A DNA stretch of 64,000 nucleotides from Escherichia phage nieznany, in sequence record NC_052659.1; one strand, given 5' to 3'. The notes under the pieces were generated by a model. The model had not been told where the DNA came from. It searched no databases and saw only the letters and a program-made list of their open reading frames with translations. Below are positions 1 to 64,000 of this stretch, piece by piece (positions within the stretch are counted from its first letter, which is position 1; every line of letters begins with the position of its first letter). Position numbers and translations under genes: made by a program.

Positions 1-738
1 TTGGAATACGATATTGCTTCTCAAGGAGATAGCACAGAAGCTTTGATTAGTTATTGTGAAGACTCTGATGATATTCGTCGAACTTACGCTGGACACGTTG
101 TTGCTCCTTTAGATGTGCTCTACCTTCTTAAAATGAGTCATCGTTTTAAAAAGGATAGTCCTCACTTCTTTAAAACTATGAAAGATATTCATTTCATGCG
201 ATCACTAGGCGCAAAGATCCCAGAAAATCTTAAGAGTATTTATGAGTTGCGTGAGAAAGAAACATACACTTACTCTCATCCAAACTTAAACGTGAGAAGT
301 AAAGACTTCTTTAAAGGTGATGAGGTTCCGTATGTTTATGATCATGACTCTATTCATGAAGCAATCGCAGTAATGGATGCTCCAGCATATAAATCTTATA
401 TGAAAGATGGAAGTGAAGTTATGACCAGCAAAGAAAAGTTTTTTGCTCAACCAAAACATGTGCGCCTGTTAGGTGTTTATGAAGAAGCGTGTGTTTTGGC
501 TTTGGAACGTTCACAAATTCCTTTCGGTGAAGAGATCGGAGGTCCAACCCCTAAGCAAAGTTTTATGATGGCTTTATCTAAAGTTTGCACATCTATCACT
601 AGTGGTTGGTTTAGGGAATATGCTTGGGAGAACTTTTATATTGTTACTAAACTATATGAAAACATGGGTGAAAACGACTATGTTGAACGTTTTAAAGCTA
701 ATCGACATGTAGTTAAGCCTTTTGAAGGAGGTTATTAA
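1..738 (+). CDS. hypothetical protein (5' end may lie outside window)
   Basis: 245-codon ORF running from window edge; no recognisable motif. Confidence 0.45.
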   Translation: MEYDIASQGDSTEALISYCEDSDDIRRTYAGHVVAPLDVLYLLKMSHRFKKDSPHFFKTMKDIHFMRSLGAKIPENLKSIYELREKETYTYSHPNLNVRSKDFFKGDEVPYVYDHDSIHEAIAVMDAPAYKSYMKDGSEVMTSKEKFFAQPKHVRLLGVYEEACVLALERSQIPFGEEIGGPTPKQSFMMALSKVCTSITSGWFREYAWENFYIVTKLYENMGENDYVERFKANRHVVKPFEGGY

Positions 739-739
739 T

Positions 740-1135
740 ATGTGTGGATATCTTTCAGAAAGTTATTTCAAAGTGACGCATGAGGATTTAGAAAAAGCAC
801 GATTGAAATTGACAGCTATTATTGAATACTCTAATACTGTTGATCACAGATTAAAGACTACTAAAGTATCTGTTCCTTGTTGGTTAGGTTTACGGCATAA
901 AACAATGTCTCAACATGATCATGTTGTTCGAGAGATGCATGGTTGGTGTTGGTTTCACGATGTGGCTTTGCATTTTGGTTATATTACAGAAGAAGAACAT
1001 AGATTCTGTGAACTAACGTATCGTATTCCAACCCTTCACGATCTAGATTTGTGGAAGAAAGCAAACGAGATTTTTCTTACAGAAAGTGATTGGCGTAAAG
1101 TTATGGCTTGTCTTGAATGGAGGGGTAATGAGTAA
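740..1135 (+). CDS. hypothetical protein
   Basis: ATG at 740 preceded by GAAGGAGG; ORF track frame 722..1135. Confidence 0.45.
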   Translation: MCGYLSESYFKVTHEDLEKARLKLTAIIEYSNTVDHRLKTTKVSVPCWLGLRHKTMSQHDHVVREMHGWCWFHDVALHFGYITEEEHRFCELTYRIPTLHDLDLWKKANEIFLTESDWRKVMACLEWRGNE

Positions 1136-1811
1136 AACAGTTTTGTCTATGTTTGACGGATCTGGGATCATGGTGTTACGTTATGCTGAAGCAGGTCACA
1201 AGTGTTTTTGTGTAAACGCTGATGAAGGGGACCACGGTAAATACGAGGTTAGGATGGAGCACCCAAACATAACCTATGTGAATGCTTGGATAGATTCTAC
1301 ATTCAACCCTGAAGATCATGGAATACCTAAACCCGATATTATTTTTGGATTTCCACCTTGCACTATGTTAGCAGGTAGTGGTAGCAAACACGAACGCAGC
1401 ACAGAGGAATTAGATGAAGCTTTAGCTAATATTCGTGTAGTGGAAGCTTTGGGTAACAAATACAATGTTCCTTGGATGATTGAGAACCCAGTAGGTAAAC
1501 TTTCAACCTTATGGCGTAAACCCGATTTTTACTTTGATCCTTATGAGTATGGTGGGTATTTGTTTGAAGAGGAAGGAAGCTTTCATCCTAAAATGCCTAC
1601 CCGCGATGGGTATACAAAGAAAACTTGTATTTGGCACGGGAATGGTTTTGTTCAACCAGTGAAGAAACCAGTAGATCATATAGGCTGCTTCTGGGGTTGG
1701 AAAAGCTTAGGCGGAGCTAGTGCAAAAACAAAACAACTTAGATCACTAACCGCACGTGGTTTTGCTCGTGCAGTGTTTTTGTCTAACAATCTTCTAGATA
1801 AGGAGAAATAA
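1128..1811 (+). CDS. SAM-dependent methyltransferase, DNA cytosine-5 MTase-like (short)
   Basis: Motifs FDGSG (motif I-like), FPPCT (PC motif IV-like), ENP (ENV-like); ATG 1128 after GGAGGG, overlaps upstream stop. Confidence 0.4.
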   Translation: MSKTVLSMFDGSGIMVLRYAEAGHKCFCVNADEGDHGKYEVRMEHPNITYVNAWIDSTFNPEDHGIPKPDIIFGFPPCTMLAGSGSKHERSTEELDEALANIRVVEALGNKYNVPWMIENPVGKLSTLWRKPDFYFDPYEYGGYLFEEEGSFHPKMPTRDGYTKKTCIWHGNGFVQPVKKPVDHIGCFWGWKSLGGASAKTKQLRSLTARGFARAVFLSNNLLDKEK

Positions 1812-2464
1812 TGTCAAATTCCAAACCAGTAGTTGCTTATCAAGTAGATCGTAATGATGGTGAAGGAAGTGTTGTTATTTTCAGTACACACGGTCTTGAG
1901 GCTCGTCGAAAAGGTGCGTATCGTTTAGAATGTGAGTTTGAAGACTGCACAAGCCACCGTGTCAAACAATTTGATCAATATGCAGATAAAGGTTTTGTCC
2001 CTATCAAAGCCTTGCTGGAAGATGGTTGGTGGGTATATTCCGCTTTTGACTACTCAAAGTTGGAGGAGTCAGCTTCGTGCGCATCCGAGATCGAATATGA
2101 TGATTACTATGACACTCTCTACCTTCCAGAATGGCTTGTCTTTTCCCCTGATGAGAGAAGCGTCTGGAAAACTTGGGAAGAAATGGAGAGACATGCATAT
2201 AGCATCAATGAAGCCTTAGATCGTAAAGCTTGGTTTATTGAGGCAGTAAAGGCGGCATACCCTCAATTTTCATTCTGTGATTTCACTGGTGGCCCAGGGT
2301 ACATTACACATACAGCCTCTTTTGAGTTCCCTGGTTCACGTTATAAAGGTAACGTTTATTGGGATTGGGATGAAAATAAACAACCTTCGGCTCAAGACTT
2401 CCGTTGCTATGTTTGCCAAGGTGATCAAGAAGCCCTTGACAAATACCTACAAAGTCTGGTATAG
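1811..2464 (+). CDS. hypothetical protein
   Basis: 217-aa ORF, AAGGAG RBS, start overlaps upstream stop. Confidence 0.5.
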   Translation: MSNSKPVVAYQVDRNDGEGSVVIFSTHGLEARRKGAYRLECEFEDCTSHRVKQFDQYADKGFVPIKALLEDGWWVYSAFDYSKLEESASCASEIEYDDYYDTLYLPEWLVFSPDERSVWKTWEEMERHAYSINEALDRKAWFIEAVKAAYPQFSFCDFTGGPGYITHTASFEFPGSRYKGNVYWDWDENKQPSAQDFRCYVCQGDQEALDKYLQSLV

Positions 2465-2479
2465 TGCCAACATCTGAAC

Positions 2480-2510
2480 AAAGCCTCCTGTTTCAGGGGG
2501 CTTTTCTTTT
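2480..2510 (+). terminator. rho-independent terminator candidate
   Basis: GC hairpin GCCTCCTG..CAGGGGGC followed by TTTTCTTTT. Confidence 0.5.
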
Positions 2511-2522
2511 ATAGGAGGGAAT

Positions 2523-2996
2523 ATGTTTCAAGTAAATGTCAATGTGCATAATAGTTACTCTGATTGTGAGACGTGTGGCTATAATTCATCTAATGTTGTT
2601 CGTATTAGTGGCGATTTAGGAGAAGCTTCTTTTGGAGAAGAAGCAAGTTGCTTTAGTGGTATGGATGCAGAATGGAACGATATTGCACATTGGTTGGTGA
2701 GCAAACTAAAAGAAAAAGAGAAACCATTTCCTACTCTGCTTGATCGTTCTCTTGTAGAAGATGCAGGTAAAGCATATGCAGACTATGCGTATGCAGACGG
2801 GAAATATTTGGAAGATGATAAGGCTAACCATTTGCTTTATGTTTACTATGAAGCTGAATCTGCCTACGATAATTATTATAGCATGTCTAACATCCTACGT
2901 CTGTTTGCAGAGTTTGATATTTATTTCGAAGTAGAATTTTCAGAAGATGATACTTACGAATATGATTCTTATGATCCATTTGAGGAGGACGAATAA
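2523..2996 (+). CDS. acidic hypothetical protein
   Basis: 157-aa ORF after TAGGAGGG RBS; D/E/Y-rich C-terminus. Confidence 0.45.
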   Translation: MFQVNVNVHNSYSDCETCGYNSSNVVRISGDLGEASFGEEASCFSGMDAEWNDIAHWLVSKLKEKEKPFPTLLDRSLVEDAGKAYADYAYADGKYLEDDKANHLLYVYYEAESAYDNYYSMSNILRLFAEFDIYFEVEFSEDDTYEYDSYDPFEEDE

Positions 2997-3796
2997 TGCC
3001 AAGACGTGTATATTTTATTAGTGGTGCGGGACTAAGTGCTGACAGCGGAATCCAAACATTTCGCACAGAAACAGATTCTGGAAAGGCATTATGGGATGAA
3101 TACGATTTAACAGAAGTCTGTGACATTTTCAACTTCCGTGACGGTTATCAGCAAGAACAGGGTATTCCTGATGCTATGGGTGGCTTAGATGTGGAAGGAT
3201 ATAACCTCTACCGTAAAACTCACGACTTCTACAATAAACGTCGCGTGGAATTAGAGAAAGTTGACCCGAATCCAGCACATCTTCAGATTGGAGAATGGTT
3301 CGAAAAATACGGTGCAGAAAGGATTATTAACATTACTACTAACGTTGACGATCTATTAGAACGCGCTGGAATCGATAGAGAAGAAATATTGCACGTTCAT
3401 GGTTTCTTGCCAGAAGTTGTTGTTGATAACAAAATTATCAAAGATGTGGGTTACGCAGCTATTGATGTAGACGATTACAAATATGTGAAGCCTAATGTGG
3501 TGTTTTTTGGTGAGAATGCACCACTCTACACAGACATGTATCACAAACTGGATCAACTAACATCACAAGATATGGTTATCGTTGTAGGCTGCTCTAACCA
3601 AGTAATCAACTTCAACTGGGAACTCTTCCCTGCCCTGAATATTGGGGTTAAGATGGTTGTAGTTAACCCAGGTTTGAATTTTGTAGAACAAACTCTCTAC
3701 GAAGAACGTGGAGTGCTTGTCTACCGAGAGAAAGCAGGAACAGTCTTCAGTGATGAAGGCTTTATCAAAATGGTTGAAGACCATTTAAACAAATAA
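2996..3796 (+). CDS. Sir2-family (sirtuin-like) NAD-dependent protein
   Basis: FISGAGLSADSGIQTFR matches sirtuin GAGIS..GIP.FR NAD-binding motif; NITTNVDDLLERAG..HVHG matches sirtuin N.D.L..AG..LHG region. Confidence 0.65.
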   Translation: MPRRVYFISGAGLSADSGIQTFRTETDSGKALWDEYDLTEVCDIFNFRDGYQQEQGIPDAMGGLDVEGYNLYRKTHDFYNKRRVELEKVDPNPAHLQIGEWFEKYGAERIINITTNVDDLLERAGIDREEILHVHGFLPEVVVDNKIIKDVGYAAIDVDDYKYVKPNVVFFGENAPLYTDMYHKLDQLTSQDMVIVVGCSNQVINFNWELFPALNIGVKMVVVNPGLNFVEQTLYEERGVLVYREKAGTVFSDEGFIKMVEDHLNK

Positions 3797-3802
3797 ACCA
3801 CT

Positions 3803-3826
3803 CAAGGGGCTTCGGCCCCTTTCTTA
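3803..3826 (+). terminator. rho-independent terminator candidate
   Basis: GGGGCTTCGGCCCC hairpin followed by TTTCTT. Confidence 0.5.
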
Positions 3827-3839
3827 TTAGGAGAATAAA

Positions 3840-4112
3840 ATGACTGAAGAAATCCGTGATTACTACCTTGCACATTACGTTTACTACTTTGCTAATGCTA
3901 CACAAAAAGGGGAAGGTAATCTTTACTTGGCAACAGGACATGGAACAGGTGTTAGGAAATCAAATATTGATAATGCCTTGGCTCAAGTAGCTGCGGGGCT
4001 AGAAGATAAACTTCAAACACCTGTAGTTGCAGTGATGCAAAATATAAGTTACCTAGCAAGTTGTACTGAAACCGAATTTAACGCATCTGAAACGCAATCT
4101 AACGAAGAATAA
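3840..4112 (+). CDS. hypothetical protein
   Basis: 90-aa ORF after AGGAGAATAAA RBS. Confidence 0.4.
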   Translation: MTEEIRDYYLAHYVYYFANATQKGEGNLYLATGHGTGVRKSNIDNALAQVAAGLEDKLQTPVVAVMQNISYLASCTETEFNASETQSNEE

Positions 4113-4116
4113 AACA

Positions 4117-4148
4117 AAGGCACCCAAGTGGGTGCCTTTTCTATTTTA
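4117..4148. terminator. bidirectional terminator candidate at strand-switch point
   Basis: GGCACCCAAGTGGGTGCC hairpin flanked by A-run and T-run between converging blocks. Confidence 0.5.
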
Positions 4149-4181
4149 GAGCGTCTCTGTTCGATTTAGGTGGGTTCTAGC

Positions 4182-4412
4182 TTACTTGTGCAGTGCTCTC
4201 TCGTATAACTCAACAATCAATTCATCCTCTACTGTAATACGCGCCATTTGATCCGTCTTAAGAATTGTTGGTTGGTAGTGATGCATTTCACTATTAATAC
4301 TACAATCCCATTCATCATTACCTAAATACTCTCCTACATGAATCTTAACCATAAACGGAAACGGGTTATCTACCAAAAATGCCATACAACCTTCTTCGAT
4401 TTTATTTAACAC
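4182..4412 (-). CDS. hypothetical protein
   Basis: 76-aa ORF on minus strand. Confidence 0.4.
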   Translation of the reverse strand: MLNKIEEGCMAFLVDNPFPFMVKIHVGEYLGNDEWDCSINSEMHHYQPTILKTDQMARITVEDELIVELYERALHK

Positions 4413-4436
4413 ACGACCTCCTATTGCTACAGATAT

Positions 4437-4458
4437 GAAAAAACCCGCCGAAGCGGGT
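4437..4458 (-). terminator. rho-independent terminator candidate
   Basis: ACCCGCCGAAGCGGGT hairpin with T-run on minus strand. Confidence 0.45.
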
Positions 4459-4503
4459 TCTATTGCTACGATAGAATCACTATCCTATAGTATTGTTTCT
4501 GTG

Positions 4504-4785
4504 TCAAGCCTTAGCGTAGAAAAACTTCTCATATTCAGCTTTTGTTACGATTGTGGGGCAACCTTTTGTTCCATCCTCGATAACAGGGGCTTCTACCATT
4601 CTGGTGTTGAATAAGCAATAAGTTCCACGCATATAAATACCCAGTTTTGTTTGTACAATGTGCTCTTTACTTACGCTTGAAAACTTAATCTCACCATCGG
4701 AGTCTCTTATAGCAATAAGCGCATGTTCGGGCCAATCTTTTCCTTTTGCTCCTAAAGCATTATACAGTTCTTGAACGAGTTCCAT
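4504..4785 (-). CDS. hypothetical protein
   Basis: 93-aa ORF, RBS GGAGG upstream. Confidence 0.45.
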   Translation of the reverse strand: MELVQELYNALGAKGKDWPEHALIAIRDSDGEIKFSSVSKEHIVQTKLGIYMRGTYCLFNTRMVEAPVIEDGTKGCPTIVTKAEYEKFFYAKA

Positions 4786-4797
4786 ATTACCTCCTTA

Positions 4798-4998
4798 TTA
4801 AATAACAAATTTTTCTTCTTCTGGTTTATCGTAATCTGGAGAATAAACATGTGCAGGATTAAAACCTTTAAAATTTCCGCGACCTTTACGTGGACAATTG
4901 AATGTGCGAGCTTGATGATCCCCAAAAGATTTCCCACAATGCATACATTTAAAATCAGTGCGTTTAGTCATGCCGTATCTCCTTTTAAAAGGCTGCAC
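4798..4998 (-). CDS. small zinc-ribbon-like protein
   Basis: 66 aa with CxxC (CMHCGK) and C..RKGRG; basic. Confidence 0.4.
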   Translation of the reverse strand: MQPFKRRYGMTKRTDFKCMHCGKSFGDHQARTFNCPRKGRGNFKGFNPAHVYSPDYDKPEEEKFVI

Positions 4999-5134
4999 CT
5001 ATTGAAGATGCAGCTTTGATAGATTATTTAGATGAGTCTAAAATGTCTTTTACTTTTGCCGTGATAACGTCTTGATATTTGTTAATAAGATAGCCTACAA
5101 CTACACCTACGATAAATGAAACCATTATTTCTCC

Positions 5135-5743
5135 TTACTTAAGTGGTGAGAGAACAATCTCTCGGTTTTTTAAGAACCAAAGCATGTCATCTTGATCATA
5201 ATCTGATCCCTCTGTAGTAGAATTTTTGATAGAATCAAAAAACCAACGAGGTATACCAAAACAACTTCCAGATGACTGCACGTCTTTCTGTGACATTTTA
5301 AATGTGATTGGAAAATCACAATTATCAATCTCTCGAATATCTGCTGAAGATAAGATTGTAACTTCAACCAGTTCGTCGTTAGATGTAGTATCGTTGTCTT
5401 CCTGAATAATGTCAAATGCTTTTTGCACATCTTTTGCATCTAATGTTAAACCTGTGGCTTTCTGAAAAGCCGAAACAAAAATGAGAGCTTCTTCAGAGCA
5501 AGGGGCTTCCAGCAAATGAGCCATAATAGGTGACAAGCAAATGTTAAGATTTTTGTCATACCAACGAACAATCCACACAGGTGTTGATCCGTTTTGTTTG
5601 TCACGAGCCAAAATTGTAACGTGCTGACCCTCTTCTGGTATATGATACAAACCAGAAAAACCAGGGCCTGTAGTAGATTTTTTGACACGTGCTACATGTC
5701 CCACTTCTAAAGGATCTTTACCATCCCAAATCTTCTCTTCCAT
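5135..5743 (-). CDS. hypothetical protein
   Basis: 202-aa ORF with RBS. Confidence 0.5.
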   Translation of the reverse strand: MEEKIWDGKDPLEVGHVARVKKSTTGPGFSGLYHIPEEGQHVTILARDKQNGSTPVWIVRWYDKNLNICLSPIMAHLLEAPCSEEALIFVSAFQKATGLTLDAKDVQKAFDIIQEDNDTTSNDELVEVTILSSADIREIDNCDFPITFKMSQKDVQSSGSCFGIPRWFFDSIKNSTTEGSDYDQDDMLWFLKNREIVLSPLK

Positions 5744-5751
5744 ATAACCTC

Positions 5752-6015
5752 CTAAATAACATCTTTGAAATAGTGAATCACTTCAATATTATGATACAAA
5801 GTGCTTCGCTCTTTTGTGTACTCTGTTTTAGTAACAAACACTTTTGCAATACCGTACTTATGTGCTGGTAGGTTTGGATTAGTTTGCATAATTTCTTTCA
5901 CTACGCTTATAGTTTCGTGCTCGGATTCCCAATAAGTGAAGTAACCCTCACTATCAACGATTAAAGACTCGTTTTCAAGATCTACAAAACAGAAAAATAT
6001 TGACGGATGGCTCAT
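5752..6015 (-). CDS. hypothetical protein
   Basis: 87-aa ORF. Confidence 0.4.
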   Translation of the reverse strand: MSHPSIFFCFVDLENESLIVDSEGYFTYWESEHETISVVKEIMQTNPNLPAHKYGIAKVFVTKTEYTKERSTLYHNIEVIHYFKDVI

Positions 6016-6175
6016 TCTTTTTCTTCAACCTTCCTCAAAGCTTTTTGATCGAATATGGCGTGTTGCAATTCCCCGTTTTCATCGAACCAAGTTACTTTAC
6101 AAGATTCACCATAACTTTCTATTACTGTCATTTGTTTGTTTGCACCTTTAAGGCAAACCACATCACCTACTTGCA

Positions 6176-6625
6176 TCATGATTGAGTTCCTTTTTGTTTT
6201 TCAATAGCTGCACGAATTTCTGCTAAAGGTTCTGCTACCAAGTCTTCAACTTCTTGGATTTGTTCATTCATCACATCACGAACCATTTGAATACGCTCTT
6301 CAAGGGAAACAGCAAGTTCATCTGCATAAGCCATATTAAGAACGTGGTAGAAATTTTCTTGTGCACTTAAAGCACCAGATAACAAATAATCCTGATCTTC
6401 CTCTGGTAAAAGCATGTGTTGCTCATATTCAGCAAAAGTGTTTTTGTTAATCTCAAGCAAAGCACCCATCATAACATCATACTGATAATCTTTATGACCA
6501 GGATTGTTTAAAATAATATCTTCAAAGATATTAAGAAGAATCTTAGTAACAAAAGCATTGTTTTCGGCACCTTCCATCTGACGGATTACCGTGATTACTT
6601 CTTTTTCTTTAGCGTTTTGGCTCAT
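6176..6625 (-). CDS. hypothetical protein
   Basis: 149-aa ORF. Confidence 0.5.
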   Translation of the reverse strand: MSQNAKEKEVITVIRQMEGAENNAFVTKILLNIFEDIILNNPGHKDYQYDVMMGALLEINKNTFAEYEQHMLLPEEDQDYLLSGALSAQENFYHVLNMAYADELAVSLEERIQMVRDVMNEQIQEVEDLVAEPLAEIRAAIEKQKGTQS

Positions 6626-6815
6626 AGTGTTTCTCCTCTGATTCTATTTCGATATAGCCTGTGGTTTTGCACGGGTTACACTCGTAAATTTGACCTACAT
6701 CCGCCATAACATATCCTGCACCACCACAATAGGGGCAAGGCATAGGAGGACAAGGTATGGACGTAGTGATTGTTACGACATTATCAATTTCCAACATTTT
6801 CGCCATTATTACCAT
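6609..6815 (-). CDS. small Cys-rich (zinc-binding?) protein
   Basis: CPPMPCPYCGG ... CNPC motifs in 68 aa. Confidence 0.4.
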   Translation of the reverse strand: MVIMAKMLEIDNVVTITTSIPCPPMPCPYCGGAGYVMADVGQIYECNPCKTTGYIEIESEEKHYEPKR

Positions 6816-7057
6816 TCCGCTATTAACGTCAAACCAAGTGCATCGTTAAAACGCTCAACATTTGAGTATAGGTATGGAGGGGTTATTTGCTCTAAAATTT
6901 GTGCTGCTTCCACTTGGTGTTCTATGTTTTGAGAAGTTCGGGCATAAACTAAGACACCCATTTTATTCAAAATAAAAACAGAATCAGACCCATCCAGCTT
7001 ATCAACGGCTGCATACATTTTAGTCATATTTTCTCCTGGATTACCATTCAGCAACAA
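6809..7057 (-). CDS. hypothetical protein
   Basis: 82-aa ORF. Confidence 0.4.
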   Translation of the reverse strand: MLLNGNPGENMTKMYAAVDKLDGSDSVFILNKMGVLVYARTSQNIEHQVEAAQILEQITPPYLYSNVERFNDALGLTLIAEW

Positions 7058-7256
7058 GACTAGGATTCATAGCAAAAGCTTTGAAAGTTGTTATGTCATG
7101 ACTAACATTAAAACTAACACCTTTTACTTTCTCTAATATTTGAACTTTCGTCTCTCCGTCCCACGGTAGGATGATAACACCATCTTCTGTGATCAACCAC
7201 CAATGGTTCTCTCCATCTCGTGAATCTTTTGCTTTGTATAGAAAATTGGAACTCAT
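7041..7256 (-). CDS. hypothetical protein
   Basis: 71-aa ORF; TTGACA-N17-TTACAT promoter-like sequence upstream on minus strand. Confidence 0.4.
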   Translation of the reverse strand: MSSNFLYKAKDSRDGENHWWLITEDGVIILPWDGETKVQILEKVKGVSFNVSHDITTFKAFAMNPSLVAEW

Positions 7257-7457
7257 TCTTCCTCCTGTTCGGTATTATTCACCTGTGAGACACAATGTAA
7301 CACAAGTTTTGTGAGTTTGTCAAGGATCTAATTACATTCTACAGAAGAAGAGGGTTAATAACTATAGGAATAGTCTTACTATAGGTGCAATACTAGTTAA
7401 GAGTTAGATTGATAGGTAAGACTTATCTTAAACAGATAATTGATAGGTGAGTCACCA

Positions 7458-7520
7458 TTGACTTTTTCAAAAAAGTATGGTACCCTAAACATATGTTTAC
7501 GAGCGATAGCGAGTAGTAGA
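7458..7520 (+). repeat. about 60-bp repeated element (copy 1) with promoter-like TTGACT-N17-TACCCT and conserved CGAGCGATAGCGAGTA box
   Basis: Near-identical to 34420-34480. Confidence 0.45.
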
Positions 7521-7616
7521 TTTCTATATAATAATGTTTCATGTTACTCACGATAGTGAGGTATGAAACGTAAGTGAAGGTAGATAAACTATGATCATCT
7601 ATCTACCATCTATTAA

Positions 7617-7826
7617 TCAATATAGATCTAATGTTAGACTAACAGTTATCCAACAAACAATAGCAGTCCATATAACAAGTAATGATCTACAAACTACATC
7701 CCATTCGAATACATTGTATGTTAACCATTCTCCCATCACAACACAAGAACCTAACCAACATCCGACAATAACTATAATCCAATAAAAGAATCCTACAGTA
7801 GAGTATACAGCAAAAGCTTTTAACAT
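7617..7826 (-). CDS. small membrane protein
   Basis: 69 aa, hydrophobic segments; ATG overlaps upstream reading frame. Confidence 0.4.
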   Translation of the reverse strand: MLKAFAVYSTVGFFYWIIVIVGCWLGSCVVMGEWLTYNVFEWDVVCRSLLVIWTAIVCWITVSLTLDLY

Positions 7827-8239
7827 CTTTCCTCCAGAAGTTGTTCAACAGTTTGACGAGTATGATTGTCCCAGTAAACCTTAGTGAAGTCAAGAGTTCC
7901 TTGTTCGTTTCTCTTAGTTTCGAAGAAGTATCCGCCTTCTCTTTCTACTCTGTCTCTAATGTGCTCTATGAGGTGCTTTTTACAAGATGCTGATAAACAA
8001 TAGTCATACTCCCCACGAAGTAACGCTATAGCTGCAAGTCTGTTATCACCAACTTAAGATATTGTCCAAGAAAGCATACTACCTTCTATACCTAAAGGTG
8101 TTTGTCGAATGGAATATCCACCATGCCGACTGATAGAAATTATGGCAAGTGGTTCTCCTGTTAGAGATCTTCCTAATGCACCTTCTGTTGGACTTCCTTC
8201 AACAATACGTTTGAAAAAAGCTTTGATCTTACCTAACAT
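7820..8239 (-). pseudogene. reading frame interrupted by in-frame TAA (61 codons + TAA + 76 codons); pseudogene or readthrough candidate
   Basis: ORF 8054..8239 and a start-less 76-codon ORF (stop 7820-7822) are in the same frame separated only by TAA at 8054-8056. Confidence 0.35.
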
Positions 8240-8256
8240 AAGTCCCCCTTAAAAAC

Positions 8257-8391
8257 TTACTTGTTTAAAGTATCTCTTACTTGTTCTGCTTGACGTTTAG
8301 TAATAAAAGTCCCAACCGAAACGTTAAACTCATTGACTACAGAGAACGATCCATCACGGTTCTCACGAATATTAAACAATTTCTTACTCAT
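8257..8391 (-). CDS. small protein (44 aa)
   Basis: ATG preceded by GGAGGAGGTAGAA on minus strand; not in ORF track (<60 aa). Confidence 0.4.
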   Translation of the reverse strand: MSKKLFNIRENRDGSFSVVNEFNVSVGTFITKRQAEQVRDTLNK

Positions 8392-8587
8392 TTCTACCTC
8401 CTCCGATGCTTTGTGCCGTACCATCCCAAGCCATTAGAATATTTGCCAATAGTTCACGAGGCTCTTTAAACCAAACTTCCATTTCATCAAGAATCTCGTC
8501 CGTGTCGTAAGTATAACCTGGAACACCAAGTTCACATTTCTTAAGATAGCTTTCTAACCAGCGGTGATAATTCTTAACCCCATTCAT
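8384..8587 (-). CDS. hypothetical protein
   Basis: 67-aa ORF, start overlaps upstream stop. Confidence 0.35.
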   Translation of the reverse strand: MNGVKNYHRWLESYLKKCELGVPGYTYDTDEILDEMEVWFKEPRELLANILMAWDGTAQSIGGGRNE

Positions 8588-8960
8588 ACTGTGCTACCTT
8601 TTCTTTTACCCAATCTACACGATCTTTATCATAATGTTGAGTGCCAAGGAAAAGACCATTGTGGAAACTTTCCTCACCGAAAGGATAAATCGGATCTAAA
8701 CCATCTTCTTCAAATAACATTTTTAGTCTCTGTGATGTAGATTTCTTAGTTTCTGAGTTGTAGCTTGTGGTTATAAGCCAATCTTCCAAACAACGACACA
8801 AACCTTGACGAGAATCCCAAGGAAAAACACAATCTCCGACAGGAGCTTGTTCAGCCCATTTCAACCAGCCTTTAAAAAAGTTATACAGTATGTAGTCTTC
8901 AGTGTAATACATTATCTCCTCCTTTACGTATACAATAACACCCCGAAGAACGGGGTGCAA
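8574..8960 (-). CDS. hypothetical protein
   Basis: 128-aa ORF with GGAGGAG RBS. Confidence 0.5.
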   Translation of the reverse strand: MHPVLRGVIVYVKEEIMYYTEDYILYNFFKGWLKWAEQAPVGDCVFPWDSRQGLCRCLEDWLITTSYNSETKKSTSQRLKMLFEEDGLDPIYPFGEESFHNGLFLGTQHYDKDRVDWVKEKVAQYEWG

Positions 8961-8963
8961 CTG

Positions 8964-9575
8964 TTATTTAATCTGTTTGAAAATTTCGTTTGGAACGGTA
9001 CCGTTTAAAATACCTTCTACGATCTCCTGTGCAGATGTGTAAGAGAGTCCAAAAGAAGCTACGCCTAAAATTGCCTCCTTCAAAGGATCTGGCAGGGGTT
9101 CAAAATTACCTGCAACAAAGCCACCTGCACAAGCAGCGCCTTCATCATCCCAGAAAACAACTGCTACATCGTTACCATGCGAAGTTGTGCGATGTGCAAT
9201 AACTTCAACTTCGGTGCCTTCTTTAGGAACAGAATAAGAACTGTCCCAAGAATATCTTTCCAAATCAGGAACAAAGATAACCTTTTCACCTACTGGCGGC
9301 AGTTCACAACGATAATACCAAGAATTTTTTTCGTTCATTGTTTTATTTTCCTCCACGTCTTCAAAAGTAACGATCCAATCGTAGCCGTAAGAAAACGGAT
9401 ATTTTAGATCTAAAGAATAAGTTTGACCTAGATCGTCCTCAACAAGAACCATCCTGTCAAAGTTTGCGATGTTAGGATTATGTTTAATGATAGGGTATGT
9501 TTCCCCTACAGTAAATTGTCCCAAATGGTAAAGTTCATCTCTCCAAGTAATTTGGATATGAGTGCATTGAATCAT
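8964..9575 (-). CDS. hypothetical protein
   Basis: 203-aa ORF. Confidence 0.5.
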   Translation of the reverse strand: MIQCTHIQITWRDELYHLGQFTVGETYPIIKHNPNIANFDRMVLVEDDLGQTYSLDLKYPFSYGYDWIVTFEDVEENKTMNEKNSWYYRCELPPVGEKVIFVPDLERYSWDSSYSVPKEGTEVEVIAHRTTSHGNDVAVVFWDDEGAACAGGFVAGNFEPLPDPLKEAILGVASFGLSYTSAQEIVEGILNGTVPNEIFKQIK

Positions 9576-9579
9576 AAAA

Positions 9580-9852
9580 TCACCCCCAAGAAATATTTAT
9601 ATATCTTACAATGTTTGCACTGTCTAAAGCCATGTTTGCACCACACCCACGCTCGCGCCAGTAACTAACAATACCTTCACAGATACTTTCTTGTATCTTC
9701 TTATCACTTGGCATTTCTAGTATAAGACTTGGGTTGTGGATGTTTATGTTATAATATCCTTCCTCTGCGGCTTGAGCTACCAATTTACTTACTTTTTCAA
9801 AGTACGGGGAATTAGTGGCATCTGCCATTGTTTTTAAGGTTTGTCTATCCAT
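9580..9852 (-). CDS. hypothetical protein
   Basis: 90-aa ORF. Confidence 0.45.
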   Translation of the reverse strand: MDRQTLKTMADATNSPYFEKVSKLVAQAAEEGYYNINIHNPSLILEMPSDKKIQESICEGIVSYWRERGCGANMALDSANIVRYINISWG

Positions 9853-10250
9853 TATTCTGCCTCATCATAGAAGAAATCCAACTCTTGTTCCAGTTGTTTA
9901 ACTCGATCCTTAACCCACTGTACACGTTTTTCATTAAACATGCAACGTTTTTCCTTACACTCTTGCTCAAAAGATTTTGCTGTGTTAAATGGGAAAGTTG
10001 TATCTAAGCCAGCGTTTTCAAAACTGGCTAATTGCATACCATAAACAGAATATGCTAAAGAATGATCGGCTCGAAATTCATCACTTATATACATACGTAG
10101 ACCTCGGCATAAGCCAACATCAGCGTAACCACTTTCTCGTGGAAAGAGACGGAGGTGTTCTAACCAATTATTATAGAAATCTAAAAGAATCCTTTTACAC
10201 TTCAAATCAATTGTCATAAAAAGTTTCTCCTTCGTCGAACAAGTTGGCAA
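9852..10250 (-). CDS. hypothetical protein
   Basis: 132-aa ORF, stop/start overlap with neighbours. Confidence 0.5.
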   Translation of the reverse strand: MPTCSTKEKLFMTIDLKCKRILLDFYNNWLEHLRLFPRESGYADVGLCRGLRMYISDEFRADHSLAYSVYGMQLASFENAGLDTTFPFNTAKSFEQECKEKRCMFNEKRVQWVKDRVKQLEQELDFFYDEAE

Positions 10251-10617
10251 GATTGTTCACGGCAATCTGCGTGGAAAGAAGACAACTGTTTGCAGACACA
10301 TAAGCACGAGCTATTTTGTAAACATAGGCTTTCGTATTACAATTGTCCAGGATCGGAAGACTTTCGTCGATAGCATCTATAACACTAAACATCACATCTA
10401 AAACTTTAATGGTGAGTGTTGTATTTGTATCTTCGTAACCTTTTTCAATCCGACCTGAATAGAAAGCATAGTCCTCAACAGTTCGTCGTTTAAACTGCCG
10501 CATAAAATCGGAACCATCTGTAGCAGAATTGAACAAATTTTCAAAAAATACGTCCCATCCGGCAAAAAGGGCTGACAGCATGATTAAGTGATCTACAGAT
10601 TCATTTTCTTGTTTCAT
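10207..10617 (-). CDS. hypothetical protein
   Basis: 136-aa ORF. Confidence 0.5.
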   Translation of the reverse strand: MKQENESVDHLIMLSALFAGWDVFFENLFNSATDGSDFMRQFKRRTVEDYAFYSGRIEKGYEDTNTTLTIKVLDVMFSVIDAIDESLPILDNCNTKAYVYKIARAYVSANSCLLSTQIAVNNLANLFDEGETFYDN

Positions 10618-10625
10618 ATCCTCTC

Positions 10626-11303
10626 CTATTTAATGTTAAGTCTGGCACACAAACGAGAAACAGTTTTAGCATCCCATTTACCACCACGTGCTGTTGCTAT
10701 TTTCTTACTATTGAATTTTTCAGCAATAGTTTTGTAAGGTGTATTTAAATCTCTAAGGATCTCCAAGCGTTCACGGAATGTCTCTGCAAAAGCGTCTGCT
10801 TTAACAGAGTTGTATTCCATTTTTCCTTTTCTACGTGCAGCGGCAGTTTTAGGATTAGCACTACCTAATAAAACACCTTTACTTTTTGCTACAGCAAGAC
10901 CCTTTTTAATGCGATCAGCAATGCCTCTAACTTCTTGTTCAGCCAGAACAGATAGAAGTTGTATAACCATTTTATCTGCGTCTGGCATGATGGCTATCTT
11001 AACATCGATCATTTCTAGAAGAGTTGCTACGGAGGCGTTGTTACGACCCAAGCGGTCAACTTTAGCTACCAATAAAGTTGCTCCGGTAGCTTTACACATT
11101 TCAACCGCTTTAACCAGTTCCTTACGTTGCTTCCAATCGCCCTTACCCGAATAGTATTCAGAAAATTGACCAATAACTTCAGCATCAGGCACAGAGTCTA
11201 AGAAGTAACGGATATCGTTCTCTTGGCTCTCCATACCATATTGTGCCTCACCTTTTTTCTGTTTAGAAAGACGACTGTAAACAACAAACTTTTTCATAAC
11301 CAC
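10626..11303 (-). CDS. serine recombinase (resolvase/invertase family)
   Basis: N-terminal VVYSRLSKQ (catalytic Ser region), LLVAKVDRLGRN and LAEQEVRGIADRIKKGLAVAKSKG match resolvase/invertase conserved blocks; C-terminal HTH-like tail. Confidence 0.65.
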   Translation of the reverse strand: MVMKKFVVYSRLSKQKKGEAQYGMESQENDIRYFLDSVPDAEVIGQFSEYYSGKGDWKQRKELVKAVEMCKATGATLLVAKVDRLGRNNASVATLLEMIDVKIAIMPDADKMVIQLLSVLAEQEVRGIADRIKKGLAVAKSKGVLLGSANPKTAAARRKGKMEYNSVKADAFAETFRERLEILRDLNTPYKTIAEKFNSKKIATARGGKWDAKTVSRLCARLNIK

Positions 11304-11367
11304 TCCTAAACCATTGCTGTATTCTCACTTTACAAAACGAATAAACACTTGTCAAGGTATTTATTAT

Positions 11368-11580
11368 TTACAGCCATTCTACTCTTAAGCAGTATTCCTC
11401 GACATGTTGTTTACGCTTGTTTTTATCTATGTAAGTGTATTCAACAAATGTTCCAAGATAGTCCTTGTCTACATTGTGTGGGCTATTGATTGGACATTTA
11501 GTACGACAAACCCGTTGCCACTGACGAAGAATTACGGCTTTGTTTTTAGGATCAAAGGGATGAGGGTAATGTACCTTCAT
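11368..11580 (-). CDS. hypothetical protein
   Basis: 70-aa ORF. Confidence 0.4.
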   Translation of the reverse strand: MKVHYPHPFDPKNKAVILRQWQRVCRTKCPINSPHNVDKDYLGTFVEYTYIDKNKRKQHVEEYCLRVEWL

Positions 11581-11904
11581 TCACGCCTCCTGTTTTAGTC
11601 GAAAAATATTTTGAATAACTAGAGATGTATAGTTATCACTTAGTCCCATAAGTTCTACTTCCAAGTTTCGAATATCTTCTACTGTAGGAGGATATGTTGG
11701 TAAAAATGCTTGAGCATTACCAGATCCAACCTCATTGCTGTAAGCAGTTGTAAAATTGTAAGATACAAAACATGAAACACCTTTTTGTCGGTACCCGATT
11801 AATCGACGAATACACCAGATAAGAGCCAAACCTATGAGAACACCTCCTAAACCAGCTAACAAGAAGGATAAGTTCATAATAGCTTCGTTAACAACTGCTT
11901 GCAT
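11581..11904 (-). CDS. membrane protein
   Basis: 107 aa with hydrophobic helix LLAGLGGVLIGLALIWCI. Confidence 0.45.
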   Translation of the reverse strand: MQAVVNEAIMNLSFLLAGLGGVLIGLALIWCIRRLIGYRQKGVSCFVSYNFTTAYSNEVGSGNAQAFLPTYPPTVEDIRNLEVELMGLSDNYTSLVIQNIFRLKQEA

Positions 11905-11914
11905 TCTTTTCTCC

Positions 11915-12214
11915 TTAGTTATGTAAACCCAAATGTGCTACAACTTCTCTACGATAAGATAACTGCATAGCAATTTTATAGCCAGGATGAAAACCATTTA
12001 CATCAATGTCATCAAACCAAACCTCAAACGAACCGTGCTTAAGAGTCATTAAGTTGATATACCATTCGATAATATAATGATCGTCAGCAATACCTTCGAT
12101 GTAAAATTCTCGGCAACAGTGAGATAGGTCTTCACTTGTTTCACGTTTCCAGTCCTTGATAGCACCTTTCTCTTTGGCTTCATTCAAAATTTTGATCAGG
12201 TCTTCAACTTGCAT
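11915..12214 (-). CDS. hypothetical protein
   Basis: 99-aa ORF. Confidence 0.45.
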   Translation of the reverse strand: MQVEDLIKILNEAKEKGAIKDWKRETSEDLSHCCREFYIEGIADDHYIIEWYINLMTLKHGSFEVWFDDIDVNGFHPGYKIAMQLSYRREVVAHLGLHN

Positions 12215-12267
12215 ATCTATCTCCTTTGTGGTTAATCTTTATATTTTAAATATTGTACCGTCTTCTA

Positions 12268-12681
12268 TCAAATAGCCTCTTTCTCTAAAACAACTCTTTG
12301 GATCACAACATCTTCAATGTTTGCCAAACAATGACCCAAAGTCAATCCTGCCTTGAAAGGTGCTTGTAGTTTGGACTCGGCTTCTACGCGAATAGAATGT
12401 TCCGCTCCACACATCGTGTAATCTACACGGTAAACGTTTAAACCTAAGAACATAGATTCTTCTTCCTCACAACAAGGATTGAGTTCAGCCCATTCCCAAG
12501 CATCTCCTTCTAAAGCAAATGGAGTGTTGTAATTGAAGAAAGTGCAGCGCGGATACTCCCCGTTGAAAGAATCTTTCAACAAGATATATTTCTTACCGTT
12601 TGCGTGGAAGAGTTCTCCTTTGATAACCTTGCCTACAAGGATATCACTGTTAGTAGAACGGGTGCAGATAAACTTTTTCAT
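12268..12681 (-). CDS. hypothetical protein
   Basis: 137-aa ORF with RBS. Confidence 0.5.
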   Translation of the reverse strand: MKKFICTRSTNSDILVGKVIKGELFHANGKKYILLKDSFNGEYPRCTFFNYNTPFALEGDAWEWAELNPCCEEEESMFLGLNVYRVDYTMCGAEHSIRVEAESKLQAPFKAGLTLGHCLANIEDVVIQRVVLEKEAI

Positions 12682-12743
12682 GATTTTCTCCTCTTTGTTT
12701 TGATGAGATGATTATGACAAAGACAGATCCTTCTGTCAACGAT

Positions 12744-12983
12744 TTATTTCCACTCGCCTTGATGTTCTTTGATCTCGTAAGAGTAGTATTCGAACATGCT
12801 CATACAAACCACACCTGCCATTTCTAAACAAAGAGGTTTGTCATTATAGAAGGCACTTACTGCTCTTCCTGCTTTATGTGCTGCTTCTTCGGAATCACAA
12901 CCGCAAACGTTATGCACCCAAGGATCAGGGCCATCATATTTAAGACGTACAATCCACATGATCATTCTTCCATCTCGAACCAT
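12744..12983 (-). CDS. hypothetical protein
   Basis: 79-aa ORF. Confidence 0.4.
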   Translation of the reverse strand: MVRDGRMIMWIVRLKYDGPDPWVHNVCGCDSEEAAHKAGRAVSAFYNDKPLCLEMAGVVCMSMFEYYSYEIKEHQGEWK

Positions 12984-13189
12984 TCAGGGAACACTTTGTG
13001 GAAGACACGTGTTGTTTCTAAGAGAAATTCCAACTCTTTTTCCAAATCTGCGTTCCAACCGTTTATTTTAACACGGATTGCCAATGCACTTGCACGGCGA
13101 CTCAATTCTTGACAGATTGGATCACGCAGAACTATTGAGTCATAAAACTGACAAACAGCCTCAAGTTCATACCAGTTATAATCCGACAT
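12962..13189 (-). CDS. hypothetical protein
   Basis: 75-aa ORF. Confidence 0.4.
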   Translation of the reverse strand: MSDYNWYELEAVCQFYDSIVLRDPICQELSRRASALAIRVKINGWNADLEKELEFLLETTRVFHKVFPEWFEMEE

Positions 13190-13515
13190 TATTCATCCTC
13201 CTCTGCAATACGATCTCTTACCCAATTAATCCTGTCCACGTTCAGGTGACATACCTTTGCATCTGATTCTAAGACATATGCATCGTAGTTCTCATTGAAA
13301 GGGAGTTCTTGACTCAACCCTTTGTGGTAAAACTGTGCGTGCATTTCATCTGACAAGGTTGTTATAATGGGGTTGTAATTACCTCTGTGCACATAATCGA
13401 ACAAGTTGGCACACAAACCACAATCCCGCCGAAAAGGTTTACCATCAGGAGCACCAACATCAATCCATGCTAGATAAATTTTATAAAACTCCATCAAATC
13501 TTTACTTGTTTTCAT
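13189..13515 (-). CDS. hypothetical protein
   Basis: 108-aa ORF. Confidence 0.45.
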   Translation of the reverse strand: MKTSKDLMEFYKIYLAWIDVGAPDGKPFRRDCGLCANLFDYVHRGNYNPIITTLSDEMHAQFYHKGLSQELPFNENYDAYVLESDAKVCHLNVDRINWVRDRIAEEDE

Positions 13516-13859
13516 TATTTTACCTCGATCACGTTGATAAATACATCTTCACGACAATCTTTATCGTCCCCGTAGATTTGACCTAATCGTACACATGCGT
13601 TAAAGGCGGATTTTGCGGGAATTTGATATTTACGGACAGGACCATTGTCTTTTGTGTAGGAAACCTCAAAGAGACGAATAGTGTCATCCTCAATTACATG
13701 AAACCGACCACAATCCATAATCAAAGAGATACACAGGGTATCCCCTTCTTCGTCTGTAATATAAAACAAACCTGGATTATCTATAACTTGGGAAGCTAGA
13801 TACTGCTTACCCTCTTTAAGGAACTCGACAGAAGACTCTGCACATAAAAGTTTAATCAT
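13515..13859 (-). CDS. hypothetical protein
   Basis: 114-aa ORF. Confidence 0.45.
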   Translation of the reverse strand: MIKLLCAESSVEFLKEGKQYLASQVIDNPGLFYITDEEGDTLCISLIMDCGRFHVIEDDTIRLFEVSYTKDNGPVRKYQIPAKSAFNACVRLGQIYGDDKDCREDVFINVIEVK

Positions 13860-13920
13860 TTTTCTCTCCTTATCTGTGTTGATAATGTATGTATACCATA
13901 CATAAAAGAAATGTCAAAGT

Positions 13921-14121
13921 TTATCGACACAGATAGTTGTAACGATCCGCTTTATCCTCTGCTTCAGCAAAGTCAGCAATCAAGGAAGTTTTGAGTTCTT
14001 CCAACTCTTTCACCCAAGAGTCGTAATCGTTCTGTGTTTCTCCAATAGTTTGGAGAAAACAATCGTCGTAGCCAATAGACATGGCTAACTCGATAATACG
14101 TTCCAGTTTTTCTTCCATCAC
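13921..14121 (-). CDS. hypothetical protein
   Basis: 66-aa ORF. Confidence 0.4.
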   Translation of the reverse strand: MMEEKLERIIELAMSIGYDDCFLQTIGETQNDYDSWVKELEELKTSLIADFAEAEDKADRYNYLCR

Positions 14122-14480
14122 TTCTCTCCTTCTACAGACTTCTGTTTAACATAAAAGTAAGCACCACGAGCAAGATACAAATCATGTTCAATATCGCTCA
14201 CAGGAAAACCATCTGGATTTTTAAAACCGTCTTCTACAGCCAAAATGAGAGATCGTAAACTGATAGCTAACAACTCCATTTGATCTTGTAGTTTTCTATT
14301 TTCTGCATAAAGGTTTTTGCATTTTTGTTCTGCATTTTTCCATTGTTCTAATGCATGATCATAGTTTCGCATAAGGATAGCTTTTTCTTGTTCACGTTTA
14401 AAAGTTTCTTCACAAATGAAACCTGTGCCTAAACCAGTTTCTTCATCTTTGACAAACACTTCAACAAAATCTTTAGACAT
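14118..14480 (-). CDS. hypothetical coiled-coil protein
   Basis: Start moved to ATG at 14480 (AGGAGATAAT RBS), abutting the stop of upstream gene. Confidence 0.45.
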   Translation of the reverse strand: MSKDFVEVFVKDEETGLGTGFICEETFKREQEKAILMRNYDHALEQWKNAEQKCKNLYAENRKLQDQMELLAISLRSLILAVEDGFKNPDGFPVSDIEHDLYLARGAYFYVKQKSVEGEK

Positions 14481-14481
14481 A

Positions 14482-14745
14482 TTATCTCCTATTTGCTTTT
14501 GGATACTCCCAACCTTCTGGGAGATCTTCTTTACACATCCACTCAAAAGGCCAGCGACAATAACTATGCCACTTTCCATCGAGATATAAGCAATCTTCAT
14601 CCACTGGTCCACAAGGATTGATAACTACAACACACCCTTTTGCTCGCCAATATTGAACTATTTCGGGGTAAAAACAAGAAACGTCGGTCCACTCCCAGAT
14701 ACGTTCATCATTCAAACGATATGCTGCTGGCAATGTTTCTTCCAT
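14482..14745 (-). CDS. hypothetical protein
   Basis: 87-aa ORF. Confidence 0.45.
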   Translation of the reverse strand: MEETLPAAYRLNDERIWEWTDVSCFYPEIVQYWRAKGCVVVINPCGPVDEDCLYLDGKWHSYCRWPFEWMCKEDLPEGWEYPKANRR

Positions 14746-14749
14746 ATTA

Positions 14750-15196
14750 TTAAACCTCTGTCAAAGAGAAACGCCAATCCTTACTACTACCTACACCAAG
14801 GAAGATATAGTCTCCGGTACTAACGGAATATCCCCCAGCGGGAATCCAATCAGGAATCTCTGGCTTATGGCTGTAGCCATAACGCTCGCCACTCGAATCT
14901 GTTGCAATATAATTAACAAATTCAGGAACCTCTAAAGTTTCACCTTGATACTCTACACGCTTGAAGCCATCTTCCACTTCTTTCTCACCTTCTACCAGAG
15001 AAGCAAGAAGTTTGATGTGAGGGCAAGTGAAATCTTGTCCTGGATAACGTGAACGGATATCAGTTAACAATGCGATCACAGCATCAGATAACTCTTTATA
15101 ATCCTCATATCTTACAAATGTGCCTTCTGTCGGATCATCAGGACACAAACGCCAAACATCATTGCAGTTTACAGCATAATGTCGCACTTTAGTCAT
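14750..15196 (-). CDS. hypothetical protein
   Basis: 148-aa ORF. Confidence 0.5.
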   Translation of the reverse strand: MTKVRHYAVNCNDVWRLCPDDPTEGTFVRYEDYKELSDAVIALLTDIRSRYPGQDFTCPHIKLLASLVEGEKEVEDGFKRVEYQGETLEVPEFVNYIATDSSGERYGYSHKPEIPDWIPAGGYSVSTGDYIFLGVGSSKDWRFSLTEV

Positions 15197-15206
15197 AAAT
15201 ACCCCC

Positions 15207-15605
15207 TTATCGTTGCGTACAATCAGCTTCTAGAGTAAGAACATTCGTTATTGTTTTATCATTTTTTAGAAATGCAAACCAAGCTAAAGTGTCCCGATAT
15301 TCTGTGCGTAGCATAACCACTTCAGTAGTGCCAATAAATTGTTGTGAACCGTACATAGCACTACCATCTTTACTTTTTTCTCCTGTGTATTGCAGAATGC
15401 CACTCATCAAAGCACCACCTGAATTTTTAAGGATAAAGGAGTTATCTTTATTAATGACAACAGAAGCCATTTTCTTAGGACCAGAAATCACTTCACCTTT
15501 CAGATTTTTAACAACCACATCTGACACACACTCATAAACTTGAGACGCATTTGCTGTTCCAAGTGATGCAATGAGTAACAAGAAACCTACGATGATCTTT
15601 TTCAT
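15207..15605 (-). CDS. secreted protein with N-terminal signal peptide
   Basis: MKKIIVGFLLLIASLGTANA signal-peptide-like N-terminus. Confidence 0.5.
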   Translation of the reverse strand: MKKIIVGFLLLIASLGTANASQVYECVSDVVVKNLKGEVISGPKKMASVVINKDNSFILKNSGGALMSGILQYTGEKSKDGSAMYGSQQFIGTTEVVMLRTEYRDTLAWFAFLKNDKTITNVLTLEADCTQR

Positions 15606-15701
15606 ATAAACTCTCCTCTTTGTTTACCCGATGCGCCCCCTGTTGGGCAGAAAGGGTTGTACGCAAAATTTTTAGCTCCAATCGTCGGGTGTCCCGACTC
15701 C

Positions 15702-15908
15702 TTACGCTTTTAATGTTTTAACAGAATGACAAGCTTTGCAAACAATAACCGGAACAAGTTCATCTCCATTATCCGCATAAATCACTGTTTTCTTCATTCT
15801 GCCACCGCATGAACAATACTCTGTATGATCCGCAGGAATATTAAATATTCCGTAATCACTTTCATACTGTTTCTTACATATGGACACTGCTTTCGTAAAA
15901 CAAGACAT
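15702..15908 (-). CDS. small Cys-rich zinc-ribbon-like protein
   Basis: CSCGG ... CKAC motifs in 68 aa. Confidence 0.4.
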   Translation of the reverse strand: MSCFTKAVSICKKQYESDYGIFNIPADHTEYCSCGGRMKKTVIYADNGDELVPVIVCKACHSVKTLKA

Positions 15909-15910
15909 GC

Positions 15911-16132
15911 CTACTCCGCAAGAACCTTCACTTCGTCAGAGAAGAATACGTAATCACAACCTTCCCAAACATCTTCTTCAAACCACTCCCATCCCTCGAC
16001 TTTGGACATTTCTTCTATCGTAACAAAGAATGTTGTCATATCCTCACTAACAAGATGTGCTTCAACAACAAAAGGAATCTGAACATTCTCAAAACCAACA
16101 TAACCCAATACATCACAAACTCTAATTTTCAT
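15911..16132 (-). CDS. hypothetical protein
   Basis: 73-aa acidic ORF. Confidence 0.4.
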   Translation of the reverse strand: MKIRVCDVLGYVGFENVQIPFVVEAHLVSEDMTTFFVTIEEMSKVEGWEWFEEDVWEGCDYVFFSDEVKVLAE

Positions 16133-17771
16133 ATTATGCTCCTTTGTAGATTATGTTGGTGCGTTCACACTCTGCCACCAGCAAGCCAAGCTTTGTAAAA
16201 CTTCATTAGACGTAAGCTACTCAACGGAACATTTTTACTCTCTTGCATGATAATCTCCTCTCATCGTTAGCCATCTTTCATGGCAATCATCAATCACCAA
16301 CATCATACGATCAATCTTAGGGAATTACAATCGAATTATCATAGGGGATTCCTATCAATTATCCCCTATATACCGATTATTTTTGACACCCCACTCTTGT
16401 ATAAAAAGTAACCCAAAATATCTACGGGGAGAGATTATTTCGGGACACCCTGTTTCATGGCAATCATGGCAAGAATATCTAATAGAATCAATATCATATG
16501 GCAAAAATCATGGCGCATACGTAAGAAGTGCTTAACGCGAATTTTCGGGCCGTCAGGTCCACGCAGCGACAATTCCCAAATATCATGCGAATGAGAATAA
16601 TTATCATTCGTATTCAATGACTTATGCAAAGCTCATGCCAACGTAGCGACAAGGTGGGCCACTTGATTATAAATCACACAAACACTTATTTATCAATGGT
16701 TTGGCAACCTCATCATATGACGGAACAATGTCAACTAATCCCGCTCATGACAAGCAGACTATTATTTATATGAGAATGATTATTATTTAAACGTTTATTA
16801 ATATAAAAACTAGAATAAATCAAGATTATTCTGATTTTATTTACGTTTAAGAGAAGGTGCTCAACATATCGCGTAGCGATAGTATTCGCCCCCCAAAAGA
16901 TTAGCCTTTATTTTCTTGTATGTTTATACACTATGTGCACACTATGCAACCTGTCGCTATTCGCTCATGTTGCTACGTGCAATTATTCATCTTGCTAATG
17001 ATGATCACACTGAACGATAGTGATAACTCTTGTAATTACCACAATGATTATTGTTATTGCGCTAATGTTATGATCTTGGTAATTACATATAATGCTAATA
17101 ATAAGCCAGCGCAATAAGTGTAAGCGTCATTACGCTTGCAATTATTGCAAGCTACGCAGTAACAAGAAATAACCGTCACCGATGGTTATGATTGTTGGGG
17201 TGTAGTTGGCTTATTATTAGCTCGCTATGTGTCCGGCATAGCGTGCTAATGATGACTCTGTGAATGATTAGTTTTGTAATGATTTCATTCAGGCACTATT
17301 TTGCTAATAGTTATTATTTTAATGGTTTCGTTTGTTATTGTTCGTTAGTTGGTTGTTTTGTCATGTTATCGTTATTTTGCTTAGTATTCATCATGGTTTG
17401 ATTGTTTGTCGTTATCAATCATCTTGCTATTATTCCTTTGATTATGATTAGTTTGCTTATTGTTTTATGTTGTTTGTTGGTTAGTTGTTGCGAACTATTA
17501 TCAACATTATAGTTATGCACTTATATTGCATAGATAAACATGGATAGATGATAATGGTTATCATTGCACCAGAAAGGAGGTAAAAGGGTGTTTTTGATGG
17601 TTTGTTGTTGGTTGTTGATCGATTTTAACCGCTTTAAATGGCTCTCTAACAGCCTGTAACCCTGGGATGTATGGTTATTCGTTTGCTGGTTGATTAGCTC
17701 GATACCACGATTTATTCAGTTTTGTTCTGTGTCGGTTTTTCATAGGCGAAAGCTATCAACATTGTTCGGGC
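16133..17771. other. 1.6-kb gene-free region with repeated motifs and strong GT skew (17220-17700); candidate origin or non-coding locus
   Basis: No credible ORF; repeated CATGGCAATCAT and GTAGCGAC-type motifs; G+T-rich plus strand. Confidence 0.5.
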
Positions 17772-17808
17772 AAAAAGAAAGGGCGCTTGGTGCGCCCCTT
17801 GTTTTGTT
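17772..17808 (-). terminator. rho-independent terminator ending the leftward small-gene array (bidirectional shape)
   Basis: GGGCGCTTGGTGCGCCC hairpin flanked by A-run and T-run; same element recurs at 20124-20156. Confidence 0.55.
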
Positions 17809-17813
17809 GTCGA

Positions 17814-18047
17814 TTATAACGCTTCATAGATTGAGTAGATCCGGTTTGCCAGGTCATTACGAAAGCGGAATTTTTCATCACGTTTGATCATCAGATCCTT
17901 AAAACCATATTCTTTCAATGCTTCATTAACTTTATGGCGGCAAACGTTCATATTATCCTGCGCGTCACCAATAAACTTATTACTGTGATGCATTGCTTTG
18001 ATCTCTTCCTCTAATACCAGGGCAACTACTGCGATCATCTTTTTCAT
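17814..18047 (-). CDS. small protein
   Basis: 77-aa ORF; GGAAGAGGA RBS; GC hairpin in 5' leader. Confidence 0.45.
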   Translation of the reverse strand: MKKMIAVVALVLEEEIKAMHHSNKFIGDAQDNMNVCRHKVNEALKEYGFKDLMIKRDEKFRFRNDLANRIYSIYEAL

Positions 18048-18101
18048 GCGTCTATCCTCTTCCTATTGCGTTTAATGGGGCGTTACCGCCCCGCTTATGG
18101 T

Positions 18102-18338
18102 TTATTGATTGATGTTATGATGAAAGTTATTTTCTTCAATAGCTTTTAAAATAAAAGCCGTGATCGCTTTCGTGTCTACTTGTTCGAACGTATCAGAATA
18201 AGCCCAATAATAATCATCCCCTACTTTCGGCGGGTAAACCTGGACAAGGAGATCGCCACCTGGTTGATCTATAAGCTCAACATGCAAGCCGGATGATTCA
18301 GCGGTTTTAACGGCGTTTAATACTGTTGCAATACTCAT
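18102..18338 (-). CDS. small protein
   Basis: 78-aa ORF; GAAAGGAAAAG RBS; GC hairpin in leader. Confidence 0.45.
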   Translation of the reverse strand: MSIATVLNAVKTAESSGLHVELIDQPGGDLLVQVYPPKVGDDYYWAYSDTFEQVDTKAITAFILKAIEENNFHHNINQ

Positions 18339-18382
18339 AATCTTTTCCTTTCTGATGTGGGGCGTTGCCGCCCCTTTGTTGA

Positions 18383-18682
18383 TTAGATCGCTGTTTCCAG
18401 TAGTTCGGCTAACGTCTTACCGCCTGATAGTTGGTCTAACGTTTGCTCTTCTGGCAAGAAATTAGCTGATATTAAACCGACTTGATTCCCTTTGTGCCAG
18501 TTAGCCTGGCGGATGATTCCATCCTTTAAGGATTTTACCGCCATTGTGCAACCGTCGCCAAATGATTCATTTTTATGGTCCATCACTTCATAAGCGCCCA
18601 GTTTGCTGCTGTTAGGCACCATTAACGCGAACACATCACCAACAACCAGTTTTTCTACGGTAACAATAGCGATAGTTTCCAT
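18383..18682 (-). CDS. small protein
   Basis: 99-aa ORF downstream of promoter-hairpin module. Confidence 0.45.
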   Translation of the reverse strand: METIAIVTVEKLVVGDVFALMVPNSSKLGAYEVMDHKNESFGDGCTMAVKSLKDGIIRQANWHKGNQVGLISANFLPEEQTLDQLSGGKTLAELLETAI

Positions 18683-18700
18683 TTTATTTTCCTCATTATC

Positions 18701-18757
18701 GGCGGCACCATTGCCGCCCTACAAGATACATATTACCAGACTAAGCCGACTTGTCAA
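18701..18757 (-). promoter_or_regulatory. promoter (TTGACA..TAATAT) plus 5' leader stem-loop GGCGGCA-CCAT-TGCCGCC
   Basis: -35 complement at 18752-18757, -10 complement at 18730-18735, hairpin 18701-18718, then RBS. Confidence 0.5.
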
Positions 18758-18758
18758 A

Positions 18759-18869
18759 CTATTTTTTCTTTTTCTTTGCTTCCAACCGTCTAAGGTTACG
18801 GCTGGACTTATTACGCAAGGCGCTCAGATCGTCGTACCCTTTCCATGCTTGCATATCTTTCGGATTCAT
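18759..18869 (-). CDS. micro-protein (36 aa, basic C-terminus)
   Basis: ATG preceded by AAGGGGG; below ORF-track length cutoff. Confidence 0.3.
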   Translation of the reverse strand: MNPKDMQAWKGYDDLSALRNKSSRNLRRLEAKKKKK

Positions 18870-18878
18870 GTTACCCCC

Positions 18879-19040
18879 TTACTTGTTAGCCGGATCATAT
18901 ACCAGGACCGCGCCACTTGCTTTCACGCTTTCCGCTTCATAGTTGCGCAAATCGTTTTCTGTAAGATTGAGCGCGATCACTTCCTCGATCTCGATACCAG
19001 TGGCAAGGGCGATCTCTTTGATAATGTCTGCTATTTTCAT
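18879..19040 (-). CDS. small protein
   Basis: Internal ATG at 19040 chosen so as not to overlap neighbour. Confidence 0.35.
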   Translation of the reverse strand: MKIADIIKEIALATGIEIEEVIALNLTENDLRNYEAESVKASGAVLVYDPANK

Positions 19041-19050
19041 GGTGTGTACC

Positions 19051-19170
19051 TTATAAGATGATTGATAAGATAGTGACAACGAAAGCGATTATACTGATGG
19101 CAAATGTCATCTTTTTACCTTCGGATACTGCCGGATTCTCTACCGTGTATTCTACTGTGTACTTGCTCAT
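19051..19170 (-). CDS. micro membrane protein (39 aa)
   Basis: ATG after GAGAGGA RBS; hydrophobic C-terminus; downstream of promoter-like module at about 19194-19250. Confidence 0.3.
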   Translation of the reverse strand: MSKYTVEYTVENPAVSEGKKMTFAISIIAFVVTILSIIL

Positions 19171-19267
19171 CGTGTAATCCTCTCGTTTGCTTTGGGGACT
19201 ATTCCCGCCGCCCTATGAATTAAATATACACTATCTCAAAATGATTGCAAGCCTTTTTCTAAATTAT

Positions 19268-19552
19268 TTATGCAGTAAACAAACCATCATTTACAACGGC
19301 GGCGATGATCTCCCGTGCCATTGATTCAGGGAAAGGGGCGCTATAGTCCTGGCTTGTCTCGTCGGTGTCAGTGATACAATGATAAGCTAACGAGTAAAAG
19401 CCTTTACTAACTGTTTTCAGTGAGACGATGATCACTCGGTCAAGCTTATTGGTGAATGTTGCCGTTAATGTGTTACCCTCCTGCGTCATGTTGGACAAGT
19501 AAGCGAGATCATTAATCAGGGAAAACATTAGCACGGTGTTAGCTTTACTCAT
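19268..19552 (-). CDS. small protein
   Basis: Start at ATG 19552 after GAGGATG RBS. Confidence 0.45.
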   Translation of the reverse strand: MSKANTVLMFSLINDLAYLSNMTQEGNTLTATFTNKLDRVIIVSLKTVSKGFYSLAYHCITDTDETSQDYSAPFPESMAREIIAAVVNDGLFTA

Positions 19553-19568
19553 GATTGCATCCTCAAAG

Positions 19569-19617
19569 GGGCGCGGCACCATTGCCGCCCTACACGATAA
19601 CTATAACACAATGTAAA
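19569..19617 (-). promoter_or_regulatory. promoter-like sequence plus leader stem-loop (GGCACCATTGCC family)
   Basis: Hairpin 19569-19590; -35-like TTTACA complement at 19612-19617. Confidence 0.4.
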
Positions 19618-19623
19618 ACAGGA

Positions 19624-19830
19624 TCAACCTTTATTTTTCCACGGTGTCAGCTTGTTAATCATTGGTGATAAATAGCGTTTACCAACGTAAAACAGTACGC
19701 CAACTGATGCAACGGCGGCGACCTCATGCATAGCCGACGGGAAACGGGTATCATAATAAGATCCAATAATAGCGATAGCGGCAACGGCTGCAACGTCGAT
19801 AATGATTTTTTCTTGTTTTGCGGTGATCAT
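19624..19830 (-). CDS. small membrane protein
   Basis: 68 aa with hydrophobic core AAVAAIAIIGSYY. Confidence 0.45.
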   Translation of the reverse strand: MITAKQEKIIIDVAAVAAIAIIGSYYDTRFPSAMHEVAAVASVGVLFYVGKRYLSPMINKLTPWKNKG

Positions 19831-19852
19831 AATATTTACCTTTTTGTATGGT

Positions 19853-19909
19853 GGGGAACTATTCCCCGCCTGATGTAATACAGTTTAACAGGTCCGGTTA
19901 TGGTGTCAA
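19853..19909 (-). promoter_or_regulatory. promoter (TTGACA-N17-TAAACT) plus leader stem-loop GGGGAATAGTTCCCC
   Basis: -35 complement 19904-19909; hairpin 19853-19870. Confidence 0.5.
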
Positions 19910-19915
19910 CCGTTT

Positions 19916-20101
19916 TTAAAGATATTTTATGCTAATAACGTTTTCCGGTTTAACCTTGTTATAATGTGCATCAACATAGATCAAACCATCGTCAGAAAAG
20001 CCCAGGATCACGCCCTGCGCAATAAAACCGTATTCGTCACGGTAACGCACGGCTATTTTTAATGTTGCGCTGTACGCTGTTTTAAGCTCGTTTAAAATCA
20101 T
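19916..20101 (-). CDS. small protein
   Basis: 61-aa ORF. Confidence 0.4.
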   Translation of the reverse strand: MILNELKTAYSATLKIAVRYRDEYGFIAQGVILGFSDDGLIYVDAHYNKVKPENVISIKYL

Positions 20102-20123
20102 TTTTGTTTATCCTCTACATGTA

Positions 20124-20156
20124 AAAAGAAAGGGCGCTTGGTGCGCCCTTGTTATG
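20124..20156 (-). terminator. terminator candidate (second copy of AAAGAAAGGGCGCTTGGTGCGCCC element)
   Basis: Hairpin 20132-20148 with flanking T/A runs. Confidence 0.5.
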
Positions 20157-20303
20157 TTAATCCTCTAAATCCATCCAATTATATTTGTCACTCTTCCCGC
20201 GCTTTGTTTTATTACGCTTGTCGCCTTTGCGGATCACTTCCTCGTTCCAGGCCTTGCGGATCTTGGAAGATTGAATTTTTTCTGCGCGATTAGATGTATT
20301 CAT
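20157..20303 (-). CDS. micro-protein (48 aa, basic)
   Basis: ATG after GAAGAGGAAA RBS. Confidence 0.35.
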   Translation of the reverse strand: MNTSNRAEKIQSSKIRKAWNEEVIRKGDKRNKTKRGKSDKYNWMDLED

Positions 20304-20322
20304 TTTGTTTCCTCTTCATATG

Positions 20323-20376
20323 AGCGGCACCATTGCCGCTATATTGTTAATTTAAACTGTTTTGTAAAATTGTCAA
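20323..20376 (-). promoter_or_regulatory. promoter plus leader stem-loop
   Basis: Hairpin 20323-20340 (AGCGGCACCATTGCCGCT); -35 complement 20371-20376. Confidence 0.5.
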
Positions 20377-20382
20377 GGTTTA

Positions 20383-20736
20383 TCATTCATAAGAGCAAGC
20401 AAGGATCACGCCTGCAATATAAAGCCAATAATTTTCCCTTTCTCGTTGGATTTTATCATCGCGGCTATTCTCTTTAATGTATCCCCAGGATGTTAACAGG
20501 CGATCAATTTCCCAATATTCGAAAGCGATATTGATATCTGATGGCAAACCTTGTAACCATGATGCAAGTGCTTTAACAATACTATAATTAAAACGTGATT
20601 GGTTATCAGGGTACCAGTACTCGGAATTAAAACGGCGCATCAATTCCGCGATCTTCTCTTTTTCGGTTGTAATACCGTAATCATTAAAATCGATAGCGGC
20701 AAGGATGTACTCTTTAATTGCATTTTGTGCTTTCAT
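20383..20736 (-). CDS. small protein
   Basis: 117-aa ORF with AAGAGAGAAAG RBS. Confidence 0.5.
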   Translation of the reverse strand: MKAQNAIKEYILAAIDFNDYGITTEKEKIAELMRRFNSEYWYPDNQSRFNYSIVKALASWLQGLPSDINIAFEYWEIDRLLTSWGYIKENSRDDKIQRERENYWLYIAGVILACSYE

Positions 20737-20755
20737 GGTCTTTCTCTCTTTTTGA

Positions 20756-20812
20756 GCGGGAGCTATTCCCGCCCTACGTGTAACAGTTTACTGAAAATTA
20801 AATCCGTGTCAA
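20756..20812 (-). promoter_or_regulatory. promoter plus leader stem-loop
   Basis: Hairpin 20756-20772 (GCGGGAGCTATTCCCGC); -35 complement 20807-20812. Confidence 0.5.
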
Positions 20813-20815
20813 GCT

Positions 20816-21037
20816 TTATTTTGTTACTACCATTTGGTACCCTGTTTCAATGTTAGTAAATACTGTTATCCCGTCCTGGCGTTCACTCATTAGCATACAA
20901 GGCGCTAACATCCTTTCTACTGCCTTGCACTCGTTGTAAACGGCGGTTATATCTCCTGCGGCCTTGTCTTCTGTAGTAAATGTCTCGTTTACGTAAACCT
21001 GACCAGCAACAACGGCGACAATAGCAAAAGTGATCAT
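20816..21037 (-). CDS. small secreted or membrane protein
   Basis: Start at internal ATG giving MITFAIVAVVAGQVYV hydrophobic N-terminus. Confidence 0.4.
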   Translation of the reverse strand: MITFAIVAVVAGQVYVNETFTTEDKAAGDITAVYNECKAVERMLAPCMLMSERQDGITVFTNIETGYQMVVTK

Positions 21038-21116
21038 AATGTTTTTTCTCTTTATGTGTTTCGTTTCAATTAGTTGATAATACAGCAATTTGCAGATTAG
21101 TCTTTAGCAATTCATG

Positions 21117-21335
21117 CTATTTACTCACAACAATATCGAAAACAAATTTTTCTTTGTTGTCTAAGCTCACGTATCCGATTCGACCACGCAATCCGAGAGT
21201 AGTGCCGTATTCGTAACCATCAAGACCTTTAACCTTCCAATCCATGCCCATTAAAACCGCATTATATTTCTGACCAACTACAAAAGCGCCACCAGTTGAT
21301 TCAATGCAAACAACTTTAATTTTACGGATTGCCAT
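21117..21335 (-). CDS. small protein
   Basis: 72-aa ORF; upstream TTGACT-N16-TATAAT on minus strand (about 21378-21410). Confidence 0.45.
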   Translation of the reverse strand: MAIRKIKVVCIESTGGAFVVGQKYNAVLMGMDWKVKGLDGYEYGTTLGLRGRIGYVSLDNKEKFVFDIVVSK

Positions 21336-21412
21336 TTTCTTTCTCTCTTTCTGGTGATTGGTTTCTCTTCTCTATAGCGCCCATTATAAGGCGCTATAAC
21401 GAAAAGTCAACG

Positions 21413-21582
21413 ATTATTTTTTAAGGCTTAAAGTACCTAACTTGTCAGCATGACGTAGACCAGGGAAGATCCATTTTCCTGATTCATCTTTTACAGGGGC
21501 TTTAAGCGTAGCGCCCAGGTTGGCGGCGTTAACTTTACGTGCAACGTTGCGAGCGGCTTCACGGGTAGCGAAAGTGATCATG
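21413..21582 (-). CDS. micro-protein (55 aa)
   Basis: ATG with RBS; CGT/CTG-rich codons; below ORF-track cutoff. Confidence 0.4.
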
Positions 21583-21605
21583 ATATTTTCCTCTTCTCTT
21601 TGTTA

Positions 21606-21667
21606 GGCGGTGGACCATTCCGCCGCCTTGATGTAATACAGTTTACTCTTTTTCTTTCCCGTGTCAA
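21606..21667 (-). promoter_or_regulatory. promoter plus leader stem-loop
   Basis: Hairpin 21606-21627; -35 complement 21662-21667. Confidence 0.5.
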
Positions 21668-21676
21668 CAATCTTTT

Positions 21677-21904
21677 TCAGATTAATTCATCCAGGCATAA
21701 CAGGCGATCAACGTTGAGATCGGTCAGGCTGATGGTTGGCACCTGGTAGGATTCGATGTACTCGACGCTTGCATATTCCCCAAAATTAGCAATAGCCCAC
21801 TTATTCAAGATCTCACATACATCATTAATCTTTTTGTTTGTTACAACTGCAATAACCTGGGAAGTGCCAACGGTGCCGGATACGCGAACAATATTGATAG
21901 CCAT
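21677..21904 (-). CDS. small protein
   Basis: 75-aa ORF. Confidence 0.45.
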   Translation of the reverse strand: MAINIVRVSGTVGTSQVIAVVTNKKINDVCEILNKWAIANFGEYASVEYIESYQVPTISLTDLNVDRLLCLDELI

Positions 21905-21926
21905 AATCTTTAATCTCTCTGTTGTT

Positions 21927-21986
21927 GGCGGGAAACCACTTCCCGCCCTATGTGATACATCTTACACTAATTTTAAACGTTGTCAA
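21927..21986 (-). promoter_or_regulatory. promoter plus leader stem-loop
   Basis: Hairpin 21927-21947 (GGCGGGAAACCACTTCCCGCC); -35 complement 21981-21986. Confidence 0.5.
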
Positions 21987-21995
21987 CTGTTTTTA

Positions 21996-22235
21996 TTACA
22001 TTCCAACCATCGCGGCGCGGATCGCTGTAGTGCTATACTTGAAACCGTCTGGAGTTTTATCTTGTCCAGTTTGTTCCAGGAATAACATCATATCACGGGC
22101 AGCATCATTACGATTAGTATTAGCGGCGATAAATTCTTTCGCCAACCGATATAATGATTCATCGTTATTAATCCAAAGGCTTACATTCCAGTGAGTTTTA
22201 TTTTTGTGACCTAAGAACATTTTTGATTTAGCCAT
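21996..22235 (-). CDS. small protein
   Basis: 79-aa ORF. Confidence 0.45.
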   Translation of the reverse strand: MAKSKMFLGHKNKTHWNVSLWINNDESLYRLAKEFIAANTNRNDAARDMMLFLEQTGQDKTPDGFKYSTTAIRAAMVGM

Positions 22236-22259
22236 GATATTAATCTCTTTTTCAGTGAG

Positions 22260-22318
22260 GCGGGAAGTATTCCCGCTCTCTATGTAATACAGTTTACTCT
22301 TTTTATTCGTGCTGTCAA
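22260..22318 (-). promoter_or_regulatory. promoter plus leader stem-loop
   Basis: Hairpin 22260-22276 (GCGGGAAGTATTCCCGC); -35 complement 22313-22318. Confidence 0.5.
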
Positions 22319-22324
22319 TGCTTT

Positions 22325-22690
22325 TTATAAATCTTTTTTACGTTTAACATCGCTCGCATGACTGTATACAGTGATCCCATTGTCACGGCAAAAACGGGAA
22401 AGATACGCGCCGCGTGAAAACTCTTTACCTTCCATATTAATAACCTTGCTAAATTCTTCCAGGGCGACGGTATCAAAATGATCACCATAGCCATATTGAA
22501 ACGGAACGTTAACCACCTCGATCAGTTTACCGCCGATCTCAACGTCAACCATTAAAGAAAAATATGTGTTACCGTAAGACTGTTGAAACCAGCGACGGGC
22601 GCTAATGTGCACCGCTTCAATGCTGGATAATTCAATTTTAGCCGTGTTAGCCAGGGTAGCATAAGCGGAAACATTGATATTAATAGCCAT
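22325..22690 (-). CDS. small protein
   Basis: 121-aa ORF. Confidence 0.5.
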   Translation of the reverse strand: MAININVSAYATLANTAKIELSSIEAVHISARRWFQQSYGNTYFSLMVDVEIGGKLIEVVNVPFQYGYGDHFDTVALEEFSKVINMEGKEFSRGAYLSRFCRDNGITVYSHASDVKRKKDL

Positions 22691-22716
22691 GATGATAATC
22701 TCTCTTTTTGGTTAGT

Positions 22717-22769
22717 GGGAAGTATTCCCGATAAAAGTTATTATGCTTATACTATCACTCATTGTCAAT
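22717..22769 (-). promoter_or_regulatory. promoter plus degenerate leader stem-loop
   Basis: GGGAAGTATTCCC 22717-22729; -35 complement 22764-22769. Confidence 0.4.
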
Positions 22770-22787
22770 AGTATAAGACTAAAACTT

Positions 22788-22967
22788 TTAACGATAATCG
22801 TTATAGGCTTTATTGACCTGGCGAATGTAACATTCGAAAGCAAGATCAATGTATTCGTATTCACGCACATAATCACCATAGGTCACTACATACATTTTTA
22901 AAGTTTCCTCATAAGCCAGGAGGATCGAATCTAAACCTATAATCTCAGTTTTTGCAATGATAGCCAT
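22788..22967 (-). CDS. micro-protein (59 aa)
   Basis: ATG-initiated ORF downstream of promoter module; below ORF-track cutoff. Confidence 0.4.
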   Translation of the reverse strand: MAIIAKTEIIGLDSILLAYEETLKMYVVTYGDYVREYEYIDLAFECYIRQVNKAYNDYR

Positions 22968-22987
22968 GATGTTAACCTTTTATTGTT

Positions 22988-23044
22988 GGCGGCACCATTG
23001 CCGCCCTACGTGATAAACTATACCAGAAGTTTAAACAGTGTCAA
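22988..23044 (-). promoter_or_regulatory. promoter plus leader stem-loop
   Basis: Hairpin 22988-23005 (GGCGGCACCATTGCCGCC); -35 complement 23039-23044. Confidence 0.5.
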
Positions 23045-23050
23045 CCGTTT

Positions 23051-23413
23051 TTATTCGTAAATTTTACCGCTTTCGGCCCATACCATAACGCGGCGCATAC
23101 TATCCCAAGTGTTTTGATCCAAGTTTAAGCCGTGCAACTCTTCGGTACTTCCCAGACCAGGTACCGCTTTGTTGTAAGTCGCATATAAGCGCCCTTGATA
23201 CTCATACGCCAGAGTAAGATCCGTTTGAATCATCTTTTTAAGCATAGCATTAAGCATCATATTAGCGGCATGTTGATCACGTTTTAGCGGTAACATGTCA
23301 ATAAGGGCGCGATAAGCTGAAACATGAATATCAACCGTTTCACGTGGTAAATTTTTCATATCATCGCGGAAAGATACCAGATTAAACATGATAGTATTGA
23401 TTTGCTTGCTCAT
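23051..23413 (-). CDS. small protein
   Basis: 120-aa ORF. Confidence 0.5.
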   Translation of the reverse strand: MSKQINTIMFNLVSFRDDMKNLPRETVDIHVSAYRALIDMLPLKRDQHAANMMLNAMLKKMIQTDLTLAYEYQGRLYATYNKAVPGLGSTEELHGLNLDQNTWDSMRRVMVWAESGKIYE

Positions 23414-23434
23414 TGTGTTACCCTTTTTTGTTTT

Positions 23435-23495
23435 GGCGGGGAAGTATTCCGCCGCCCTATGTGATACATCTTATCAGATTAAAAAACGTTGTCAA
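23435..23495 (-). promoter_or_regulatory. promoter plus leader stem-loop
   Basis: Hairpin 23435-23456; -35 complement 23490-23495. Confidence 0.5.
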
Positions 23496-23503
23496 GAATA
23501 TTT

Positions 23504-23599
23504 TTAGAAAATAATAGCCGCTACTACAACCCAAAATGGAACGGCTAGAATGATAGCGTTAATCGTTCCAACCGTCAAGCTATTTTCTTTATTAATCAT
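23504..23599 (-). CDS. micro membrane peptide (31 aa)
   Basis: ATG after AAGAGG; entirely hydrophobic core; has its own promoter-hairpin module. Confidence 0.3.
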   Translation of the reverse strand: MINKENSLTVGTINAIILAVPFWVVVAAIIF

Positions 23600-23627
23600 T
23601 GTAAGCCTCTTGCATAATTTCACTATG

Positions 23628-23685
23628 AGCGGCACCATTGCCGCCCTACGTGGTAAATATTATGCCAGTGGCGGCGATATGTCAA
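23628..23685 (-). promoter_or_regulatory. promoter plus leader stem-loop
   Basis: Hairpin 23628-23647; -35 complement 23680-23685. Confidence 0.5.
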
Positions 23686-24248
23686 AGACTATTTTCAAAG
23701 TTTTCTAGTGCGATCCTTTTTTCTTCCTCTGTCGGCTGATAATCAGGAAAAGCATCAACACACAACAACGGCGGGATCTCTTCGTACTCTTCCTCTTCCG
23801 TTGTCTCCTCGTCTTCCTCCTGGGCTATGGCTGCAATTTTGGCTAATTTTCTTTCAGCTTGAATCAATTTACCATCAAGTACGTTTTTTGCCATGTTGTA
23901 AGCGGTCCAGGTGATGCGCTTACTTTCCAGGGCCTGATCGAGCGCCGCTATCTTGCTGGGGTATTCATCCAGGACACGAAAAGCTGGATCAACTTTGTAC
24001 AAAGGATTATCTTTCGCGCCGTCGCTCGCATCTTCCGCACTGGATAAATCAGCGTTACCATTTGCCAGCCAGCCAGGGCGCACATAACGCGCTTTTACGT
24101 TGCCGTTACTACGTGCTAATCTGTTACCTATTTGCTCACCACTATATCCCGTGGATTCATCGATAAGATGATCGGGAATGATGCGCGGATCATCTGCTTC
24201 ATGTTTTACCCAAGACTGGATCACATATTCGCGGCCCATATTAACCAC
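23682..24248 (-). CDS. hypothetical protein with acidic linker
   Basis: 188-aa ORF, largest in the array. Confidence 0.5.
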   Translation of the reverse strand: MVNMGREYVIQSWVKHEADDPRIIPDHLIDESTGYSGEQIGNRLARSNGNVKARYVRPGWLANGNADLSSAEDASDGAKDNPLYKVDPAFRVLDEYPSKIAALDQALESKRITWTAYNMAKNVLDGKLIQAERKLAKIAAIAQEEDEETTEEEEYEEIPPLLCVDAFPDYQPTEEEKRIALENFENSL

Positions 24249-24498
24249 CTTTTTTCAACAATTGGCATACTTTAAAAAGACTTGCTGAATCCTTGCAAGG
24301 GTAGAAAGATGTACGATAATCACGTACGCCAACCTTGAGGATCTCGATGTTCTCGCATGTTGTTTGATCAAAGATATTTATTTCATCACGCCCCCTTATA
24401 TAAACATAGTGGGGATGTATTAACGCATATTTTGCTAATCTGTAAAAAGCGTTATCTTTGAACGCGATCACGTGACCTTTTAATTTGATGTAAAACAT
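24241..24498 (-). CDS. small protein
   Basis: 85-aa ORF, AAGGTGG RBS. Confidence 0.45.
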   Translation of the reverse strand: MFYIKLKGHVIAFKDNAFYRLAKYALIHPHYVYIRGRDEINIFDQTTCENIEILKVGVRDYRTSFYPCKDSASLFKVCQLLKKGG

Positions 24499-24515
24499 TC
24501 TACCACCTTACAAAT

Positions 24516-24571
24516 AGCGGGAACTATTCCCGCTTTATGTAACATATTAACAAATTATTCGTTAATGTCAA
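24516..24571 (-). promoter_or_regulatory. promoter plus leader stem-loop (a second -35-like TGTCAA at 24614-24619)
   Basis: Hairpin 24516-24534 (AGCGGGAACTATTCCCGCT); -35 complement 24566-24571. Confidence 0.45.
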
Positions 24572-24574
24572 GCC

Positions 24575-24847
24575 TTAAAGCAAAAACGCTACATCTTGCG
24601 CTTTTAATGTAGTGTCAACCATTTTCGGGCTTTTATAATCAACAAAGCGCGCGGTTTTTTCAATAGCAAAACCGAGATAATCTTGTTTATTGAATTTACA
24701 TTCTTTCTTAAATGTTTCCCGCGCCACGGTGATCGCTGCGTCCAGGGATAAACGCCCGTCAATATTGATATTAGCGAAAGATCCGCCACCGCTCATAGGT
24801 TTACCAGTTGTGCCAGCTACGATCATTGTTGCGCTATATGATGCCAT
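24575..24847 (-). CDS. small protein
   Basis: 90-aa ORF. Confidence 0.45.
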   Translation of the reverse strand: MASYSATMIVAGTTGKPMSGGGSFANINIDGRLSLDAAITVARETFKKECKFNKQDYLGFAIEKTARFVDYKSPKMVDTTLKAQDVAFLL

Positions 24848-24872
24848 GATGATAATCTCTCTTCTGTTACGA

Positions 24873-24932
24873 GCGGGAAACCACTTCCCGCCCTATGTGA
24901 TACATCTTATCAGGTTGTTGTTTGTTGTCAAT
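24873..24932 (-). promoter_or_regulatory. promoter plus leader stem-loop
   Basis: Hairpin 24873-24891; -35 complement 24927-24932. Confidence 0.5.
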
Positions 24933-24937
24933 AGTTT

Positions 24938-25135
24938 TTATTCTATTCCTGCAATTTGATTAACGCGCTTGCATTTTGTAGCGTGCTGGTCTTCTGTAAT
25001 GACTCCCATTTCTAACAGGGAATCAATGAAAGATAAAACCGTTTCATGATCATCCTGGGGGTGACTGAACTCAGTAAAACCGTTTACCACTACGTTGATT
25101 TGTCCAGCTTTCGCCACAATGTGCAATGTTGCCAT
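24938..25135 (-). CDS. small protein
   Basis: Start at internal ATG 25135 with GGAG RBS, downstream of hairpin 25154-25172. Confidence 0.45.
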   Translation of the reverse strand: MATLHIVAKAGQINVVVNGFTEFSHPQDDHETVLSFIDSLLEMGVITEDQHATKCKRVNQIAGIE

Positions 25136-25153
25136 GATCTTAACTCCAAATAG

Positions 25154-25213
25154 TGAGCGGCACCATTGCCGCCCTACAAGATGAATACTACGCCGCCGTC
25201 TGGTTAACGTCAA
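25154..25213 (-). promoter_or_regulatory. promoter (TTGACG -35) plus leader stem-loop; first module of leftward array
   Basis: Hairpin 25154-25172 (GAGCGGCACCATTGCCGCC); -35 complement 25208-25213. Confidence 0.45.
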
Positions 25214-25321
25214 CCATTTTTCAATCTTTTTTATTTTCTTTTTGCTTGCTATATATAAAGAAAAGGGCTATTATCTTTCTACCGCGCCAACCAGGGCGCA
25301 CAACAAAGAAAGGGCGATACC

Positions 25322-25585
25322 ATGACAACTACATTACACCTTATGCACTCATTGGGCTGGCAAGGCGGCACGGTGCACCAGGTAGCAAGCGCAACGGGCT
25401 TAAAGGTTGAAACAGTTCTCAACCTGGGCGATCATAGGGTGGAAGAAATAGATCATTTTGATACGTTCGCAAATGGTTATCTATGGGCTTGCAGTGGCGG
25501 CGGGGAAAGCAAGATACCACCAGGGGCGCGGGGCGATATGTATTTTTGGTTAGGTGTCCTATCCTGGCAAGAAAACAAAAAATAA
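25322..25585 (+). CDS. hypothetical protein (uncertain)
   Basis: 87-aa GC-rich ORF on plus strand, isolated among minus-strand genes. Confidence 0.3.
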   Translation: MTTTLHLMHSLGWQGGTVHQVASATGLKVETVLNLGDHRVEEIDHFDTFANGYLWACSGGGESKIPPGARGDMYFWLGVLSWQENKK

Positions 25586-25587
25586 TC

Positions 25588-25616
25588 TTGACAAGCCCAG
25601 GGATCGGGCTTATACT
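25588..25616 (+). promoter_or_regulatory. sigma70-like promoter TTGACA-N17-TATACT
   Basis: -35 25588-25593, -10 25611-25616; followed by about 110-nt GC-rich non-coding segment. Confidence 0.45.
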
Positions 25617-25974
25617 GTTTTACATACAGAAGAGGAAGCGCCACCCCCACGGCGTAAAGGCGGGGCTAACATACCAGGGGGCACTGGTTGGAAGGTTGAT
25701 CGCCGGTAGGCTGGGCGCTATATATTTGTAAAGAAATGTAAAGATAAAATAATCGCTTGCTTTCCTAGCTGGATCTGTTATTCTTATTACATGGCGAGGG
25801 GACACGGGAGCGCGAGACAAACACCGCCCCTGCGCGTCATTCTCTAAATGAGATTGATTCTTATTTAATAAGGTAAATGACAATCATTCTCATTTATAAA
25901 CTTAAATGCGAATCATTATCATTTGCATTTCCATATGAGAACTCTTCTCATTTTCACCTGCATAAAAATTTTTG

Positions 25975-26155
25975 TAAACTTTAAATTTTGCTTTTGTACT
26001 TTCATTTTTGTAAAAGCAAAAAAACTTTAAATACTGTGGGCGCGCAAAATTTTTAAAATTTTCCTTGACTTTTGAGTTTTGTTTTGTATCTAACATTTTA
26101 AGATAATTTTCCTAAACTTTAAATTTTGGTTTTCAACTTTCACTTTTGTAAATTC
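25975..26155. repeat. two direct repeats of about 43 bp (25975-26016 and 26113-26155) in AT-rich intergenic DNA
   Basis: TAAACTTTAAATTTTG(C/G)TTTT..ACTTTCA.TTTTGTAAA repeated; AAACTTTAAA motif four times. Confidence 0.45.
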
Positions 26156-26302
26156 TTAAAAAGTTTAAATAATTTGAGGGATTTTTGAGATAAAAGATAG
26201 TGGGAATTTGATATAACCTTTAATCTTATTGGTAAACCTTCAGGAACCCACTCAGATCGAATCCTAGTGATGCAAACTGAAAAAGACAAGGGTTTGTATA
26301 GG

Positions 26303-26340
26303 ACAAAATAACAGGCTCTCTACGGTGCTGTAGGAGCCTT
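26303..26340 (-). terminator. terminator candidate downstream of NADAR gene
   Basis: Imperfect hairpin GGCTCTCTAC..GTAGGAGCC with T-rich flank on minus strand. Confidence 0.4.
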
Positions 26341-26394
26341 ATTTCTGGGCTACAAAGTGACACCTTTGTTCTAAAAATGAAAAAAGTTAAAATA

Positions 26395-26937
26395 TCACAA
26401 ATATCGTCTTTGCGGTATTTTGTCTGGGAAAAGTATTTCGATCAGTTTATTATGATATTTGCCTAAAAGATTCTGCCCTTTCCAGGTAGCAGGGTTTAGC
26501 ACCCCTGGTTCATACATTCCCATTCCAATACCGTAAACCTTATCGTAAGGACTTGCTTCAACAAACGTTTTGTATTGGTAAAGGTGTAAGTCTGCATACA
26601 AATCTGGATTCTGTACATATTTCAAGCATAAGCCTCGCATAACAATACGCTCACGGTTCTCTTCCCACATATCATTATTAAAACCAGATACCGCTCGACC
26701 CATACGTTTGTAGTATGCTTGTTTCCTCTCGTTGTCACGTATAGTTGAGTGATCAAGGATAGCTGCTGCAATCGCATGATCCTTGAACAGCAAAGCCTTA
26801 CGCCACATCATATATTGCTCAACACAACAGAAAGTCTCATTGTAACCTGGTTCAGTTTCTGTAAAGGGTGCAATATACCAATTACTAAACACATCTTTAT
26901 GTGAAAAGAAGAATACATATTCATCAGTTATTCTCAT
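26395..26937 (-). CDS. NADAR-domain (YbiA/DUF1768-like) protein
   Basis: N-terminal FFFSHKDVFSNWY..F and EQYMMWRKALLF match NADAR conserved blocks. Confidence 0.6.
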   Translation of the reverse strand: MRITDEYVFFFSHKDVFSNWYIAPFTETEPGYNETFCCVEQYMMWRKALLFKDHAIAAAILDHSTIRDNERKQAYYKRMGRAVSGFNNDMWEENRERIVMRGLCLKYVQNPDLYADLHLYQYKTFVEASPYDKVYGIGMGMYEPGVLNPATWKGQNLLGKYHNKLIEILFPDKIPQRRYL

Positions 26938-27149
26938 TTTTTCATGCCTTCTAAAACTTTAGCTTGCCCGTCTTGAAAAGCTTTCATCAGAACTATCTTA
27001 AGATTGACTTCCAAACGTTCTTCATCCTCTCTATAACAATCCAACACTGCTTTAAGTTCATCATAGTGGTTCAGAATAGGTTTAAAGATTTCATGATCTG
27101 CTAAACGTGCCATAGTTTCTCCTTTGTTAGTCCATCCACCAGTAGCCAT
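26934..27149 (-). CDS. hypothetical protein
   Basis: 71-aa ORF. Confidence 0.45.
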   Translation of the reverse strand: MATGGWTNKGETMARLADHEIFKPILNHYDELKAVLDCYREDEERLEVNLKIVLMKAFQDGQAKVLEGMKK

Positions 27150-27492
27150 AAACTGCGTCTGCGTCGATGAGTTTGTGTTTGTTGTTCCGCATGTAGTCTA
27201 AGATAAGTAGACGTTTATTGTATCTGGAGAGATTATGACCCTCTTTTCCGCCATAGTCAAAATATTTTGCAAGATCTTTACACTCAAACAAAATCAGTTC
27301 GGGAGTTTCTTCACACTGGTCTGTCTGGTACACTTGACGAATGATCATGTATACATCGTCGTCTTCCGCTAAATGCTCTACTGGTCCACATCCAGCAGGA
27401 ACAAATTCATAGTCCCATCTGATCAGATGTTTCTCTACTGCTTCAAAGAAATCCATCCTTTCATTGCGCATAATTTGAACGTCAACTAACAT
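27127..27492 (-). CDS. hypothetical protein
   Basis: 121-aa ORF. Confidence 0.45.
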   Translation of the reverse strand: MLVDVQIMRNERMDFFEAVEKHLIRWDYEFVPAGCGPVEHLAEDDDVYMIIRQVYQTDQCEETPELILFECKDLAKYFDYGGKEGHNLSRYNKRLLILDYMRNNKHKLIDADAVYGYWWMD

Positions 27493-28946
27493 GTTTCCTC
27501 CTCTCTCATTATTCCACCTGCTTGGTTGATAGCACTTAAGACGATAGCCAAATCCTCGCGCAGGAAGGTTTCACTATGACCATCTTTCATGTGCAAGCGT
27601 TCTACACAGCCAATAGACGGTAGAATCTGATCAGTCTTAGACTTTAGCTTACTCTCTAACGCCCTGCAAGCTTGGTAGGACGGCAGATCGAACAATGCTA
27701 TACGGCGCATAGAGTAATTGTTGTTTGCATTCTGCCCTTTGATCCTGATATCACTGTCCTTTGCAATCCCCAACTTGTAAGCTCCCGTGTCTTCTCCGTA
27801 CTCATCAAGAATAATATTGATGTAAAATTCTTGCATATTTCTGTTCTTACAGCCTGGACAACCTTTCCCATTGAGATAATCGGTAGGTGTGATCGTTTGC
27901 TCTCCATGCTCCCTACATAGATATTTAAACTTGCTGTTATTGCTTACCTTATCAATGAATCCTATAAATTGATCCCCTCGTTCCTGGCAAGCTTTGGTCA
28001 TACGGTAGGCCCATTGTTCAGGAGTGTAATGATAATATTTAGAACAACGGCAAGGAAGGCCACCCCTTTTCAAATGACTCATCTTCATCTCAAATTTATT
28101 ATCGCATAAGCCTTCTTTACAATAATCATCCTCTGCACATATAGGACATTCTACAATCCAGTAAACCTGACGACCTAATCTATCTACTCTATCGCTACGA
28201 TAATATTTACGCTCTACATTATCAGGACAAGCTTTTATAAAATCTTCAACATGTTGTTTATCCTCCATAGTATTCCTTTGTTTCGTCATTTCTCTTTGAC
28301 AACTGTAGCATCCAGTCCCTTGTTTAGCACTGTTTACAGTGGTAGTGCACCATTGACCATGAACCTTACACTCACAAATCAACTTAGTGCGGGAACCGTT
28401 CCACGGTTCCACATAGCCTCTAACAATCCAGGGTTTTTCTTTATAAGCTTCTTCTACTTCTTCTTTATGTTTCTCCCATGCAATCGATGTTCTTTCTCTG
28501 TTTGCTTCTCCCATACACTTCCTGCATCCACTCCCGTTTTTCGCAGAAGATATAGAAGTAGACCTCCACTCCCCATGTAAAGCACAACAACAAACCAGTT
28601 TAGTATTCCATCCTTTCCATTCTCCGTGCCATCCTGTAACAGTCCAAAACTTACCTGCCTGATTGTAAGTGGTTTGCACTTCTTCTTTATATTGCTCCCA
28701 GGTTTTTGATTTGTTTATAGATACTGCTTTACTTATAATCTCCCTACCGCATTCTGGACAACCCCTCCCTAGTTTAGCGGTATTTATGCTTGTTGTTTTC
28801 CATTCTCCATGCAGAGCACAGATGCATCTAAGTTTAGTTTTATTGCCGTTCCACGGCTCAATATAATCTACAACAGTCCAAGACTTACCTTGATAAGCTT
28901 GTTTTATATCTGTTTTATATTGTTCCCAAGTGACTATTTTTGGCAC
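27486..28946 (-). CDS. multi-repeat zinc-ribbon protein with C-terminal T5orf172 / GIY-YIG-like domain
   Basis: Three to four tandem repeats of about 60 aa (WEQYK..KL.C.C..HGEW.TT...AK.G.GC..C); C-terminal FYINIILDEYG..AYKLGIAKD..R resembles T5orf172 motif. Confidence 0.5.
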   Translation of the reverse strand: MPKIVTWEQYKTDIKQAYQGKSWTVVDYIEPWNGNKTKLRCICALHGEWKTTSINTAKLGRGCPECGREIISKAVSINKSKTWEQYKEEVQTTYNQAGKFWTVTGWHGEWKGWNTKLVCCCALHGEWRSTSISSAKNGSGCRKCMGEANRERTSIAWEKHKEEVEEAYKEKPWIVRGYVEPWNGSRTKLICECKVHGQWCTTTVNSAKQGTGCYSCQREMTKQRNTMEDKQHVEDFIKACPDNVERKYYRSDRVDRLGRQVYWIVECPICAEDDYCKEGLCDNKFEMKMSHLKRGGLPCRCSKYYHYTPEQWAYRMTKACQERGDQFIGFIDKVSNNSKFKYLCREHGEQTITPTDYLNGKGCPGCKNRNMQEFYINIILDEYGEDTGAYKLGIAKDSDIRIKGQNANNNYSMRRIALFDLPSYQACRALESKLKSKTDQILPSIGCVERLHMKDGHSETFLREDLAIVLSAINQAGGIMREEETC

Positions 28947-29007
28947 ACCTCCCCCTTTAGCTATTAGTGCGAGCCTACAACAAAAGAATAACTAAAATCC
29001 CTCCATA

Positions 29008-29032
29008 ACAAATGCCCCTTGCGGGGCATCTT
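29008..29032 (-). terminator. terminator candidate
   Basis: ATGCCCCTTGCGGGGCAT hairpin with T-rich flanks. Confidence 0.45.
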
Positions 29033-29034
29033 TA

Positions 29035-30174
29035 TTAGAACACGCTACCAAGTGTAGTGGAACGTTGTGTTACAGGCTCCAGCACCACTCGCAAAGTGTT
29101 TCCTGGTGTAGTGCTCATAACCAGAATCTTACCACCTTCAATCAGATCACAAGTTAGACCATCAGCCGTTGCACATAGATCAATATGTGGATCACCATCT
29201 TCATCCAGGATAACATAACTGTTGGTTTCCATTGCTTCCACTTCATCATCTTTCAAACTTTGTAGATAGATGTTCAGGGAACAAGCACCCGACAAAAACT
29301 TAGTAGGGGTGAAGTCGTGCCAGTTATTGATCCAATTCACCTTCAAGGTTTTGCCATTAGCTACGATAGAAGCCACATTCCATTTAGCATCGTTCCCTAA
29401 AGAAATACCCATCATTTCAAGACATTCTTTAAAAGTCATTTTTGGATAGAAATTCAATTCTTCTACAATGCCTTGAATAACATCGAAAGACAACTCTGTG
29501 CTAACATCCCATAAACGTTGGAAGTTATCTACGTGCTTTTTATTTACCAAGTTCTTATCCAAGTAATCTAACATAGTTTCACTAGACAGTTTATCGTAAT
29601 TGAAACTGTAGTAGATACGACTAGGACGGTTTACAAAATATTCCGAGATATAACCACTATTTTTAGTGAGGATGTAAAGTTTATTCCCACTTCCTGTTCC
29701 ATCCAACAAGGTCAACAGTGCTTCCTGATCTTCTTTCTTAGCGTACACTTTATCAAATTCGTCAAATAAAACAACAGCACGATCTGTAATTTTACTCATA
29801 AATTCTAAGAAGCCAGCATCTGTGTAAGGCTGTGTAACCAAAATGGTTGGAATACCTAAACCTTCTGTGGACATTAGAGACATGCTAATCAGTTTAGCTA
29901 ACATCGTCTTACCACTGCCTTTTGTCCCTGTCAGTAACACCCCAGTATTTTTACCTTCTTTACTACGACGAGCAAATGTTTTAATAACATGTGCGGCGCG
30001 ATTTTTAGTTTCCCCATAAAGAGTGTTCGGAAGAGAGAAACTTTCACCACGCACTAAAGAGTAGTTACCGTGCGGATCGCAGTTGACAACCCAAACTCCA
30101 GCAGGAAGTTTATTAGCTTCAACGCCATATTCCTTATTTACAACAGCTACATCTCCAAAAATAGTGTATTTCAT
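29035..30174 (-). CDS. AAA+ family ATPase
   Basis: Walker A GTKGSGKT and Walker B VVLFDEFD. Confidence 0.6.
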   Translation of the reverse strand: MKYTIFGDVAVVNKEYGVEANKLPAGVWVVNCDPHGNYSLVRGESFSLPNTLYGETKNRAAHVIKTFARRSKEGKNTGVLLTGTKGSGKTMLAKLISMSLMSTEGLGIPTILVTQPYTDAGFLEFMSKITDRAVVLFDEFDKVYAKKEDQEALLTLLDGTGSGNKLYILTKNSGYISEYFVNRPSRIYYSFNYDKLSSETMLDYLDKNLVNKKHVDNFQRLWDVSTELSFDVIQGIVEELNFYPKMTFKECLEMMGISLGNDAKWNVASIVANGKTLKVNWINNWHDFTPTKFLSGACSLNIYLQSLKDDEVEAMETNSYVILDEDGDPHIDLCATADGLTCDLIEGGKILVMSTTPGNTLRVVLEPVTQRSTTLGSVF

Positions 30175-30530
30175 TAGAACGTTTCTCCTTTTAAAATAAT
30201 TACTGTAAACTTTGCAGTTTTTTCACTCTTAATATTCTTGACTAATAAGTATTCTCCTCCAGGGGCATCTTTGTATTGTTTAATAGCTACTATTTCATTT
30301 TTGCAAGTAGCTATAATCGAATAAAAAGGACGTTCCGTGTTATCTTCTTTTCCCGTATATGCCTCAACATCTTTACACTCTTCTAGAACACCATTCCCAG
30401 GTGTATAGTAAAACTTGTTGCCTGTGATCACAACATCTTTACCAATATCTGTTTTAACTGCTACAAATTTTTGAGCGTAAGTGGTGAAGCTTACGGTAGC
30501 CAGCAATGTGGCTAAGATTAGTTTTTTCAT
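30174..30530 (-). CDS. secreted protein with signal peptide
   Basis: Start at MKKLILATLLATVSFTTYAQ (internal ATG 30530) after GGAGGG RBS. Confidence 0.5.
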   Translation of the reverse strand: MKKLILATLLATVSFTTYAQKFVAVKTDIGKDVVITGNKFYYTPGNGVLEECKDVEAYTGKEDNTERPFYSIIATCKNEIVAIKQYKDAPGGEYLLVKNIKSEKTAKFTVIILKGETF

Positions 30531-30541
30531 AAACTTCCCTC

Positions 30542-30706
30542 CTATTCCCACAACATACAAATCGCAGCGACAAACATATTAGCAATAGCCGCACCAAGAA
30601 CTATAAACATCGCCAGTTCAGAACAATATTCACCAACCAAAGGGGATACTATTGCACAGAGTAACCCCAATGTCAAACACAAGTTGATGATGAAGTTTAA
30701 AATCAT
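30542..30706 (-). CDS. micro membrane protein (54 aa)
   Basis: ATG after GGAGAG; hydrophobic throughout. Confidence 0.3.
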   Translation of the reverse strand: MILNFIINLCLTLGLLCAIVSPLVGEYCSELAMFIVLGAAIANMFVAAICMLWE

Positions 30707-30715
30707 ATTCTCTCC

Positions 30716-30907
30716 TTACAACCAACCTTTTGCCTGATAGCCTTTAGAAAATCCATCTTCCCATTCTTCGAATTCCTTTTTGTGTGTCATTGGACAATAT
30801 GGATTTACTTTATTAAACATACCAAACTTGAACCCTGCGGTATACCCCTTCTTAAAAGCTATTGATTCTAAAGAGATCATATTCTTTCTCCTCTTAGAAC
30901 TCGACAA
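30716..30907 (-). CDS. hypothetical protein
   Basis: 63-aa ORF. Confidence 0.4.
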   Translation of the reverse strand: MSSSKRRKNMISLESIAFKKGYTAGFKFGMFNKVNPYCPMTHKKEFEEWEDGFSKGYQAKGWL

Positions 30908-31145
30908 TGATTTTGTCTAAGTGTTCTGCTTCAACTTGGGATAATGTTAACACCTGCACCAAACCTCTGTCAATACCAATTTTAATGACTTGCAAATAAT
31001 CACCAAAAAGATCTGATAAAGAAATAGCATGTTCCGTAACTACAATAACTTCATTACCTTTAGTGTATTCTTTCCACACCCGACCACATTTATAAATGTA
31101 ATCTTTTTGATCTTCAGTAATCATTTTAGGTTTGATACTTAGCAT
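30894..31145 (-). CDS. hypothetical protein
   Basis: 83-aa ORF. Confidence 0.45.
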   Translation of the reverse strand: MLSIKPKMITEDQKDYIYKCGRVWKEYTKGNEVIVVTEHAISLSDLFGDYLQVIKIGIDRGLVQVLTLSQVEAEHLDKIIVEF

Positions 31146-31501
31146 TAAAGACTCCCGTATTCTGGTTCAATATTATGTTTACGACAAATAGTATCCCAAC
31201 GTTCATTACCAAAACTTCTTCCATGTAGAGCGTTAAATGCGAAATGCTCTGCCAACCACAATACTACATCATCAGGATCTGTGTCAAGAGGAATTCTAAA
31301 CTCTCGATCATAACGCATACGCAGAATAAAATCCTTATCATCTTCAAGGAGATACATGTGACTTTTAGCCCGTGATGCCAAATCAAAGAAAGGAGGCTCG
31401 TCTTTCCAAACGTGACGCTCAACTTCAACACCATGATCAACTACCAGAGTAGCGATCACCTCTCTCATTTCTTTACTAAACATATTACCTCCATTAACCA
31501 A
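31145..31501 (-). CDS. hypothetical protein
   Basis: 118-aa ORF. Confidence 0.5.
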   Translation of the reverse strand: MVNGGNMFSKEMREVIATLVVDHGVEVERHVWKDEPPFFDLASRAKSHMYLLEDDKDFILRMRYDREFRIPLDTDPDDVVLWLAEHFAFNALHGRSFGNERWDTICRKHNIEPEYGSL

Positions 31502-31682
31502 TTAGTTCAACCGATTTGCAAATGTAGATCCAAACTGGAGTGAGCATAAGAGCTATACCGAATGCACAATTCCACTTAATTCCCATTTCCTCTATTAGAG
31601 ACATGATTAAGCCAACAGCACTAATAATCAGATAGATCCCTAAGAAAGCCATTGTGAAGAATTCAGACATATTTAGCTCCAA
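31494..31682 (-). CDS. small membrane protein
   Basis: 62 aa, two hydrophobic segments. Confidence 0.4.
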   Translation of the reverse strand: MELNMSEFFTMAFLGIYLIISAVGLIMSLIEEMGIKWNCAFGIALMLTPVWIYICKSVELIG

Positions 31683-32032
31683 AGATTATCAAAATAATTA
31701 GCGAATAAAAGACGGCCTTCTAATCGTGCCTTCCTTTGATCTTCAGCATACACGATTTCTGGATTACCACTATCAATAAAAGCATTCTCCATCTTTTCTA
31801 AAATATTTAACCACTCTCTTCTACCTGTCTCCTCTTCTTCATCTGTATACGGCGCACTTCTATTTGGATACAAAACACGCATCAGTTTAGTTGGGATCAT
31901 GACAAACGTGCTATTGTTTGCCTTCTCACGGAAGGCTTTAATTCCTGCATAGATTACCTTCCCCAAAGCTGCATCCAAATCCATCAGGTCACTTTCTTCT
32001 ATTTGAATTTCATCGTGTACAATTTTCATCAT
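31673..32032 (-). CDS. hypothetical protein
   Basis: 119-aa ORF. Confidence 0.5.
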   Translation of the reverse strand: MMKIVHDEIQIEESDLMDLDAALGKVIYAGIKAFREKANNSTFVMIPTKLMRVLYPNRSAPYTDEEEETGRREWLNILEKMENAFIDSGNPEIVYAEDQRKARLEGRLLFANYFDNLWS

Positions 32033-32313
32033 GCCTTCTCCCGATCTGCATCCAATTTCAACAAGAAGGTTGCATACTCTTCTGAGCCTTGATGCAAGAA
32101 CATACGATAAGAACTTACCAGTTTCTTCGTTGTCGTATAACGTTCCATTTCCCCAACAACACCTCCACCTAGTGTGTAGAGCACAATACCTTCAACTCCA
32201 ACATGGGTTACTACTTCAACCAAATCTCTGTTATCCCAATAGTAGTTAGGTGACACAATAAGATCTCCCACTGCCAGTTTAATGTTTGCTACTTCGTCTT
32301 GTGAATAGTACAT
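32029..32313 (-). CDS. hypothetical protein
   Basis: 94-aa ORF. Confidence 0.45.
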   Translation of the reverse strand: MYYSQDEVANIKLAVGDLIVSPNYYWDNRDLVEVVTHVGVEGIVLYTLGGGVVGEMERYTTTKKLVSSYRMFLHQGSEEYATFLLKLDADREKA

Positions 32314-32325
32314 TTTGTTCTCCTC

Positions 32326-32619
32326 TCACATTAAGACACGTTTTGTATCGATAGGTGCATTATCAAACATGTTAAGAACATTGTCAAGCAGTTTTACTAA
32401 TTCATTTGTAATTTGTTCTTTTGAACGGGAGGAAGTGAGCACTTTGCTTTCACCAACGATATGCATAACTTTTATAGGGGCATCTAAAATAATGTTGTGT
32501 TGACGATCCTCTTCAAAAGAAGCCAACCATTTCTCATTGTTACCGTGCAAGGCTACAATCACACCAAAACCGTTAATTGTTTCAGAAATATTCTTAGTTG
32601 CTAAAGTAATGTTCATCAT
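32326..32619 (-). CDS. hypothetical protein (first gene of leftward block)
   Basis: 97-aa ORF. Confidence 0.45.
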   Translation of the reverse strand: MMNITLATKNISETINGFGVIVALHGNNEKWLASFEEDRQHNIILDAPIKVMHIVGESKVLTSSRSKEQITNELVKLLDNVLNMFDNAPIDTKRVLM

Positions 32620-32674
32620 CTACCTCTCTTGTTAATGTTCATACATGATACCTGAAAATAATTTCAGATCAAGT

Positions 32675-32702
32675 ATTGACATACTTTTTAATCTTGTTAA
32701 GA
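32675..32702 (+). promoter_or_regulatory. sigma70-like promoter TTGACA-N16-TAAGAT for rightward block
   Basis: Located in divergent intergenic region 32620-32733. Confidence 0.5.
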
Positions 32703-32733
32703 TCAACTCCTACCAAACAAAAGGAGAAAACAA

Positions 32734-33177
32734 ATGCAAAACATCCAAAACATCAAACTGACTTGGCCCGAAGCTAAAGAAGCAATGAAGGAAGGTAGAC
32801 GTGTTGAGCACCGCCATTTTTGTGGTGGCGAATGGTTTGAGATGCGAGATGGTGTTATTCTCGACGAACAAGGTTATAACATGGAAACTTGGTTCAGAGG
32901 GGAAGCTTGGCAGGAAGAGGGTTGGTCTGTAATTGAAAAAGAAGACAGTAAGGAAGAAGGCGTGTTGTCTAATGTAGAACGCGAGATGAGGGAAACAAAG
33001 ATACCTGCTTTGGATTTTGTATACCTGGAAGAACTTGTGGCAGCATCTTTTGTAGCAGGAAACCTTTGGAATACACCTGTTAGCCGACTGGAGAACCAAA
33101 ATAACCCGTCTACTCGTAATCACAAGCTTTATAAGGGTAAAGGCCACAACAAATTAAAGAAAGGAAAGAAGAAATGA
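32734..33177 (+). CDS. DUF2829 / Tad2-like domain protein with Lys-rich tail (tentative)
   Basis: N-terminal W.EAKEAMKEGRRV..RHFCGGEWFEM..G..DEQGY...W resembles DUF2829 pattern; recalled similarity only. Confidence 0.35.
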   Translation: MQNIQNIKLTWPEAKEAMKEGRRVEHRHFCGGEWFEMRDGVILDEQGYNMETWFRGEAWQEEGWSVIEKEDSKEEGVLSNVEREMRETKIPALDFVYLEELVAASFVAGNLWNTPVSRLENQNNPSTRNHKLYKGKGHNKLKKGKKK

Positions 33178-33320
33178 TCTACAAAAACAAGTTCACTGGT
33201 TGTCTTCGTAAATTTATCGATAAGAAAGGGTATGTTTCTCTTGACAACGGGGCTACATGGATAGAGAATGGCGCTTCAGAACAATTGATTAAAGCTTTGC
33301 CTTACTACGAGGAGGTTTAA
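33174..33320 (+). CDS. micro-protein (48 aa)
   Basis: ATG overlapping upstream stop (ATGA). Confidence 0.35.
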   Translation: MIYKNKFTGCLRKFIDKKGYVSLDNGATWIENGASEQLIKALPYYEEV

Positions 33321-33644
33321 ATGTCAAACAGTCTGTTTAGCGTGTCAATTGCACCACGTGTCAATATCCGTTGTCAGTTTGTTACTTTACCTGGTGTAAC
33401 GCATATCACATTAGAATACGATCCTCGCTCACGAGACAACCCAATCACAGGGAAAATTGATTGTGCTTATGGAGACTTTGTTATGGATCACCAAACCCTC
33501 TTATGCTGTGTGCAACGCTTACAGGCAGGATCTTTATACATCTTTAAGAAAACAGTGTTCCAAGAGATTGCTCAAGCAGTTGAAAGCGGTATGGAGACTC
33601 TTAACGTTATGATTGAAGCAGCCAACCAGAAGGAGGTTTTATGA
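33321..33644 (+). CDS. hypothetical protein
   Basis: 107-aa ORF, GAGGAGG RBS. Confidence 0.45.
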   Translation: MSNSLFSVSIAPRVNIRCQFVTLPGVTHITLEYDPRSRDNPITGKIDCAYGDFVMDHQTLLCCVQRLQAGSLYIFKKTVFQEIAQAVESGMETLNVMIEAANQKEVL

Positions 33645-33898
33645 CACTTTATCACGTAACCACTGAAGGCGATACCGAAGGTCGTACTACGAAAGATTTA
33701 GGGTATGTTGAAGCAGATTCCCCTGAACACGCAATTAATTATTTGCATTCCATCGGTAAATATGCGACTTATGAATATACTATCTACAAGGTTGAAGTTA
33801 GCCCTATACAAGTGGCAACTCCTATGGTAGAGTTGAAACATCTTAAGGCAAAAGTAAGACCTGGTATAGTGTCCGATTACAAAGGGGAAGTAAAGTGA
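33641..33898 (+). CDS. hypothetical protein
   Basis: 85-aa ORF, coupled start. Confidence 0.45.
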   Translation: MTLYHVTTEGDTEGRTTKDLGYVEADSPEHAINYLHSIGKYATYEYTIYKVEVSPIQVATPMVELKHLKAKVRPGIVSDYKGEVK

Positions 33899-34107
33899 GT
33901 GGATGGATTAAAGTATCTGGTACCGAGGATGTTCCTATCGGAGAGTGGCTTGTAATCATGGCAAACGGCAAGAAGGGATTCTGTGAAGTTAACAAAACAC
34001 GCAATGGCACGATAGCTGTTATCAATGGTCATTTTTATTTTGACTTGGCACCTGTGATCGCATACCATGCACTACCAACATATAAAGAGGAGATTAACAA
34101 TGGCTAA
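33895..34107 (+). CDS. hypothetical protein
   Basis: 70-aa ORF. Confidence 0.45.
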   Translation: MSGWIKVSGTEDVPIGEWLVIMANGKKGFCEVNKTRNGTIAVINGHFYFDLAPVIAYHALPTYKEEINNG

Positions 34108-34423
34108 CAAAGAACCACATGTATACACTGCACTGGTAAAGCACTTGAACAAAGAACGTAACAAGATCATTGCAGATTATCGTAAATTTAAACGTAGTAG
34201 TCTAAATCGTAAATACATGCCACATGCAGCTTTTGACGCTACACGTGCAGTATTTCGTGCAAAGATTGCGGAAATGGATAATCTGCTTAAGCTTGCACGA
34301 TTATCTATTCAGGCATCCAAAGTAACAGGGGTCACTCACTTCTTTGACTTCGATACTAAAGCACTATATGCACCAGAAGCAGGTGAACAATTGATTTCTC
34401 TACTTACCAAAAATAAGTGTTGA
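34100..34423 (+). CDS. hypothetical protein
   Basis: Start at ATG 34100 after AAGAGGAG RBS. Confidence 0.45.
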   Translation: MANKEPHVYTALVKHLNKERNKIIADYRKFKRSSLNRKYMPHAAFDATRAVFRAKIAEMDNLLKLARLSIQASKVTGVTHFFDFDTKALYAPEAGEQLISLLTKNKC

Positions 34424-34480
34424 CTTTTTTCAAAAAATATGCTACCCTAACCCCGAAGGGTCGAGCGATAGCGAGTATAG
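34420..34480 (+). repeat. about 60-bp repeated element (copy 2) with promoter-like TTGACT-N17-TACCCT and CGAGCGATAGCGAGTA box
   Basis: Near-identical to 7458-7520. Confidence 0.45.
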
Positions 34481-34592
34481 ATTATGTAATAGATTAATCT
34501 CTATCGTTAGATGTTCGAAGAACAGAGATTTAAGTACTTGTTCTTATCGGTAGATGATCGTAAGATCAAGAACAATAATAGGAGAGTGTGTT

Positions 34593-34790
34593 ATGTTAGT
34601 CAGTGAAATACTACCTGACTCTAATGGTAATCAGATCACTGTTGATTGGTTTCCTGGTACTGGTACACTAGATCTAACTGCTGAATGGTCTGGTGATATT
34701 TATGGAGAAGGTGTATTATCATTATCTACAGAACAAATGATCATCCTTCGTGACTTCTTAATTAGTTTAGATCTAGGAGAAAACAAATGA
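34593..34790 (+). CDS. hypothetical protein
   Basis: Start at ATG 34593 after TAGGAGAG RBS. Confidence 0.4.
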   Translation: MLVSEILPDSNGNQITVDWFPGTGTLDLTAEWSGDIYGEGVLSLSTEQMIILRDFLISLDLGENK

Positions 34791-35056
34791 GTAAGACTTC
34801 TATCGAGTTTATCGAGAAATCCCCTGTTCCAAAATTATATCGTTTAGATGAAATTGAACCTATGTCTGTTTTCTACTACTACGATTCAGAAGTAAGTGAA
34901 CAAGAACGGGACTACTACTTAGCTACAGATACAGGTGCAGTGTGCTTAACAGGTTCTCGTGCAGGAGAATACATTGTGACTAGTCGTTTTAATGAAGCAG
35001 ACTACTGTTGGGCTAAGGTTGAAACTAAGATTGTCATCAACATCACTAATCATTAA
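34787..35056 (+). CDS. hypothetical protein
   Basis: 89-aa ORF. Confidence 0.45.
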   Translation: MSKTSIEFIEKSPVPKLYRLDEIEPMSVFYYYDSEVSEQERDYYLATDTGAVCLTGSRAGEYIVTSRFNEADYCWAKVETKIVINITNH

Positions 35057-35078
35057 GACTAATCTGACAAAGAGTTAC

Positions 35079-35107
35079 TTGACATGTGCAAAGCTCTTTG
35101 TGTAGAA
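35079..35107 (+). promoter_or_regulatory. promoter TTGACA-N18-TAGAAT with -35 embedded in 8-bp inverted repeat
   Basis: ACAAAGAG (35067-35074) and CTCTTTGT (35094-35101) flank the -35 hexamer. Confidence 0.45.
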
Positions 35108-35138
35108 TAAAGATTCACTTACTAAGGAGATTTTATAA

Positions 35139-35336
35139 ATGGCTACAAAGAAACAGAAAATGAAATGTCTTACTCTCACTGAACTGGGTCAAGCTTCCAA
35201 CTGCGTTACTGTTGGTAAGATTTATTCTACAGTTCTTGATAAAGACAACAACAGTTTTACTTTCAAAGATGATAACGGAAACCCTCAAGTTGGAATCTAC
35301 CCTTCCTGTGCTTTTGGTACTTGGGAAAAAGTGTAA
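35139..35336 (+). CDS. hypothetical protein
   Basis: 65-aa ORF after TAAGGAGA RBS. Confidence 0.45.
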   Translation: MATKKQKMKCLTLTELGQASNCVTVGKIYSTVLDKDNNSFTFKDDNGNPQVGIYPSCAFGTWEKV

Positions 35337-35379
35337 CTAATTAGAGGGTATACTTGTAAACAAGATTAAGGAGGCATTT

Positions 35380-35553
35380 ATGGGAGATAAACAAAGTAAC
35401 ATCCGTTACGCGCTTTATGGAAGAATGGGTGCAGATTGTGAATGGATGCTTCTGTCGCAACGTATACCCTCTTACAAAGAGGCTCTTGAAAAAAGAGACT
35501 ACTACAAACAAACATGGCGTTTTGTCATTTGTAAACACTATTTGGAGGCGTGA
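35380..35553 (+). CDS. micro-protein (57 aa)
   Basis: ATG after TTAAGGAGG; preferred over overlapping track ORF 35417..35641. Confidence 0.4.
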   Translation: MGDKQSNIRYALYGRMGADCEWMLLSQRIPSYKEALEKRDYYKQTWRFVICKHYLEA

Positions 35554-35861
35554 TGAGTACATTATCATTAGCAGTTACGGTGCACCAGTATTACGAAGAA
35601 GCTGTAAAAGATTCAGAAAATCCATCTACATTAGTATTTGAAGATCGGACTGGTCTTAAATGGGTAGAATCTTGTGGTGAACTTTACTTTTGGTATCCAC
35701 AAGGTTGCACAAGTAATTCTAATTTGTATAGTTATGAACTGGAGTATCGTGCGCCTGTAGACGAAGATGATAATTACATCATGTATTATGTTAATAATGG
35801 TTGCGGTGAAATGTTTAATGTAGTATTCTCTAAAGCCTTGAAGTCCGACGAGGAGATGTGA
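35553..35861 (+). CDS. hypothetical protein
   Basis: ATG 35553 after GGAGG, overlapping upstream stop. Confidence 0.45.
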   Translation: MSTLSLAVTVHQYYEEAVKDSENPSTLVFEDRTGLKWVESCGELYFWYPQGCTSNSNLYSYELEYRAPVDEDDNYIMYYVNNGCGEMFNVVFSKALKSDEEM

Positions 35862-36220
35862 TGAGAAAAGTGCTGTTTGCCTTGCTGTTATTAGCCTCTG
35901 CTGGTGTTTTTGCTCGTGACGGCTTTAAGGTTGGGGCAGATCGCACTAAATTCTTCACATGGTTCGGAGGTGAAGCACTTTACCAAGACGGTAAAGATAA
36001 AATAAAATGTAAGTATGTAGAAACATTAAAAGGTGTGGATGATTGGGGTGATGCTTATCAAGCAACAGGCTTCTCTTGTAAGAAACACCTTTACATTGTA
36101 GTAAAAGAGTTTCAAGATATAAATAAACAACTTTTTATTTTAGTAGATCCTAGCAAATTTGATGAACGGACAGCTTATGAAGTTGACATGTTCTTAGAAT
36201 ACAAGAAGGAGGAAAAATGA
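35858..36220 (+). CDS. secreted protein with signal peptide
   Basis: MMRKVLFALLLLASAGVFA N-terminus. Confidence 0.5.
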   Translation: MMRKVLFALLLLASAGVFARDGFKVGADRTKFFTWFGGEALYQDGKDKIKCKYVETLKGVDDWGDAYQATGFSCKKHLYIVVKEFQDINKQLFILVDPSKFDERTAYEVDMFLEYKKEEK

Positions 36221-36579
36221 GAGAAATGATTGTAGATGTTGTTATTAATGGTCAACGTTATGTGCCTGTTGTAGAGAAAGCTGAACCAGATGCTTTAGAT
36301 GTTGTTTTTGAAGACGATGATCTTGGAACTGTTACTGTGCGTGAATATTTCAGACGACTGCTCTCTACACTTTGGGAAGAAGAAGACAGTTTCAGTGGAA
36401 AACGCCCTTTCGGTAACTCTTGCTGGCAGTTCGATTTGATTATTGGTTTGATCGATGCTGGCTACCTGGAAGGTAAAGTTTATCGTGATGAAGATGGTGG
36501 TATAGAAGATACCGACTATGATCGTGAAGAAGCAGATAAACTCATCCAGGGTCTGATCGCACGTATGTGTTTAGGTTAA
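36217..36579 (+). CDS. hypothetical acidic protein
   Basis: 120-aa ORF, AAGGAGG RBS. Confidence 0.45.
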   Translation: MREMIVDVVINGQRYVPVVEKAEPDALDVVFEDDDLGTVTVREYFRRLLSTLWEEEDSFSGKRPFGNSCWQFDLIIGLIDAGYLEGKVYRDEDGGIEDTDYDREEADKLIQGLIARMCLG

Positions 36580-36580
36580 T

Positions 36581-36949
36581 ATGAAGGTATTAAACTTTTA
36601 CCATTTAGGCAAAACAATCCCAGATGGTGCTGTTTATATTGGTAGAGCAATGCCACATATGGGACTAAAAGCCTCTAAGTTTGCAAACCCTTTTAAGTTA
36701 AAAGATGATGAACCACGAGGATCAACTATACAAAGGTATAAAGAGTGGTTGTGGGAGCAAATTCGTTGTGGTAAGATCACTCTTGAAGATTTATTAGAGT
36801 TAGAAGGGAAAGATTTAGTTTGCTTCTGCTCCCCTCAACCTTGTCATGGAGATGTATTGATAGCAGCCGTGGCCTGGGCTAGAAAAGAGTGGGACAAAAG
36901 GCATCCTACTTATGTAGACAATTATTGGATTTGGGAGGAGAATTTTTGA
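36581..36949 (+). CDS. DUF4326-like protein
   Basis: YIGR..GL..S.FANPF ... LVCFCSPQPCHGDVL pattern. Confidence 0.4.
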   Translation: MKVLNFYHLGKTIPDGAVYIGRAMPHMGLKASKFANPFKLKDDEPRGSTIQRYKEWLWEQIRCGKITLEDLLELEGKDLVCFCSPQPCHGDVLIAAVAWARKEWDKRHPTYVDNYWIWEENF

Positions 36950-37299
36950 AAAATATTATTGATGTAGATGTGTTTGGTATCACAACACTACAAGACAAAC
37001 AAGCAACATTGTATTACCATAAAAAAGAGGACCAAGCTTACATCTACATCGGGGCAGAAAAGTTTGGTGTCGGAGATATGGTTTTAAATGTTGAAGGAGA
37101 TCTCCCTTTAGAACAAAAGTTGAAAGTTTTTCGTTTCACAGGAGATGTTAAACTAGACGGCGTTATCGCAATCCTACAAGAAGACCATTATTATATGGTA
37201 ACTTTCGTTACTCCTGCTTTCTCTGGTCTTAATGGAGAAGAAGCTCTTAATGATGTTATTATCTTAAAGATTGGTAATGCTCTAAACGATGTAAACTAA
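36946..37299 (+). CDS. hypothetical protein
   Basis: TTG start after GGGAGGAG RBS; track ORF 36889 shortened. Confidence 0.4.
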   Translation: MKNIIDVDVFGITTLQDKQATLYYHKKEDQAYIYIGAEKFGVGDMVLNVEGDLPLEQKLKVFRFTGDVKLDGVIAILQEDHYYMVTFVTPAFSGLNGEEALNDVIILKIGNALNDVN

Positions 37300-37306
37300 A
37301 GGGGGA

Positions 37307-37822
37307 GTGAGTATGTTCTTTGATGCAAATTCTCTTTTTGTATCTACAGCAGGGCAGTCTGCTGTTAATGCAGAATTTGAGGAAAGAGAAGAATGGATTG
37401 ATAATCACAACTACGATCCAAGTAATTTAAACTGGTGCAGTTTGGATGTTGGTAATCTTAGTAGAGATAATGCACTTAGAGCATACTACTCTGTATATAC
37501 TGTTGACAATCTTTATCAATACTACGTGTTTCGTAGTCTTATTGTTAATCTTAATTTAGCTGGACGTTTAAAGAACAATAAGGCATTCACATTGGGACAT
37601 TATATTCCCTTCCGTAAAGGTGGTGTGCATTTTCCATGTAATTGGATTATTCAAACACGAAAAGAAAACAGTTTAGCAGGAGACACCATGCCAAGATTTA
37701 AAGATAAGTGGACATGGGAAAAACAAATGGGATACATTAATGCACATTTGCCACCTAATCTAAAAGAACCTTACGCCAGCAGAGCTAAGGAAATGATGAG
37801 GATTGTCAAGAGTTTTTATTAA
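37307..37822 (+). CDS. hypothetical protein
   Basis: 171-aa ORF, GGGGGAG RBS. Confidence 0.45.
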   Translation: MSMFFDANSLFVSTAGQSAVNAEFEEREEWIDNHNYDPSNLNWCSLDVGNLSRDNALRAYYSVYTVDNLYQYYVFRSLIVNLNLAGRLKNNKAFTLGHYIPFRKGGVHFPCNWIIQTRKENSLAGDTMPRFKDKWTWEKQMGYINAHLPPNLKEPYASRAKEMMRIVKSFY

Positions 37823-37836
37823 GAGAGGAGAAATAC

Positions 37837-39429
37837 GTGTCTACACAATTGAGTTTTACACCTACCGACGAACAATACGCTATTGAAAGTGGGTATCAAG
37901 AAAATCGTTTCGTTACAATTCAAGCTAAATCTGGATCAGGTAAAACGTCAACACTGTATATGTTGGCTAATGGCACAAATGATAGTATTCTATACTTGGC
38001 ATTTAACAAAAGTATGGCAGAGGAAGCTCGACGTAAAATGCCACCTAATGTTATGTGCCGAACGCTACATTCTATCTGTTATCAGCGTCTTCCACAAAAC
38101 CTTCGACACAAATTATCTCGTCCAGAAGGTCAATATGTTAACGTAGCTGGAACTGGTAGTGAGATTGCCAAAAAATTCAAGATTCAGAACTTGATTGATA
38201 AGAATGGTAAAGTGCTACTGACTCGTGCAATGATTGGGTTAATGGTAAAACAAACTTTAGCTAAATATGAGTTTTCTGACGATGAACATATTGGACATAA
38301 ACATTTTCCTAAAGTGCATATGTCAGATCTTAAACGTAAAAACATCAACGAACAAAAACTTATTAACGAAGTTGTTAAATATGCGAAGCAACTTTGGCGT
38401 GAGCGTATTGATCCTAAATCAGAAACCATTATGACTCATGACACCTATGTGAAACTCTTTGAATTGAGTAAAGAAGATTTAGGATACGATATTATTTTTG
38501 GAGATGAATTCCAGGATGTTAACCCTGCATTCCTGTCTATCCTTCGCAATGCTAAATCGGCTAAACGTATTGTTGTTGTGGGTGATGAATTTCAGAGTAT
38601 TTATCAGTTCCGTGGAAGCCAGAACATGATGAAGCAAACAGCTACATATGGGGTTGAGTTGCCTCTGACAGCTTGTTTTCGCTTTGGTCCTAAAGTTGCG
38701 GACATTGCTAATGCGATCCTTTCTGATCGCTCACCTCTGAAGCATCCGCTGGTAGGAAAAGGTTATGATACTGTCACTGGAAGTTTTCATTCTGATGTGG
38801 TAGATTATAGTAAACCTTACACCATTATTTTCCGTAAAAATTTGACTCTGTTGCTCGAAGCTATGGACCGAATTGCTAACGGAGAAGAAATTATTATTAA
38901 CGTAGATACCAAAGACTTCATTTCTATGGTTGATAGTGTTAATGCTTTACGTAGAGGTGATTTGGACAAAGTTAAGCATGAGACAGTTCTACCTTACACT
39001 TCTTGGGAAGAATTTGTAGAGTGTGCAGAATCAGATCCTGATGCAAAACGACTTTTAAACATTGTTGTTTCTGGTAAAGCTAATAATATTGCATACACTC
39101 TACGTATGCACCGTAACTCTCCAACGGCTAAAGTTACTTTAACTACAGCCCATAAATCAAAAGGTTTGGAGTGGGATCAGGTTATTGTTGCAAATGACTT
39201 CCCTTCCAATTATGATAAGAAGGGTGAGTGGGTAGGTCTTGAAGAATCAGAACGAAATCTTCTGTATGTTGCACATACACGTTGTATTAAATGTCTGCAA
39301 TGGAACCGGACTGTTCAAGAGATTTTAGACATGCATCGTTTAGGTAAGAGCACGGCTCCTGTATCCGAAGAAGATAAGCTCATAGCTGCCCTTGCTCGTA
39401 AGATTAATCAAATCAGAGAGGATCGTTAA
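37837..39429 (+). CDS. superfamily 1 DNA helicase (UvrD/RecD-like)
   Basis: Walker A AKSGSGKTS; motif II-like GDEFQ; GTG start after AGAGGAG. Confidence 0.6.
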   Translation: MSTQLSFTPTDEQYAIESGYQENRFVTIQAKSGSGKTSTLYMLANGTNDSILYLAFNKSMAEEARRKMPPNVMCRTLHSICYQRLPQNLRHKLSRPEGQYVNVAGTGSEIAKKFKIQNLIDKNGKVLLTRAMIGLMVKQTLAKYEFSDDEHIGHKHFPKVHMSDLKRKNINEQKLINEVVKYAKQLWRERIDPKSETIMTHDTYVKLFELSKEDLGYDIIFGDEFQDVNPAFLSILRNAKSAKRIVVVGDEFQSIYQFRGSQNMMKQTATYGVELPLTACFRFGPKVADIANAILSDRSPLKHPLVGKGYDTVTGSFHSDVVDYSKPYTIIFRKNLTLLLEAMDRIANGEEIIINVDTKDFISMVDSVNALRRGDLDKVKHETVLPYTSWEEFVECAESDPDAKRLLNIVVSGKANNIAYTLRMHRNSPTAKVTLTTAHKSKGLEWDQVIVANDFPSNYDKKGEWVGLEESERNLLYVAHTRCIKCLQWNRTVQEILDMHRLGKSTAPVSEEDKLIAALARKINQIREDR

Positions 39430-39681
39430 ATGGCAGGGTATCACATAACAAATATTAAGAAGCAACCTTATGGCAGTATAGAAAAGATTAAAGAGGAAGT
39501 AGAAGAACTTTTTGATGCTGTTGAACAGGATTGCAAAATAATGCAACTTGTTGAATTGTCAGATATTATAGGTGCTGTCGAGGGAGTTTTAGAACAACAG
39601 TTCCCAGGTACGACTTTACAAGATTTGATCATTATGTCAAACATTACTAAACGTGCGTTTCGCACAGGAGGAAGGTCATGA
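39430..39681 (+). CDS. MazG-like nucleotide pyrophosphohydrolase (small all-alpha NTP-PPase)
   Basis: KIKEEVEELFDAVEQD EExxE-type motif. Confidence 0.45.
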   Translation: MAGYHITNIKKQPYGSIEKIKEEVEELFDAVEQDCKIMQLVELSDIIGAVEGVLEQQFPGTTLQDLIIMSNITKRAFRTGGRS

Positions 39682-40235
39682 ACACAGGTGTGATTGCCGA
39701 AGCCATCCAGAGTTATGGACGCTTTGCTGAAATGTTAGATGTTCCTTATTTAGTGGATGCAGATATTTTGGCATTCACACTGCCACCTGGCAAAGAAGAT
39801 GCTCCTTTGGGGCATCCTAATGGGAAGTTTTATGTTGCCAGTGCCGAGCAATCATTCTTGCAAATGGAAAAGGATGGCTACGAGTTTATCGCTGGTCATC
39901 CCTACATGGCCCTGACACCATGTTACCGCACAGAGGAAGTGTTGGATGATTCTCACTTCAACATCTTCTTGAAGCTGGAGTTGATTGAGTTCTATCCCAG
40001 CTTTGGTGAAGTGAAAGAGTATGCCGAAGAAATGCGATACTTCTTCTGGACCTACTACAAAGTCCAAACAAGAATTGTAGAAACAGAAATAGGGCTTGAC
40101 GTGGAAGACATGAATGGTTTAGAATTAGGGTCATTCGGAACAAGATTGTCCCCACAAGGTCATCCATATATTTATGCAACAGCCATAGCCGAACCTCGTG
40201 CATCTATGGCAATTAACAGGAGGAATCATGATTAA
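39678..40235 (+). CDS. hypothetical protein
   Basis: 185-aa ORF. Confidence 0.45.
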   Translation: MNTGVIAEAIQSYGRFAEMLDVPYLVDADILAFTLPPGKEDAPLGHPNGKFYVASAEQSFLQMEKDGYEFIAGHPYMALTPCYRTEEVLDDSHFNIFLKLELIEFYPSFGEVKEYAEEMRYFFWTYYKVQTRIVETEIGLDVEDMNGLELGSFGTRLSPQGHPYIYATAIAEPRASMAINRRNHD

Positions 40236-41613
40236 TAAATTTGCCCGTAAACAGGAAGTTGCTGAAGCAGCACGTCGCGCTGGTGTGTATGACAAATTGT
40301 GTGAAGGTATTGTGAAGGTGTATGGCTGGGAGGGAGAAGATGATCCAACCTGTTCAGGTGATTTTGCAATGAACGATATGACCTTCCCATATATTTCCTA
40401 CAATGCCTCCACTGGTGAAATAAACGGTGTAACCAGCACCAGTGTTGATCGTTATCCAGATGCAGAACAAACCACAGGAGGTTACATGTTAGATCTGATT
40501 CTTAAGAAATCAGGGTTATTGGGAATCGAAGACGTTTTCGTAGATGCAGATAGTTTATCATTAGGAGATGTTGTTAAACTACTGGTAGACTTTAGATTTG
40601 CAACAGGTAAAAGCTTCTGGAAGCCAGAAGATGCTGAACGTTTGAAGACAATCGATCCAAGTATGTATGAACTGCCACAATATAAAGATAAACAATTCCG
40701 CAAGGTTATCTTCTTTGATCGTCAAGCAGGCTTAGATGCAATGCATATTGAAGTTGGGGATTTACCACGCCCACACTCTGCTGCTACTGGTGATCGCGGC
40801 CTTGTAGAAGTCACGGCTCAAGAATTTAAAAATATGTTTGCTGCGAAATACGATGAAGCTGCGCCTGTGCCAAGTATTGAGGAGCAAGAGGAAGAACAGT
40901 TTGTAGCGGAAGATACTGCATTTGAATATCTGCCGAACACAGGTGTTATGCCTTCAGAAGATTTCGTGCAGGTTCGCTTCAACAATGGTCAAACAGATGT
41001 TGCTAAGGGAACAGTATTCACTTGGAATATCGACAATCTGGAAGAGTGGGCGATTAAAGAATACTTCATTCTCCCGCGCACGGCAAAATACAACTATAAT
41101 AATGGTGGACACCGCCCTTGTGGTGGTCACGTAGAAGTTCTCTTTCGTGACGGAACTACGGATAGTGGATCGGCTACGCATTTCACTTGGGGTCATGTTG
41201 GATATGATCGGGATATTGTTGGTTGGCTTCCAACTAACAACCCTAAACCACGTTACCGTAAGCCTCGTAAGAAGCCTCCGGTAGGTAAGAAGAGTGTCGT
41301 TCGTGTCCTCTACACTACGCAACAGACCTACACATTTAAAAATGTGGTAGACGTGCAAGTAACCGAGGAGCGAGTTTATATCCAATATGATCGTGAAGTT
41401 ACAGAGGGTATCAAAGAATCGGTTACTACCGAAATTGAAAATAAGCTTGTTATGGCAATCATTGTGGAAGAAAGTAAAGTAGAGAACGGTAAAGCCTATA
41501 CTGTTCGTGATAGCTTCTTGCGTAATATCGATGGAACCTGGGATTACAATGGACACGATGGGACCGCTGTGAAGAACGGTAAGATCATGGGAAGACAATT
41601 CCTCTCCAAATGA
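40228..41613 (+). CDS. hypothetical protein (461 aa)
   Basis: ATG 40228 after AGGAGG; long ORF with no recognised motif. Confidence 0.5.
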   Translation: MINKFARKQEVAEAARRAGVYDKLCEGIVKVYGWEGEDDPTCSGDFAMNDMTFPYISYNASTGEINGVTSTSVDRYPDAEQTTGGYMLDLILKKSGLLGIEDVFVDADSLSLGDVVKLLVDFRFATGKSFWKPEDAERLKTIDPSMYELPQYKDKQFRKVIFFDRQAGLDAMHIEVGDLPRPHSAATGDRGLVEVTAQEFKNMFAAKYDEAAPVPSIEEQEEEQFVAEDTAFEYLPNTGVMPSEDFVQVRFNNGQTDVAKGTVFTWNIDNLEEWAIKEYFILPRTAKYNYNNGGHRPCGGHVEVLFRDGTTDSGSATHFTWGHVGYDRDIVGWLPTNNPKPRYRKPRKKPPVGKKSVVRVLYTTQQTYTFKNVVDVQVTEERVYIQYDREVTEGIKESVTTEIENKLVMAIIVEESKVENGKAYTVRDSFLRNIDGTWDYNGHDGTAVKNGKIMGRQFLSK

Positions 41614-41623
41614 TAAAACTTAA

Positions 41624-41648
41624 AGGCGCACTTTGCGCCTTTTTTGAT
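41624..41648 (+). terminator. rho-independent terminator
   Basis: AGGCGCACTTTGCGCCT hairpin followed by TTTTTTG. Confidence 0.5.
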
Positions 41649-41716
41649 TTCCCTCAAAGCTTTTTTCGGTTGGAAGAGGTAGAATAATAGTTCTACTCAC
41701 AAAATAAGGATTAATA

Positions 41717-42589
41717 ATGAAAGATTTGTACCAAGATGTTTTTTCTTTTTTAGATCGCACTTCAGAAACATACACTAGAGAGAATGCAAACAAACCTTCC
41801 CACCTCGTTAACACGCATAGGGATCTCTTGGCGGGGATTTTAAGCAAACATATGGCAATGACACAGATACTGCCAAAAAACTTGTCAGAATGGCATACAG
41901 AAGGTTTTGGACATATTCACGACTTGGATTATCTGCTCTCTCCTCTTACAAACTGTTGTCTTGTTAATTATCAAGATATGTTAGAGAATGGTTTTAAGAT
42001 CGGTGCTGCACAGATAGAAAAACCAAAATCTATTGGAGTAGCTACTACCGTGCTAACTCAAATCATCCAAGCTGTTGCCTCCAGTCAGTATGGAGGTCAG
42101 ACGTGTGCGCACATTGATAAAGGTCTTAGTCCTTATGTTGAAGCTAGTTTCCTTAAAAACATGGAGATAACCAAACGTCGCTACGGTTGTTATGCAAGGA
42201 AAGAAGCCCTAGAAATGACCGAACAAGATGTATATGACGCTATGCAAACTCTTTTGTATCAGGTTAACACTTTAATGAGTGTTAATGGACAATCTCCTTT
42301 TATTACAATCAGTATGGGTCTGGATACCTCTGTTTTTGGCAGAATGATCACAGCTAACTATCTTAAAGTGCATAGTAACGGTCTAGGTAAAGATCATGTA
42401 ACGCCTGTATTCCCTAAAGTTATTTTCTTTTTACAAGAAGGTGTTAACATGAAACCTAGTGATCCTAACTACGACCTTAAGCAACAAGCTTTGGCATGTT
42501 GTGCTGATCGTATTTATCCAGATTTTATTTCTGTTCCTTTGAACAAAGAAGTTACGGGGTCAGCAGATGGCACTGTTACGAGTATGGGT
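41717..42589 (+). CDS. nrdD: anaerobic ribonucleoside-triphosphate reductase NrdD, exon 1
   Basis: N-terminal half of class III RNR; frame ends in stop shortly after proposed 5' splice site (..TSMG). Confidence 0.65.
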
Positions 42590-43360
42590 AAACTATAACT
42601 GCTCATGTAAAATCTGCCTAAACGGGGGAACTCTCAACAGAGACAATCCCGTGCTAAACGTAACAGAACTCCCAACACAGAAGAAGGGGGGTACTGATAT
42701 GAGAAAACAAATTCGTGATTTTGAAGGGTATGAAATTGACGAGCTTGGAAATGTTTATTGTACCAGGTATAAGGATGAAAGAATCCTTCGCTCGTGGGAA
42801 GAAATAAACACAGGATACCAACTTGTCAGAATACGTAAAAACAAGAAAACTGTTTGCTTTCGGGTGCACAGACTTGTAGCTGAAGCGTTTTTACCCAATC
42901 CAGACAATTTACCTTATGTGAAGCATAAAGGTGACAATAGGAAAGACAACAGTGTATACAATCTTGAGTGGGGATCTTGTCCAGACAACACGCAAGAGGG
43001 TTACGATAATAACTGTTATGCTTTCTACACAAGGTGTCACAGTGTAAAAGCTACTCATAAGGCTACTGGTGAAGTTTTTTACTTTAAAAGTCTGAGATGT
43101 TGTGCTGACGCTTTAGGGTTGGACAGAAAAAGAATATCTGCAATCTTAAAGCAAGGAGCACCAAATAATTATGATTATGAGTTCTGTTACGAAATGCCTA
43201 ACGACTAGCTGTGATGAATGTAGCAGCGTAGGGTGTAAGCCTATGACACCCCAAATGGTAGACATGCTTTAAGCATGAAGATATAGTCTGATCTGCATGG
43301 TGACATGCAGCAGCACGTAATGGTGCGGGAGTGGCCTTGCGAGCCACTTTGAACATAATG
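42590..43360 (+). mobile_element. group I intron (putative) interrupting nrdD, carrying HNH homing endonuclease ORF
   Basis: Exon 1 ends with T; intron ends with G before TGT(Cys); splicing restores frame giving ..TSMG-CRSFLSYY.. and about 604-aa NrdD. Confidence 0.5.
42699..43208 (+). CDS. HNH homing endonuclease (intron-encoded)
   Basis: GYEIDELGNVY ... VHRLVAEAF ... KHKGDNRKDNSVYNLEW HNH family pattern; own RBS. Confidence 0.6.
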   Translation: MRKQIRDFEGYEIDELGNVYCTRYKDERILRSWEEINTGYQLVRIRKNKKTVCFRVHRLVAEAFLPNPDNLPYVKHKGDNRKDNSVYNLEWGSCPDNTQEGYDNNCYAFYTRCHSVKATHKATGEVFYFKSLRCCADALGLDRKRISAILKQGAPNNYDYEFCYEMPND

Positions 43361-44302
43361 TGTAGAAGTTTCTTGTCATACTATGCAACAGAGCAAGGAG
43401 AAAAATATGATGGACGATTCAACCTTGGAGTAGTTTCTATCAACTTGCCTCTGATTGCTGCGGAAGCGAGAAGTAAAGGAGAATCTTTCACCGATCTTCT
43501 TAATAAACATATGGAGATAGCCTACGATGCTCACATGCTACGTGTAAACCGTATCAGACATACCAAAGCATCTGAAAACCCTATTCTTTTCATGGAAGGG
43601 GCTTTAGCGCGTTTAAATGCCAACGATGAAATTGGTGCTTTGTTTGAAGGTGGTTATGCTTCTATTAGTATTGGTTATGTAGGTCTTGCCGAAGCTTTGG
43701 AAATCCTTTATCCAGAGGAAAAAGATAAAAAGGAACTAGGTAAAAACATTCTGCAACATATGAAAGATGTGTGTGCTGTGTTTAAAGAACGATCTAAGTT
43801 GGCATTTAGTCTTTATGGAACTCCAGCAGAATCCTTGTGCTATAAATTTGCAACAGCTTTAAATGAAAAATATCCAGGTCTGGTAGAAAGAGACTATCTT
43901 ACTAATTCTTTTCATCAACCTGTATGGTTGGTAACAAATCCTTTTGAAAAATGGGATTATGAAGCAGGTTTTGCACAGATTAGCAATGGTGGTAACATAA
44001 GTTATGTCGAAACACCAAACTTAAAGAATAACTTAGAAGCTTTGGAGACTTTAGTAGACTACGCTTATGAACATATTCACTATTTTGGTATTAATCAGCC
44101 CGTGGATCAATGCTTTAAGTGTGGTTTTCATGGAGAATTTAAGGCAACGGCTAAAGGGTTTGAGTGTCCTAATTGTGGCAACCATGAAGAAGAAACTATT
44201 TCTGTAGTTAGACGTGTATCAGGGTATCTTTCTGCCCCTAATTCACGGCCTTATAACAAAGGTAAAATGCAGGAAGTTTTGCAAAGGGAGAAACATCTTT
44301 GA
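43361..44302 (+). CDS. nrdD: anaerobic ribonucleoside-triphosphate reductase NrdD, exon 2
   Basis: C-terminal Zn ribbon CFKCG..CPNCG and glycyl-radical motif RRVSGYL. Confidence 0.65.
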   Translation, partial: CRSFLSYYATEQGEKYDGRFNLGVVSINLPLIAAEARSKGESFTDLLNKHMEIAYDAHMLRVNRIRHTKASENPILFMEGALARLNANDEIGALFEGGYASISIGYVGLAEALEILYPEEKDKKELGKNILQHMKDVCAVFKERSKLAFSLYGTPAESLCYKFATALNEKYPGLVERDYLTNSFHQPVWLVTNPFEKWDYEAGFAQISNGGNISYVETPNLKNNLEALETLVDYAYEHIHYFGINQPVDQCFKCGFHGEFKATAKGFECPNCGNHEEETISVVRRVSGYLSAPNSRPYNKGKMQEVLQREKHL

Positions 44303-44769
44303 ATTTTGCAGGATATGAACCTGTAGATCTTATTAATGGTGAGGGAGTTAGGTGCTCCCTCTGGGTTAGTGGTTGTAGCCACGGTTGTCGTGGCTGTTTT
44401 AACCAAAAAGCCTGGTCTTATTCTTATGGGAAACCGTTTACTGACGAAAATGTAGAGCAAGTTTTAAAAGATTTGTCAAGACCATTTGTAAAAGGTTTAA
44501 CAATTTTAGGAGGAGAACCATTAGATCCGCAGAATATTCACAATGTTAAAAGCCTTATAGAAAAGGTTAGAGACGTTTATGGGTCAAGCAAAGATATAAT
44601 GGTGTATACAGGATATACTTTTGAGGAAGTGCCTTTGTATATTAAAAATCTTGTTGACATTATTGTAGACGGAAAGTACGAAATAAACAATCCAACTACA
44701 AAACCTTTCAGAGGGTCAGATAATCAAAGATTATGGACCAAAACGGCAAGTGGTTGGCAATCAGATTAA
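44299..44769 (+). CDS. nrdG: anaerobic RNR activating protein NrdG (radical SAM)
   Basis: CSHGCRGC Cx3Cx2C cluster; TTG start overlapping nrdD stop. Confidence 0.6.
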   Translation: MNFAGYEPVDLINGEGVRCSLWVSGCSHGCRGCFNQKAWSYSYGKPFTDENVEQVLKDLSRPFVKGLTILGGEPLDPQNIHNVKSLIEKVRDVYGSSKDIMVYTGYTFEEVPLYIKNLVDIIVDGKYEINNPTTKPFRGSDNQRLWTKTASGWQSD

Positions 44770-44782
44770 CTTAGGAGGTTTC

Positions 44783-44974
44783 ATGGTTACATATTTTGCT
44801 GTAGGGGATAGAGTAGGGACGGCAGGAGAACTTTTGAAGAACAGTGATCGGGACGTTAAGGACATTCTTGCAACCCTTGTGGATATTTTACAAAGAAAAG
44901 AGTTGCTTTCTGATCGAGATGTTGCTAAATTACTTGATATCGGAGGAGATGAACTTCAAAGACTTCCATTTTAA
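44783..44974 (+). CDS. hypothetical protein
   Basis: ATG after AGGAGG. Confidence 0.4.
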   Translation: MVTYFAVGDRVGTAGELLKNSDRDVKDILATLVDILQRKELLSDRDVAKLLDIGGDELQRLPF

Positions 44975-44989
44975 GTGAGGAGATAAGTA

Positions 44990-45595
44990 ATGCAACATAG
45001 TGTAGTAGTCAACATGCCGAATAGTGGGGATAAATCTTTTGGTGTTCCTGCTAAAAAAGTATGGAAAGCCCATTTTCATCTTACTTTATCTAACGTTAGT
45101 TCTGAAGAGTTGATGAAAGCAGCTAAGATTATTGGTGCCAAATGCACAACAATTGATTTACATCGGGATACAAAGTCTCAACGTGATCGTATGTTAACAA
45201 AGTATCAAAGCGATCTCGACACTACTTTAATGTTGCAGTGTGTAGAAAAACTTGAGAATGCAGGTTTCAATGTTGTTCGTTACAAACTGGAACGAATGTT
45301 TAAACATGTTGCCTGTGTTCTTTTCATGGATCTAAGTAAAGAAAATTATGGAGAAGTTCACATTAAGACTTCAGCAAGTGATCCCGAAGTAGAAACAAAC
45401 TTCTTCCGTATTTCTTCTAATGCTGAAGAAATTGATTACCGATTTTATAATGCTCGCTTATATTCCGCAGAAGATAAGTTGCGTTTCAATGAAGCGTATG
45501 ATATGCTCTTGAACAGTGGGATACAGATAAAAGGCTACCACATAGAACAAGTTGTGGTAGATAGTAACTTAAATCTTGATGCGTGGTGGGCCTAG
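44990..45595 (+). CDS. hypothetical protein
   Basis: 201-aa ORF after GAGGAGA RBS. Confidence 0.45.
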   Translation: MQHSVVVNMPNSGDKSFGVPAKKVWKAHFHLTLSNVSSEELMKAAKIIGAKCTTIDLHRDTKSQRDRMLTKYQSDLDTTLMLQCVEKLENAGFNVVRYKLERMFKHVACVLFMDLSKENYGEVHIKTSASDPEVETNFFRISSNAEEIDYRFYNARLYSAEDKLRFNEAYDMLLNSGIQIKGYHIEQVVVDSNLNLDAWWA

Positions 45596-45596
45596 T

Positions 45597-46253
45597 ATGA
45601 CAATAAAACATATCTCTTTTGATGTATGGAATACTCTTATTTCTGCCAATCAAAACTATGCAGATGCACGTACGCACACTATTGCTACATATGGTAGAAT
45701 GTCTGAACGTGCGGCAAAAGAAGCGTATAAAGATGCCAAAGAAATTATGGATAATGCTGCACTAAATGGGTGTGCAGAAGGTGTAGCATATGCATGGAAT
45801 ATGTTGGGAAGAAAGATAGGTTTAACCCCTGTAGAATCTGCACAAATGCGTTTTGAATGTGAGCAATGGTTTCTTAAATTTCCTCCACATATCGCTTTAG
45901 ATTTGCCAGTTTGTTTGCTATACTTGTCTGGTAAATATGATCTTAGTATTAAAAGCAATACTAATTTTATATCTGGGGATATTTTGCGTCGTGCTTGTAT
46001 GTTCGACAGTTGGAATTGTTTTGAATTTATGCATTTTTCAGACGAACATCTGTTATGTAAACCAGATCCTAGATTCTTTGTTAGGACCGCCACATATTCA
46101 AGCATTCCTTTGAAGGCTGAAGAGATTTTACATGTTGGGGACAGCGAAGAATTTGATGGTAAATGTGTTGACATAGGGATTAACTTCTGTCATATTAAGA
46201 ACCCTAACGACTTACTAGAGAAACTTAAAAGAGGAGAAATTGTAAATGCGTAA
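45597..46253 (+). CDS. HAD-superfamily hydrolase-like protein (non-canonical motif I)
   Basis: ISFDVWNTL in place of DxDGT, and C-terminal HVGDSEEFD (GDxxxD). Confidence 0.4.
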   Translation: MTIKHISFDVWNTLISANQNYADARTHTIATYGRMSERAAKEAYKDAKEIMDNAALNGCAEGVAYAWNMLGRKIGLTPVESAQMRFECEQWFLKFPPHIALDLPVCLLYLSGKYDLSIKSNTNFISGDILRRACMFDSWNCFEFMHFSDEHLLCKPDPRFFVRTATYSSIPLKAEEILHVGDSEEFDGKCVDIGINFCHIKNPNDLLEKLKRGEIVNA

Positions 46254-47073
46254 TCAAACTCAAATTTTTGCAAATAAATTTGATGACCTGGAAACTGCTA
46301 CTTTTGATATCAAAGATTATTCAAAATTGAAATTTGGTAGTAACCAAGCTGCGCGTCGTATGGGTAAAGAATTGGCACTTCAGTTTTTTGCTCAAGTGGC
46401 AATGAAACATATTGGGGAACAATTTGTTATCATTCCTTCTCCTTATAACCATGTGCATAATGCTGCAACAATGATGACAGATCATTTTATTAATTACTTT
46501 AATATGTTGCAAGCACAATATGATCAAGGTTGTTCAGCAGAACTGGATATTATTCATCGTAAAGTTAGCTATATCAACGATTATGGTTTCTTGGATAAAG
46601 CTAGTCGTAAGAAACTTATTGATGGGGATACATTCTACTGCAACAAAGAATTCTGGGGTGATAAGAAGCTTGTGTTCATTGATGATGTAAATATCACTGG
46701 AACTCATGAAGACAAACTGATTGAGATTCTTGATGAAAATCAAGTTAAAAATGATGTTTACTTCTTGTATTTTGCAAAATATGAAGGTAATCAAGCAGAT
46801 ACTGAAGCTAAACTGAATTTTAACTACATCAATACACCAGAAGCGTTTGTTAAAATGATTAATGAAGAACGTGATGCACAGTGTCTTGTTCGTCCTATTA
46901 AGTATCTTATGGGCCAAAATCACGAAGACTTCAAAATCATTCTTAGCCAATTGCCACACTACTATGTAGAGCAACTTTTCTTCGGATGTTTGGGAGAAGG
47001 TTACAACCGAATTTCAAAGTATGCTGAAAACTTTGAATTCTTGGATCGTTACACAAAACAACACATTCTGTAA
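46246..47073 (+). CDS. phosphoribosyltransferase (type I PRTase)-like protein
   Basis: KLVFIDDVNITGT matches PRTase PRPP-binding motif. Confidence 0.5.
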   Translation: MRNQTQIFANKFDDLETATFDIKDYSKLKFGSNQAARRMGKELALQFFAQVAMKHIGEQFVIIPSPYNHVHNAATMMTDHFINYFNMLQAQYDQGCSAELDIIHRKVSYINDYGFLDKASRKKLIDGDTFYCNKEFWGDKKLVFIDDVNITGTHEDKLIEILDENQVKNDVYFLYFAKYEGNQADTEAKLNFNYINTPEAFVKMINEERDAQCLVRPIKYLMGQNHEDFKIILSQLPHYYVEQLFFGCLGEGYNRISKYAENFEFLDRYTKQHIL

Positions 47074-47086
47074 TAAGGAGCTAAAA

Positions 47087-47560
47087 ATGCTTAAAATGAA
47101 AACAGGTAATCTTATTGATGCCGCTAAAGCAGGTGAAGTAACTGTTATTGCTCATTGTTGCAATTGTATGTGTAATATGGGGGCAGGAATTGCTCCGCAA
47201 ATTAAACGAGCATTCCCTTATGCATATGCGGCAGATTTAGACACAACGGCTGGTGATCAAAGTAAGTTAGGTTCTTTTAGTTTAGGGGTGCCAGACGAAC
47301 AATCAGACCCTTTGGTATATAATCTATACGGGCAATACCGTTACGGATACAATGCTAAAGGTCGTCAGTTGGACTATGATGCACTTTACGATGCACTAAT
47401 AGCTATGGCTAATGATTTGCTTCTCCGTGACCAAAAATGTAAGATCGGCTTACCTATGATTGGCGCTGGATATGCTGGAGGTAATTGGGCTATCATCCAA
47501 GTGATGATTGAAGAAACTTTAGTAAAAACAGGTCACGATGTGACTATTTATAAACTTTAA
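47087..47560 (+). CDS. macro-domain (ADP-ribose binding/processing) protein
   Basis: HCCNCMCNMGAGIA resembles macro-domain N..N..GgGv.A motif; start at ATG 47087 after AAGGAG. Confidence 0.55.
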   Translation: MLKMKTGNLIDAAKAGEVTVIAHCCNCMCNMGAGIAPQIKRAFPYAYAADLDTTAGDQSKLGSFSLGVPDEQSDPLVYNLYGQYRYGYNAKGRQLDYDALYDALIAMANDLLLRDQKCKIGLPMIGAGYAGGNWAIIQVMIEETLVKTGHDVTIYKL

Positions 47561-47572
47561 GAGGAGATTAGT

Positions 47573-47794
47573 ATGGGTGTTTTTGCAGGTATTGTTGCAG
47601 TGGTAAGCTTTTTTGTTATTGCTTTTATGCTTAGTTTGATTCCAGCTTGGTTACTGTTGCTGGCTTACAACTATGTTGCTGAAGTTATGGGTCATGCAGA
47701 TATCACTGTCCCAGTAACCTTCTGGACCGTGGTTTGTGTTTCGTTTATTCTGGCAGTATTACGAGGAATCTTTTCCTCTCATTCAACAAAATAA
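47573..47794 (+). CDS. small membrane protein
   Basis: 73 aa, two hydrophobic helices. Confidence 0.45.
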   Translation: MGVFAGIVAVVSFFVIAFMLSLIPAWLLLLAYNYVAEVMGHADITVPVTFWTVVCVSFILAVLRGIFSSHSTK

Positions 47795-47797
47795 GTG

Positions 47798-47856
47798 TTG
47801 ACATAGTTCTTAAAAAGAGTAAGATATATCACATGAAGCGGGGAATAGTTCCCCGC
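47798..47856 (+). promoter_or_regulatory. promoter (TTGACA..TAAGAT) plus leader stem-loop GCGGGGAATAGTTCCCCGC upstream of TerC gene
   Basis: Same stem-loop family as the leftward early array, here on plus strand; hairpin 47838-47856. Confidence 0.5.
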
Positions 47857-47873
47857 AAAGAGAGGAGAAAAGA

Positions 47874-48848
47874 ATGCAACTCGGTTTCCCAGTTATTGAT
47901 GTAGTTGTTTTAGTTGGTATTTTGGCATTGTCTATTGGTATCGATTTCTTTGGTCATAAAGAGAATAAAGAAATTGGAATTAAATCTGCTTTGCTTTGGT
48001 CTGTTTTTTGGATTGCTTTAGCTTTAGGATATTACGCATTCATTTGGGTAGAACATGGTAAAGAGTTTGCCGCGCTTTTCCTAAGTGGCTATGTGTTGGA
48101 AAAGAGTCTTTCTGTAGATAACCTGATGGTGTTCATGGCAATTTTTGCAAGCTTTGGAATTAAGAGCACACATCTCCAACATAAGATTTTACTTTGGGGG
48201 ATTGCAGGAGCCATTGTCTTCCGAGGTATTTTTGTTGCAGCAGGGACCGCTTTGTTTAACCTTCATTGGTCGGTCCAAGTGTTGTTCGGTTTGATTGTAG
48301 CTTGGTCTGCCGTGGCTATCATCAAAGGTGGTGACGAAGAAGAGGATATTGATTACTCTAAGCATTGGGCTGTTCGTTTAGTAGGTAAAGTTCTGCCTGT
48401 GCACAATGCACTAGATGGTGAAAAGTTCATTACCATTAAGAATGGTATTAAATATGCAACTCCTGCTCTTCTTTGTGTGTTTGTTATTGAGCTTACAGAT
48501 ATTGTCTTCTCTTTTGATTCAGTTCCGGCTGTGATCGGTGTGACACAAGAACCTCTGCTAGTTTATTCTGCAATGCTGATGGCTGTTCTTGGTTTACGTG
48601 CACTTTTCTTTGTGTTAAGTGTAGCTGTGAAATATCTGGTTCACTTAGAGAAAGCTGTTGCTGTGGTTCTGGTGTTTGTTGGTGCTAAACTTATGTATCA
48701 CCCGTTCGGTGAAACACTTCATGCCAAGTGGTCATTCCTCCCGCATGATATTTCCCCTAACGTAAGTCTGATGATTGTTCTAGGCACATTATCTCTTGGT
48801 GTTATTGCAAGCTTTATCTTCCCTGAAAAAGAAGAAGCTACTGTTTAA
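47874..48848 (+). CDS. TerC-family integral membrane protein
   Basis: 324 aa, multiple TM helices, conserved acidic residues in helices typical of TerC. Confidence 0.55.
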   Translation: MQLGFPVIDVVVLVGILALSIGIDFFGHKENKEIGIKSALLWSVFWIALALGYYAFIWVEHGKEFAALFLSGYVLEKSLSVDNLMVFMAIFASFGIKSTHLQHKILLWGIAGAIVFRGIFVAAGTALFNLHWSVQVLFGLIVAWSAVAIIKGGDEEEDIDYSKHWAVRLVGKVLPVHNALDGEKFITIKNGIKYATPALLCVFVIELTDIVFSFDSVPAVIGVTQEPLLVYSAMLMAVLGLRALFFVLSVAVKYLVHLEKAVAVVLVFVGAKLMYHPFGETLHAKWSFLPHDISPNVSLMIVLGTLSLGVIASFIFPEKEEATV

Positions 48849-48853
48849 TAAAT

Positions 48854-48880
48854 GAGCCTCCTTCGGGAGGCTATTTTATA
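48854..48880 (+). terminator. rho-independent terminator
   Basis: AGCCTCCTTCGGGAGGCT hairpin followed by ATTTTAT. Confidence 0.5.
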
Positions 48881-48890
48881 GGAGAGACTT

Positions 48891-49241
48891 ATGAGTAATT
48901 TTGATGAAATTCAAGAACTTGTTTGGGATTTATCTGGTGATGTGGATTACGTTTTAGATTATCTTTCAAAAGTTTACCCTGGGGTAAGCGTTATGATCGT
49001 GACCAAAGATCCAATTAATTTGCCTCCTAATGTGGTAGCTTGTTGTGGGAGTGGTTCAGGGGAAGTGGAGCCTGTATCCCGTTGGGAATTAACTAAAGCT
49101 GTTTCAAAACGAAACGGTGAAGTTTTGAATATTGATATCGAGCAAATATGGACTTCTCCAGCAGCTAAATGGAATGATCCGAATGGTTGGGACTTGTTCT
49201 TCTGGGATAATGAAACTGATGATGAGGTATTTTTAAAATGA
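48891..49241 (+). CDS. hypothetical protein
   Basis: 116-aa ORF. Confidence 0.45.
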   Translation: MSNFDEIQELVWDLSGDVDYVLDYLSKVYPGVSVMIVTKDPINLPPNVVACCGSGSGEVEPVSRWELTKAVSKRNGEVLNIDIEQIWTSPAAKWNDPNGWDLFFWDNETDDEVFLK

Positions 49242-49424
49242 AATACTTGTTGGTTGTGTTTGAAAATATTTGTTTTGCAATAGGGTTGTTTGTTGTAATT
49301 TTTGTATTGACAAGCGTAATCAACGGCAGTAAAGTGAGTTTATACCGAGATGGAGAGCAACTTTATTGCTTCTCTGGAGATTTCAAACACAGATGTATTA
49401 ATAGCCAAAACGAGGAAAGCAAAT

Positions 49425-49862
49425 ATGAAAAAACTAGCCCTGATTTTAATTGGTTGTATCTTTTTAACAGCTTGCGAGGATGAGACAAATCCTGCACAAT
49501 ACCAACAACCTCCTCAACAATACGCTCAACAAGGATCTGACGGAGATACAACTATTATCAACAATGGTGGCGGTTCTAGTAGTAGCGGTGTTGGTGAGTT
49601 TGCTACAGGTATGTTGTTAGGGCATATGATGAGTGGCGGTAGTAATCGTAGCAGTGGGGATTATAACGATAACAGAACGATTATTAATAAGCATTATAAT
49701 ACACCTAAACCGAAAACTAATTTTTATGGTAAGCCTAAACAAGAGATAAAAACTTATGAAAAGCCGAGACAAACTTTTAAAACAAATAGTAGCTATACAA
49801 CTCGTAAATCTTACAATAGCCCTTTAAGTAAAAAGAGTTCATCTCGTAGCAAGCGACGTTAA
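49425..49862 (+). CDS. lipoprotein (Gly/Ser/Asn-rich)
   Basis: MKKLALILIGCIFLTAC signal peptide with lipobox; start moved to ATG 49425. Confidence 0.5.
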   Translation: MKKLALILIGCIFLTACEDETNPAQYQQPPQQYAQQGSDGDTTIINNGGGSSSSGVGEFATGMLLGHMMSGGSNRSSGDYNDNRTIINKHYNTPKPKTNFYGKPKQEIKTYEKPRQTFKTNSSYTTRKSYNSPLSKKSSSRSKRR

Positions 49863-49876
49863 TAAGGAGAAAAACA

Positions 49877-50470
49877 ATGACAATTTCTATTCGTACTTCC
49901 ATTACAGGTGTTAAAAGTTTGCCTAATGCTTTGCAAATCACACGTGCTTTGAGGGATACGTTCTCTGCTGTGGATGAGCATAAGATGCTCGATAATCTCT
50001 CAAATTGGCCCTATTTTCATTATTTTAAAAATGAAGACGACGAGTTTATAGACGCTGTTTCTTACGGTTATGATTTCGGTAAGGAGGTTTCTCCTGAAGA
50101 ATTTGTAGTTATGGTGTTCCCAAACGGTTTGCCTACTCGCAGTAAACGTAAAAAAGGACCAAAAAACAAGAAACGTGCTACTAATAAAGCTACCATTTTC
50201 TTTACTGATGGCACACAATATACGATTAAAGATTTTGAAGAGGTATCTTATACAGCAGGTGGGAATCTTTCTTTCTACACCATCAAAAAACAAAACTCTA
50301 CGTTCAGCCATGTTTCTAACATGATTGAAATGTTAGTAGAAGATATTGAAAGCGTAGCTGTGTTAGGTATGCATAAAAGCTTTTTAATTACAAATATTTC
50401 AGATTTCAGTGCACGTTTATCTGGTCCTGATTTTGAAACCACGACCACGCATTTCACTTTTAAGGTGTAA
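49877..50470 (+). CDS. hypothetical protein
   Basis: 197-aa ORF, TAAGGAGA RBS. Confidence 0.45.
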   Translation: MTISIRTSITGVKSLPNALQITRALRDTFSAVDEHKMLDNLSNWPYFHYFKNEDDEFIDAVSYGYDFGKEVSPEEFVVMVFPNGLPTRSKRKKGPKNKKRATNKATIFFTDGTQYTIKDFEEVSYTAGGNLSFYTIKKQNSTFSHVSNMIEMLVEDIESVAVLGMHKSFLITNISDFSARLSGPDFETTTTHFTFKV

Positions 50471-50473
50471 GTT

Positions 50474-51064
50474 ATGTATACCGAGAGAGACTTGCAACTC
50501 TTGTGGTGGGAAGTGATGCAGGAAATAAAAGAAGATTTTCCTGTTTACTACAACATGTTACGTGAAGCAGGATATAAAGCTTGTGTTAGAAACAAAGTGA
50601 ATAACTCTTTCGGTTGGTGCAACTACCGAGATAAAATTGTTGTTGTAAATTGGCACTTGCATAAGAACTCTACAAGAGATATGATCGTGGATACAATGAA
50701 GCACGAAATTGCTCATGCTATTGATGGTTGTATGGGTAAGTTTAGTAGACACGGTGCTCATTGGCAAAAACTGGCAGCAGAGTTAGGGGCTAATCCTAAA
50801 GCCACTTCCAAAGAGCCGTTGAACCACGAATATAAATATGTTCTTGTTCTGGTAGATAGGTTTGCGACAAGATGTGTTAGAGGTTATAATCGTAAACCTA
50901 ATCGCATGTACCCAGGTAAGCAACCTAATATGTGGTTGAAATCAGATAAAGAAGGGACCGAAGGAAAATTATGGTTGTATAAATGGGACGATTGGGTTAA
51001 AGTAGCTAAAGAGTACGGTGTTTCACCATATATAAGAGATGCAGAAGAGGAGAATGAAGAATGA
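50474..51064 (+). CDS. SprT-like zinc metalloprotease domain protein
   Basis: MKHEIAHAI HExxH plus downstream HGAHWQ. Confidence 0.5.
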   Translation: MYTERDLQLLWWEVMQEIKEDFPVYYNMLREAGYKACVRNKVNNSFGWCNYRDKIVVVNWHLHKNSTRDMIVDTMKHEIAHAIDGCMGKFSRHGAHWQKLAAELGANPKATSKEPLNHEYKYVLVLVDRFATRCVRGYNRKPNRMYPGKQPNMWLKSDKEGTEGKLWLYKWDDWVKVAKEYGVSPYIRDAEEENEE

Positions 51065-52173
51065 CAAGTCCATTTTTAAAAGCAGCTACTGGCGGTCAGA
51101 AGAAGCCTGAAATGAGCGTATTTGCTGCAACAACAGATGCAAGTAAATCTGTATTCGCTCCAAGCGTGTTAGATGCCAGTCCTGTTTATGCACCAGCGGC
51201 ACCGCAAGAAGTTCCAGTTTTGCCTTCTATGACCCGACAAGAGATCGAAGAGATTGGGGCAGAGGCAGGAACAACCTTGCGTTCCTTGAATGCCGAGGTA
51301 TTAAAACATCAACGTAGTAATCAAGGCGATCAGATGAGTGAACGACTCACAGCTTTGATTAAACAGGCAAAACAACTTGATCCAAACTCTATTAAACAAA
51401 GCAAGGGTATTACTAAACTCATTAAAAAAGTTATGGGTATGAAAGAAGATCTGTTTGGGGAGTTTGATAATGTTAATAACCGTATTGAAGAGTTGGTAAA
51501 AAACCTTCAAATGGATATTCGCAAAGAAGAAGATTCCTTGGTATATCTTGAAAAGCTACATCAAGCTATTGGACAATATGCTGCAAGTTTGAACCGAGAT
51601 ATGCAGCTTCTAACAGCAACCTATGAAAAAGAAGAACAAGCTTTGGCTGCTCTTCCAGAAGATGCAGTAGAACAGCGACAAGTGATCCGAGATACTTTGG
51701 ATCTTCTGGAGATTCGTATTGCAGATTTAAAAGCATTGCGCCTACTGTGTGTCCAAATGGGACCGCGTGTACAAGGTATGCAAAAAGTTTCTGCAAGCTT
51801 AATGCGATCTGCGCGTAACATAGTAAATAATGTTATTCCTGCTTACTCTGCTAACTTCTCAATGTATATCGAGAGCTTACGTCAAATGAAAGCAGCAGAG
51901 ACGCAGAATAACGTTCTTGATGAATTTAACCTGGCAATTAAACTGGGTAGCGATCTTGCCACACAGAATCAGATCGAAGCAGCAGCACTGGCTAACCGTC
52001 AAGTGTTGGATATTGAAACTCTGCGTCACGATCAGGAAAACTTGGTTAAGATGTTGGAAGAAACTAACCGCATCAATACGGAAGCCCGTGCTGCTCGTGT
52101 TGATTATATTAATGAAGTTCAATCTTTGGAAGACGGGATGGTAGCTGCTGTGAAACGAGGGCTTGGTAAATGA
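51061..52173 (+). CDS. coiled-coil protein, possibly TelA-like (unverified)
   Basis: 370 aa, size and helical character compatible with TelA family; no motif-level proof. Confidence 0.4.
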   Translation: MTSPFLKAATGGQKKPEMSVFAATTDASKSVFAPSVLDASPVYAPAAPQEVPVLPSMTRQEIEEIGAEAGTTLRSLNAEVLKHQRSNQGDQMSERLTALIKQAKQLDPNSIKQSKGITKLIKKVMGMKEDLFGEFDNVNNRIEELVKNLQMDIRKEEDSLVYLEKLHQAIGQYAASLNRDMQLLTATYEKEEQALAALPEDAVEQRQVIRDTLDLLEIRIADLKALRLLCVQMGPRVQGMQKVSASLMRSARNIVNNVIPAYSANFSMYIESLRQMKAAETQNNVLDEFNLAIKLGSDLATQNQIEAAALANRQVLDIETLRHDQENLVKMLEETNRINTEARAARVDYINEVQSLEDGMVAAVKRGLGK

Positions 52174-52370
52174 GAATCCGTATCTATATAATTGATGAGG
52201 ACATTGGTGTCCGTTATGATGACGAAAAACGATTCGCGCCGATGGGAGGCATATATCCCCCAAGTGTTCTAGCAGTTTGTCGTGATTGTTATATTTATGA
52301 AGGTTGTCGTAACTTCCGTAAATTCGAACTCCTTGCAGATATTGACTTCAATGAGGAGGAGGAGGAGTAA
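52170..52370 (+). CDS. small acidic protein
   Basis: 66-aa ORF, Cys pairs and poly-E tail. Confidence 0.4.
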   Translation: MRIRIYIIDEDIGVRYDDEKRFAPMGGIYPPSVLAVCRDCYIYEGCRNFRKFELLADIDFNEEEEE

Positions 52371-52543
52371 TGAAAATATTACGAGTGAATATTGAAACTG
52401 CTTGGTGTGGATGCAATGAGGTTGTGGATATCGAAATTGAAGATGATATGTCTCAAGAGGATATAGAAGATCTTGCACACGAAACCTTTCAGGACTATTG
52501 TAATTACGGGTTCCATATTTTAGAGGAGGAAGAGGATGTTTAA
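52370..52543 (+). CDS. micro-protein (57 aa, acidic)
   Basis: ATG overlapping upstream stop; CGC pair. Confidence 0.35.
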   Translation: MKILRVNIETAWCGCNEVVDIEIEDDMSQEDIEDLAHETFQDYCNYGFHILEEEEDV

Positions 52544-52739
52544 CTACGATAACGACCCTAATATTATCCAGTTAACCCGACAAGAACTGATCACAATCAT
52601 TGAAGATGCTTTTATTGATGGCTGGAATACACAAGACAATGATTGGGGTGGACCCGAAGCTTTTCTGGAACATCATAAAGCTTATGGAGAATTTTGTGAA
52701 ACCACTGTAGCTCTTGATAATCTGAAGGAGGGTTTGTAA
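52536..52739 (+). CDS. hypothetical protein
   Basis: 67-aa ORF. Confidence 0.4.
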   Translation: MFNYDNDPNIIQLTRQELITIIEDAFIDGWNTQDNDWGGPEAFLEHHKAYGEFCETTVALDNLKEGL

Positions 52740-53302
52740 TGGGTTGTTTTAGCTTTTTGTGCAAAGAATCGGGCAAAGCTGCCCTTTCTACTTCTTTCGA
52801 CGGATCACCTTGTTATCTCTTTCTTTTGAAGGACGGTGTTGTTATTGAAGAGATGTATGGCAACTATGATAGTTATGGTTGTGTTTTCTCTGGAAAGGAG
52901 GATGAAAATGGCGTTCGTGAACGGTTCGAATGGGCTATGGATTGGGGTAAGGTTTGTGATTTAATGCATTCCTCGAATCCAAGGGATGGTATCGCTATGG
53001 TGCTGGAAGAGTATTTTACAGGTGAAATCCCTACAGAACAATCTGACGGAGATCCTAACCAAGGTTGGGGTGATGGCGAAGAAGATCCAGATTGTTTTTT
53101 CAGCACAGAAAAGAATAAGTTTAAACGTGTTGACAACCCTTATCACAAAGTGCATAATACTCTCATTGAAACAGAAGATGACAAGATGGAAATTGAAGAA
53201 GATGATCCTCTTGTAACACTTCCTATAAGTGAGTTACAAAAGATCACTAAGGAAGCTTACGATTTGGGCTTCAAAATTGGTAGAGGAGGTATGCGTGTTT
53301 AG
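52739..53302 (+). CDS. hypothetical protein
   Basis: 187-aa ORF. Confidence 0.45.
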   Translation: MGCFSFLCKESGKAALSTSFDGSPCYLFLLKDGVVIEEMYGNYDSYGCVFSGKEDENGVRERFEWAMDWGKVCDLMHSSNPRDGIAMVLEEYFTGEIPTEQSDGDPNQGWGDGEEDPDCFFSTEKNKFKRVDNPYHKVHNTLIETEDDKMEIEEDDPLVTLPISELQKITKEAYDLGFKIGRGGMRV

Positions 53303-53573
53303 ATTCAATATTCAAGAAGAAAAAAGTCAGGATTTACCTATTGCTTTCGAAGATCTTGACGTAGGGGCCACATTCATGTATTATGATGCCTATGAAGACG
53401 CAGGGTTGGATACCTACCGTAACTTGGTGTTCATTAAAAATTCCACAAACAGTGCGATTTGTATTAATGGATCACTAGCACAACGAGGCTATACTCATTG
53501 CATCCCACCAGATACAAATATGGTGGAAGTAGATTTAGAAGTTACCAATATTACACTTAAGAAGGAGAAATAA
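53295..53573 (+). CDS. small protein, paralog A (flanks vWA gene)
   Basis: GTG start; shares ..DLDVG.TF.Y..A..E.GLD.. and EV.L.VT.ITLK with ORF 54595..54864. Confidence 0.45.
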   Translation: MFRFNIQEEKSQDLPIAFEDLDVGATFMYYDAYEDAGLDTYRNLVFIKNSTNSAICINGSLAQRGYTHCIPPDTNMVEVDLEVTNITLKKEK

Positions 53574-53574
53574 T

Positions 53575-54369
53575 ATGTCCGAGAAAATCAGCCTGAAAAA
53601 ACGTCAAGAAAACCTTGCTTTCTCTCTGAAAAAGAATAAGAACCTGAATGAAGGTAAGATTGTTCTTCGTGTAGCATGTGCTCTAGATATTTCTGGTAGT
53701 ATGCATGGTCTATATTCTAGTGGGGTAGTGAGTGATTTTGTAGGTAAACTGCTTCCTTTTGGTATGCTGTTCGACGATAATCAACAAATTGATATGTGGG
53801 CCTTCAATACGAGTTCCCAAGAGCTTACTCCAGCAACAGCAGACGTTTACGATGACTATGTTGGTAAATGTATGCGTAATGTTCGTATCGGAGGTGGAAC
53901 AAATTACGCCCCTGTAATGGCAGATATCTACGATGAGTATTTTGGCACTGTTACCAAATATATTACCACTAAACAAGTGGTACAAGAGGAGGCTCCAAAG
54001 AAAGGCTTCTTTAATCGTCTGCTTGGTAAAACTGAAACAGTGTCTGTAGAGCGTGAAAAAGTTGTAGCTGTATCTGAACCAGGTGCTGACGTTACCCCTG
54101 GTGTTGTATTCTTCCAGACGGATGGTGAGAATGGTGATCCTAGTGCTGTTCGTCGTCTTATTGAAGAGAATAAGAATAAACCTATTTATTGGTTCATGGT
54201 TGGCGTTGGTAATGAGAAGTTTGGCTTCCTGAAAGAACTGGCAAATGCTTATGATAATGTTGGTTTTATTGGCATTAAAGATTTAGACTTGACAGATTCA
54301 GAGCTTTATGACAAACTCTTATCTGAAGAGTTCGGAGAGTGGGTTGTTAAAGTAGGTGCTAAAAAATGA
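53575..54369 (+). CDS. von Willebrand factor A domain protein (TerY-like)
   Basis: MIDAS motif ALDISGSM; N-terminal EKISLKK shared with TerD gene. Confidence 0.55.
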   Translation: MSEKISLKKRQENLAFSLKKNKNLNEGKIVLRVACALDISGSMHGLYSSGVVSDFVGKLLPFGMLFDDNQQIDMWAFNTSSQELTPATADVYDDYVGKCMRNVRIGGGTNYAPVMADIYDEYFGTVTKYITTKQVVQEEAPKKGFFNRLLGKTETVSVEREKVVAVSEPGADVTPGVVFFQTDGENGDPSAVRRLIEENKNKPIYWFMVGVGNEKFGFLKELANAYDNVGFIGIKDLDLTDSELYDKLLSEEFGEWVVKVGAKK

Positions 54370-54614
54370 TCGACGAGCTTGCCTCTCAAGTCGTAGAAAA
54401 TTATTGGCGCGAGAGAGAAGCTTTCATTATGCGCAGTCTCAAAGAGTATTTCATTGGGACTGTGCGAATGGAAGATATTGTAAGTAGAGTAGAGATTCAT
54501 GTATGGCCCGATTATGAAGAATGGGTTGACAAAGAAAATGAAAATGCTATAATTCTTCGTATATACAAACCGGAGATAACATTAGGAGGAAGAAGTGTTA
54601 AACTTCGAAATTGA
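54366..54614 (+). CDS. hypothetical protein
   Basis: 82-aa ORF. Confidence 0.4.
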   Translation: MIDELASQVVENYWREREAFIMRSLKEYFIGTVRMEDIVSRVEIHVWPDYEEWVDKENENAIILRIYKPEITLGGRSVKLRN

Positions 54615-54864
54615 TGAGCAAAAAGTAAATAAACGATGCCTTACCATTAAAGATTTGGATGTAGGAGATACTTTCGTCTATGAAAATGCATTTGACGAAA
54701 ATGGTTTAGACCTTAGTGAAATCATTGTTTATTTAAAAGTAGATGATGGGGAAAATGATTATTCTGCTGTAGAACTAAACCATCATGCACAATTAGTATC
54801 AATCCAAAACACATCTAAGCTTTTGGAAGTAGAATTGACTGTAACTGGTATTACACTTAAATAA
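54595..54864 (+). CDS. small protein, paralog B
   Basis: GTG start; paralogous to 53295..53573. Confidence 0.45.
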   Translation: MLNFEIDEQKVNKRCLTIKDLDVGDTFVYENAFDENGLDLSEIIVYLKVDDGENDYSAVELNHHAQLVSIQNTSKLLEVELTVTGITLK

Positions 54865-54879
54865 TAGAGGAGACAAAAG

Positions 54880-55482
54880 ATGACTGATAAAATTTCCCTG
54901 AAAAAAGGCTCTAGCGAAAAAATTTCCCTGAAGAAAGTTGCTCCGGCTCTGAAAGAACTGCGCCTGGAATTCTCTTGGAAATCTGATTCTAAACTGGATC
55001 TGGATGTAAGTGCACTGGTTTGTCGTCACAATGCCGCTGGCAATCCTGAAATGCTGTCTGCACGTCATCTGGTTTGCTATGCTAACAAGTTTGATCCTGA
55101 ACGTTCTACCTTCGCTGGTGACGATGTTCGTGATGGGACTGGCAGCATGGAGCAGATTGATATTACTCTGGCTAAAATCTCTCCTGATGCACAAGAGATT
55201 GCCTTTGTTCTGACCATTGATGATGATACAGGTCTGAAACGTTTTGGTCATGCTTCTGAAGGTATGCTTAAAATCTTCGACTCCGAGCGTAATGTGGAAA
55301 TTCTGGATTTTGACTTCCTGGCTCCTGAAGTAGCTGGCAACACAATCTGCCACGTGGCTTCCCTGGTTCGTGAAGATGGAGAATGGAAGCTGAAAGCATA
55401 TGGTGTAGGTAAAGCTGGTCTGGATATTTGCGATGTGGTGATGGCCTTCGGTGGTAAAAAAGAATGGTATGAATGTCCATAA
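54880..55482 (+). CDS. TerD-domain protein
   Basis: KISLKK..LKELRLEFSWK..LDLDVSALV ... IAFVLTIDD pattern typical of TerD family; strongly CTG/CGT-biased codons. Confidence 0.7.
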   Translation: MTDKISLKKGSSEKISLKKVAPALKELRLEFSWKSDSKLDLDVSALVCRHNAAGNPEMLSARHLVCYANKFDPERSTFAGDDVRDGTGSMEQIDITLAKISPDAQEIAFVLTIDDDTGLKRFGHASEGMLKIFDSERNVEILDFDFLAPEVAGNTICHVASLVREDGEWKLKAYGVGKAGLDICDVVMAFGGKKEWYECP

Positions 55483-55500
55483 TAATTAACAAATGATTTT

Positions 55501-55528
55501 GAGGGGGAGAAGTCCCCCCTCTTGCAAT
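55501..55528 (+). terminator. rho-independent terminator
   Basis: GAGGGGGAGAAGTCCCCCCTC hairpin followed by T-rich tract. Confidence 0.5.
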
Positions 55529-55582
55529 AAAGCCTCTATCGTGTTATACTAGAAGTTCGTTAACTTAAAAAGGAGGCAAAAT

Positions 55583-56104
55583 TTGCTGATAAAAAACTTT
55601 GTAACAGTTGCGTTACTATCCTTAACTGCTTTTACATTTACACCTGTTGTGGCGAAAGCCGAAGCTGCAAACGTAAAAACCGCTAAAGTAGTTCACAAAT
55701 GTACAAAGCAATATAATGATAAAATTCTATTAGCTTGTGCAATTTACGCAGAAGGTCGCGGTCTGGGTAAAAAAGGAATGAATGCCGTTGGGAATGTGGT
55801 AATCAACAGAAGAAATGATGCCTACTTCCCTAACACAGTCAAGGGAGTCTTGTTCCAGAAAGGGCAATTCTCATATGCGAAAACTTTTAACGTGACAGAG
55901 AAAGATAAGTGGCAGGAAGCAAAAGCAATAGCGGAGCGTTTACTTTATTTAGAGAAACATTTTCCTGAATTGCGGTCTGTTTTAGATGTTACTAAAGGTG
56001 CTCTATACTTCAAGAAACGGAATATAAGGACACACTGGGAGCGTGATATGCGTCTTGTTTATCGAGATAAAGTGCATGGTTTCTATCTACCAAAGGGGAG
56101 TTAA
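55583..56104 (+). CDS. SleB-like cell-wall hydrolase (Hydrolase_2 family) with signal peptide
   Basis: LACAIYAEGRG..GMNAVGNVVINRRNDAYFPNTVKGVLFQKGQFS matches SleB-type conserved block; TTG start after AAAGGAGG. Confidence 0.6.
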   Translation: MLIKNFVTVALLSLTAFTFTPVVAKAEAANVKTAKVVHKCTKQYNDKILLACAIYAEGRGLGKKGMNAVGNVVINRRNDAYFPNTVKGVLFQKGQFSYAKTFNVTEKDKWQEAKAIAERLLYLEKHFPELRSVLDVTKGALYFKKRNIRTHWERDMRLVYRDKVHGFYLPKGS

Positions 56105-56105
56105 A

Positions 56106-56390
56106 ATGCAAGAAGATAATACTGTTGTTGTAGCAAGTTACCTGGTTGTCGGTCTTACCGAAGAGGACGTATACTACACCCGTAAACATTTGGAAGCATA
56201 CGCTACTTTGTTTATGGAAGATGAAAAGGATGTAGATAAATATAGCATTGATATGATCAACGACAGTATTTATCCTTGTATGGTTCTTAAAGTAGATGCT
56301 GTGCTGTGGGAGCGTTTTGCAAGGACTCATGATGCTGTAGAATGCTCCGCAGTAATGTCTCAAAACAACATTTTAGGGGAGATTCACTGA
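56106..56390 (+). CDS. hypothetical protein
   Basis: ATG 56106 after GGGGAG. Confidence 0.45.
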   Translation: MQEDNTVVVASYLVVGLTEEDVYYTRKHLEAYATLFMEDEKDVDKYSIDMINDSIYPCMVLKVDAVLWERFARTHDAVECSAVMSQNNILGEIH

Positions 56391-56620
56391 TGGGAGAAGT
56401 CATTGAAGTAAATTTTCGCACTAAACAAAAAGTGCAAAAATATGTTGTTATTAAAAACATTTGCGTTGTCTGCTTCAATACTGTAATATACGATTCACGA
56501 CGCGGAGAAAACGAAAATGAACCTTACATTGAAATTTCTAAGAACAAAGGTCAATGTATTTGTAAGAACTGTGCAGTAGCTATTAAGGAGGTTGTAAATG
56601 AAAACGCTTGGGACCAATGA
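56390..56620 (+). CDS. small Cys-rich protein
   Basis: CVVCFN ... CICKNC motifs; ATG overlapping upstream stop. Confidence 0.4.
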   Translation: MGEVIEVNFRTKQKVQKYVVIKNICVVCFNTVIYDSRRGENENEPYIEISKNKGQCICKNCAVAIKEVVNENAWDQ

Positions 56621-56789
56621 AACTGGCGAGATCTCTCTTCAAGAAGTGACAAACGACAAGCTGATTAAACTACGGGATGTAGCTCGTGACCATCTCCAAG
56701 AATCTTTTAAAGAATATATGGAAGCACGAGATCGTGTCATCCAAATCCAACAAGAAATGATTAAACGTGGGATTGTAGCTGACAGTTAA
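56598..56789 (+). CDS. hypothetical protein
   Basis: 63-aa ORF. Confidence 0.4.
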   Translation: MKTLGTNETGEISLQEVTNDKLIKLRDVARDHLQESFKEYMEARDRVIQIQQEMIKRGIVADS

Positions 56790-56805
56790 TATAACGGAGG
56801 GGAGA

Positions 56806-57369
56806 ATGATTTATTATATTACTCCCTATCTGACAGGAAATATCGGCAAGGCTATCAATGAAGCTATTGCCGTTCTTCCAGATGATAGTTGGGTGTGCTT
56901 AAGAGATACCGATACAATGTTCCTCCTGCCTGATCAACCATCTATGCTTGAAGAGCTTATTATGTCAAACCCGCCTTTTGATGTAATAGGTGCAACTTGT
57001 AACAGGTTAGGTAGTGGTTATCAGCTTTTCTCTAACCAAATTAACGATGATCCAAATATTCTAAACCATATAGAATATGCTAAGATTGCAAGAGAATATC
57101 ATAAAGTGAGTGTTGAAGAAGTTCCTTTCGGAACACCTCTGGCAGGTTTCTTTTTGCTTTTTAGAAAATCATTGTGGAATGAAATTCCTTTCGAAGAAAA
57201 ATCTATCCAATTCGACCTAATTTTCTCTCGCACTTTACATGAAAAAGGAAAAAGGTTAGGATTGATGCGGGGAATGTATCTGTTTCACATTTACAGATTA
57301 GGTCAAACAAATCCTCAACGGTCTATACATCATTTATTACACTGTCACGATCACAGTAAAACTATCTAG
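56806..57369 (+). CDS. glycosyltransferase-like protein (GT-A-like, tentative)
   Basis: DTD acidic motif (WVCLRDTDTMFL) after hydrophobic strand. Confidence 0.35.
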   Translation: MIYYITPYLTGNIGKAINEAIAVLPDDSWVCLRDTDTMFLLPDQPSMLEELIMSNPPFDVIGATCNRLGSGYQLFSNQINDDPNILNHIEYAKIAREYHKVSVEEVPFGTPLAGFFLLFRKSLWNEIPFEEKSIQFDLIFSRTLHEKGKRLGLMRGMYLFHIYRLGQTNPQRSIHHLLHCHDHSKTI

Positions 57370-57377
57370 GAGAGAAA

Positions 57378-58061
57378 ATGGAAAATATTAAAATCGGAGT
57401 GGGTGTTATCACTGTAGGTGTCCGTCCACTTAAAGACTATCTTGTAACAGATCCACATGCAGATTTTCGAGTATTCAACGATCCAGATCGTAAAGGTGTA
57501 GCTTACGCCAGGAATGAACTTATGCACCAGTTTTATGAAGAAGGTTATGATTATTGGTTTATTTTTGACGACGATTGCTACCCAATCATGGAGGGATGGG
57601 AAACATATTTTGTAGATCAAGCTGTCTCTGGAGGATGGGATTTCTTTGGTATGCCGGAGTATTTCAAAGATAAAGTTGTTGGGAGTAAAGGAGAAGTTAT
57701 TCTCTGGGAACTTGCAATGTGTCAATTTGCAATGTATTCTCGTGCCGTTGTTGAGAAGATGGGTTATTTCCGCCCTTACACTCACGGCTATGGTTTTGAA
57801 GATGCTGAATGGGTACACCGTTTGAAAGCTGCTGGTTTGAATCAGGGCATTCAGGCAATACCTTGTCCACTTCATATCATGGCTTATATCCACCCAGACG
57901 ATGTTTTTGGAAACAATCCTATGCCTTTTGCTAATCTGACAAAAGAAGAGAAAGAAGCTGCTATTGGCATTAACTGGGAAGAATATAAAGCGTCTTTAGA
58001 AGATATTAAAAATGGGAAAATCCGAATTTCTTATGAGGAGGCACTGGCACATGTCAAATAA
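57378..58061 (+). CDS. glycosyltransferase-like protein (GT-A-like, tentative)
   Basis: DYWFIFDDDCYP DxD-type motif. Confidence 0.4.
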   Translation: MENIKIGVGVITVGVRPLKDYLVTDPHADFRVFNDPDRKGVAYARNELMHQFYEEGYDYWFIFDDDCYPIMEGWETYFVDQAVSGGWDFFGMPEYFKDKVVGSKGEVILWELAMCQFAMYSRAVVEKMGYFRPYTHGYGFEDAEWVHRLKAAGLNQGIQAIPCPLHIMAYIHPDDVFGNNPMPFANLTKEEKEAAIGINWEEYKASLEDIKNGKIRISYEEALAHVK

Positions 58062-58998
58062 AAAATGGACTAAACTGAAAATTGATGCAAAACCTCACAG
58101 TGGTTGTGATTATCATCGTATTGTTATACCATTTAACAACAATAATCTTCAACCTAAGAAAGATGTTGTTGTGTTTAACCGTATTCACTCTAAAGGTGCA
58201 GAATATGTTTTGTCCCTGAAACGTCAAGGTGTTAAGATTGTTGTAGATTTAGATGATTTCTACCAACTTAATCCAGAACATTATTTAGCAAGTCTATACG
58301 AGTCAAACACCCATTCTATTGTAGCTATGGTTAAGCTTGCTGATGTGGTCATTGTGACTACGGAATACTTGGCATATAAGATCCGTCACTTAAATAGGAA
58401 TGTTGTTGTGATCCGAAATGCACTTCCTTTTGATAGCGGACAATTCACTTTGTCAAATGATCGTTCATCCGGTACCCCTGTCGTATGGGCTGGCGGTGCT
58501 AGTCACGAACCCGACTTACGACTAGTCTCTAATACTTTCGACGATGACCTTCTTACTATTGCGGGATATGAGGCATCACAGAGCATCACGGGACAAGAGT
58601 GGATTAAGATTCGCAGAAATTTACCAAATGCCAAATATAAAGCCGCTGTAAAAGATTTAGATAATTACATGAGTGTTTACGAGGGTCATGCTATTGCTAT
58701 AGCTCCTCTGGTAGATAACGATTTTAATAATTGTAAAAGTAATCTCAAAATCTTGGAAGCTGGGGCAAAAGGTATTCCAATTGTTTGTTCTAAGGTATTA
58801 CCTTATTTTAACCCTGTAGATGCTCGCGCTGTTGCTTACGCAGAGAATAAAGCAGAATGGCATTACGAAATTGTTAAGCTTCTTCGCAATCCGAACTATC
58901 GGGAAGATCGTGGCTTGTTCTTAGCGGAACATGTTCGAACACATTATAATCTGGCAGATGCAAACGAATTGCGACGCCAGGTTATTGAAAGTTTGTAG
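58051..58998 (+). CDS. glycosyltransferase, GT-B-like C-terminal domain (paralog 1)
   Basis: NxKSNLKILEAGAKGIPIVCS resembles GT4-type E-x7-E region; paralogous to next gene. Confidence 0.45.
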   Translation: MSNKKWTKLKIDAKPHSGCDYHRIVIPFNNNNLQPKKDVVVFNRIHSKGAEYVLSLKRQGVKIVVDLDDFYQLNPEHYLASLYESNTHSIVAMVKLADVVIVTTEYLAYKIRHLNRNVVVIRNALPFDSGQFTLSNDRSSGTPVVWAGGASHEPDLRLVSNTFDDDLLTIAGYEASQSITGQEWIKIRRNLPNAKYKAAVKDLDNYMSVYEGHAIAIAPLVDNDFNNCKSNLKILEAGAKGIPIVCSKVLPYFNPVDARAVAYAENKAEWHYEIVKLLRNPNYREDRGLFLAEHVRTHYNLADANELRRQVIESL

Positions 58999-59005
58999 GT
59001 GAAGT

Positions 59006-59950
59006 ATGGGACAAATAATTCTTGACAATCGTAACGGAATCAATTATAGTGTCTGCGATTTCCATAGGGTAGTGCTGCCTTACTCAAGGCAGTTCTCTTC
59101 ACAACCTAAATACAACGTTTTCGTTTTTAACGGAGTGCCAACAAAAGGTAAAGAGGGCTTTTTAGCCCTTAAAAACCTGGGCTTTAAAATGGTTATGGAT
59201 TTGGATGACTCTTTAGTTATTCCAAAAGGACACATGTTAGAAGGTATTTTTGAATCAGGTATTCGTGAACATTTAAAATGGTTTTTAGAGCACAGTGATC
59301 TTGTTACAACTACGACACCTGCCTTGCAAGTTGAACTTTCACAATACAATGATAATGTGCACATAATCCCTAATGGACTTCCTTACGATGAAGGTCAATT
59401 TGTGTTGACCCGTGATCGCTACTCCAAAACTCCATTAGTCTGGGCTGGAAGTGAAACACATAAACAAGATTTGGCTATCTTGCCCGATTTTGGTAAAGAT
59501 CTTACAATATGTGGTTTTCGTAGGGATTCTGAAGTTTTAAGTAGTCGTGAATGGTCTTTAATCAGGGAAAATGTAGCACCAACTTGTGTTTATGAAGGTG
59601 TAAGACCATATGCCAACTACATGGAATCTTACGATGGTCATCAAATCAGTCTTGCACCATTGATCGATAACGTGTTTAATAATGCAAAAAGCAATCTTAA
59701 AATTCTTGAGGCAGGTGCTAAGGGTTTACCTTTAATCTGCTCTCCTCGTGAGAATTATCATACACAAGAGTTTAAAGATTTGTTATTCTTTGCTGAAACA
59801 CCTTCCGAGTGGAAAGATATTACGGAATACTTATTAAGTGCTCCCGATGTTTGCATGGAGAAAGGATTAGCATTAGCTAAGTATGTCAGGACTCATTATC
59901 ACATTGATGTGTTGAATGAGCGTCGTAGACTTTTATTTGAGGAGCTATAA
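59006..59950 (+). CDS. glycosyltransferase, GT-B-like (paralog 2)
   Basis: NAKSNLKILEAGAKGLPLICS; collinear similarity with 58051..58998. Confidence 0.45.
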   Translation: MGQIILDNRNGINYSVCDFHRVVLPYSRQFSSQPKYNVFVFNGVPTKGKEGFLALKNLGFKMVMDLDDSLVIPKGHMLEGIFESGIREHLKWFLEHSDLVTTTTPALQVELSQYNDNVHIIPNGLPYDEGQFVLTRDRYSKTPLVWAGSETHKQDLAILPDFGKDLTICGFRRDSEVLSSREWSLIRENVAPTCVYEGVRPYANYMESYDGHQISLAPLIDNVFNNAKSNLKILEAGAKGLPLICSPRENYHTQEFKDLLFFAETPSEWKDITEYLLSAPDVCMEKGLALAKYVRTHYHIDVLNERRRLLFEEL

Positions 59951-60228
59951 TGATTAACACTTTTGATTTTGAATACACCACTCGTAACGGGAAAGCCTTG
60001 GTTGTGGAGGTGGATTACTATTATGAAGAACCTAATCCACTTTCTCGTGAAAGCGATTGGGATTACCACGGAGGGCTTTTAATTGACGGTATTCGTTTTT
60101 ATGAAGGATCTACAGAAGTTTTTGAAAAAGATTTAAATGTAACTGTAGCAGAAATTGCTTTCCAATTTAGAAAGCACATGGAAGAACTAGAAGCAGAATA
60201 TATGATGGAGACTAACGAACCATTTTAA
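59950..60228 (+). CDS. hypothetical protein
   Basis: 92-aa ORF. Confidence 0.4.
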   Translation: MINTFDFEYTTRNGKALVVEVDYYYEEPNPLSRESDWDYHGGLLIDGIRFYEGSTEVFEKDLNVTVAEIAFQFRKHMEELEAEYMMETNEPF

Positions 60229-60240
60229 CAGGAGAACAAA

Positions 60241-62019
60241 GTGTCGCACATTATAACTAAATATGGATTTGATGTTGATCTTAGCAAGGAAGGGCATACA
60301 GGTTGTCCGCGCTGCATGAAAAATGGCAAGGATCGCTCTCGTAATAACCTGATGGTTTATGGATTAGATTCTAATGGAGAGCATAAAGGTGCTAAGTGCT
60401 TTGCGTGTGAATACACTATTCCTAGCGTAGAATGGTTACGAGAAAATGGTGAAGTTTTAGAAGAAGAGGAGGAGATTGTGGGTTCGGAATTTAATAAACA
60501 GATTCATCGTAAAATTGTTCAAGAAACATCAACCAACCCACGTGGTTATCGAGGCATTAAAGAAAAAGTTTCATCTTTCTATGGTGTTCGTTATGAATAC
60601 CGTCAGGAAGGGGATCAGATGGTAGTAGAAAGTTGTTTATATCCAACTACTATCGGTAAAGAATTGGTTGGTTTTAAGCGTCGTATTCATCCTAAAGATT
60701 TCAGTAAACCTATTGGTCAAGTAGGTAAAGATGTAGATCTTTTTGGACAAATTCGTTTTGCAGACCGTTCTCATACTGTGGTAATTACAGGTGGTGAACA
60801 CGATGCTCTGGCAGCTTATCAAATGCTGTCTGAAAACTTGGACAACAAATATGAACTTCCAGCAGTAGTTAGTGGCACAACTGGTGAAACCAGTATGTAT
60901 AAACAAGTTCAGGCACAATACCCTTTCTTTGAAAAATTTAAGAAGATTATTGTTTGCATGGATAATGACAAAGCAGGTAATGAGGCATTTGAAAATATTG
61001 TTAAGGTGCTGCCTCGTAACAAAGTCTACCGTATGCAGATGGATCTTAAGGATGCCAATCAGTATCTGGAAGAAGGTCGTGCAAAAGATTTCGTAAAAGC
61101 TTTTTGGAGTGCTCGTCTATACACCCCAGCAGGTGTTTATGCTTCTAATGTCTTGTATGAAGCTGCATTAGAATGCTTGGAATCCAAGATGATTACCTTG
61201 CCTCCTTTTATGCGTGTTGCTGCAAATATGCTGGGTGGTGGTTTAGTAGAGGAAGAGATTACAGTCATCCTGGCAAAGACCAGTATCGGTAAAACTTTGA
61301 TGGTGAACGAGATCACCAAACATATTATTGTTGCGCACCCAGAACATACCCTAGGTATTCTGTCCTTGGAAGCAACTTATAAGAAATATTCTCGTAACCT
61401 GTTGTCCTCGTTCCTGCATATTCCTCTACACAGGAAAACACCGGAAGAGAAATTTCAAATCTTGGAAGAGAATAAAGAAAAAATCCTAGATTTTTACGAA
61501 AGAGAAGATGGATCACCACGTTTTTATGTGTGTGATGATCGTGGAGCAGATGTGGAGTCTATCAAAGAAAAAGTTTTGGAGATGATCATCTATTTTGGAG
61601 TAACAATTCTTGTTATCGACCCTTATTCTGATTTGCTTTCTGGTATGGATGTTCAAGCCCAGGAAGAGTTAGCAACATGGTTGAAGCGCATCATGAAAGA
61701 GTATGCTATAACTATTATCGTCATCTCACACGTTAAGAAATCGGCTAATGGTGGCAATGAACACTTAACAGAGGACGATGCAATGGGTAGTAGTTTCTTG
61801 GCTAAAGGTGCTGGTATTACCTTGGCTTTGGAACGAGATAAAGCCGCTGAAGACCCTGTAGAACGCAATACGACTCATTGCTTTATCCTAAAAAACCGTG
61901 AGTTCTCGGAAACTGGTCCGGCAGGGCAGTTTTACTATGACATTAGAACTGCAACTCTGCATGACAAAGAGCAGTATTTCAACAATCCTGCTAATTTGCC
62001 TACGGATAGCAACTACTAA
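60241..62019 (+). CDS. bifunctional DNA primase-helicase (T7 gp4-like)
   Basis: N-terminal Zn ribbon CPRC..CFAC; TOPRIM-like region; Walker A-type AKTSIGKT; GTG start. Confidence 0.7.
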   Translation: MSHIITKYGFDVDLSKEGHTGCPRCMKNGKDRSRNNLMVYGLDSNGEHKGAKCFACEYTIPSVEWLRENGEVLEEEEEIVGSEFNKQIHRKIVQETSTNPRGYRGIKEKVSSFYGVRYEYRQEGDQMVVESCLYPTTIGKELVGFKRRIHPKDFSKPIGQVGKDVDLFGQIRFADRSHTVVITGGEHDALAAYQMLSENLDNKYELPAVVSGTTGETSMYKQVQAQYPFFEKFKKIIVCMDNDKAGNEAFENIVKVLPRNKVYRMQMDLKDANQYLEEGRAKDFVKAFWSARLYTPAGVYASNVLYEAALECLESKMITLPPFMRVAANMLGGGLVEEEITVILAKTSIGKTLMVNEITKHIIVAHPEHTLGILSLEATYKKYSRNLLSSFLHIPLHRKTPEEKFQILEENKEKILDFYEREDGSPRFYVCDDRGADVESIKEKVLEMIIYFGVTILVIDPYSDLLSGMDVQAQEELATWLKRIMKEYAITIIVISHVKKSANGGNEHLTEDDAMGSSFLAKGAGITLALERDKAAEDPVERNTTHCFILKNREFSETGPAGQFYYDIRTATLHDKEQYFNNPANLPTDSNY

Positions 62020-62020
62020 G

Positions 62021-62040
62021 GGCTTCGGCCCTTTTATTAA
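62021..62040 (+). terminator. rho-independent terminator
   Basis: GGGCTTCGGCCC followed by TTTTATT. Confidence 0.5.
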
Positions 62041-62049
62041 AAATACCTG

Positions 62050-62078
62050 TTGACAACTTTGCGGAAGGGACTTATACT
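62050..62078 (+). promoter_or_regulatory. sigma70-like promoter TTGACA-N17-TATACT
   Basis: Immediately downstream of terminator, upstream of ORF 62112. Confidence 0.5.
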
Positions 62079-62111
62079 TGTCTCATCAACCAAACAAGAG
62101 GAGAAGTAAAA

Positions 62112-62543
62112 ATGCGTATGACAATCGATCTGAATGCAAAAGTTAAAGCTGCTGGTGCTCTGGGTGCTGGTGTTATTAAACACAAACAAGCGTTGGCATT
62201 TGCCATCCCACATATGATTGTTGAGGATCATCCTGAAGAGTTTGCTGTAAAAGTTGTTGAGAACAATGTCTCTGTTATTGAACATCTTCCAACTGGACGT
62301 TCTTACCGTGTTGTTTCTTCTAAAGGTTTCCGTTTCGATGTAAGCCCTTCTTTCACAAAAGGTGCTGGTCGTAGTAAAGTGGGTATTCTTTCTTACAAAT
62401 ATTATATCGATAAAGTTGCAGATGGTGTTGCATTCTGTCGTGTAAGTGAAGGTAAAGTAGATATCATCTTTAAAAATACCAAAAACATGGTTATTTCTGA
62501 CGATGGTAAAGTTGACCTCACTATTGAGTTCGCTAACAACTAA
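62112..62543 (+). CDS. hypothetical protein
   Basis: 143-aa ORF, AGAGGAGAAG RBS. Confidence 0.45.
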   Translation: MRMTIDLNAKVKAAGALGAGVIKHKQALAFAIPHMIVEDHPEEFAVKVVENNVSVIEHLPTGRSYRVVSSKGFRFDVSPSFTKGAGRSKVGILSYKYYIDKVADGVAFCRVSEGKVDIIFKNTKNMVISDDGKVDLTIEFANN

Positions 62544-62552
62544 GGAGGACTA

Positions 62553-63347
62553 TTGAGCAAGTTGAACACACTTGATCAATATTACACTAACCCCGCTTAT
62601 GCGGGGTTCTTATGTGATAAGATCAAAGAAATTTTTGGAGAGGAAGCTAACTACGTAGAACCATCTGCGGGAGAAGGAGCTTTCTCTTCTTGTTTTAAAA
62701 ACATAACTTCTTTTGATATTGATCCTAAGTTTGAAGATTGTATTGAGGCAGATTTTTTAGCTCAATCTGTAGAGTCTGTTGGTAGTGTAACTGCTTTTGT
62801 CGGTAATCCTCCGTTTGGAAAAAATGCTAGTCTTGCCATTAAGTTCTTTAACCATTGTGCTGAAATGTTGGATAACGAAGGTGGTATTTGTTTTATCTTG
62901 CCTCGCACATTTCAAAAAATCTTTTTTGCACACAAACTAAATCCCCACATGCATCTTCTTTACGAAGAAGAATGTCCAAAAGGATCTTTTATTCTTCATG
63001 GAGAACCTTGGGATGTTCCTTGTGTATTCCAGATATGGACTAAACGCAACGAGAAGCGTTCTCCCGTTGTTTTAGGAGAAAATCGACTATTCGTATTAGG
63101 CAACAGTAAAGACTACGACATAGCCGTTAGGAGAGCGGGAGCAAGTGCAGGTAAAGTGTTATCAGAAGAAGATTCTTTATCTGAAGCATCTACCTATTTT
63201 TTAAAAGCCTTGACTTCTGATCTTAAAACGCGTATCATTGAGGCTTACCCGTTACTTAAAGCTGAAGCTAGTAAAACTGCGGGAGTAAGAAGTTTAAGTT
63301 TAAAAGAACTTCAGTGGGTTCTGGAGAACATTAGAAAGGAGGAATAG
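62553..63347 (+). CDS. N6-adenine-type DNA methyltransferase
   Basis: EPSAGEGAF (SAM-binding) and VGNPPFG motif; TTG start after TAAGGAGG. Confidence 0.55.
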   Translation: MSKLNTLDQYYTNPAYAGFLCDKIKEIFGEEANYVEPSAGEGAFSSCFKNITSFDIDPKFEDCIEADFLAQSVESVGSVTAFVGNPPFGKNASLAIKFFNHCAEMLDNEGGICFILPRTFQKIFFAHKLNPHMHLLYEEECPKGSFILHGEPWDVPCVFQIWTKRNEKRSPVVLGENRLFVLGNSKDYDIAVRRAGASAGKVLSEEDSLSEASTYFLKALTSDLKTRIIEAYPLLKAEASKTAGVRSLSLKELQWVLENIRKEE

Positions 63348-64000
63348 TGAGTAAGTTTACATGGGATATTGAAGCAAACGGATTGTTGAATAATGACACT
63401 ATTGATTATTTAGCTAGTCCTTATCGTCTCAAAGACACATTTCAAATGCACTGTATTGTCTTAGAGAACCATGAAACAGGAGAAATAGTAGCTTTCCACG
63501 ATGGCCCTAAATACATTTTTGATGGTCGTCCTTATGAAGAGTCAGATGATAAATATACATATGTTCTTAAAGAATATGTGGCGCAAGATTACACACATTT
63601 TCAACTAAAAGATTTCCCAGATTTTATTAATCATGAAGGTTATTTTAAAGACAAGCCTGAATATTTGGTTGAAATGGCTGTGGCACACAACGGTATCAAC
63701 TATGACTGGTTGGCTACAAAACTGTTTTATGGATTAGATTACAGTGTTAAATATAACACGTGGGGTAAAAGCAAGGTAAAACTTATTGACTCCTTAATTT
63801 TGAGTAAAGTGTTAAACCCAGATCGAAAGATTGAGGGCAAATCAGGACATAGTTTGGCAGCACTTTCTCGAAAGGCAGGTGGGGATGTAAAAATAGATTT
63901 CCGTAAAGAGATTCCAGAAGAAGATCGATTTAAGACTTTTGCTGCGGATATGCTTTATTACTGTATCTATGACAACAAAGCCAATACGAGCGTATATAAT
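63347..64000 (+). CDS. family A DNA polymerase (T7 gp5-like), N-terminal 3'-5' exonuclease part; continues beyond window
   Basis: Own translation from GTG 63347: ..WDIEANGLL.. ..VAHNGINYDW.. ..IDSLILSKV.. matches T7 DNAP exonuclease motifs. Confidence 0.65.
   Translation, partial: MSKFTWDIEANGLLNNDTIDYLASPYRLKDTFQMHCIVLENHETGEIVAFHDGPKYIFDGRPYEESDDKYTYVLKEYVAQDYTHFQLKDFPDFINHEGYFKDKPEYLVEMAVAHNGINYDWLATKLFYGLDYSVKYNTWGKSKVKLIDSLILSKVLNPDRKIEGKSGHSLAALSRKAGGDVKIDFRKEIPEEDRFKTFAADMLYYCIYDNKANTSVYN

Follow-up and report, generated by a model that had tools for sequence, protein, structure and literature searches.

On the basis of sequence comparisons, we consider it likely that positions 25588-25711 on the plus strand of this E. 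coli phage DNA encode, as a gene of their own, a small structured non-coding RNA of roughly 90 bases; we call it RNA-1. All positions are those of the window, by which we mean the whole 64-kb stretch of DNA analysed here; it belongs to Phapecoctavirus and is 99.8% identical to phage Schickermooser. RNA-1 is probably a trans-acting, protein-binding, immediate-early RNA and, with no match to a catalogued family, it may well be a new RNA of early infection. The evidence comes from a promoter that keeps its position among relatives, from compensatory changes in a pseudoknotted fold and from the lack of a conserved reading frame, a combination characteristic of structured non-coding RNAs in general. 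The features of the locus are collected in Table 1.

Table 1. Features in and around the RNA-1 locus (window positions; + is rightward).
Feature	Position	Strand	Remarks
5'-UTR hairpin GCGGCAATGGTGCCGC	25157-25172		downstream of the leftward early promoter
Divergent leftward early promoter, TTGACG-N17-TAGTAT	25185..25213	-	
Promoter-like site for the 87-aa ORF, TTGCTA-N17-TATTAT	25246..25274	+	promoter scan
87-aa ORF	25322..25585	+	sole plus-strand gene of the neighbourhood; PHROG 19316
Mechanical ORFs over the GC-rich segment	25554-25709, 25483-25731	+	
Mechanical ORFs over the GC-rich segment	25620-25883, 25477-25650	-	
Promoter P1, TTGACA-N17-TATACT	25588..25616	+	-35 at 25588-25593, -10 at 25611-25616
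GC hairpin AAGCCC-AGGGATC-GGGCTT with T-rich tail	25593..25621	+	inside the P1 spacer
RNA-1 conserved core	25625..25711	+	covariance model R1, 96.6 bits
RNA-1 purine-rich leader	25625-25638	+	
RNA-1 invariant CGCC	25639-25642	+	
RNA-1 pseudoknot CCCC(C):GGGG	25644-25648 : 25662-25665	+	
RNA-1 closing helix CGGCG:CGCCG	25650-25654 : 25701-25705	+	
RNA-1 2-bp pairing GC:GU	25660-25661 : 25695-25696	+	
RNA-1 2-bp pairing CU:AG	25666-25667 : 25693-25694	+	
RNA-1 variable hairpin	25670-25677 : 25684-25690	+	T25672 bulged, loop 25678-25683
RNA-1 tail GGUAG	25705-25709	+	
Direct repeat GTAAA-N5-GTAAA (candidate CpxR site)	25728..25742	+	exact match to the CpxR consensus
Promoter P2, TTGCTT-N16-TATTCT	25757..25784	+	weak, 8/12; read by eye, below the scan threshold
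Element 2, conserved block	25789..25842	+	model R2, 67.8 bits
Four 19-bp imperfect palindromic boxes	25848-25866, 25877-25895, 25906-25924, 25935-25953	.	29-bp spacing; consensus AATGAGAATGATTCTCATT
AT-rich repeat region	25967..26176	.	72-nt direct repeats, AAACTTTAAA boxes, three AnTn tracts
72-nt direct repeats	25967-26038, 26105-26176	.	82% identity, spaced 138 bp
AAACTTTAAA boxes	25976, 26022, 26114	.	AAAGTTTAAA at 26160
Hairpin GGCTCTCTAC...GTAGGAGCC	26314..26346	.	T-rich on both sides; terminator annotation in phAPEC8
NADAR/DUF1768 gene	26395-26937	-	

A conserved rightward promoter in a leftward neighbourhood

The preliminary description of this DNA placed the region between a NADAR block and the start of an array of small early genes, and this is indeed the arrangement: the NADAR gene is on the minus strand, and the early array, also on the minus strand, is to the left. 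The 87-aa ORF carries an N-terminal motif, LGWQGGTVHQVA..TGL, that is also found in phiTE_079, and it is annotated on the plus strand in tuntematon, 24-2-1, LTH01 and SSBI34. At its position Seunavirus and Mydovirus have an unrelated DUF7170 ORF, and nothing is annotated there in CR9. Searches of Pfam and PDB with the 87-aa sequence gave nothing significant, and a single-sequence AlphaFold model (pLDDT 40) was unusable. In phiTE, an equivalent plus-strand promoter lies upstream of the homologue of this ORF.

P1 had been described as a near-consensus rightward promoter, and this is confirmed. It scores 11/12, the highest value among the 13 promoter-like sites found in 24900-26500 (4.0 expected), and it points rightward, opposite to the neighbouring leftward early genes. 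Its position is kept in 46/46 unique relatives (at least a 9/12 match, with a spacer of 17-18 nt), where the matches end 18-23 nt ahead of a conserved.GCC. Judged by its match to the consensus, P1 is a strong host-type (sigma70) promoter, and we infer a start site near 25622-25624. The GC hairpin inside its spacer is likely the intrinsic terminator of the 87-aa ORF; among relatives the arms of this hairpin covary and its loops are of the GNRA type (GAAA, GCAA, GTAA).

The transcript length of about 100 nt given earlier is a guess, because no plus-strand intrinsic terminator follows RNA-1 (nor, for that matter, element 2) in the window, phiTE or PVP-SE1, and RNA-1 may be part of a longer transcript. 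The hairpin at 26314..26346, which folds on the plus strand with -14.8 kcal/mol (z -2.85), marks where the leftward NADAR block stops, and no rightward transcript should extend beyond it. Searching the literature for work on the transcriptomes or non-coding RNAs of this phage group turned up no relevant paper.

The segment that P1 feeds is as GC-rich as had been reported, with 54% GC over 25620-25735 and 62% in the core (25625-25711), compared with 38.8% for the window; just 0.11% of 116-nt windows match the GC richness of 25620-25735. It had also been described as having no ORF. Mechanical ORFs do in fact overlap it on both strands, but none on the plus strand is conserved: the plus frames over RNA-1 are open in 0/46 unique relatives.

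RNA-1 has a pseudoknotted fold

We model RNA-1 as an irregular hairpin that is closed by CGGCG:CGCCG, interrupted by a GGGG bulge and capped by a hairpin that varies in length and sequence, with the bulge predicted to pair with the upstream CCCC run as a pseudoknot. Together the closing helix, bulged hairpin and pseudoknot comprise 19 pairs, and this model explains the conservation of RNA-1. In a plain MAFFT alignment the 19 pairs are 95.9% paired with 7 compensatory pairs, and the model-fitted alignment agrees (95-96% paired and 7-8 compensatory pairs overall), where the compensatory counts overstate the number of independent events since the sequences are related. None of 500 shuffles reaches the observed value, and sliding the model to other registers gives at most 52.5% paired in the plain alignment and at most 55% overall. 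RNAalifold independently finds the closing helix, the 2+2 bp and the hairpin. The pseudoknot occurs as CCCC:GGGG, CCAA:UUGG (5 unique sequences), CCAG:CUGG and CUCC:GGGG, and the hairpin loops among relatives include UUCG and GAAA tetraloops. The earlier suggestion that P1 feeds an untranslated GC-rich segment, a candidate structured RNA, gains support from compensatory changes in both alignments, from conservation far exceeding that of the flanks, from the constant promoter position, from the G.U pairs and from the lack of a conserved reading frame.

The strand of the RNA can be read from the wobble pairs: the helices contain 5 G.U cells and 0 A.C, which favours the plus strand, and one G.U pair is retained in 42 distinct sequences. 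Outside the helices, the 5' CGCC, two internal-loop A's and the tail AUCGCCGGUAG are unpaired and invariant. The 5' CGCC could instead pair with the central GGCG, and covariation cannot choose between this pairing and the CGGCG:CGCCG helix because hardly any variation occurs in either that helix or the 5' CGCC. Folding energies of single sequences are unremarkable for the core (z +0.75; z -2.33 for a 132-nt stretch), and energy minimisation on the window sequence yields a fold other than the comparative one.

RNA-1 belongs to phages

Covariance model R1 finds 54 loci at 50-105 bits, with one match in the window, and RNA-1 is single copy per genome. By BLAST it is present in about 230 phage records from two subfamilies, namely in Stephanstirmvirinae and most Vequintavirinae genera, and it is absent from rV5; a total of 360 phage records hold parts of the locus, phiTE and PVP-SE1 being among the phages that carry it. 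In the distant genera RNA-1 keeps 72-82% DNA identity and its flanks are lost. One relative (L020) has an HNH gene insertion precisely at the 3' edge of RNA-1 (element 1). In bacteria, 185,579 species genomes gave 44 pattern matches, a single one of them real, and 5,426 E. coli genomes gave none. We reject a bacterial or prophage origin, as the sole real genome match is on a 4-kb MAG contig.

RNA-1 matches no Rfam family

Rfam 15 has no match at gathering threshold anywhere in the window, none at E up to 10 overlapping 25588-25800 (riboswitch models included) and none at E up to 1 in five diverse relatives. A tRNA-like origin, hinted at by annotations in OY757067 and OY978796, is rejected: these are displaced features, and ARAGORN finds no tRNA there. 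It likewise finds no tRNA or tmRNA genes in the window, and none in a relative (L033) where GenBank places tRNAs around RNA-1. Several likenesses noticed by eye, that is an SRP-RNA GGAA motif, anti-Shine-Dalgarno pairing of AAGGUG, CsrA GGA motifs, a kink-turn and an HDV-like ribozyme topology, were each dropped because the nucleotides concerned vary across variants and Rfam gives no match.

The closest parallels are in general character. They are small non-coding RNAs of virulent phages that work as folded protein ligands, such as the pseudo-ToxI of phage PhiTE (PMC3475682) and the phi29 pRNA, with 6S RNA as an analogue from the host. Like RNA-1 these are short, highly structured and free of ORFs; several are pseudoknotted, and all are made from their own promoters during infection and function through their shape. 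PhiTE is in the same phage group as the window and carries RNA-1 too. However, RNA-1 has no sequence or model similarity to any of the three and, unlike pseudo-ToxI, it has neither tandem repeats nor a toxin partner; type III toxin-antitoxin RNAs are tandem units beside a toxin gene, and RNA-1 is single copy. Identity with pseudo-ToxI is rejected, as no ToxI-like sequence occurs in the 5.2-kb PhiTE locus examined around RNA-1. The preQ1-I/II, SAM-II, fluoride and guanidine-III riboswitches have a similar size (about 70 nt), and RNA-1 shares with such compact pseudoknot aptamers a 4-bp pseudoknot helix beside an A-rich strand, one variable hairpin, invariant unpaired nucleotides and possibly two exclusive pairings. 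Unlike these riboswitches, it has no Rfam match and no regulated ORF or expression platform downstream, and it stands alone behind a constitutive-looking promoter.

Element 2 and the operator-like sites downstream

The preliminary description had not set apart what follows RNA-1 at 25757-25842, namely another promoter and another conserved block. The scan finds P2 at the same place in phiTE (TTGCAA-17-TATATT) and in PVP-SE1 (TTGATC-16-TATTAT, with TG). Model R2 for element 2 has 50 matches, rV5 included, and the block contains an invariant motif, GAGACAAACACC, at 25814-25825. Its ends can pair (ACAUGGCG with CGUCAU), and this terminal helix is 91-92% paired and contains many G.U pairs; an inner 3-bp stem is 71% paired in a second covariance model. 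A crude search for stems near the conserved loop gave too much noise to be usable. RNAalifold gives no consensus fold, folding energies are ordinary, and the second covariance model supports the terminal helix alone; we reject element 2 as a well-folded RNA.

The GTAAA direct repeat conforms to the CpxR consensus, GTAAA(N)4-8GTAAA (PMC9603713). It is the single GTAAA-N5-GTAAA site in the window, no rarity in itself as 33/100 shuffles have at least one, and it is perfect in 37/45 unique relatives. The repeat lies 15 bp upstream of the P2 -35 element, with its centre ~56 bp upstream of the inferred P2 start. It differs from the CpxR boxes of Enterobacteria in that it flanks non-coding RNA genes and not envelope genes.

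The elements at about 25840-25960 had been taken for iterons. Four regular repeats are present, but they are inverted-repeat, operator-like palindromes and not direct-repeat iterons. Between 1 and 5 such boxes occur at this place in 43/45 unique relatives, and 53 unique boxes yield the consensus given in Table 1. The core, TGAGAAT-N-ATTCTCA, agrees with the Fur boxes of Enterobacteria (GATAATGATAATCATTATC; 7-1-7 form TGATAATnATTATCA) at 12/14 positions of the 7-1-7 motif and at 8-14/19 in the 19-mer register; TGAGAAT is present in a described iron box (PMC10665472), and some relatives (L014 and L037) have a perfect 7-1-7 box, TGATAATGATTATCA. In contrast to Fur boxes, these palindromes sit in a virulent phage beside non-coding RNA genes rather than iron genes, and their 29-bp spacing is unusual. 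Their true ligand could be a phage protein.

At 24% GC, a 300-nt stretch within the AT-rich repeat region has the highest AT content in the window. The two direct repeats described earlier are real, but their length of 43 bp was understated, and the four boxes are present, with the fourth in the variant form AAAGTTTAAA. The repeats are present in related genomes as well, at least 80% of 25955-26395 being covered in 67/69 matching records, with at least 95% identity in 62/69. Such conservation is confined to Phapecoctavirus; other genera have different repeats at the same place.

What RNA-1 may do

If RNA-1 is a self-contained gene, host RNA polymerase would transcribe it immediately after infection, and the product would act in trans as a folded RNA. 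A role as protein decoy or regulator would be likelier than long antisense pairing, as no extended complementarity to RNA-1 was found in E. coli genomes or the window. We infer protein binding solely from the shape of the conservation. The alternative CGCC:GGCG pairing at the 5' end would free the 3' tail and might serve as a conformational switch.

It is conceivable, though doubtful, that the whole rightward island is a control hub by which a virulent phage senses the physiological state of its host, with RNA-1 as a new class of pseudoknotted RNA that binds a protein or ligand, and with a second small RNA. Host CpxR (envelope stress) and Fur (iron) would then gate expression of the RNAs or firing of the adjacent AT-rich repeat region as an origin, through consensus sites that are conserved in phages infecting E. 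coli, Salmonella, Klebsiella, Cronobacter, Pectobacterium and Erwinia. If the CpxR-like and Fur-like sites are functional, they would provide a rare example of host stress regulators being built into the early programme of a lytic phage.

Candidates for therapy and biocontrol (such as phAPEC8, phi92, PVP-SE1 and phages of the BASEL collection) belong to this phage group, and the early regions of the group consist almost entirely of genes of unknown function. RNA-1 offers a handle on early host takeover or anti-defence. Present annotations miss RNA-1 or mislabel it as a frameshifted protein; it would be a new family in RNA databases.

Alternative readings of the locus

Phage- and prophage-encoded small RNAs that act by base pairing are well known, and RNA-1 or element 2 might pair through a short seed with mRNAs of the host or the phage, whether Hfq takes part or not; the candidate seeds would be the RNA-1 tail and the invariant motif of element 2. 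This seems to us unlikely. Having its own promoter and no ORF fits such an RNA, as do the invariant single-stranded stretches between variable stems and an A-rich, ARN-like tract, UGUAAAGAAAUGUAAAGA, downstream of RNA-1. However, neither RNA-1 nor element 2 is followed on the plus strand by a Rho-independent terminator with a U-tail, be it in the window, phiTE or PVP-SE1, and the E. coli genomes are without an extended match. The conserved motifs have no targets in the window above chance: the element-2 motif has 7 window matches at up to 2 mismatches (4.6 expected), and the RNA-1 tail matches same-sense window sites only. Moreover, the dense, tertiary-type conservation of RNA-1 exceeds what a seed needs.

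Transcription-dependent origins of replication, such as T4 oriF/oriG, the T7 primary origin and ColE1 RNA II, likewise have promoters aimed at an AT-rich, unwinding-prone stretch and a G-rich transcript. We give a rather low probability to the corresponding reading here, in which transcription from P1 and P2, joined by a third rightward promoter in other genera, enters the AT-rich, repeat-laden 25850-26300 and the G-rich RNA primes or activates unwinding, by an R-loop or by transcriptional activation. The rightward promoters are in tandem and aimed at an AT-rich, repeat-bearing region, and GC skew turns positive over 25300-25800. The adjoining downstream stretch is the most AT-rich of the window and holds 3/5 of its AnTn tracts along with long direct repeats, and the genus-specific direct repeats at this position match the expectation for initiator-specific iterons. 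The origin of rV5-like phages is undefined (PMC3606486). Yet the compensatory changes and tetraloops speak for selection on an RNA fold and not on a hybrid, which sets RNA-1 apart from the T4, T7 and ColE1 cases; RNA-1 is 140-250 nt away from the AT-rich stretch, with P2, element 2 and the four operator-like boxes in between; and rV5 has AT-rich repeats without RNA-1. We identified no initiator protein, and two further kinds of support for an origin, DnaA boxes and a skew switch, are both absent: no DnaA box was found, and cumulative GC skew falls on both sides of the region with no sign change across it.

More improbable is a cis-acting aptamer or switch, in which RNA-1 would sense a ligand or protein and control the downstream P2, boxes and AT-rich region, the exclusive pairings CGCC:GGCG and CGGCG:CGCCG doing the switching. 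The compact pseudoknotted fold with its invariant unpaired nucleotides resembles small aptamers, one central CGGCG can serve two alternative helices, and RNA-1 is at the 5' end of its transcription unit. But no relative has a plus-strand ORF downstream, no expression platform of the terminator or ribosome-binding-site type is found in the window, phiTE or PVP-SE1, Rfam riboswitch models remain unmatched even at E = 10, and the alternative helices are invariant, so that variation tests neither.

We regard as very improbable a reading in which selection acts on the DNA or on leftward transcripts. The invariant blocks would then be protein-binding DNA or a homing-endonuclease target, or leftward transcripts would end at an intrinsic terminator made up by the reverse complement of the leader plus CGCC...GGCG. 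Weak minus-strand terminator-like hits do occur in the window (25654-25639) and in PVP-SE1 at the corresponding place, the HNH insertion in L020 is at the RNA-1 edge, and the nearby CpxR-like and Fur-like sites are themselves DNA-level features. Against this, such elements account for at most 30 nt, they leave unexplained the compensatory changes in the hairpin and pseudoknot and the UUCG and GAAA loops, and on the opposite strand the G.U pair that 42 sequences retain would read C.A. A leftward-terminator function could explain part of the sequence invariance of RNA-1.

Finally, there is hardly any prospect that the segment is a minus-strand protein-coding gene, as in GenBank, where two 'frameshifted' minus-strand CDSs lie over it (Schickermooser_00256 and 00257; phAPEC8_00257 in phAPEC8). 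The minus-strand ORFs of Table 1 exist and these CDSs are annotated, but we reject a CDS over RNA-1: the frame is broken within the window itself and is not conserved (the best minus frame is open in 9/46 unique relatives and the other in 3/46), near-identical genomes differ by homopolymer indels that are not multiples of 3 (C4/C5 and G4-G7), conservation follows base pairs rather than codons, and the annotated CDS overlaps a conserved plus-strand ORF and the promoter. CDS phAPEC8_00257 and its equivalents should be corrected as spurious, and similar fixes apply to the displaced tRNA features and to the annotated 'PHIRE promoters', which resemble 5'-UTR hairpins.

Genomic context

The stretch 25200-26400 is 99.8% identical, in reverse complement orientation, to Escherichia phage vB_EcoM_Schickermooser (Phapecoctavirus, Stephanstirmvirinae). 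Around the locus every annotated gene is on the minus strand of the window, with an array of small early genes to its left, and within these leftward genes sits a rightward island that has the same local layout in every relative compared (see the table). The island usually starts with a small plus-strand ORF, which in the window and in phiTE belongs to PHROG 19316/33408; Seunavirus and Mydovirus carry an unrelated DUF7170 ORF at this position and CR9 has no ORF annotated there. Because the opening ORF differs or is absent among genera, it is not an obligatory partner of the GC-rich element behind promoter P1, which we call RNA-1.

Features of the rightward island and its surroundings, in window coordinates
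Feature	Position	Strand	Remarks
GCGGCAATGGTGCCGC hairpin, seven copies	18702, 19573, 20324, 22989, 23629, 24518, 25157 (range 18702-25172)	minus	Directly downstream of early-gene sigma70 promoters
87-aa ORF	25322-25585	plus	Upstream of P1
P1	TTGACA 25588-25593; TATACT 25611-25616	plus	Sigma70-like, 11/12; 17-nt spacer
RNA-1, conserved core	25625-25711	plus	Single match of covariance model R1 in the window
Direct repeat GTAAA-GAAAT-GTAAA	25728-25742		Candidate site; exact match to CpxR consensus
P2	25757-25784	plus	Weak in the window; scan detects counterpart in phiTE and PVP-SE1
Element 2	25789-25842	plus	Conserved block with invariant GAGACAAACACC
Four 19-nt palindromes	25848-25953		Fur-box-like; exact 29-bp spacing
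Direct repeats, 72 nt each	25967-26038, 26105-26176
Hairpin ending the island	26314-26338		T-rich sequence on either side
NADAR/DUF1768 gene	26395-26937	minus	With its block, right of the locus

A conserved non-coding segment behind a near-consensus promoter

A preliminary description of this DNA proposed a near-consensus rightward promoter feeding an unusually GC-rich, untranslated segment, and as a whole that interpretation is supported. P1 is the top sigma70-like site that our promoter scan finds within 24900-26500, and all 46 unique upstream regions gathered from GenBank phages, IMG/VR and metagenomes have a counterpart that scores at least 9/12, has a spacer of 17-18 nt and lies 18-23 nt ahead of the conserved core. 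The P1 spacer holds a GC hairpin whose arms co-vary among relatives, whose loops are often GNRA and behind which comes a T-rich run; we therefore read it as the likely terminator for the ORF before it, placed within P1. The segment 25620-25735 is 54% GC (62% in the core) vs 38.8% for the window, which places it in the top 0.11% of same-size windows.

A sensitive BLAST search with 25260-25850 matches 233 phage records. In distant genera, namely Seunavirus (PVP-SE1, GAP31), Certrevirus (phiTE, CR9), Mydovirus, Henunavirus and Avunavirus, the match is limited to query positions of roughly 360-485 (window 25619-25744) at 72-82% identity, mostly where no feature is annotated. The GC-rich segment is thus conserved far further than its flanks.

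The claim that it contains no ORF needs qualification, as mechanical ORFs do overlap it and GenBank annotates a minus-strand CDS over it, 'frameshifted' in this very phage. No frame is conserved, though: the plus frames are open in none of the 46 unique relatives and the best two minus frames in 9 and 3 of them. Among near-identical Phapecoctavirus genomes, homopolymers differ in length by single bases (C4/C5 at 25644-25648, a pseudoknot strand; G4-G7 at 25677-25681, a hairpin loop), either through tolerated slippage or through sequencing error, and these differences account for the GenBank 'frameshift' notes. With such indels and so few open frames, we reject the annotated minus-strand protein; the segment is non-coding.

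Rfam 15 gives no match in the window at the gathering threshold, none over RNA-1 at E up to 10 and none in five diverse relatives at E up to 1, and ARAGORN finds no gene in the window. A degenerate RNA-1 pattern has 44 matches among 185,579 bacterial and archaeal genomes; R1 accepts one of them, on a 4-kb MAG contig (100 bits), the others scoring at most 22 bits. E. coli genomes have no match, nor does phage rV5 when searched with R1 with filters off. On these searches RNA-1 is phage-only and matches no known RNA.

Two GenBank records (OY757067.1 and OY978796.1) place tRNA features around RNA-1; these are displaced, ARAGORN finding none in the former, and in both records neither tRNA nor CDS features agree with the sequence, against which the annotation is apparently shifted. 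In IMGVR_UViG_2974574029 (about 6177-7127), an HNH-type endonuclease gene is inserted directly 3' of element 1, that is RNA-1 (...GATCGCTGGTA/CAACG...); downstream of the gene come element 1 a second time, in a diverged CCAA-type version, and an element 2. It looks like a homing event that carried foreign flanking sequence along.

Predicted fold of RNA-1

A structure and covariance search, proposed earlier as a check on the candidate structured RNA, supports a fold. R1, built from 43 sequences, has 54 matches of 50-105 bits. RNAalifold, applied to these as an independent predictor, closes the structure with a helix CGGCG:CGCCG, sets a GGGG bulge between two 2-bp steps (GC:GU and CU:AG) and caps the whole with an apical hairpin. 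A CCCC run further upstream is complementary to the bulge, making a pseudoknot whose strands co-vary: five unique sequences have CCAA:UUGG, one has CCAG:CUGG, and CUCC:GGGG occurs as a wobble. A mismatch is present in one sequence. The apical hairpin varies freely in length and sequence while always keeping its pairing and a bulged base near its foot, and its loops include UUCG and GAAA tetraloops.

On a plain MAFFT alignment the 19-pair model is 95.9% paired with 7 compensatory pairs, and on the model-fitted alignment 95.5% paired with 8, counts that overstate independent events because the sequences are related. For the plain alignment, none of 500 shuffles reaches the observed values and shifted registers are at most 52.5% paired. 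The wobbles are G.U rather than A.C (5 vs 0); 42 distinct sequences retain one particular G.U pair, which on the other strand would read as a C.A mismatch. This pattern identifies the segment as a predicted folded RNA of the plus strand, while the window sequence taken by itself folds with an unexceptional energy.

Because the 5' CGCC and the closing helix are nearly invariant, covariation cannot choose between two partners for the central CGGCG: the 3' CGCCG, or the 5' CGCC, the latter pairing yielding a compact H-type pseudoknot. An A for C at the first CGCC position in three sequences mildly disfavours the 5' pairing. Both may form, giving a switch.

Downstream elements

The repeat with the CpxR consensus (PMC9603713) is the sole such site in the window and is perfect in 37 of 45 relatives. 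Element 2 has a terminal helix that is 91-92% paired with many G.U pairs, giving moderate support to that part of the block alone; no consensus fold emerges from RNAalifold, and the block's folding energies are unremarkable. It is more widely distributed than RNA-1, with two copies in rV5 (NC_011041, 2300-2580), where there are two tandem modules, each with its own promoter, a block resembling element 2 (GGGAGACAAYCACCGGGG) and a Fur-box-like palindrome; rv5_gp193, annotated on the minus strand, overlaps both modules.

The repeats first read as iterons exist, four in number, and are better described as Fur-box-like palindromic operators; the AAACTTTAAA boxes are likewise all present. From 53 unique boxes the consensus is AATGAGAATGATTCTCATT, whose core TGAGAAT-N-ATTCTCA agrees with the Fur 7-1-7 motif at 12 of 14 positions; some relatives have a perfect TGATAATGATTATCA, and an iron box described in the literature contains TGAGAAT (PMC10665472). 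The ligand of these putative operators could be host Fur or else a phage protein that is conserved. The 87-aa ORF product is an unlikely one, since the boxes also occur in genera without that ORF. With the CpxR-like repeat, they look like host-regulator sites flanking RNA-1.

The two direct repeats are real but longer than the 43 bp first given. The AT-rich maximum of the window (25850-26250, 24% GC) contains three of the five AnTn tracts. This part is conserved within Phapecoctavirus only, other genera having different direct repeats at the equivalent place. In Seunavirus, Mydovirus and Henunavirus (loci L003 2750-2779, L033 about 2275-2310, L027 about 2150-2180) the boxes are followed by a third rightward promoter, whose -10 is TG-extended and which aims into A6T6-rich repeats; small minus-strand CDSs annotated there (e.g. 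PVP-SE1 gp202, GAP31_043A, 'poor RBS') may be spurious.

Possible function of RNA-1

Comparative analysis establishes RNA-1 as a putative RNA gene: promoter-equipped, conserved, non-coding and pseudoknotted. Phages are already known to encode small RNAs, to which RNA-1 adds a family that is new and unannotated, with a distinctive predicted fold and a broad distribution. As a sequence-level finding it is real, conserved and open to experiment. We propose that host RNA polymerase would make RNA-1 immediately upon infection and that it would act in trans as a folded molecule, binding a protein as decoy or regulator.

We lean weakly toward such protein binding over antisense pairing because conservation is concentrated in a short tail and in junctions and bulges, not in one long accessible stretch, because no complementary partner stands out in the phage window or in E. 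coli genomes, and because RNA-1 has no U-tailed terminator (in none of the window, phiTE and PVP-SE1 is it followed by a plus-strand intrinsic terminator). One rival reading is a seed-pairing small RNA. Another, that the transcript serves a neighbouring replication origin, is attractive given the adjoining AT-rich repeats, but is weakened by selection acting on RNA folding, by the absence of RNA-1 from rV5, and by the lack of DnaA boxes and of a skew switch. A cis-acting aptamer or switch would have nothing obvious to regulate. As to a DNA-level or leftward-terminator role, the minus strand of 25639-25654, the reverse complement of the leader plus CGCC...GGCG (CGCCGTGGGGGTGGCG then CTTCCTCTTC), scores as a weak intrinsic terminator and PVP-SE1 has the same feature in the same place; this sequence may serve both strands, but such a role could account for only a small part of the conservation.

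Additional observations

Each small early gene is preceded by a sigma70 promoter and then the conserved hairpin GCGGCAATGGTGCCGC, with pairing preserved in the variant GCGGGAATAGTTCCCG. These hairpins, labelled 'PHIRE promoters' in the GenBank record of phAPEC8, appear to be conserved stem-loops in the 5'-UTRs of early mRNAs. A second cluster of Fur-box-like palindromes (16592, 16771, 17489 and 17549; 16592-17563) falls in a 1.6-kb ORF-poor, repeat-rich stretch (16200-17800) with many GCTAATGAT-type repeats, which may be another non-coding region with a regulatory or structural role. Three GenBank records, ECGD1, LTH01 and ETEC-TG, stop within the region (window about 25417, 25708 and 26113), which could reflect assembly breaks at repeats or hint at something physical, e.g. 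genome ends. Records named as Campylobacter, Acinetobacter or Pseudomonas phages (e.g. MG065650, OP562383) share about 96% identity with E. coli Phapecoctavirus here; probably these records carry a wrong host label or are contaminants.

Follow-up and report, generated by a model that had tools for sequence, protein, structure and literature searches.

The window analyzed here, a 64,000-nucleotide stretch of Escherichia phage nieznany (NC_052659.1), encodes a stand-alone NADAR-domain protein that is probably an AdfN-type enzyme stripping guanine-linked ADP-ribose (G-ADPr) from phage DNA to overcome bacterial DarTG1 defense, a reading to which we assign a probability of roughly 0.7 on sequence, a structure model, and analogy with a tested orthologue. 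By that analogy, we infer for this allele an activity like that of AdfN-Bas60, with DarT1-type modification as the natural target. The original prediction had proposed, from the letters of the sequence, that this phage NADAR acts as a counter-defense against DNA ADP-ribosylation, and this proposal is now the best supported reading, with profile searches, fold, active site, and orthology with the Bas60 protein all behind it.

A phage NADAR that reverses guanine ADP-ribosylation is not new in itself, having been published in 2024–2025 for T4 gp30.3, Bas32, and Bas60. The gain lies in annotation rather than concept: in dozens of public Phapecoctavirus genomes, the gene can be relabeled as a probable anti-DarTG1 factor (AdfN family). 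Phapecoctavirus phages are candidate agents for treating or biologically controlling pathogenic E. coli, and knowing which defenses they bypass aids host-range prediction.

The NADAR gene and its public copies

The ORF, unbroken on the minus strand, starts with the ATG at position 26937, ends with the stop codon at 26395-26397, and encodes 180 residues, including both blocks on which the NADAR assignment had been based (FSNWY, residues 17-21, and EQYMMWRKA, residues 40-48). Profile searches bear the assignment out: Pfam NADAR (PF08719, DUF1768) matches at E=3.4e-35 and 122.1 bits (cutoff 35.1) over profile positions 3-154 of 163, NCBIfam TIGR02464 at 114.9 bits (cutoff 73.7), and phrog_1017 at E=3.8e-51, while the solved NADAR of Phytophthora nicotianae (8BAU) matches the protein at E=1.2e-12 with HMMER. 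The ORF is a real NADAR protein, far above chance.

Over the 4 kb around the gene, identity is 99.8% with Escherichia phage vB_EcoM_Schickermooser and 98-99% with a large number of further Phapecoctavirus genomes; judged by these matches, the window is a Phapecoctavirus genome (Stephanstirmvirinae). A protein 100% identical to the window NADAR occurs in at least 17 public phage records and copies with at least 80% identity in 69, and the gene is full-length in 124 of 126 strongly matching phage records, with a single copy per genome. Across all phages, homologues occur in 717 records, most of them from large myoviruses of Staphylococcus, Listeria, Enterococcus, Bacillus, and enterobacteria.

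The Schickermooser record annotates the gene (HOV53_gp170) as "hypothetical protein, DUF1768", and public labels for the window NADAR comprise "hypothetical", "GTP cyclohydrolase II", and "putative YbiA-like N-glycosidase". The latter two labels, together with the TIGR02464 match ("riboflavin biosynthesis intermediates N-glycosidase"), would fit a YbiA-like housekeeping N-glycosidase that clears reactive riboflavin-pathway intermediates. We regard this as extremely unlikely. The "GTP cyclohydrolase II" label is an annotation artefact that goes back to a fusion protein called "Uncharacterized domain COG3236 / GTP cyclohydrolase II", and where Schickermooser aligns with ~16500-64000 of the window, its annotation lists no gene of the riboflavin pathway. 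Pairwise similarity to E. coli YbiA amounts to 29% identity over only 96 residues, and a profile of the window NADAR family favors 8BAU (6.7e-35) over YbiA (2.8e-16) by 19 orders of magnitude. Moreover, the authors of AdfN-Bas60 group it with non-YbiA bacterial NADARs (PMC11825919), and YbiA itself hydrolyses G-ADPr (PMC11125620).

Putative transcription unit and gene neighborhood

The gene is phage-encoded and stand-alone, and its neighbors are an AAA ATPase, a CapR-repeat protein, and two small ORFs without a Pfam hit. The features of this region are as follows:

26304-26338, minus strand: terminator-like hairpin GGCUCCUACAGCACCGUAGAGAGCC (26314-26338) followed by the U-tract UGUUAUUUUGU, ~57 nt past the NADAR stop
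26395-26937, minus strand: NADAR-domain protein of 180 aa, identified by ORF, Pfam, NCBIfam, PHROG, AlphaFold2, and Foldseek; HOV53_gp170 in Schickermooser; AdfN-Bas60 orthologue by sequence and gene order
26947-26951, minus strand: GAAGG Shine-Dalgarno read from the sequence, 9 nt upstream of the NADAR ATG
26934-27149, minus strand: small ORF of 59-71 aa (phrog_22330), directly upstream of NADAR; missing between the endonuclease-like gene and NADAR in Bas60/61
27127-27492, minus strand: 121-aa ORF (phrog_24465) of the NADAR unit, no Pfam hit; missing here in Bas60/61
27486-28946, minus strand: 486-aa protein with five CapR-homology repeats (phrog_681, "endonuclease"), first gene of the NADAR unit; 35% identical to bas60_0110

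The NADAR ATG overlaps the TGA of the upstream small ORF (ATGA, 26934-26937), which suggests that its start is translationally coupled to that ORF. Beyond the stop codon, RNA from 26285-26400 folds at -29.3 kcal/mol (z=-3.8) and the phAPEC8 record has a terminator annotated at the equivalent place; the terminator-like hairpin marks where the transcription unit ends. A second hairpin/terminator, at 29012-29029 (plus strand in a simple scan), lies between the AAA ATPase and the endonuclease-like gene, and the two hairpins together make NADAR the last gene of a putative four-gene unit. A sigma-70 promoter scan of 25000-30600 showed no enrichment (15 sites vs 15.1 expected).

The CapR-repeat gene is hypervariable in the genus, differing from phAPEC8 by 40-50% nucleotide mismatch between nearly identical flanks, and its product is probably a selfish or unrelated neighbor rather than a partner of NADAR.

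The ~1.1 kb downstream of NADAR (25213-26395) is sparsely coding, and its annotations conflict between public records. Scans of the whole window for tRNAs and for Rfam families at the gathering threshold returned nothing, so that this stretch is not explained by a known RNA. It contains an 87-aa ORF (25322-25585, plus strand), antisense to the NADAR unit, that lacks a Pfam hit and shows 92% identity between the genera Phapecoctavirus and Justusliebigvirus, compared with only 35-64% for the flanking genes.

Selection and allele structure

Within Phapecoctavirus, the dN/dS of the NADAR gene is 0.13-0.16, placing it under purifying selection. Relative to the phAPEC8 allele, mismatches reach 33% per 100 nt across ~26650-26850 and only 0-2% in the flanks, and 16 of the 18 amino-acid differences fall within the divergent central block (residues 34-90). 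Because divergence is concentrated in one block, the pattern indicates a mosaic gene in which an old divergent central cassette was swapped by recombination. A loop of this cassette (residues ~63-71) carries a 7-residue insertion that is common to Justusliebigvirus-type sequences and missing in bacterial homologues.

Predicted fold and active site

The NADAR fold on which the original prediction depended was recovered by structure prediction. An AlphaFold2 model built on 67 homologues reached a mean pLDDT of 95.4 and a pTM of 0.89, and its best Foldseek match in the PDB is 8BAU, a NADAR with bound ADP-ribose (TM 0.79, probability 1.0). E. coli YbiA (2B3W) follows with TM 0.69, and no other PDB entry matches at E<0.9. 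Model and matches alike have a YbiA-like fold, with an alpha-helical core and small flanking beta sheets.

Active-site residues were mapped through a HMMER alignment to 8BAU, allowing for a two-residue numbering offset, with residue roles taken from PMC11543638:

Mapped active-site residues of the window NADAR: S18, E40, K47, K77, R81, W91, R95, E127, D132

In this mapping, E40 corresponds to Phytophthora E43 (distal ribose), K47 to K50 (contacts phosphate and adenine), K77 to K75, R81 to R79, W91 to W89, R95 to R93, E127 to E125 (the catalytic position), and D132 to D130; S18 matches a conserved Ser described in PMC12945103. Six of these residues (S18, E40, K47, W91, E127, and D132) are invariant in the 67-sequence homologue alignment, and K77 and R81 are conserved in at least 90% of it. 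Phytophthora E43, K50, and E125 are the counterparts of E88, K95, and D171, which were mutated in the E. coli C7 NADAR (PMC11543638), and K95, the equivalent of K50, is essential there (PMC11543638, Schuller et al. 2023).

The catalytic position is occupied by Asp in DarT1-linked antitoxins and by His in T4-type phage NADARs (PMC11543638, PMC12945103); in the window NADAR, it is Glu (E127). While every NADAR family tested hydrolyses G-ADPr in vitro (PMC11125620; PMC12945103), Glu-type NADAR/YbiA enzymes remove both G-ADPr and cytidine-linked ADP-ribose (C-ADPr) from ssDNA and ssRNA, whereas the Asp-type (DarG1) and His-type (T4) enzymes remove G-ADPr only (PMC12945103). Because its catalytic residue is a Glu, as in the tested Glu-type NADARs, we predict by analogy that the window NADAR would also remove C-ADPr and act on RNA, giving it a broader range than T4 AdfN.

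Orthology with AdfN-Bas60

Outside Phapecoctavirus, the nearest relatives of the window NADAR are found in Justusliebigvirus, a genus of the same subfamily (Stephanstirmvirinae), at 57% identity. They include three BASEL phages, Bas60 (PaulScherrer; bas60_0111, QXV83846.1), Bas61 (EmilieFrey), and Bas62 (JohannJBalmer), whose NADAR proteins share 98.9-100% identity. Between the window protein and bas60_0111, the alignment spans 172 residues (57% identity, E=9e-68), and gene order is conserved between the window and Bas60: an AAA ATPase (64%), a CapR-repeat "endonuclease" (35%), NADAR, a terminator, and an opposite-strand ORF of 87/88 aa (92%). Judged by identity and gene order, the window NADAR is the syntenic orthologue of bas60_0111, that is, of AdfN-Bas60.

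According to Johannesman et al. [quoted passage not shown] Catalytic DarT1 neutralization combined with rescue of plaquing on DarTG1 is shown for AdfN-T4, AdfN-Bas32, and AdfN-Bas60 only (PMC11825919).

AdfN-Bas60 resembles the window NADAR in being a stand-alone core domain with the same E/K/E active-site residues, the same hit to the PADLOC candidate defense model PDC-M42C, and the same insertion in the loop after helix 54-62. It differs in 43% of residues; the N-terminal loop of the window protein is 7 residues shorter and its C-terminal tail is another one. Bas60/61 also lack the two small ORFs that precede NADAR in the window, one of them translationally coupled there.

This divergence from the tested orthologue counts against the AdfN reading, as does the use of ectopic expression for AdfN-Bas60, with no knockout in its own phage described in the accessible text (PMC11825919). 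YbiA and T4 gp30.3 are active in vitro yet do not rescue cells from DarT1 toxicity (PMC11125620), so in vivo specificity is unreadable from the fold. The window NADAR further lacks the basic N-terminal extension of DarG1, for which a role in ssDNA binding has been proposed (PMC11543638). We found no experimental link of Phapecoctavirus or Stephanstirmvirinae to DarTG in the literature.

Placement among NADAR types

Among cellular proteins, the nearest homologues, at 40-49% identity, come from Myxococcota, Burkholderia, and Paenibacillus and are stand-alone members of the NADAR family. Stand-alone NADARs, including 8BAU (the top solved structure in sequence as well as fold), S. coelicolor SCO5665, and the sigma70-linked E. 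coli NADAR, have the Glu active site in common with the window protein, and the family removes G- and C-ADPr from DNA and RNA (PMC12945103). These examples differ in being cellular proteins; 8BAU is 28% identical to the window NADAR and has extra N-terminal helices and another insertion. YbiA (2B3W) shares superfamily, fold, Glu-type site, and the TIGR02464 match, but is a housekeeping gene in a LexA-controlled operon (PMC11125620).

The antitoxins of the DarG1 / BC4488 type have the same fold, and the window protein is expected by analogy to share their chemistry, hydrolysis of guanine-N2-ADP-ribose (PMC11543638). They are distinguished by a basic N-terminal beta-beta-alpha (beta1-beta2-alpha1) extension, a catalytic Asp, and a gene adjoining darT1, whereas the window NADAR has a core-only start, a Glu, and no recognizable ADP-ribosyltransferase gene among the scanned neighbors. 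We rejected DarG1 membership on the Glu in place of Asp, the start of the model at core strand 7-10, and the lack of a PADLOC DarG hit; the family profile retrieved no DarG1-type structure at E<=1.

AdfN-T4 (gp30.3) is likewise a phage orphan NADAR without a cognate toxin; it removes G-ADPr and counters DarTG1, with full activity requiring a T-even context. T4-type enzymes differ in carrying His where the window NADAR has Glu and in leaving C-ADPr (PMC12945103). Membership of the gp30.3 clade was rejected, given the retained E127 and the lack of significant similarity between T4 gp30.3 and the window NADAR (BLASTP E=4).

The Glu-type site also bears on a reading in which the main substrate is ADP-ribosylated RNA (G/C adducts that RNA-directed toxins place on tRNA, mRNA, or rRNA) or C-ADPr DNA, with DarT1 reversal as a side activity. 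The substrate range of Glu-type enzymes on single-stranded DNA and RNA would suit it (PMC12945103), as would the ~118 bits that the window NADAR and AdfN-Bas60 (L005 3501-4052) each score on the uncharacterized PDC-M42C. Yet no phage defense that makes C-ADPr, or G-ADPr on RNA, was found in the literature, CmdT modifies adenine, and the orthologue restores full titres on DarTG1 (PMC11825919). We consider this reading unlikely.

Genomic context of bacterial relatives

ORFs were called, clustered, and searched against Pfam in the best 80 genomic loci found with a 10-sequence profile. The loci of 15 Paenibacillaceae species hold, in this order, NrtR (a Nudix-type regulator), NADAR, and microbial PARG on one strand with short gaps, and 8 of them run on into a Macro-domain protein. 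Four Clostridia species (Ruminococcus/Lachnoclostridium) have NADAR directly upstream of uvrB/uvrA or uvrA. Neighbors of this kind connect the NADAR clade with the removal of ADP-ribose and with DNA repair, not with riboflavin synthesis. The counts stem from few lineages and are not independent events.

The Burkholderia copies appear to lie in prophages, next to a Gp3-like protein, a faint metallophosphatase hit, and a large ATPase matching PADLOC LmuB/JetC-type models, while the neighbors of the Kofleriaceae copies are uninformative. PADLOC scans of the Burkholderia and Kofleriaceae neighbors for an ADP-ribosyltransferase partner gave nothing relevant.

The neighborhoods also weigh on the possibility that the window NADAR acts not on nucleic-acid adducts but on soluble immune signals or toxins derived from ADP-ribose, such as cyclic ADPR variants, which it would break down at an N-glycosidic ribosyl bond. 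Iyer et al. 2022 proposed degradation of such signals for phage NADARs generally, and the Macro, Sir2, and DUF4326 genes of the window could be read in the same way. However, the four relatives adjoining uvrB/uvrA point to DNA, DarT1, the toxin countered by the orthologue, produces a DNA adduct (PMC11825919), and a search of the literature found neither a NADAR that cleaves a soluble signal nor other biochemical support for the proposal. We judge it very unlikely.

Proposed mechanism and breadth of function

Under the preferred AdfN-type reading, the window NADAR would be an ADP-ribosylglycohydrolase of the orphan-antitoxin type that binds ADP-ribosylated nucleic acid during infection, with K47, R81, W91, and R95 positioning the pyrophosphate and E40 and E127 the distal ribose. 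It would then hydrolyse the N-glycosidic bond that joins ADP-ribose to guanine N2, removing adducts set by DarT1 or other guanine-directed ADP-ribosyltransferases that would otherwise block replication. Adduct removal would in turn allow the phage to replicate in DarTG1-carrying E. coli.

More tentatively, the Stephanstirmvirinae NADAR may be a broad eraser (G and C, on DNA and RNA) whose targets include as yet undescribed toxins unrelated to DarT, rather than a dedicated anti-DarT1 factor; we hold this to be possible but clearly less likely than not. Its targets might then include PDC-M42, whose C component the window NADAR resembles; we found no mention of this PADLOC system in the literature. 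If the broad-eraser reading were true, NADAR and the Tk.4/AdfM-like macro protein described below (thymine-ADPr) would cover three of the four bases, and the recombined, highly divergent central block (residues ~34-90, with its subfamily-specific loop) would be an arms-race surface.

Other genes of the window

The genome had also been said to encode a macro domain and a Sir2-family protein, and both are present. The macro-domain protein (47021/47075-47560, plus strand) scores 21.8 bits on PF01661, just below the 22-bit cutoff, and matches the macrodomain portion of PADLOC's DarG model with 38 bits. It shares 37% identity (E=2e-21) with T4 Tk.4, recently named AdfM, an anti-DarTG2 factor (preprint 10.1101/2025.11.20.689424). 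From these similarities, the window phage may carry counter-measures to both DarTG types, and Phapecoctavirus phages probably hold an AdfN-like NADAR together with an AdfM-like macro domain. The macro gene sits within a Ter/PRTase/HAD-hydrolase cluster, and its product could instead serve that pathway, the substrate being either thymine-ADPr DNA or a metabolite of the cluster.

The Sir2-family protein (2996-3796, plus strand; phrog_2162) matches PF02146 at 74.5 bits (E=1.4e-20). A DUF4326 protein (36581-36949, plus strand; 77.9 bits) is the fourth NAD/ADPr-related gene in the window; for DUF4326, a role in processing the phosphates of ADP-ribose breakdown products has been proposed, and fusions with Macro, NADAR, or SLOG domains are frequent (Iyer et al. 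2022).

This phage, which is considered virulent, also encodes a serine recombinase/resolvase (10626-11303, minus strand; 65.9 bits on PF00239).

A 779-bp insert (42590-43368) that is missing from Schickermooser interrupts nrdD, the gene for anaerobic ribonucleotide reductase (41717-44302), at Pfam position 263. The insert region contains an HNH/I-HmuI-like ORF (42567-43208) and a full-length, sub-threshold match to the group I intron family RF00028 (43071-43310; 39.7 bits vs 50), and by these features looks like a mobile intron. The whole insert is found in only 27 phage records, those listed including Phapecoctavirus, Justusliebigvirus, and a few other E. coli phages. Partial matches occur in ~190 further records, with T4-like phages among the organisms, and identity is at least 99% in 116 of the 214 matching records.

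What the first reader, a model, noticed from the sequence alone, without database searches (positions are those of the whole stretch)
27486..28946. 486-aa protein with tandem Cys/His-rich repeats fused to a T5orf172-like domain
The N-terminal two-thirds consists of three to four repeats of about 60 aa, each with a W(E/Q)xYK..TKL.C.C..HGEW.TT...AK.G.GC..C signature (putative zinc ribbons). The C-terminus has a FYINII..YKLGIAKD..R block resembling the T5orf172 / GIY-YIG-like domain. This architecture suggests a sequence-specific nucleic-acid-binding nuclease or regulator and was not recognised as a known protein.
Basis: partly seen in the sequence, partly recalled or inferred. Interest (0 to 1): 0.5.

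Follow-up and report, generated by a model that had tools for sequence, protein, structure and literature searches.

The report
Zinc-finger-array homing endonuclease in a coliphage
The gene encodes a phage "selfish" DNA-cutting enzyme, five zinc-finger DNA-reading modules joined to a T5orf172/GIY-YIG-type nuclease, sitting in a mobile cassette that some related phages lack; this type of protein has already been described, so it is a new member of a known kind.

Summary
The ORF is real: window 27486-28946, minus strand, 486 aa. The window is a phAPEC8-like coliphage (Phapecoctavirus), 99.8% identical to ESCO13.

**Zinc modules.** Two more divergent modules follow. All five match Pfam's CapR homology domain (99.3 bits in total).

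**C-terminal domain.** The last ~115 aa misses Pfam's T5orf172 cut-off on its own (13.7 bits; cut-off 20). Other evidence places it there:
- The family consensus (21.3 bits) and the syntenic phi92 gp222 (20.2 bits) pass the cut-off.
- A family HMM aligns E431 with the catalytic E180 of the characterised T5orf172 nuclease Odn.

**Locus.** The gene lies in a ~1.5-kb cassette between the terminator of an AAA ATPase gene and the ribosome-binding site of the next gene.
- phiWec188 has a clean empty site and no copy in the 147.9 of 149.8 kb scanned.
- Other relatives carry unalignable alleles with 1-2 N-terminal repeats at the same site.

**Verdict.** It is a free-standing CapR-array/T5orf172 homing endonuclease, an architecture published in 2021-2023. 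RefSeq already calls it "endonuclease". It is a new member of a known kind, of low to moderate interest. Nuclease activity and homing are inferred, not shown.

The parts
27486..28946 (-). ORF of 486 aa (GTG start, TAG stop): CapR zinc-finger array plus T5orf172-like nuclease
28749..28928 (-). Zn module R1 (aa 7-66); putative ligands C43, H46, C63, C66 (C-x2-H...C-x2-C)
   Evidence: Pfam CapR 26.5 bits on aa 1-78; motif
28515..28700 (-). Zn module R2 (aa 83-144); putative ligands C121, H124, C141, C144. It is closest (65-73%) to the single repeat of other alleles
   Evidence: Pfam CapR 22.3 bits
28299..28478 (-). Zn module R3 (aa 157-216); putative ligands C193, H196, C213, C216. This is the repeat shared by all family members
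   Evidence: Pfam CapR 22.9 bits; alignment A1; modelled as alpha-beta-beta-beta-alpha at pLDDT >90
28041..28178 (-). Zn module 4 (aa 257-302) with the canonical CapR CxxC...CxC motif (C267, C270, C299, C301, all invariant)
   Evidence: Pfam CapR 41.7 bits; invariants; motif as in PMC8096241
27846..28016 (-). Zn module 5 (aa 311-367); C344, H347, C363, C366 invariant. It is a diverged copy of the R1-R3 type
   Evidence: Pfam CapR 38.3 bits; repeat HMM E 2.9e-4; same secondary-structure pattern as R3
27498..27833 (-). T5orf172-like GIY-YIG nuclease domain (aa 372-483), with invariant Y375, K391, G393, R401, E431 and D455-G-x-(S/T)-E459-T460
28947..29010 (-). 64-nt leader of the cassette with the Shine-Dalgarno sequence (AAGGGGGAGG) directly before the GTG start. 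No sigma-70-like promoter was found
27502..29010 (.). Extent of the inserted cassette relative to the empty site of phage phiWec188 (about 1.5 kb replacing about 10 nt)
29012..29029 (.). Palindromic terminator hairpin after the AAA ATPase gene. This is the upstream boundary of the cassette and is shared with the empty site
27490..27503 (-). RBS (AGGAGGAA) and ATG of the downstream 121-aa gene, embedded in the last codons of the nuclease ORF. This is the downstream boundary and is conserved in all alleles
29035..30174 (-). Flanking AAA ATPase gene. The endonuclease sits immediately downstream of it in Phapecoctavirus and in phi92
27127..27492 (-). Flanking 121-aa gene of unknown function

Best explanation
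The gene encodes a modular, site-specific DNA endonuclease of the CapR/T5orf172 homing-endonuclease class, and it is carried on a free-standing mobile cassette.

**Inferred mechanism.**
1. Five tandem zinc-finger modules each hold one Zn. Four use C-x2-H...C-x2-C ligands and one uses C-x2-C...C-x-C. Like beads on a string, they read an extended DNA target.
2. The C-terminal T5orf172 domain, a branch of the GIY-YIG superfamily, cuts nearby DNA. It uses Y375, K391, R401 and the metal-binding E431.
3. In a mixed infection with a relative that lacks this cassette, the enzyme cuts near the ATPase/121-aa-gene junction. Recombinational repair then copies the cassette in.

**Shown here.** The domain architecture, the fold, the conserved catalytic set, the insertion polymorphism and the exact cassette borders.

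**Inferred.** Zn binding, DNA binding, cleavage, the target site and homing itself.
For: **Architecture.**
- Pfam CapR scores 99.3 bits in 5 stretches, and every module matches on its own.
- PHROG 681 'endonuclease' matches end to end.

**Nuclease domain.**
- T5orf172 is the top Pfam hit for 13 of 14 family members.
- The consensus of 175 family domains passes the cut-off at 21.3 bits against 20.
- The syntenic homolog phi92 gp222 passes at 20.2 bits.
- The AF2 model has pLDDT 90.5 and a beta-beta-alpha-beta-alpha layout.
- BFVD neighbours are named homing endonuclease, GIY-YIG, T5 Orf172 and MUG113.
- The family HMM aligns to Odn residues 127-190 with E 1.3e-4 for that single comparison. It places K391, G393 and R401 on Odn K138, G140 and R148, and E431 on Odn E180.
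- E180A kills Odn cleavage in vitro and in vivo (PMC8263062).
- Y375, K391, G393, R401 and E431 are invariant in 64 diverse relatives.

**Mobility.**
- phiWec188 has a clean empty site, with terminator, 9-nt spacer, RBS and ATG in sequence.
- No nuclease-domain or repeat copy was found in the 147.9 kb of phiWec188 scanned.
- About 45 relatives have 93-99% identical flanks but unalignable endonuclease alleles of 332-400 aa at the same site.
- Repeat number varies from 1 to 3, and R2 is nearer to other alleles' repeats than to its own neighbours.
- KB57, in another subfamily, carries a family member in a different context.

The architecture and behaviour match the published T5orf172 homing endonuclease genes.
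Against: - The protein's own T5orf172 score is below Pfam's threshold.
- hhalign of the 14-sequence profile against the single Odn sequence found nothing.
- No cleavage, target site or homing event has been demonstrated for this protein or any close relative.
- The gene is single-copy and present at the same position, after the ATPase gene, in nearly all Stephanstirmvirinae examined, including phi92. That pattern also fits a retained, useful gene.
- No promoter of its own was found.
Confidence: 0.72

Rival explanations
1. The gene is a domesticated nuclease that benefits the phage. Examples would be exclusion of co-infecting relatives (marker exclusion) or destruction of a satellite or host element, as Odn does in ICP1. 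It would use the same DNA-binding and cutting chemistry but would be kept by selection on the phage rather than by homing.
For: - The gene is nearly fixed, single-copy and syntenic downstream of the AAA ATPase gene in two genera.
- Its catalytic residues are intact.
- Stephanstirmvirinae phages Mt1B1_P17 and Muut are reported to carry Odn-like RepA_N-T5orf172 nucleases proposed to target E. coli satellites (PMC10448857).
Against: - The gene is dispensable, since phiWec188 lacks it.
- It has cassette-like borders and allele replacement typical of homing endonuclease genes.
- No E. coli genome holds related DNA that would point to a satellite partner.
- All alleles at this locus have CapR arrays, not RepA_N.
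Confidence: 0.2
2. The protein is a DNA-binding regulator with an inactive nuclease domain, comparable to PLE CapR or to I-TevI acting as an autorepressor.
For: - CapR itself is a repressor derived from such zinc-finger modules (PMC8096241).
- An array of palindromic repeats lies about 1.5 kb downstream.
Against: - CapR has no nuclease domain.
- Here the nuclease domain is the best-conserved part of the protein, and Y, K, R and E are invariant across hundreds of cluster representatives.
- The five modules are mutually divergent, so they are not suited to binding identical repeats.
Confidence: 0.04
3. The gene is a decaying remnant of a homing endonuclease gene with no function.
For: Homing endonuclease genes commonly degenerate after fixation (general knowledge).
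Against: - The ORF is full length and 98-99.8% conserved in 21 records.
- All Zn ligands and catalytic residues are intact.
- Both structure models are very confident.
Confidence: 0.03
4. The protein is an HNH endonuclease (suggested by PHROG 559), or the repeats are an assembly artefact.
For: phrog_559 'HNH endonuclease' matches at 6.2e-25.
Against: - That match covers only aa 8-248. It is reproduced by repeat 1 alone, whereas the C-terminal domain hits only phrog_681.
- There is no HNH Pfam hit.
- The repeats are only about 60% identical in DNA and recur in 21 records.
Confidence: 0.01

Closest known systems
T5orf172 homing endonucleases with CapR-type zinc-finger repeats (Vibrio phage ICP1 gp174, gp165, gp121, gp53, gp130; phage Helene; Netter 2021 PMC8096241; Barth 2023 PMC10448857)
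   Same: The architecture and orientation are the same: N-terminal repeated CapR/DUF723/DUF4379 zinc fingers ('beads on a string') and a C-terminal T5orf172 domain. These are also free-standing genes next to conserved genes, with variable repeat number, module shuffling, and positions at the borders of exchanged segments.
   Different: This belongs to a different phage lineage (Stephanstirmvirinae coliphages). tblastn at E <= 1e-3 listed no Vibrio phage among the named groups. Its nuclease subfamily scores below Pfam's T5orf172 cut-off, so a Pfam screen at E <= 0.001, as used in that survey, would miss it. None of six names of these phages occurs in the survey's text or supplements.
Odn (ICP1 gp88), the biochemically characterised T5orf172 nuclease (PMC8263062)
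   Same: The nuclease-domain motifs are colinear. Y, K-x-G, R and E align, and our E431 aligns with the catalytic E180. The C-terminal E-T-F motif is shared by eye.
   Different: Odn uses a RepA_N DNA-binding domain and acts against a satellite. Similarity to our domain is weak, at 8.1 bits.
PLE CapR, capsid-operon repressor (PMC8096241)
   Same: It shares the CapR zinc-finger module, whose four Cys are needed for DNA binding. Module 4 here has the same CxxC...CxC motif.
   Different: CapR has no nuclease domain and a single module, and it is encoded by a satellite.
Free-standing GIY-YIG homing endonucleases of T4 (Seg proteins, I-TevI)
   Different: In those enzymes the nuclease is N-terminal and matches Pfam GIY-YIG, and DNA binding uses NUMOD or helix-turn-helix modules. 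Here the order is reversed, 'YIG' is replaced by K-x-G, and the His/Tyr of helix 1 is replaced by Q405.
phi92 gp222 'endonuclease' and the other alleles at this locus (phAPEC8 gp013, tuntematon gp053, phiWec179)
   Same: They occupy the same position after the AAA ATPase gene and have the same architecture.
   Different: They carry 1-2 N-terminal repeats instead of 3. Their nuclease domains are 33-39% identical to ours, except phiWec179-type at 89%. Some bring a different terminator hairpin.
SLX1 structure-specific endonuclease (PDB 6seh, 7wme, 7cq2)
   Different: Sequence identity is 10-13%. SLX1 is eukaryotic, structure-specific and partnered with SLX4. This is a fold relationship only.

Membership tests
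T5orf172 domain (Pfam PF10544, GIY-YIG superfamily) | The protein's own score reaches Pfam's gathering threshold (20 bits) | tested here: not met
   The full-length protein gives no hit at E <= 10. The isolated domain scores 13.7 bits, E 0.09, over profile positions 3-86 of 101.
T5orf172 domain (Pfam PF10544, GIY-YIG superfamily) | Family-level homology: close relatives or the family consensus reach the threshold | tested here: met
   T5orf172 is the top hit for 13 of 14 members. The consensus of 175 domains scores 21.3 bits. The syntenic phi92 gp222 scores 20.2 bits. Of 64 representatives, 10 match T5orf172 and 6 match MUG113 at E <= 0.01.
T5orf172 domain (Pfam PF10544, GIY-YIG superfamily) | GIY-YIG alpha/beta fold (beta1-beta2-alpha1-beta3-alpha2) | tested here: met
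T5orf172 domain (Pfam PF10544, GIY-YIG superfamily) | Catalytic Arg in helix 1 and Glu in helix 2, plus Tyr in strand 1, are conserved | tested here: met
   Y375, R401 and E431 are invariant. The HMM alignment puts R401 on Odn R148 and E431 on Odn E180. E180A is catalytically dead.
T5orf172 domain (Pfam PF10544, GIY-YIG superfamily) | Endonuclease activity | not testable with these tools
   This needs purified protein.
CapR homology domain (Pfam PF21817) | Score at or above the gathering threshold (24.2 bits) | tested here: met
   The whole protein scores 99.3 bits in 5 stretches. The modules alone score 26.5, 22.3, 22.9, 41.7 and 38.3 bits.
CapR homology domain (Pfam PF21817) | Two conserved Cys pairs, CxxC ... 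CxC, 24-26 residues apart (Netter 2021) | tested here: inconclusive
   Module 4 has C267-x2-C270 ... C299-x-C301, with 28 residues between the pairs. The other four modules have C-x2-H ... C-x2-C with 15-16 residues between. Ligand geometry could not be checked because model coordinates are not returned.
CapR homology domain (Pfam PF21817) | Zn-dependent sequence-specific DNA binding | not testable with these tools
   This has been shown only for PLE CapR.
Free-standing homing endonuclease gene | Nuclease ORF inserted between conserved genes, with presence/absence polymorphism and a clean empty site | tested here: met
   The empty site is in phiWec188. No copy was found in the 147.9 of 149.8 kb scanned. 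Borders are sharp at 27501/27502 and 29010/29011.
Free-standing homing endonuclease gene | Family members in different genomic contexts or lineages (evidence of past mobility) | tested here: met
   The nuclease domain occurs in 151 phage records across several subfamilies and jumbo phages. KB57 has a different context. Within Stephanstirmvirinae the position is constant.
Free-standing homing endonuclease gene | Cleavage of the allele lacking the gene, and super-Mendelian inheritance in crosses | not testable with these tools
   This requires cleavage assays and phage crosses.
HNH endonuclease (PHROG 559 label) | HNH / beta-beta-alpha-metal nuclease motif | tested here: not met
   There is no HNH Pfam hit. 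The phrog_559 match is confined to the zinc-finger repeats.
Classical GIY-YIG homing endonucleases (Pfam PF01541; I-TevI/Seg) | Match to the GIY-YIG model, with the nuclease domain at the N-terminus | tested here: not met

The most novel reading that the evidence does not exclude
The hypervariable CapR-array/T5orf172 gene that sits after the AAA ATPase gene in almost all Stephanstirmvirinae may be more than a selfish passenger. It could be an allele-specific weapon between co-infecting relatives or against satellites. Under this reading, the number and identity of the ~72-aa zinc modules (1, 2 or 3 N-terminal repeats, exchanged between alleles) act as a readable, recombinable code that sets target length and specificity. 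That would make the locus a natural system for programmable DNA recognition.
Probability: 0.15. Interest if true: 0.55.

Novelty: new member of a known kind. Interest (0 to 1): 0.25.

Why it matters
On its own the finding is modest. It confirms that a published class of phage homing endonucleases, a zinc-finger array plus T5orf172, extends to phAPEC8/phi92-like coliphages.

Two points are useful:
- **Under-counting.** This nuclease subfamily has 782 cluster representatives at 50% identity. It falls just under Pfam's T5orf172 threshold, so Pfam-based censuses under-count these genes, and databases label them only 'CapR homology domain' or 'hypothetical'.
- **A tractable test system.** The locus offers, in easily grown E. 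coli phages, a natural series: an empty site, 1-, 2- and 3-repeat alleles, and two terminator types. No homing cross or target-site mapping for a CapR-array T5orf172 gene appeared in the papers read here. This series would allow direct tests of homing and of how module number sets target recognition.

Tried and rejected
- **Word-index homolog search with the C-terminal domain alone.** Nothing found.
- **NCBIfam.** Nothing meaningful.
- **PDB sequence searches.** Only noise, both with the protein and with the C-terminal profile.
- **afdb50 fold library.** Not available.
- **Foldseek of the 334-aa multi-domain core model against the PDB.** Only noise, TM <= 0.15, so no solved structure resembles the whole arrangement.
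- **hhalign of the 14-sequence profile against the single Odn sequence.** Nothing, probability 0.25%. It was superseded by the 175-sequence HMM.
- **Second copy in the window.** None found by tblastn or by HMM on the six-frame translation.
- **Related DNA in 5,426 E. coli genomes.** None, so there is no sign of a satellite or prophage partner.
- **HNH reading.** Rejected.
- **Assembly-artefact reading.** Rejected.
- **Recent in-situ triplication of the repeat.** Rejected, because R2 is closer to other alleles' repeats.
- **The gene's own promoter.** No sigma-70-like site upstream.
- **Side look at the GC-rich segment 25622-25850.** No special fold, z 0.06. There are no Rfam or tRNA hits in the window.
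Full report
**Context.** The window is a phAPEC8-like myovirus of E. coli (genus Phapecoctavirus, subfamily Stephanstirmvirinae). The region 27000-29500 is 99.8% identical to phages ESCO13, Schickermooser, AV125 and others. The ORF named in the finding is at exactly 27486-28946 on the minus strand: 486 aa, GTG start, TAG stop. RefSeq annotates the identical gene in ESCO13 as 'endonuclease' (HOR21_gp171). UniProt/BFVD holds it as 'CapR homology domain-containing protein'.

**The observation.**
- A shifted self-match gives 41.7% identity over 180 aa, E 3.6e-36.
- The repeats are 43-50% identical in protein and 59-63% in DNA.
- The allele recurs at 98-99.8% identity in 21 records.

They are therefore old, genuine repeats, not an assembly artefact. 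The repeat period is 74-76 aa rather than 60.

Two further, more divergent cysteine-rich modules follow, at aa ~257-302 and ~311-367. Pfam's CapR homology domain (PF21817) matches the protein at 99.3 bits in five stretches. Each module also matches on its own: 26.5, 22.3, 22.9, 41.7 and 38.3 bits against a cut-off of 24.2.

The conserved putative ligands differ between modules.
- Module 4 has C-x2-C...C-x-C. This is the motif whose mutation abolishes DNA binding in PLE CapR (PMC8096241).

A confident model of aa 153-486 (pLDDT 94.9) gives R3 and module 5 the same alpha-beta-beta-beta-alpha layout, and module 4 a variant of it.

**The C-terminal domain.**
- The full-length protein gives no T5orf172 or GIY-YIG hit at E <= 10.
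- The isolated domain scores 13.7 bits against a cut-off of 20.

Five independent lines nevertheless place it in the T5orf172 branch of the GIY-YIG superfamily.
1. T5orf172 is the top Pfam hit for 13 of 14 family members, and MUG113 also matches 5 of them.
2. An exhaustive HMM search found 782 cluster representatives of this domain. The consensus of 175 of them scores 21.3 bits, above the cut-off. The syntenic homolog phi92 gp222 scores 20.2 bits.
4. Foldseek neighbours in BFVD include proteins named homing endonuclease, GIY-YIG, T5 Orf172 and MUG113.
5. The 175-sequence HMM aligns to residues 127-190 of ICP1 Odn (gp88) with E 1.3e-4 for that single comparison. It places K391, G393 and R401 on Odn K138, G140 and R148, and E431 on Odn E180. 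Odn cuts DNA in vitro, and E180A abolishes this (PMC8263062).

Y375, K391, G393, R401, E431 and the D-G-x-(S/T)-E-T motif are invariant in 64 diverse relatives. The nuclease therefore looks intact.

As reported for Odn, the His/Tyr usually found in helix 1 of GIY-YIG enzymes is missing. Here Q405 occupies that position. That equivalence is my inference from spacing.

The PHROG 'HNH endonuclease' match is caused by the zinc-finger repeats only.

**The locus.** The gene lies between an AAA ATPase gene (29035-30174) and a 121-aa gene (27127-27492).

Phage phiWec188 has an empty site. After the ATPase stop codon come the same terminator hairpin, a 9-nt spacer, the RBS GGAGGAAAATT and the ATG of the 121-aa gene. 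An HMM scan of 147.9 of its 149.8 kb finds neither the nuclease domain nor the repeat. The gene is therefore dispensable.

Relative to that site, the cassette in the window spans about 27502-29010.
- Its 5' part is a 64-nt leader with a Shine-Dalgarno sequence.
- Its last codons (GAG GAG GAA ACA TGT TAG) supply the RBS of the next gene and overlap its ATG.

In about 45 other Phapecoctavirus records the flanks are 93-99% identical, but the endonuclease is a different allele whose DNA does not align.
- phAPEC8 has a 394-aa allele, Ro121c4YLVW 400 aa and tuntematon 332 aa.
- These bring their own, different terminator hairpin.
- phiWec179-type phages carry a 337-aa, one-repeat version of our allele.

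Family members have 1, 2 or 3 N-terminal repeats, and one metagenomic protein is a tandem fusion of two whole units. R2 is 65-73% identical to the single repeat of other alleles, but only about 50% to R1 and R3. The array is thus a mosaic, not a recent triplication.

In phi92, a sister genus, the homolog also follows the ATPase gene. In KB57, a member of the Vequintavirinae, the context differs. No sigma-70-like promoter precedes the gene.

**Interpretation.** The anatomy matches the T5orf172 homing endonuclease genes described in Vibrio phage ICP1 and other phages. Those have repeated CapR/DUF723/DUF4379 zinc fingers 'like beads on a string' and a C-terminal T5orf172 domain. They also show variable repeat number and module swapping, and they sit at the borders of exchanged segments (PMC8096241, PMC10448857).

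I therefore conclude, with confidence about 0.7, that this is an active, free-standing homing endonuclease. Its zinc-finger array reads a long target near the ATPase/121-aa-gene junction, and its T5orf172 domain cuts it, driving the cassette into genomes that lack it. Domain identity is well supported. Zn binding, DNA binding, cleavage, the target and homing are all inferred.

The main rival, at about 0.2, is that the nuclease is retained because it helps the phage, through exclusion of relatives or action against a satellite.
- In its favour is the near-fixation of the gene at one position in two genera.
- Also in its favour, Odn-like RepA_N-T5orf172 nucleases have been reported in the related phages Mt1B1_P17 and Muut.
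- Against it, the alleles at this locus are all CapR-type.
- Also against it, no E. coli genome carries related DNA.

**Novelty.** This is a new member of a known kind. The survey that defined the class names none of six phages of this group that I searched for, in its text or supplements. Its Pfam screen at E <= 0.001 would miss this protein. No paper in the library discusses this gene beyond genome descriptions. The practical value is a ready-made allele series, including an empty site, in easily handled coliphages.

Noticed in passing
window 25845-26176: In a gene-poor stretch (about 25590-26395) there are four copies of a 19-nt palindromic unit (ATGAnAATCATTCTCATTT) at exact 29-nt spacing: 25848, 25877, 25906 and 25935. 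They are followed by direct repeats of 29-72 nt at 25967, 26057 and 26105. The arrangement looks like an operator or iteron array. The array region is matched at 70-83% even in T5-like Salmonella phages.
   Followed up: partly
window 6483, 16592-17563, 25878-25921, 37504: Fur-box-like palindromes are enriched. The pattern TGATAATNATTATCA (consensus quoted from memory) with up to 2 mismatches gives 8 matches against 0.72 expected, and no shuffle out of 100 reaches 8. Four of them cluster at 16.6-17.6 kb, and two are units of the 29-nt array. Possible iron/Fur-linked regulation or a Fur decoy; not tested.
   Followed up: partly
window 25588-25850: A near-consensus sigma-70 promoter (TTGACA-17-TATACT, + strand, 25588-25616) is followed by an unusually GC-rich segment of about 230 nt with no annotated gene. 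Its fold is no better than shuffles, z 0.06. There is no Rfam or tRNA hit.
   Followed up: partly
window 26395-26937 (minus strand): The 180-aa protein is a NADAR domain protein (Pfam 3.4e-35). Several GenBank and RefSeq records label it 'GTP cyclohydrolase II', which is probably a misannotation. NADAR enzymes remove ADP-ribose from DNA bases (from memory), so an anti-defence role is conceivable.
   Followed up: no
window 29035-30174 compared with L005 and L006: The AAA ATPase gene next to the cassette exists in two allele classes. It is 97-99% identical in most relatives but only 74% in phiWec179 and phiWec188, while the other flank stays at 83-90%. This could relate to the endonuclease's target or to immunity to it.
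   Followed up: no
protein P0002 (metagenomic, 669 aa): This protein is a tandem fusion of two complete units, each with zinc fingers and a nuclease domain, so it has two T5orf172-like domains in one chain.
   Followed up: no
L007 (PV659873.1, phage WPEC1): The record looks scrambled. The query matches 9 separate places. The match to the window ends in the middle of the endonuclease gene, at window 28088, and an 82-nt piece lies inverted 3.6 kb away. This is likely a misassembly.
   Followed up: no
records listed: Records named Campylobacter phage B15, Acinetobacter phage vB_AbaM_ABPW7, Klebsiella phage ZCKP1 and Pseudomonas phage PsgM04F are 90-98% identical to these coliphages over this region. 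Their host labels deserve caution.
   Followed up: no
window 1-64000: GC skew flips at about 4 kb and about 32 kb, matching a block of minus-strand genes (4-32 kb) between plus-strand blocks.
   Followed up: no
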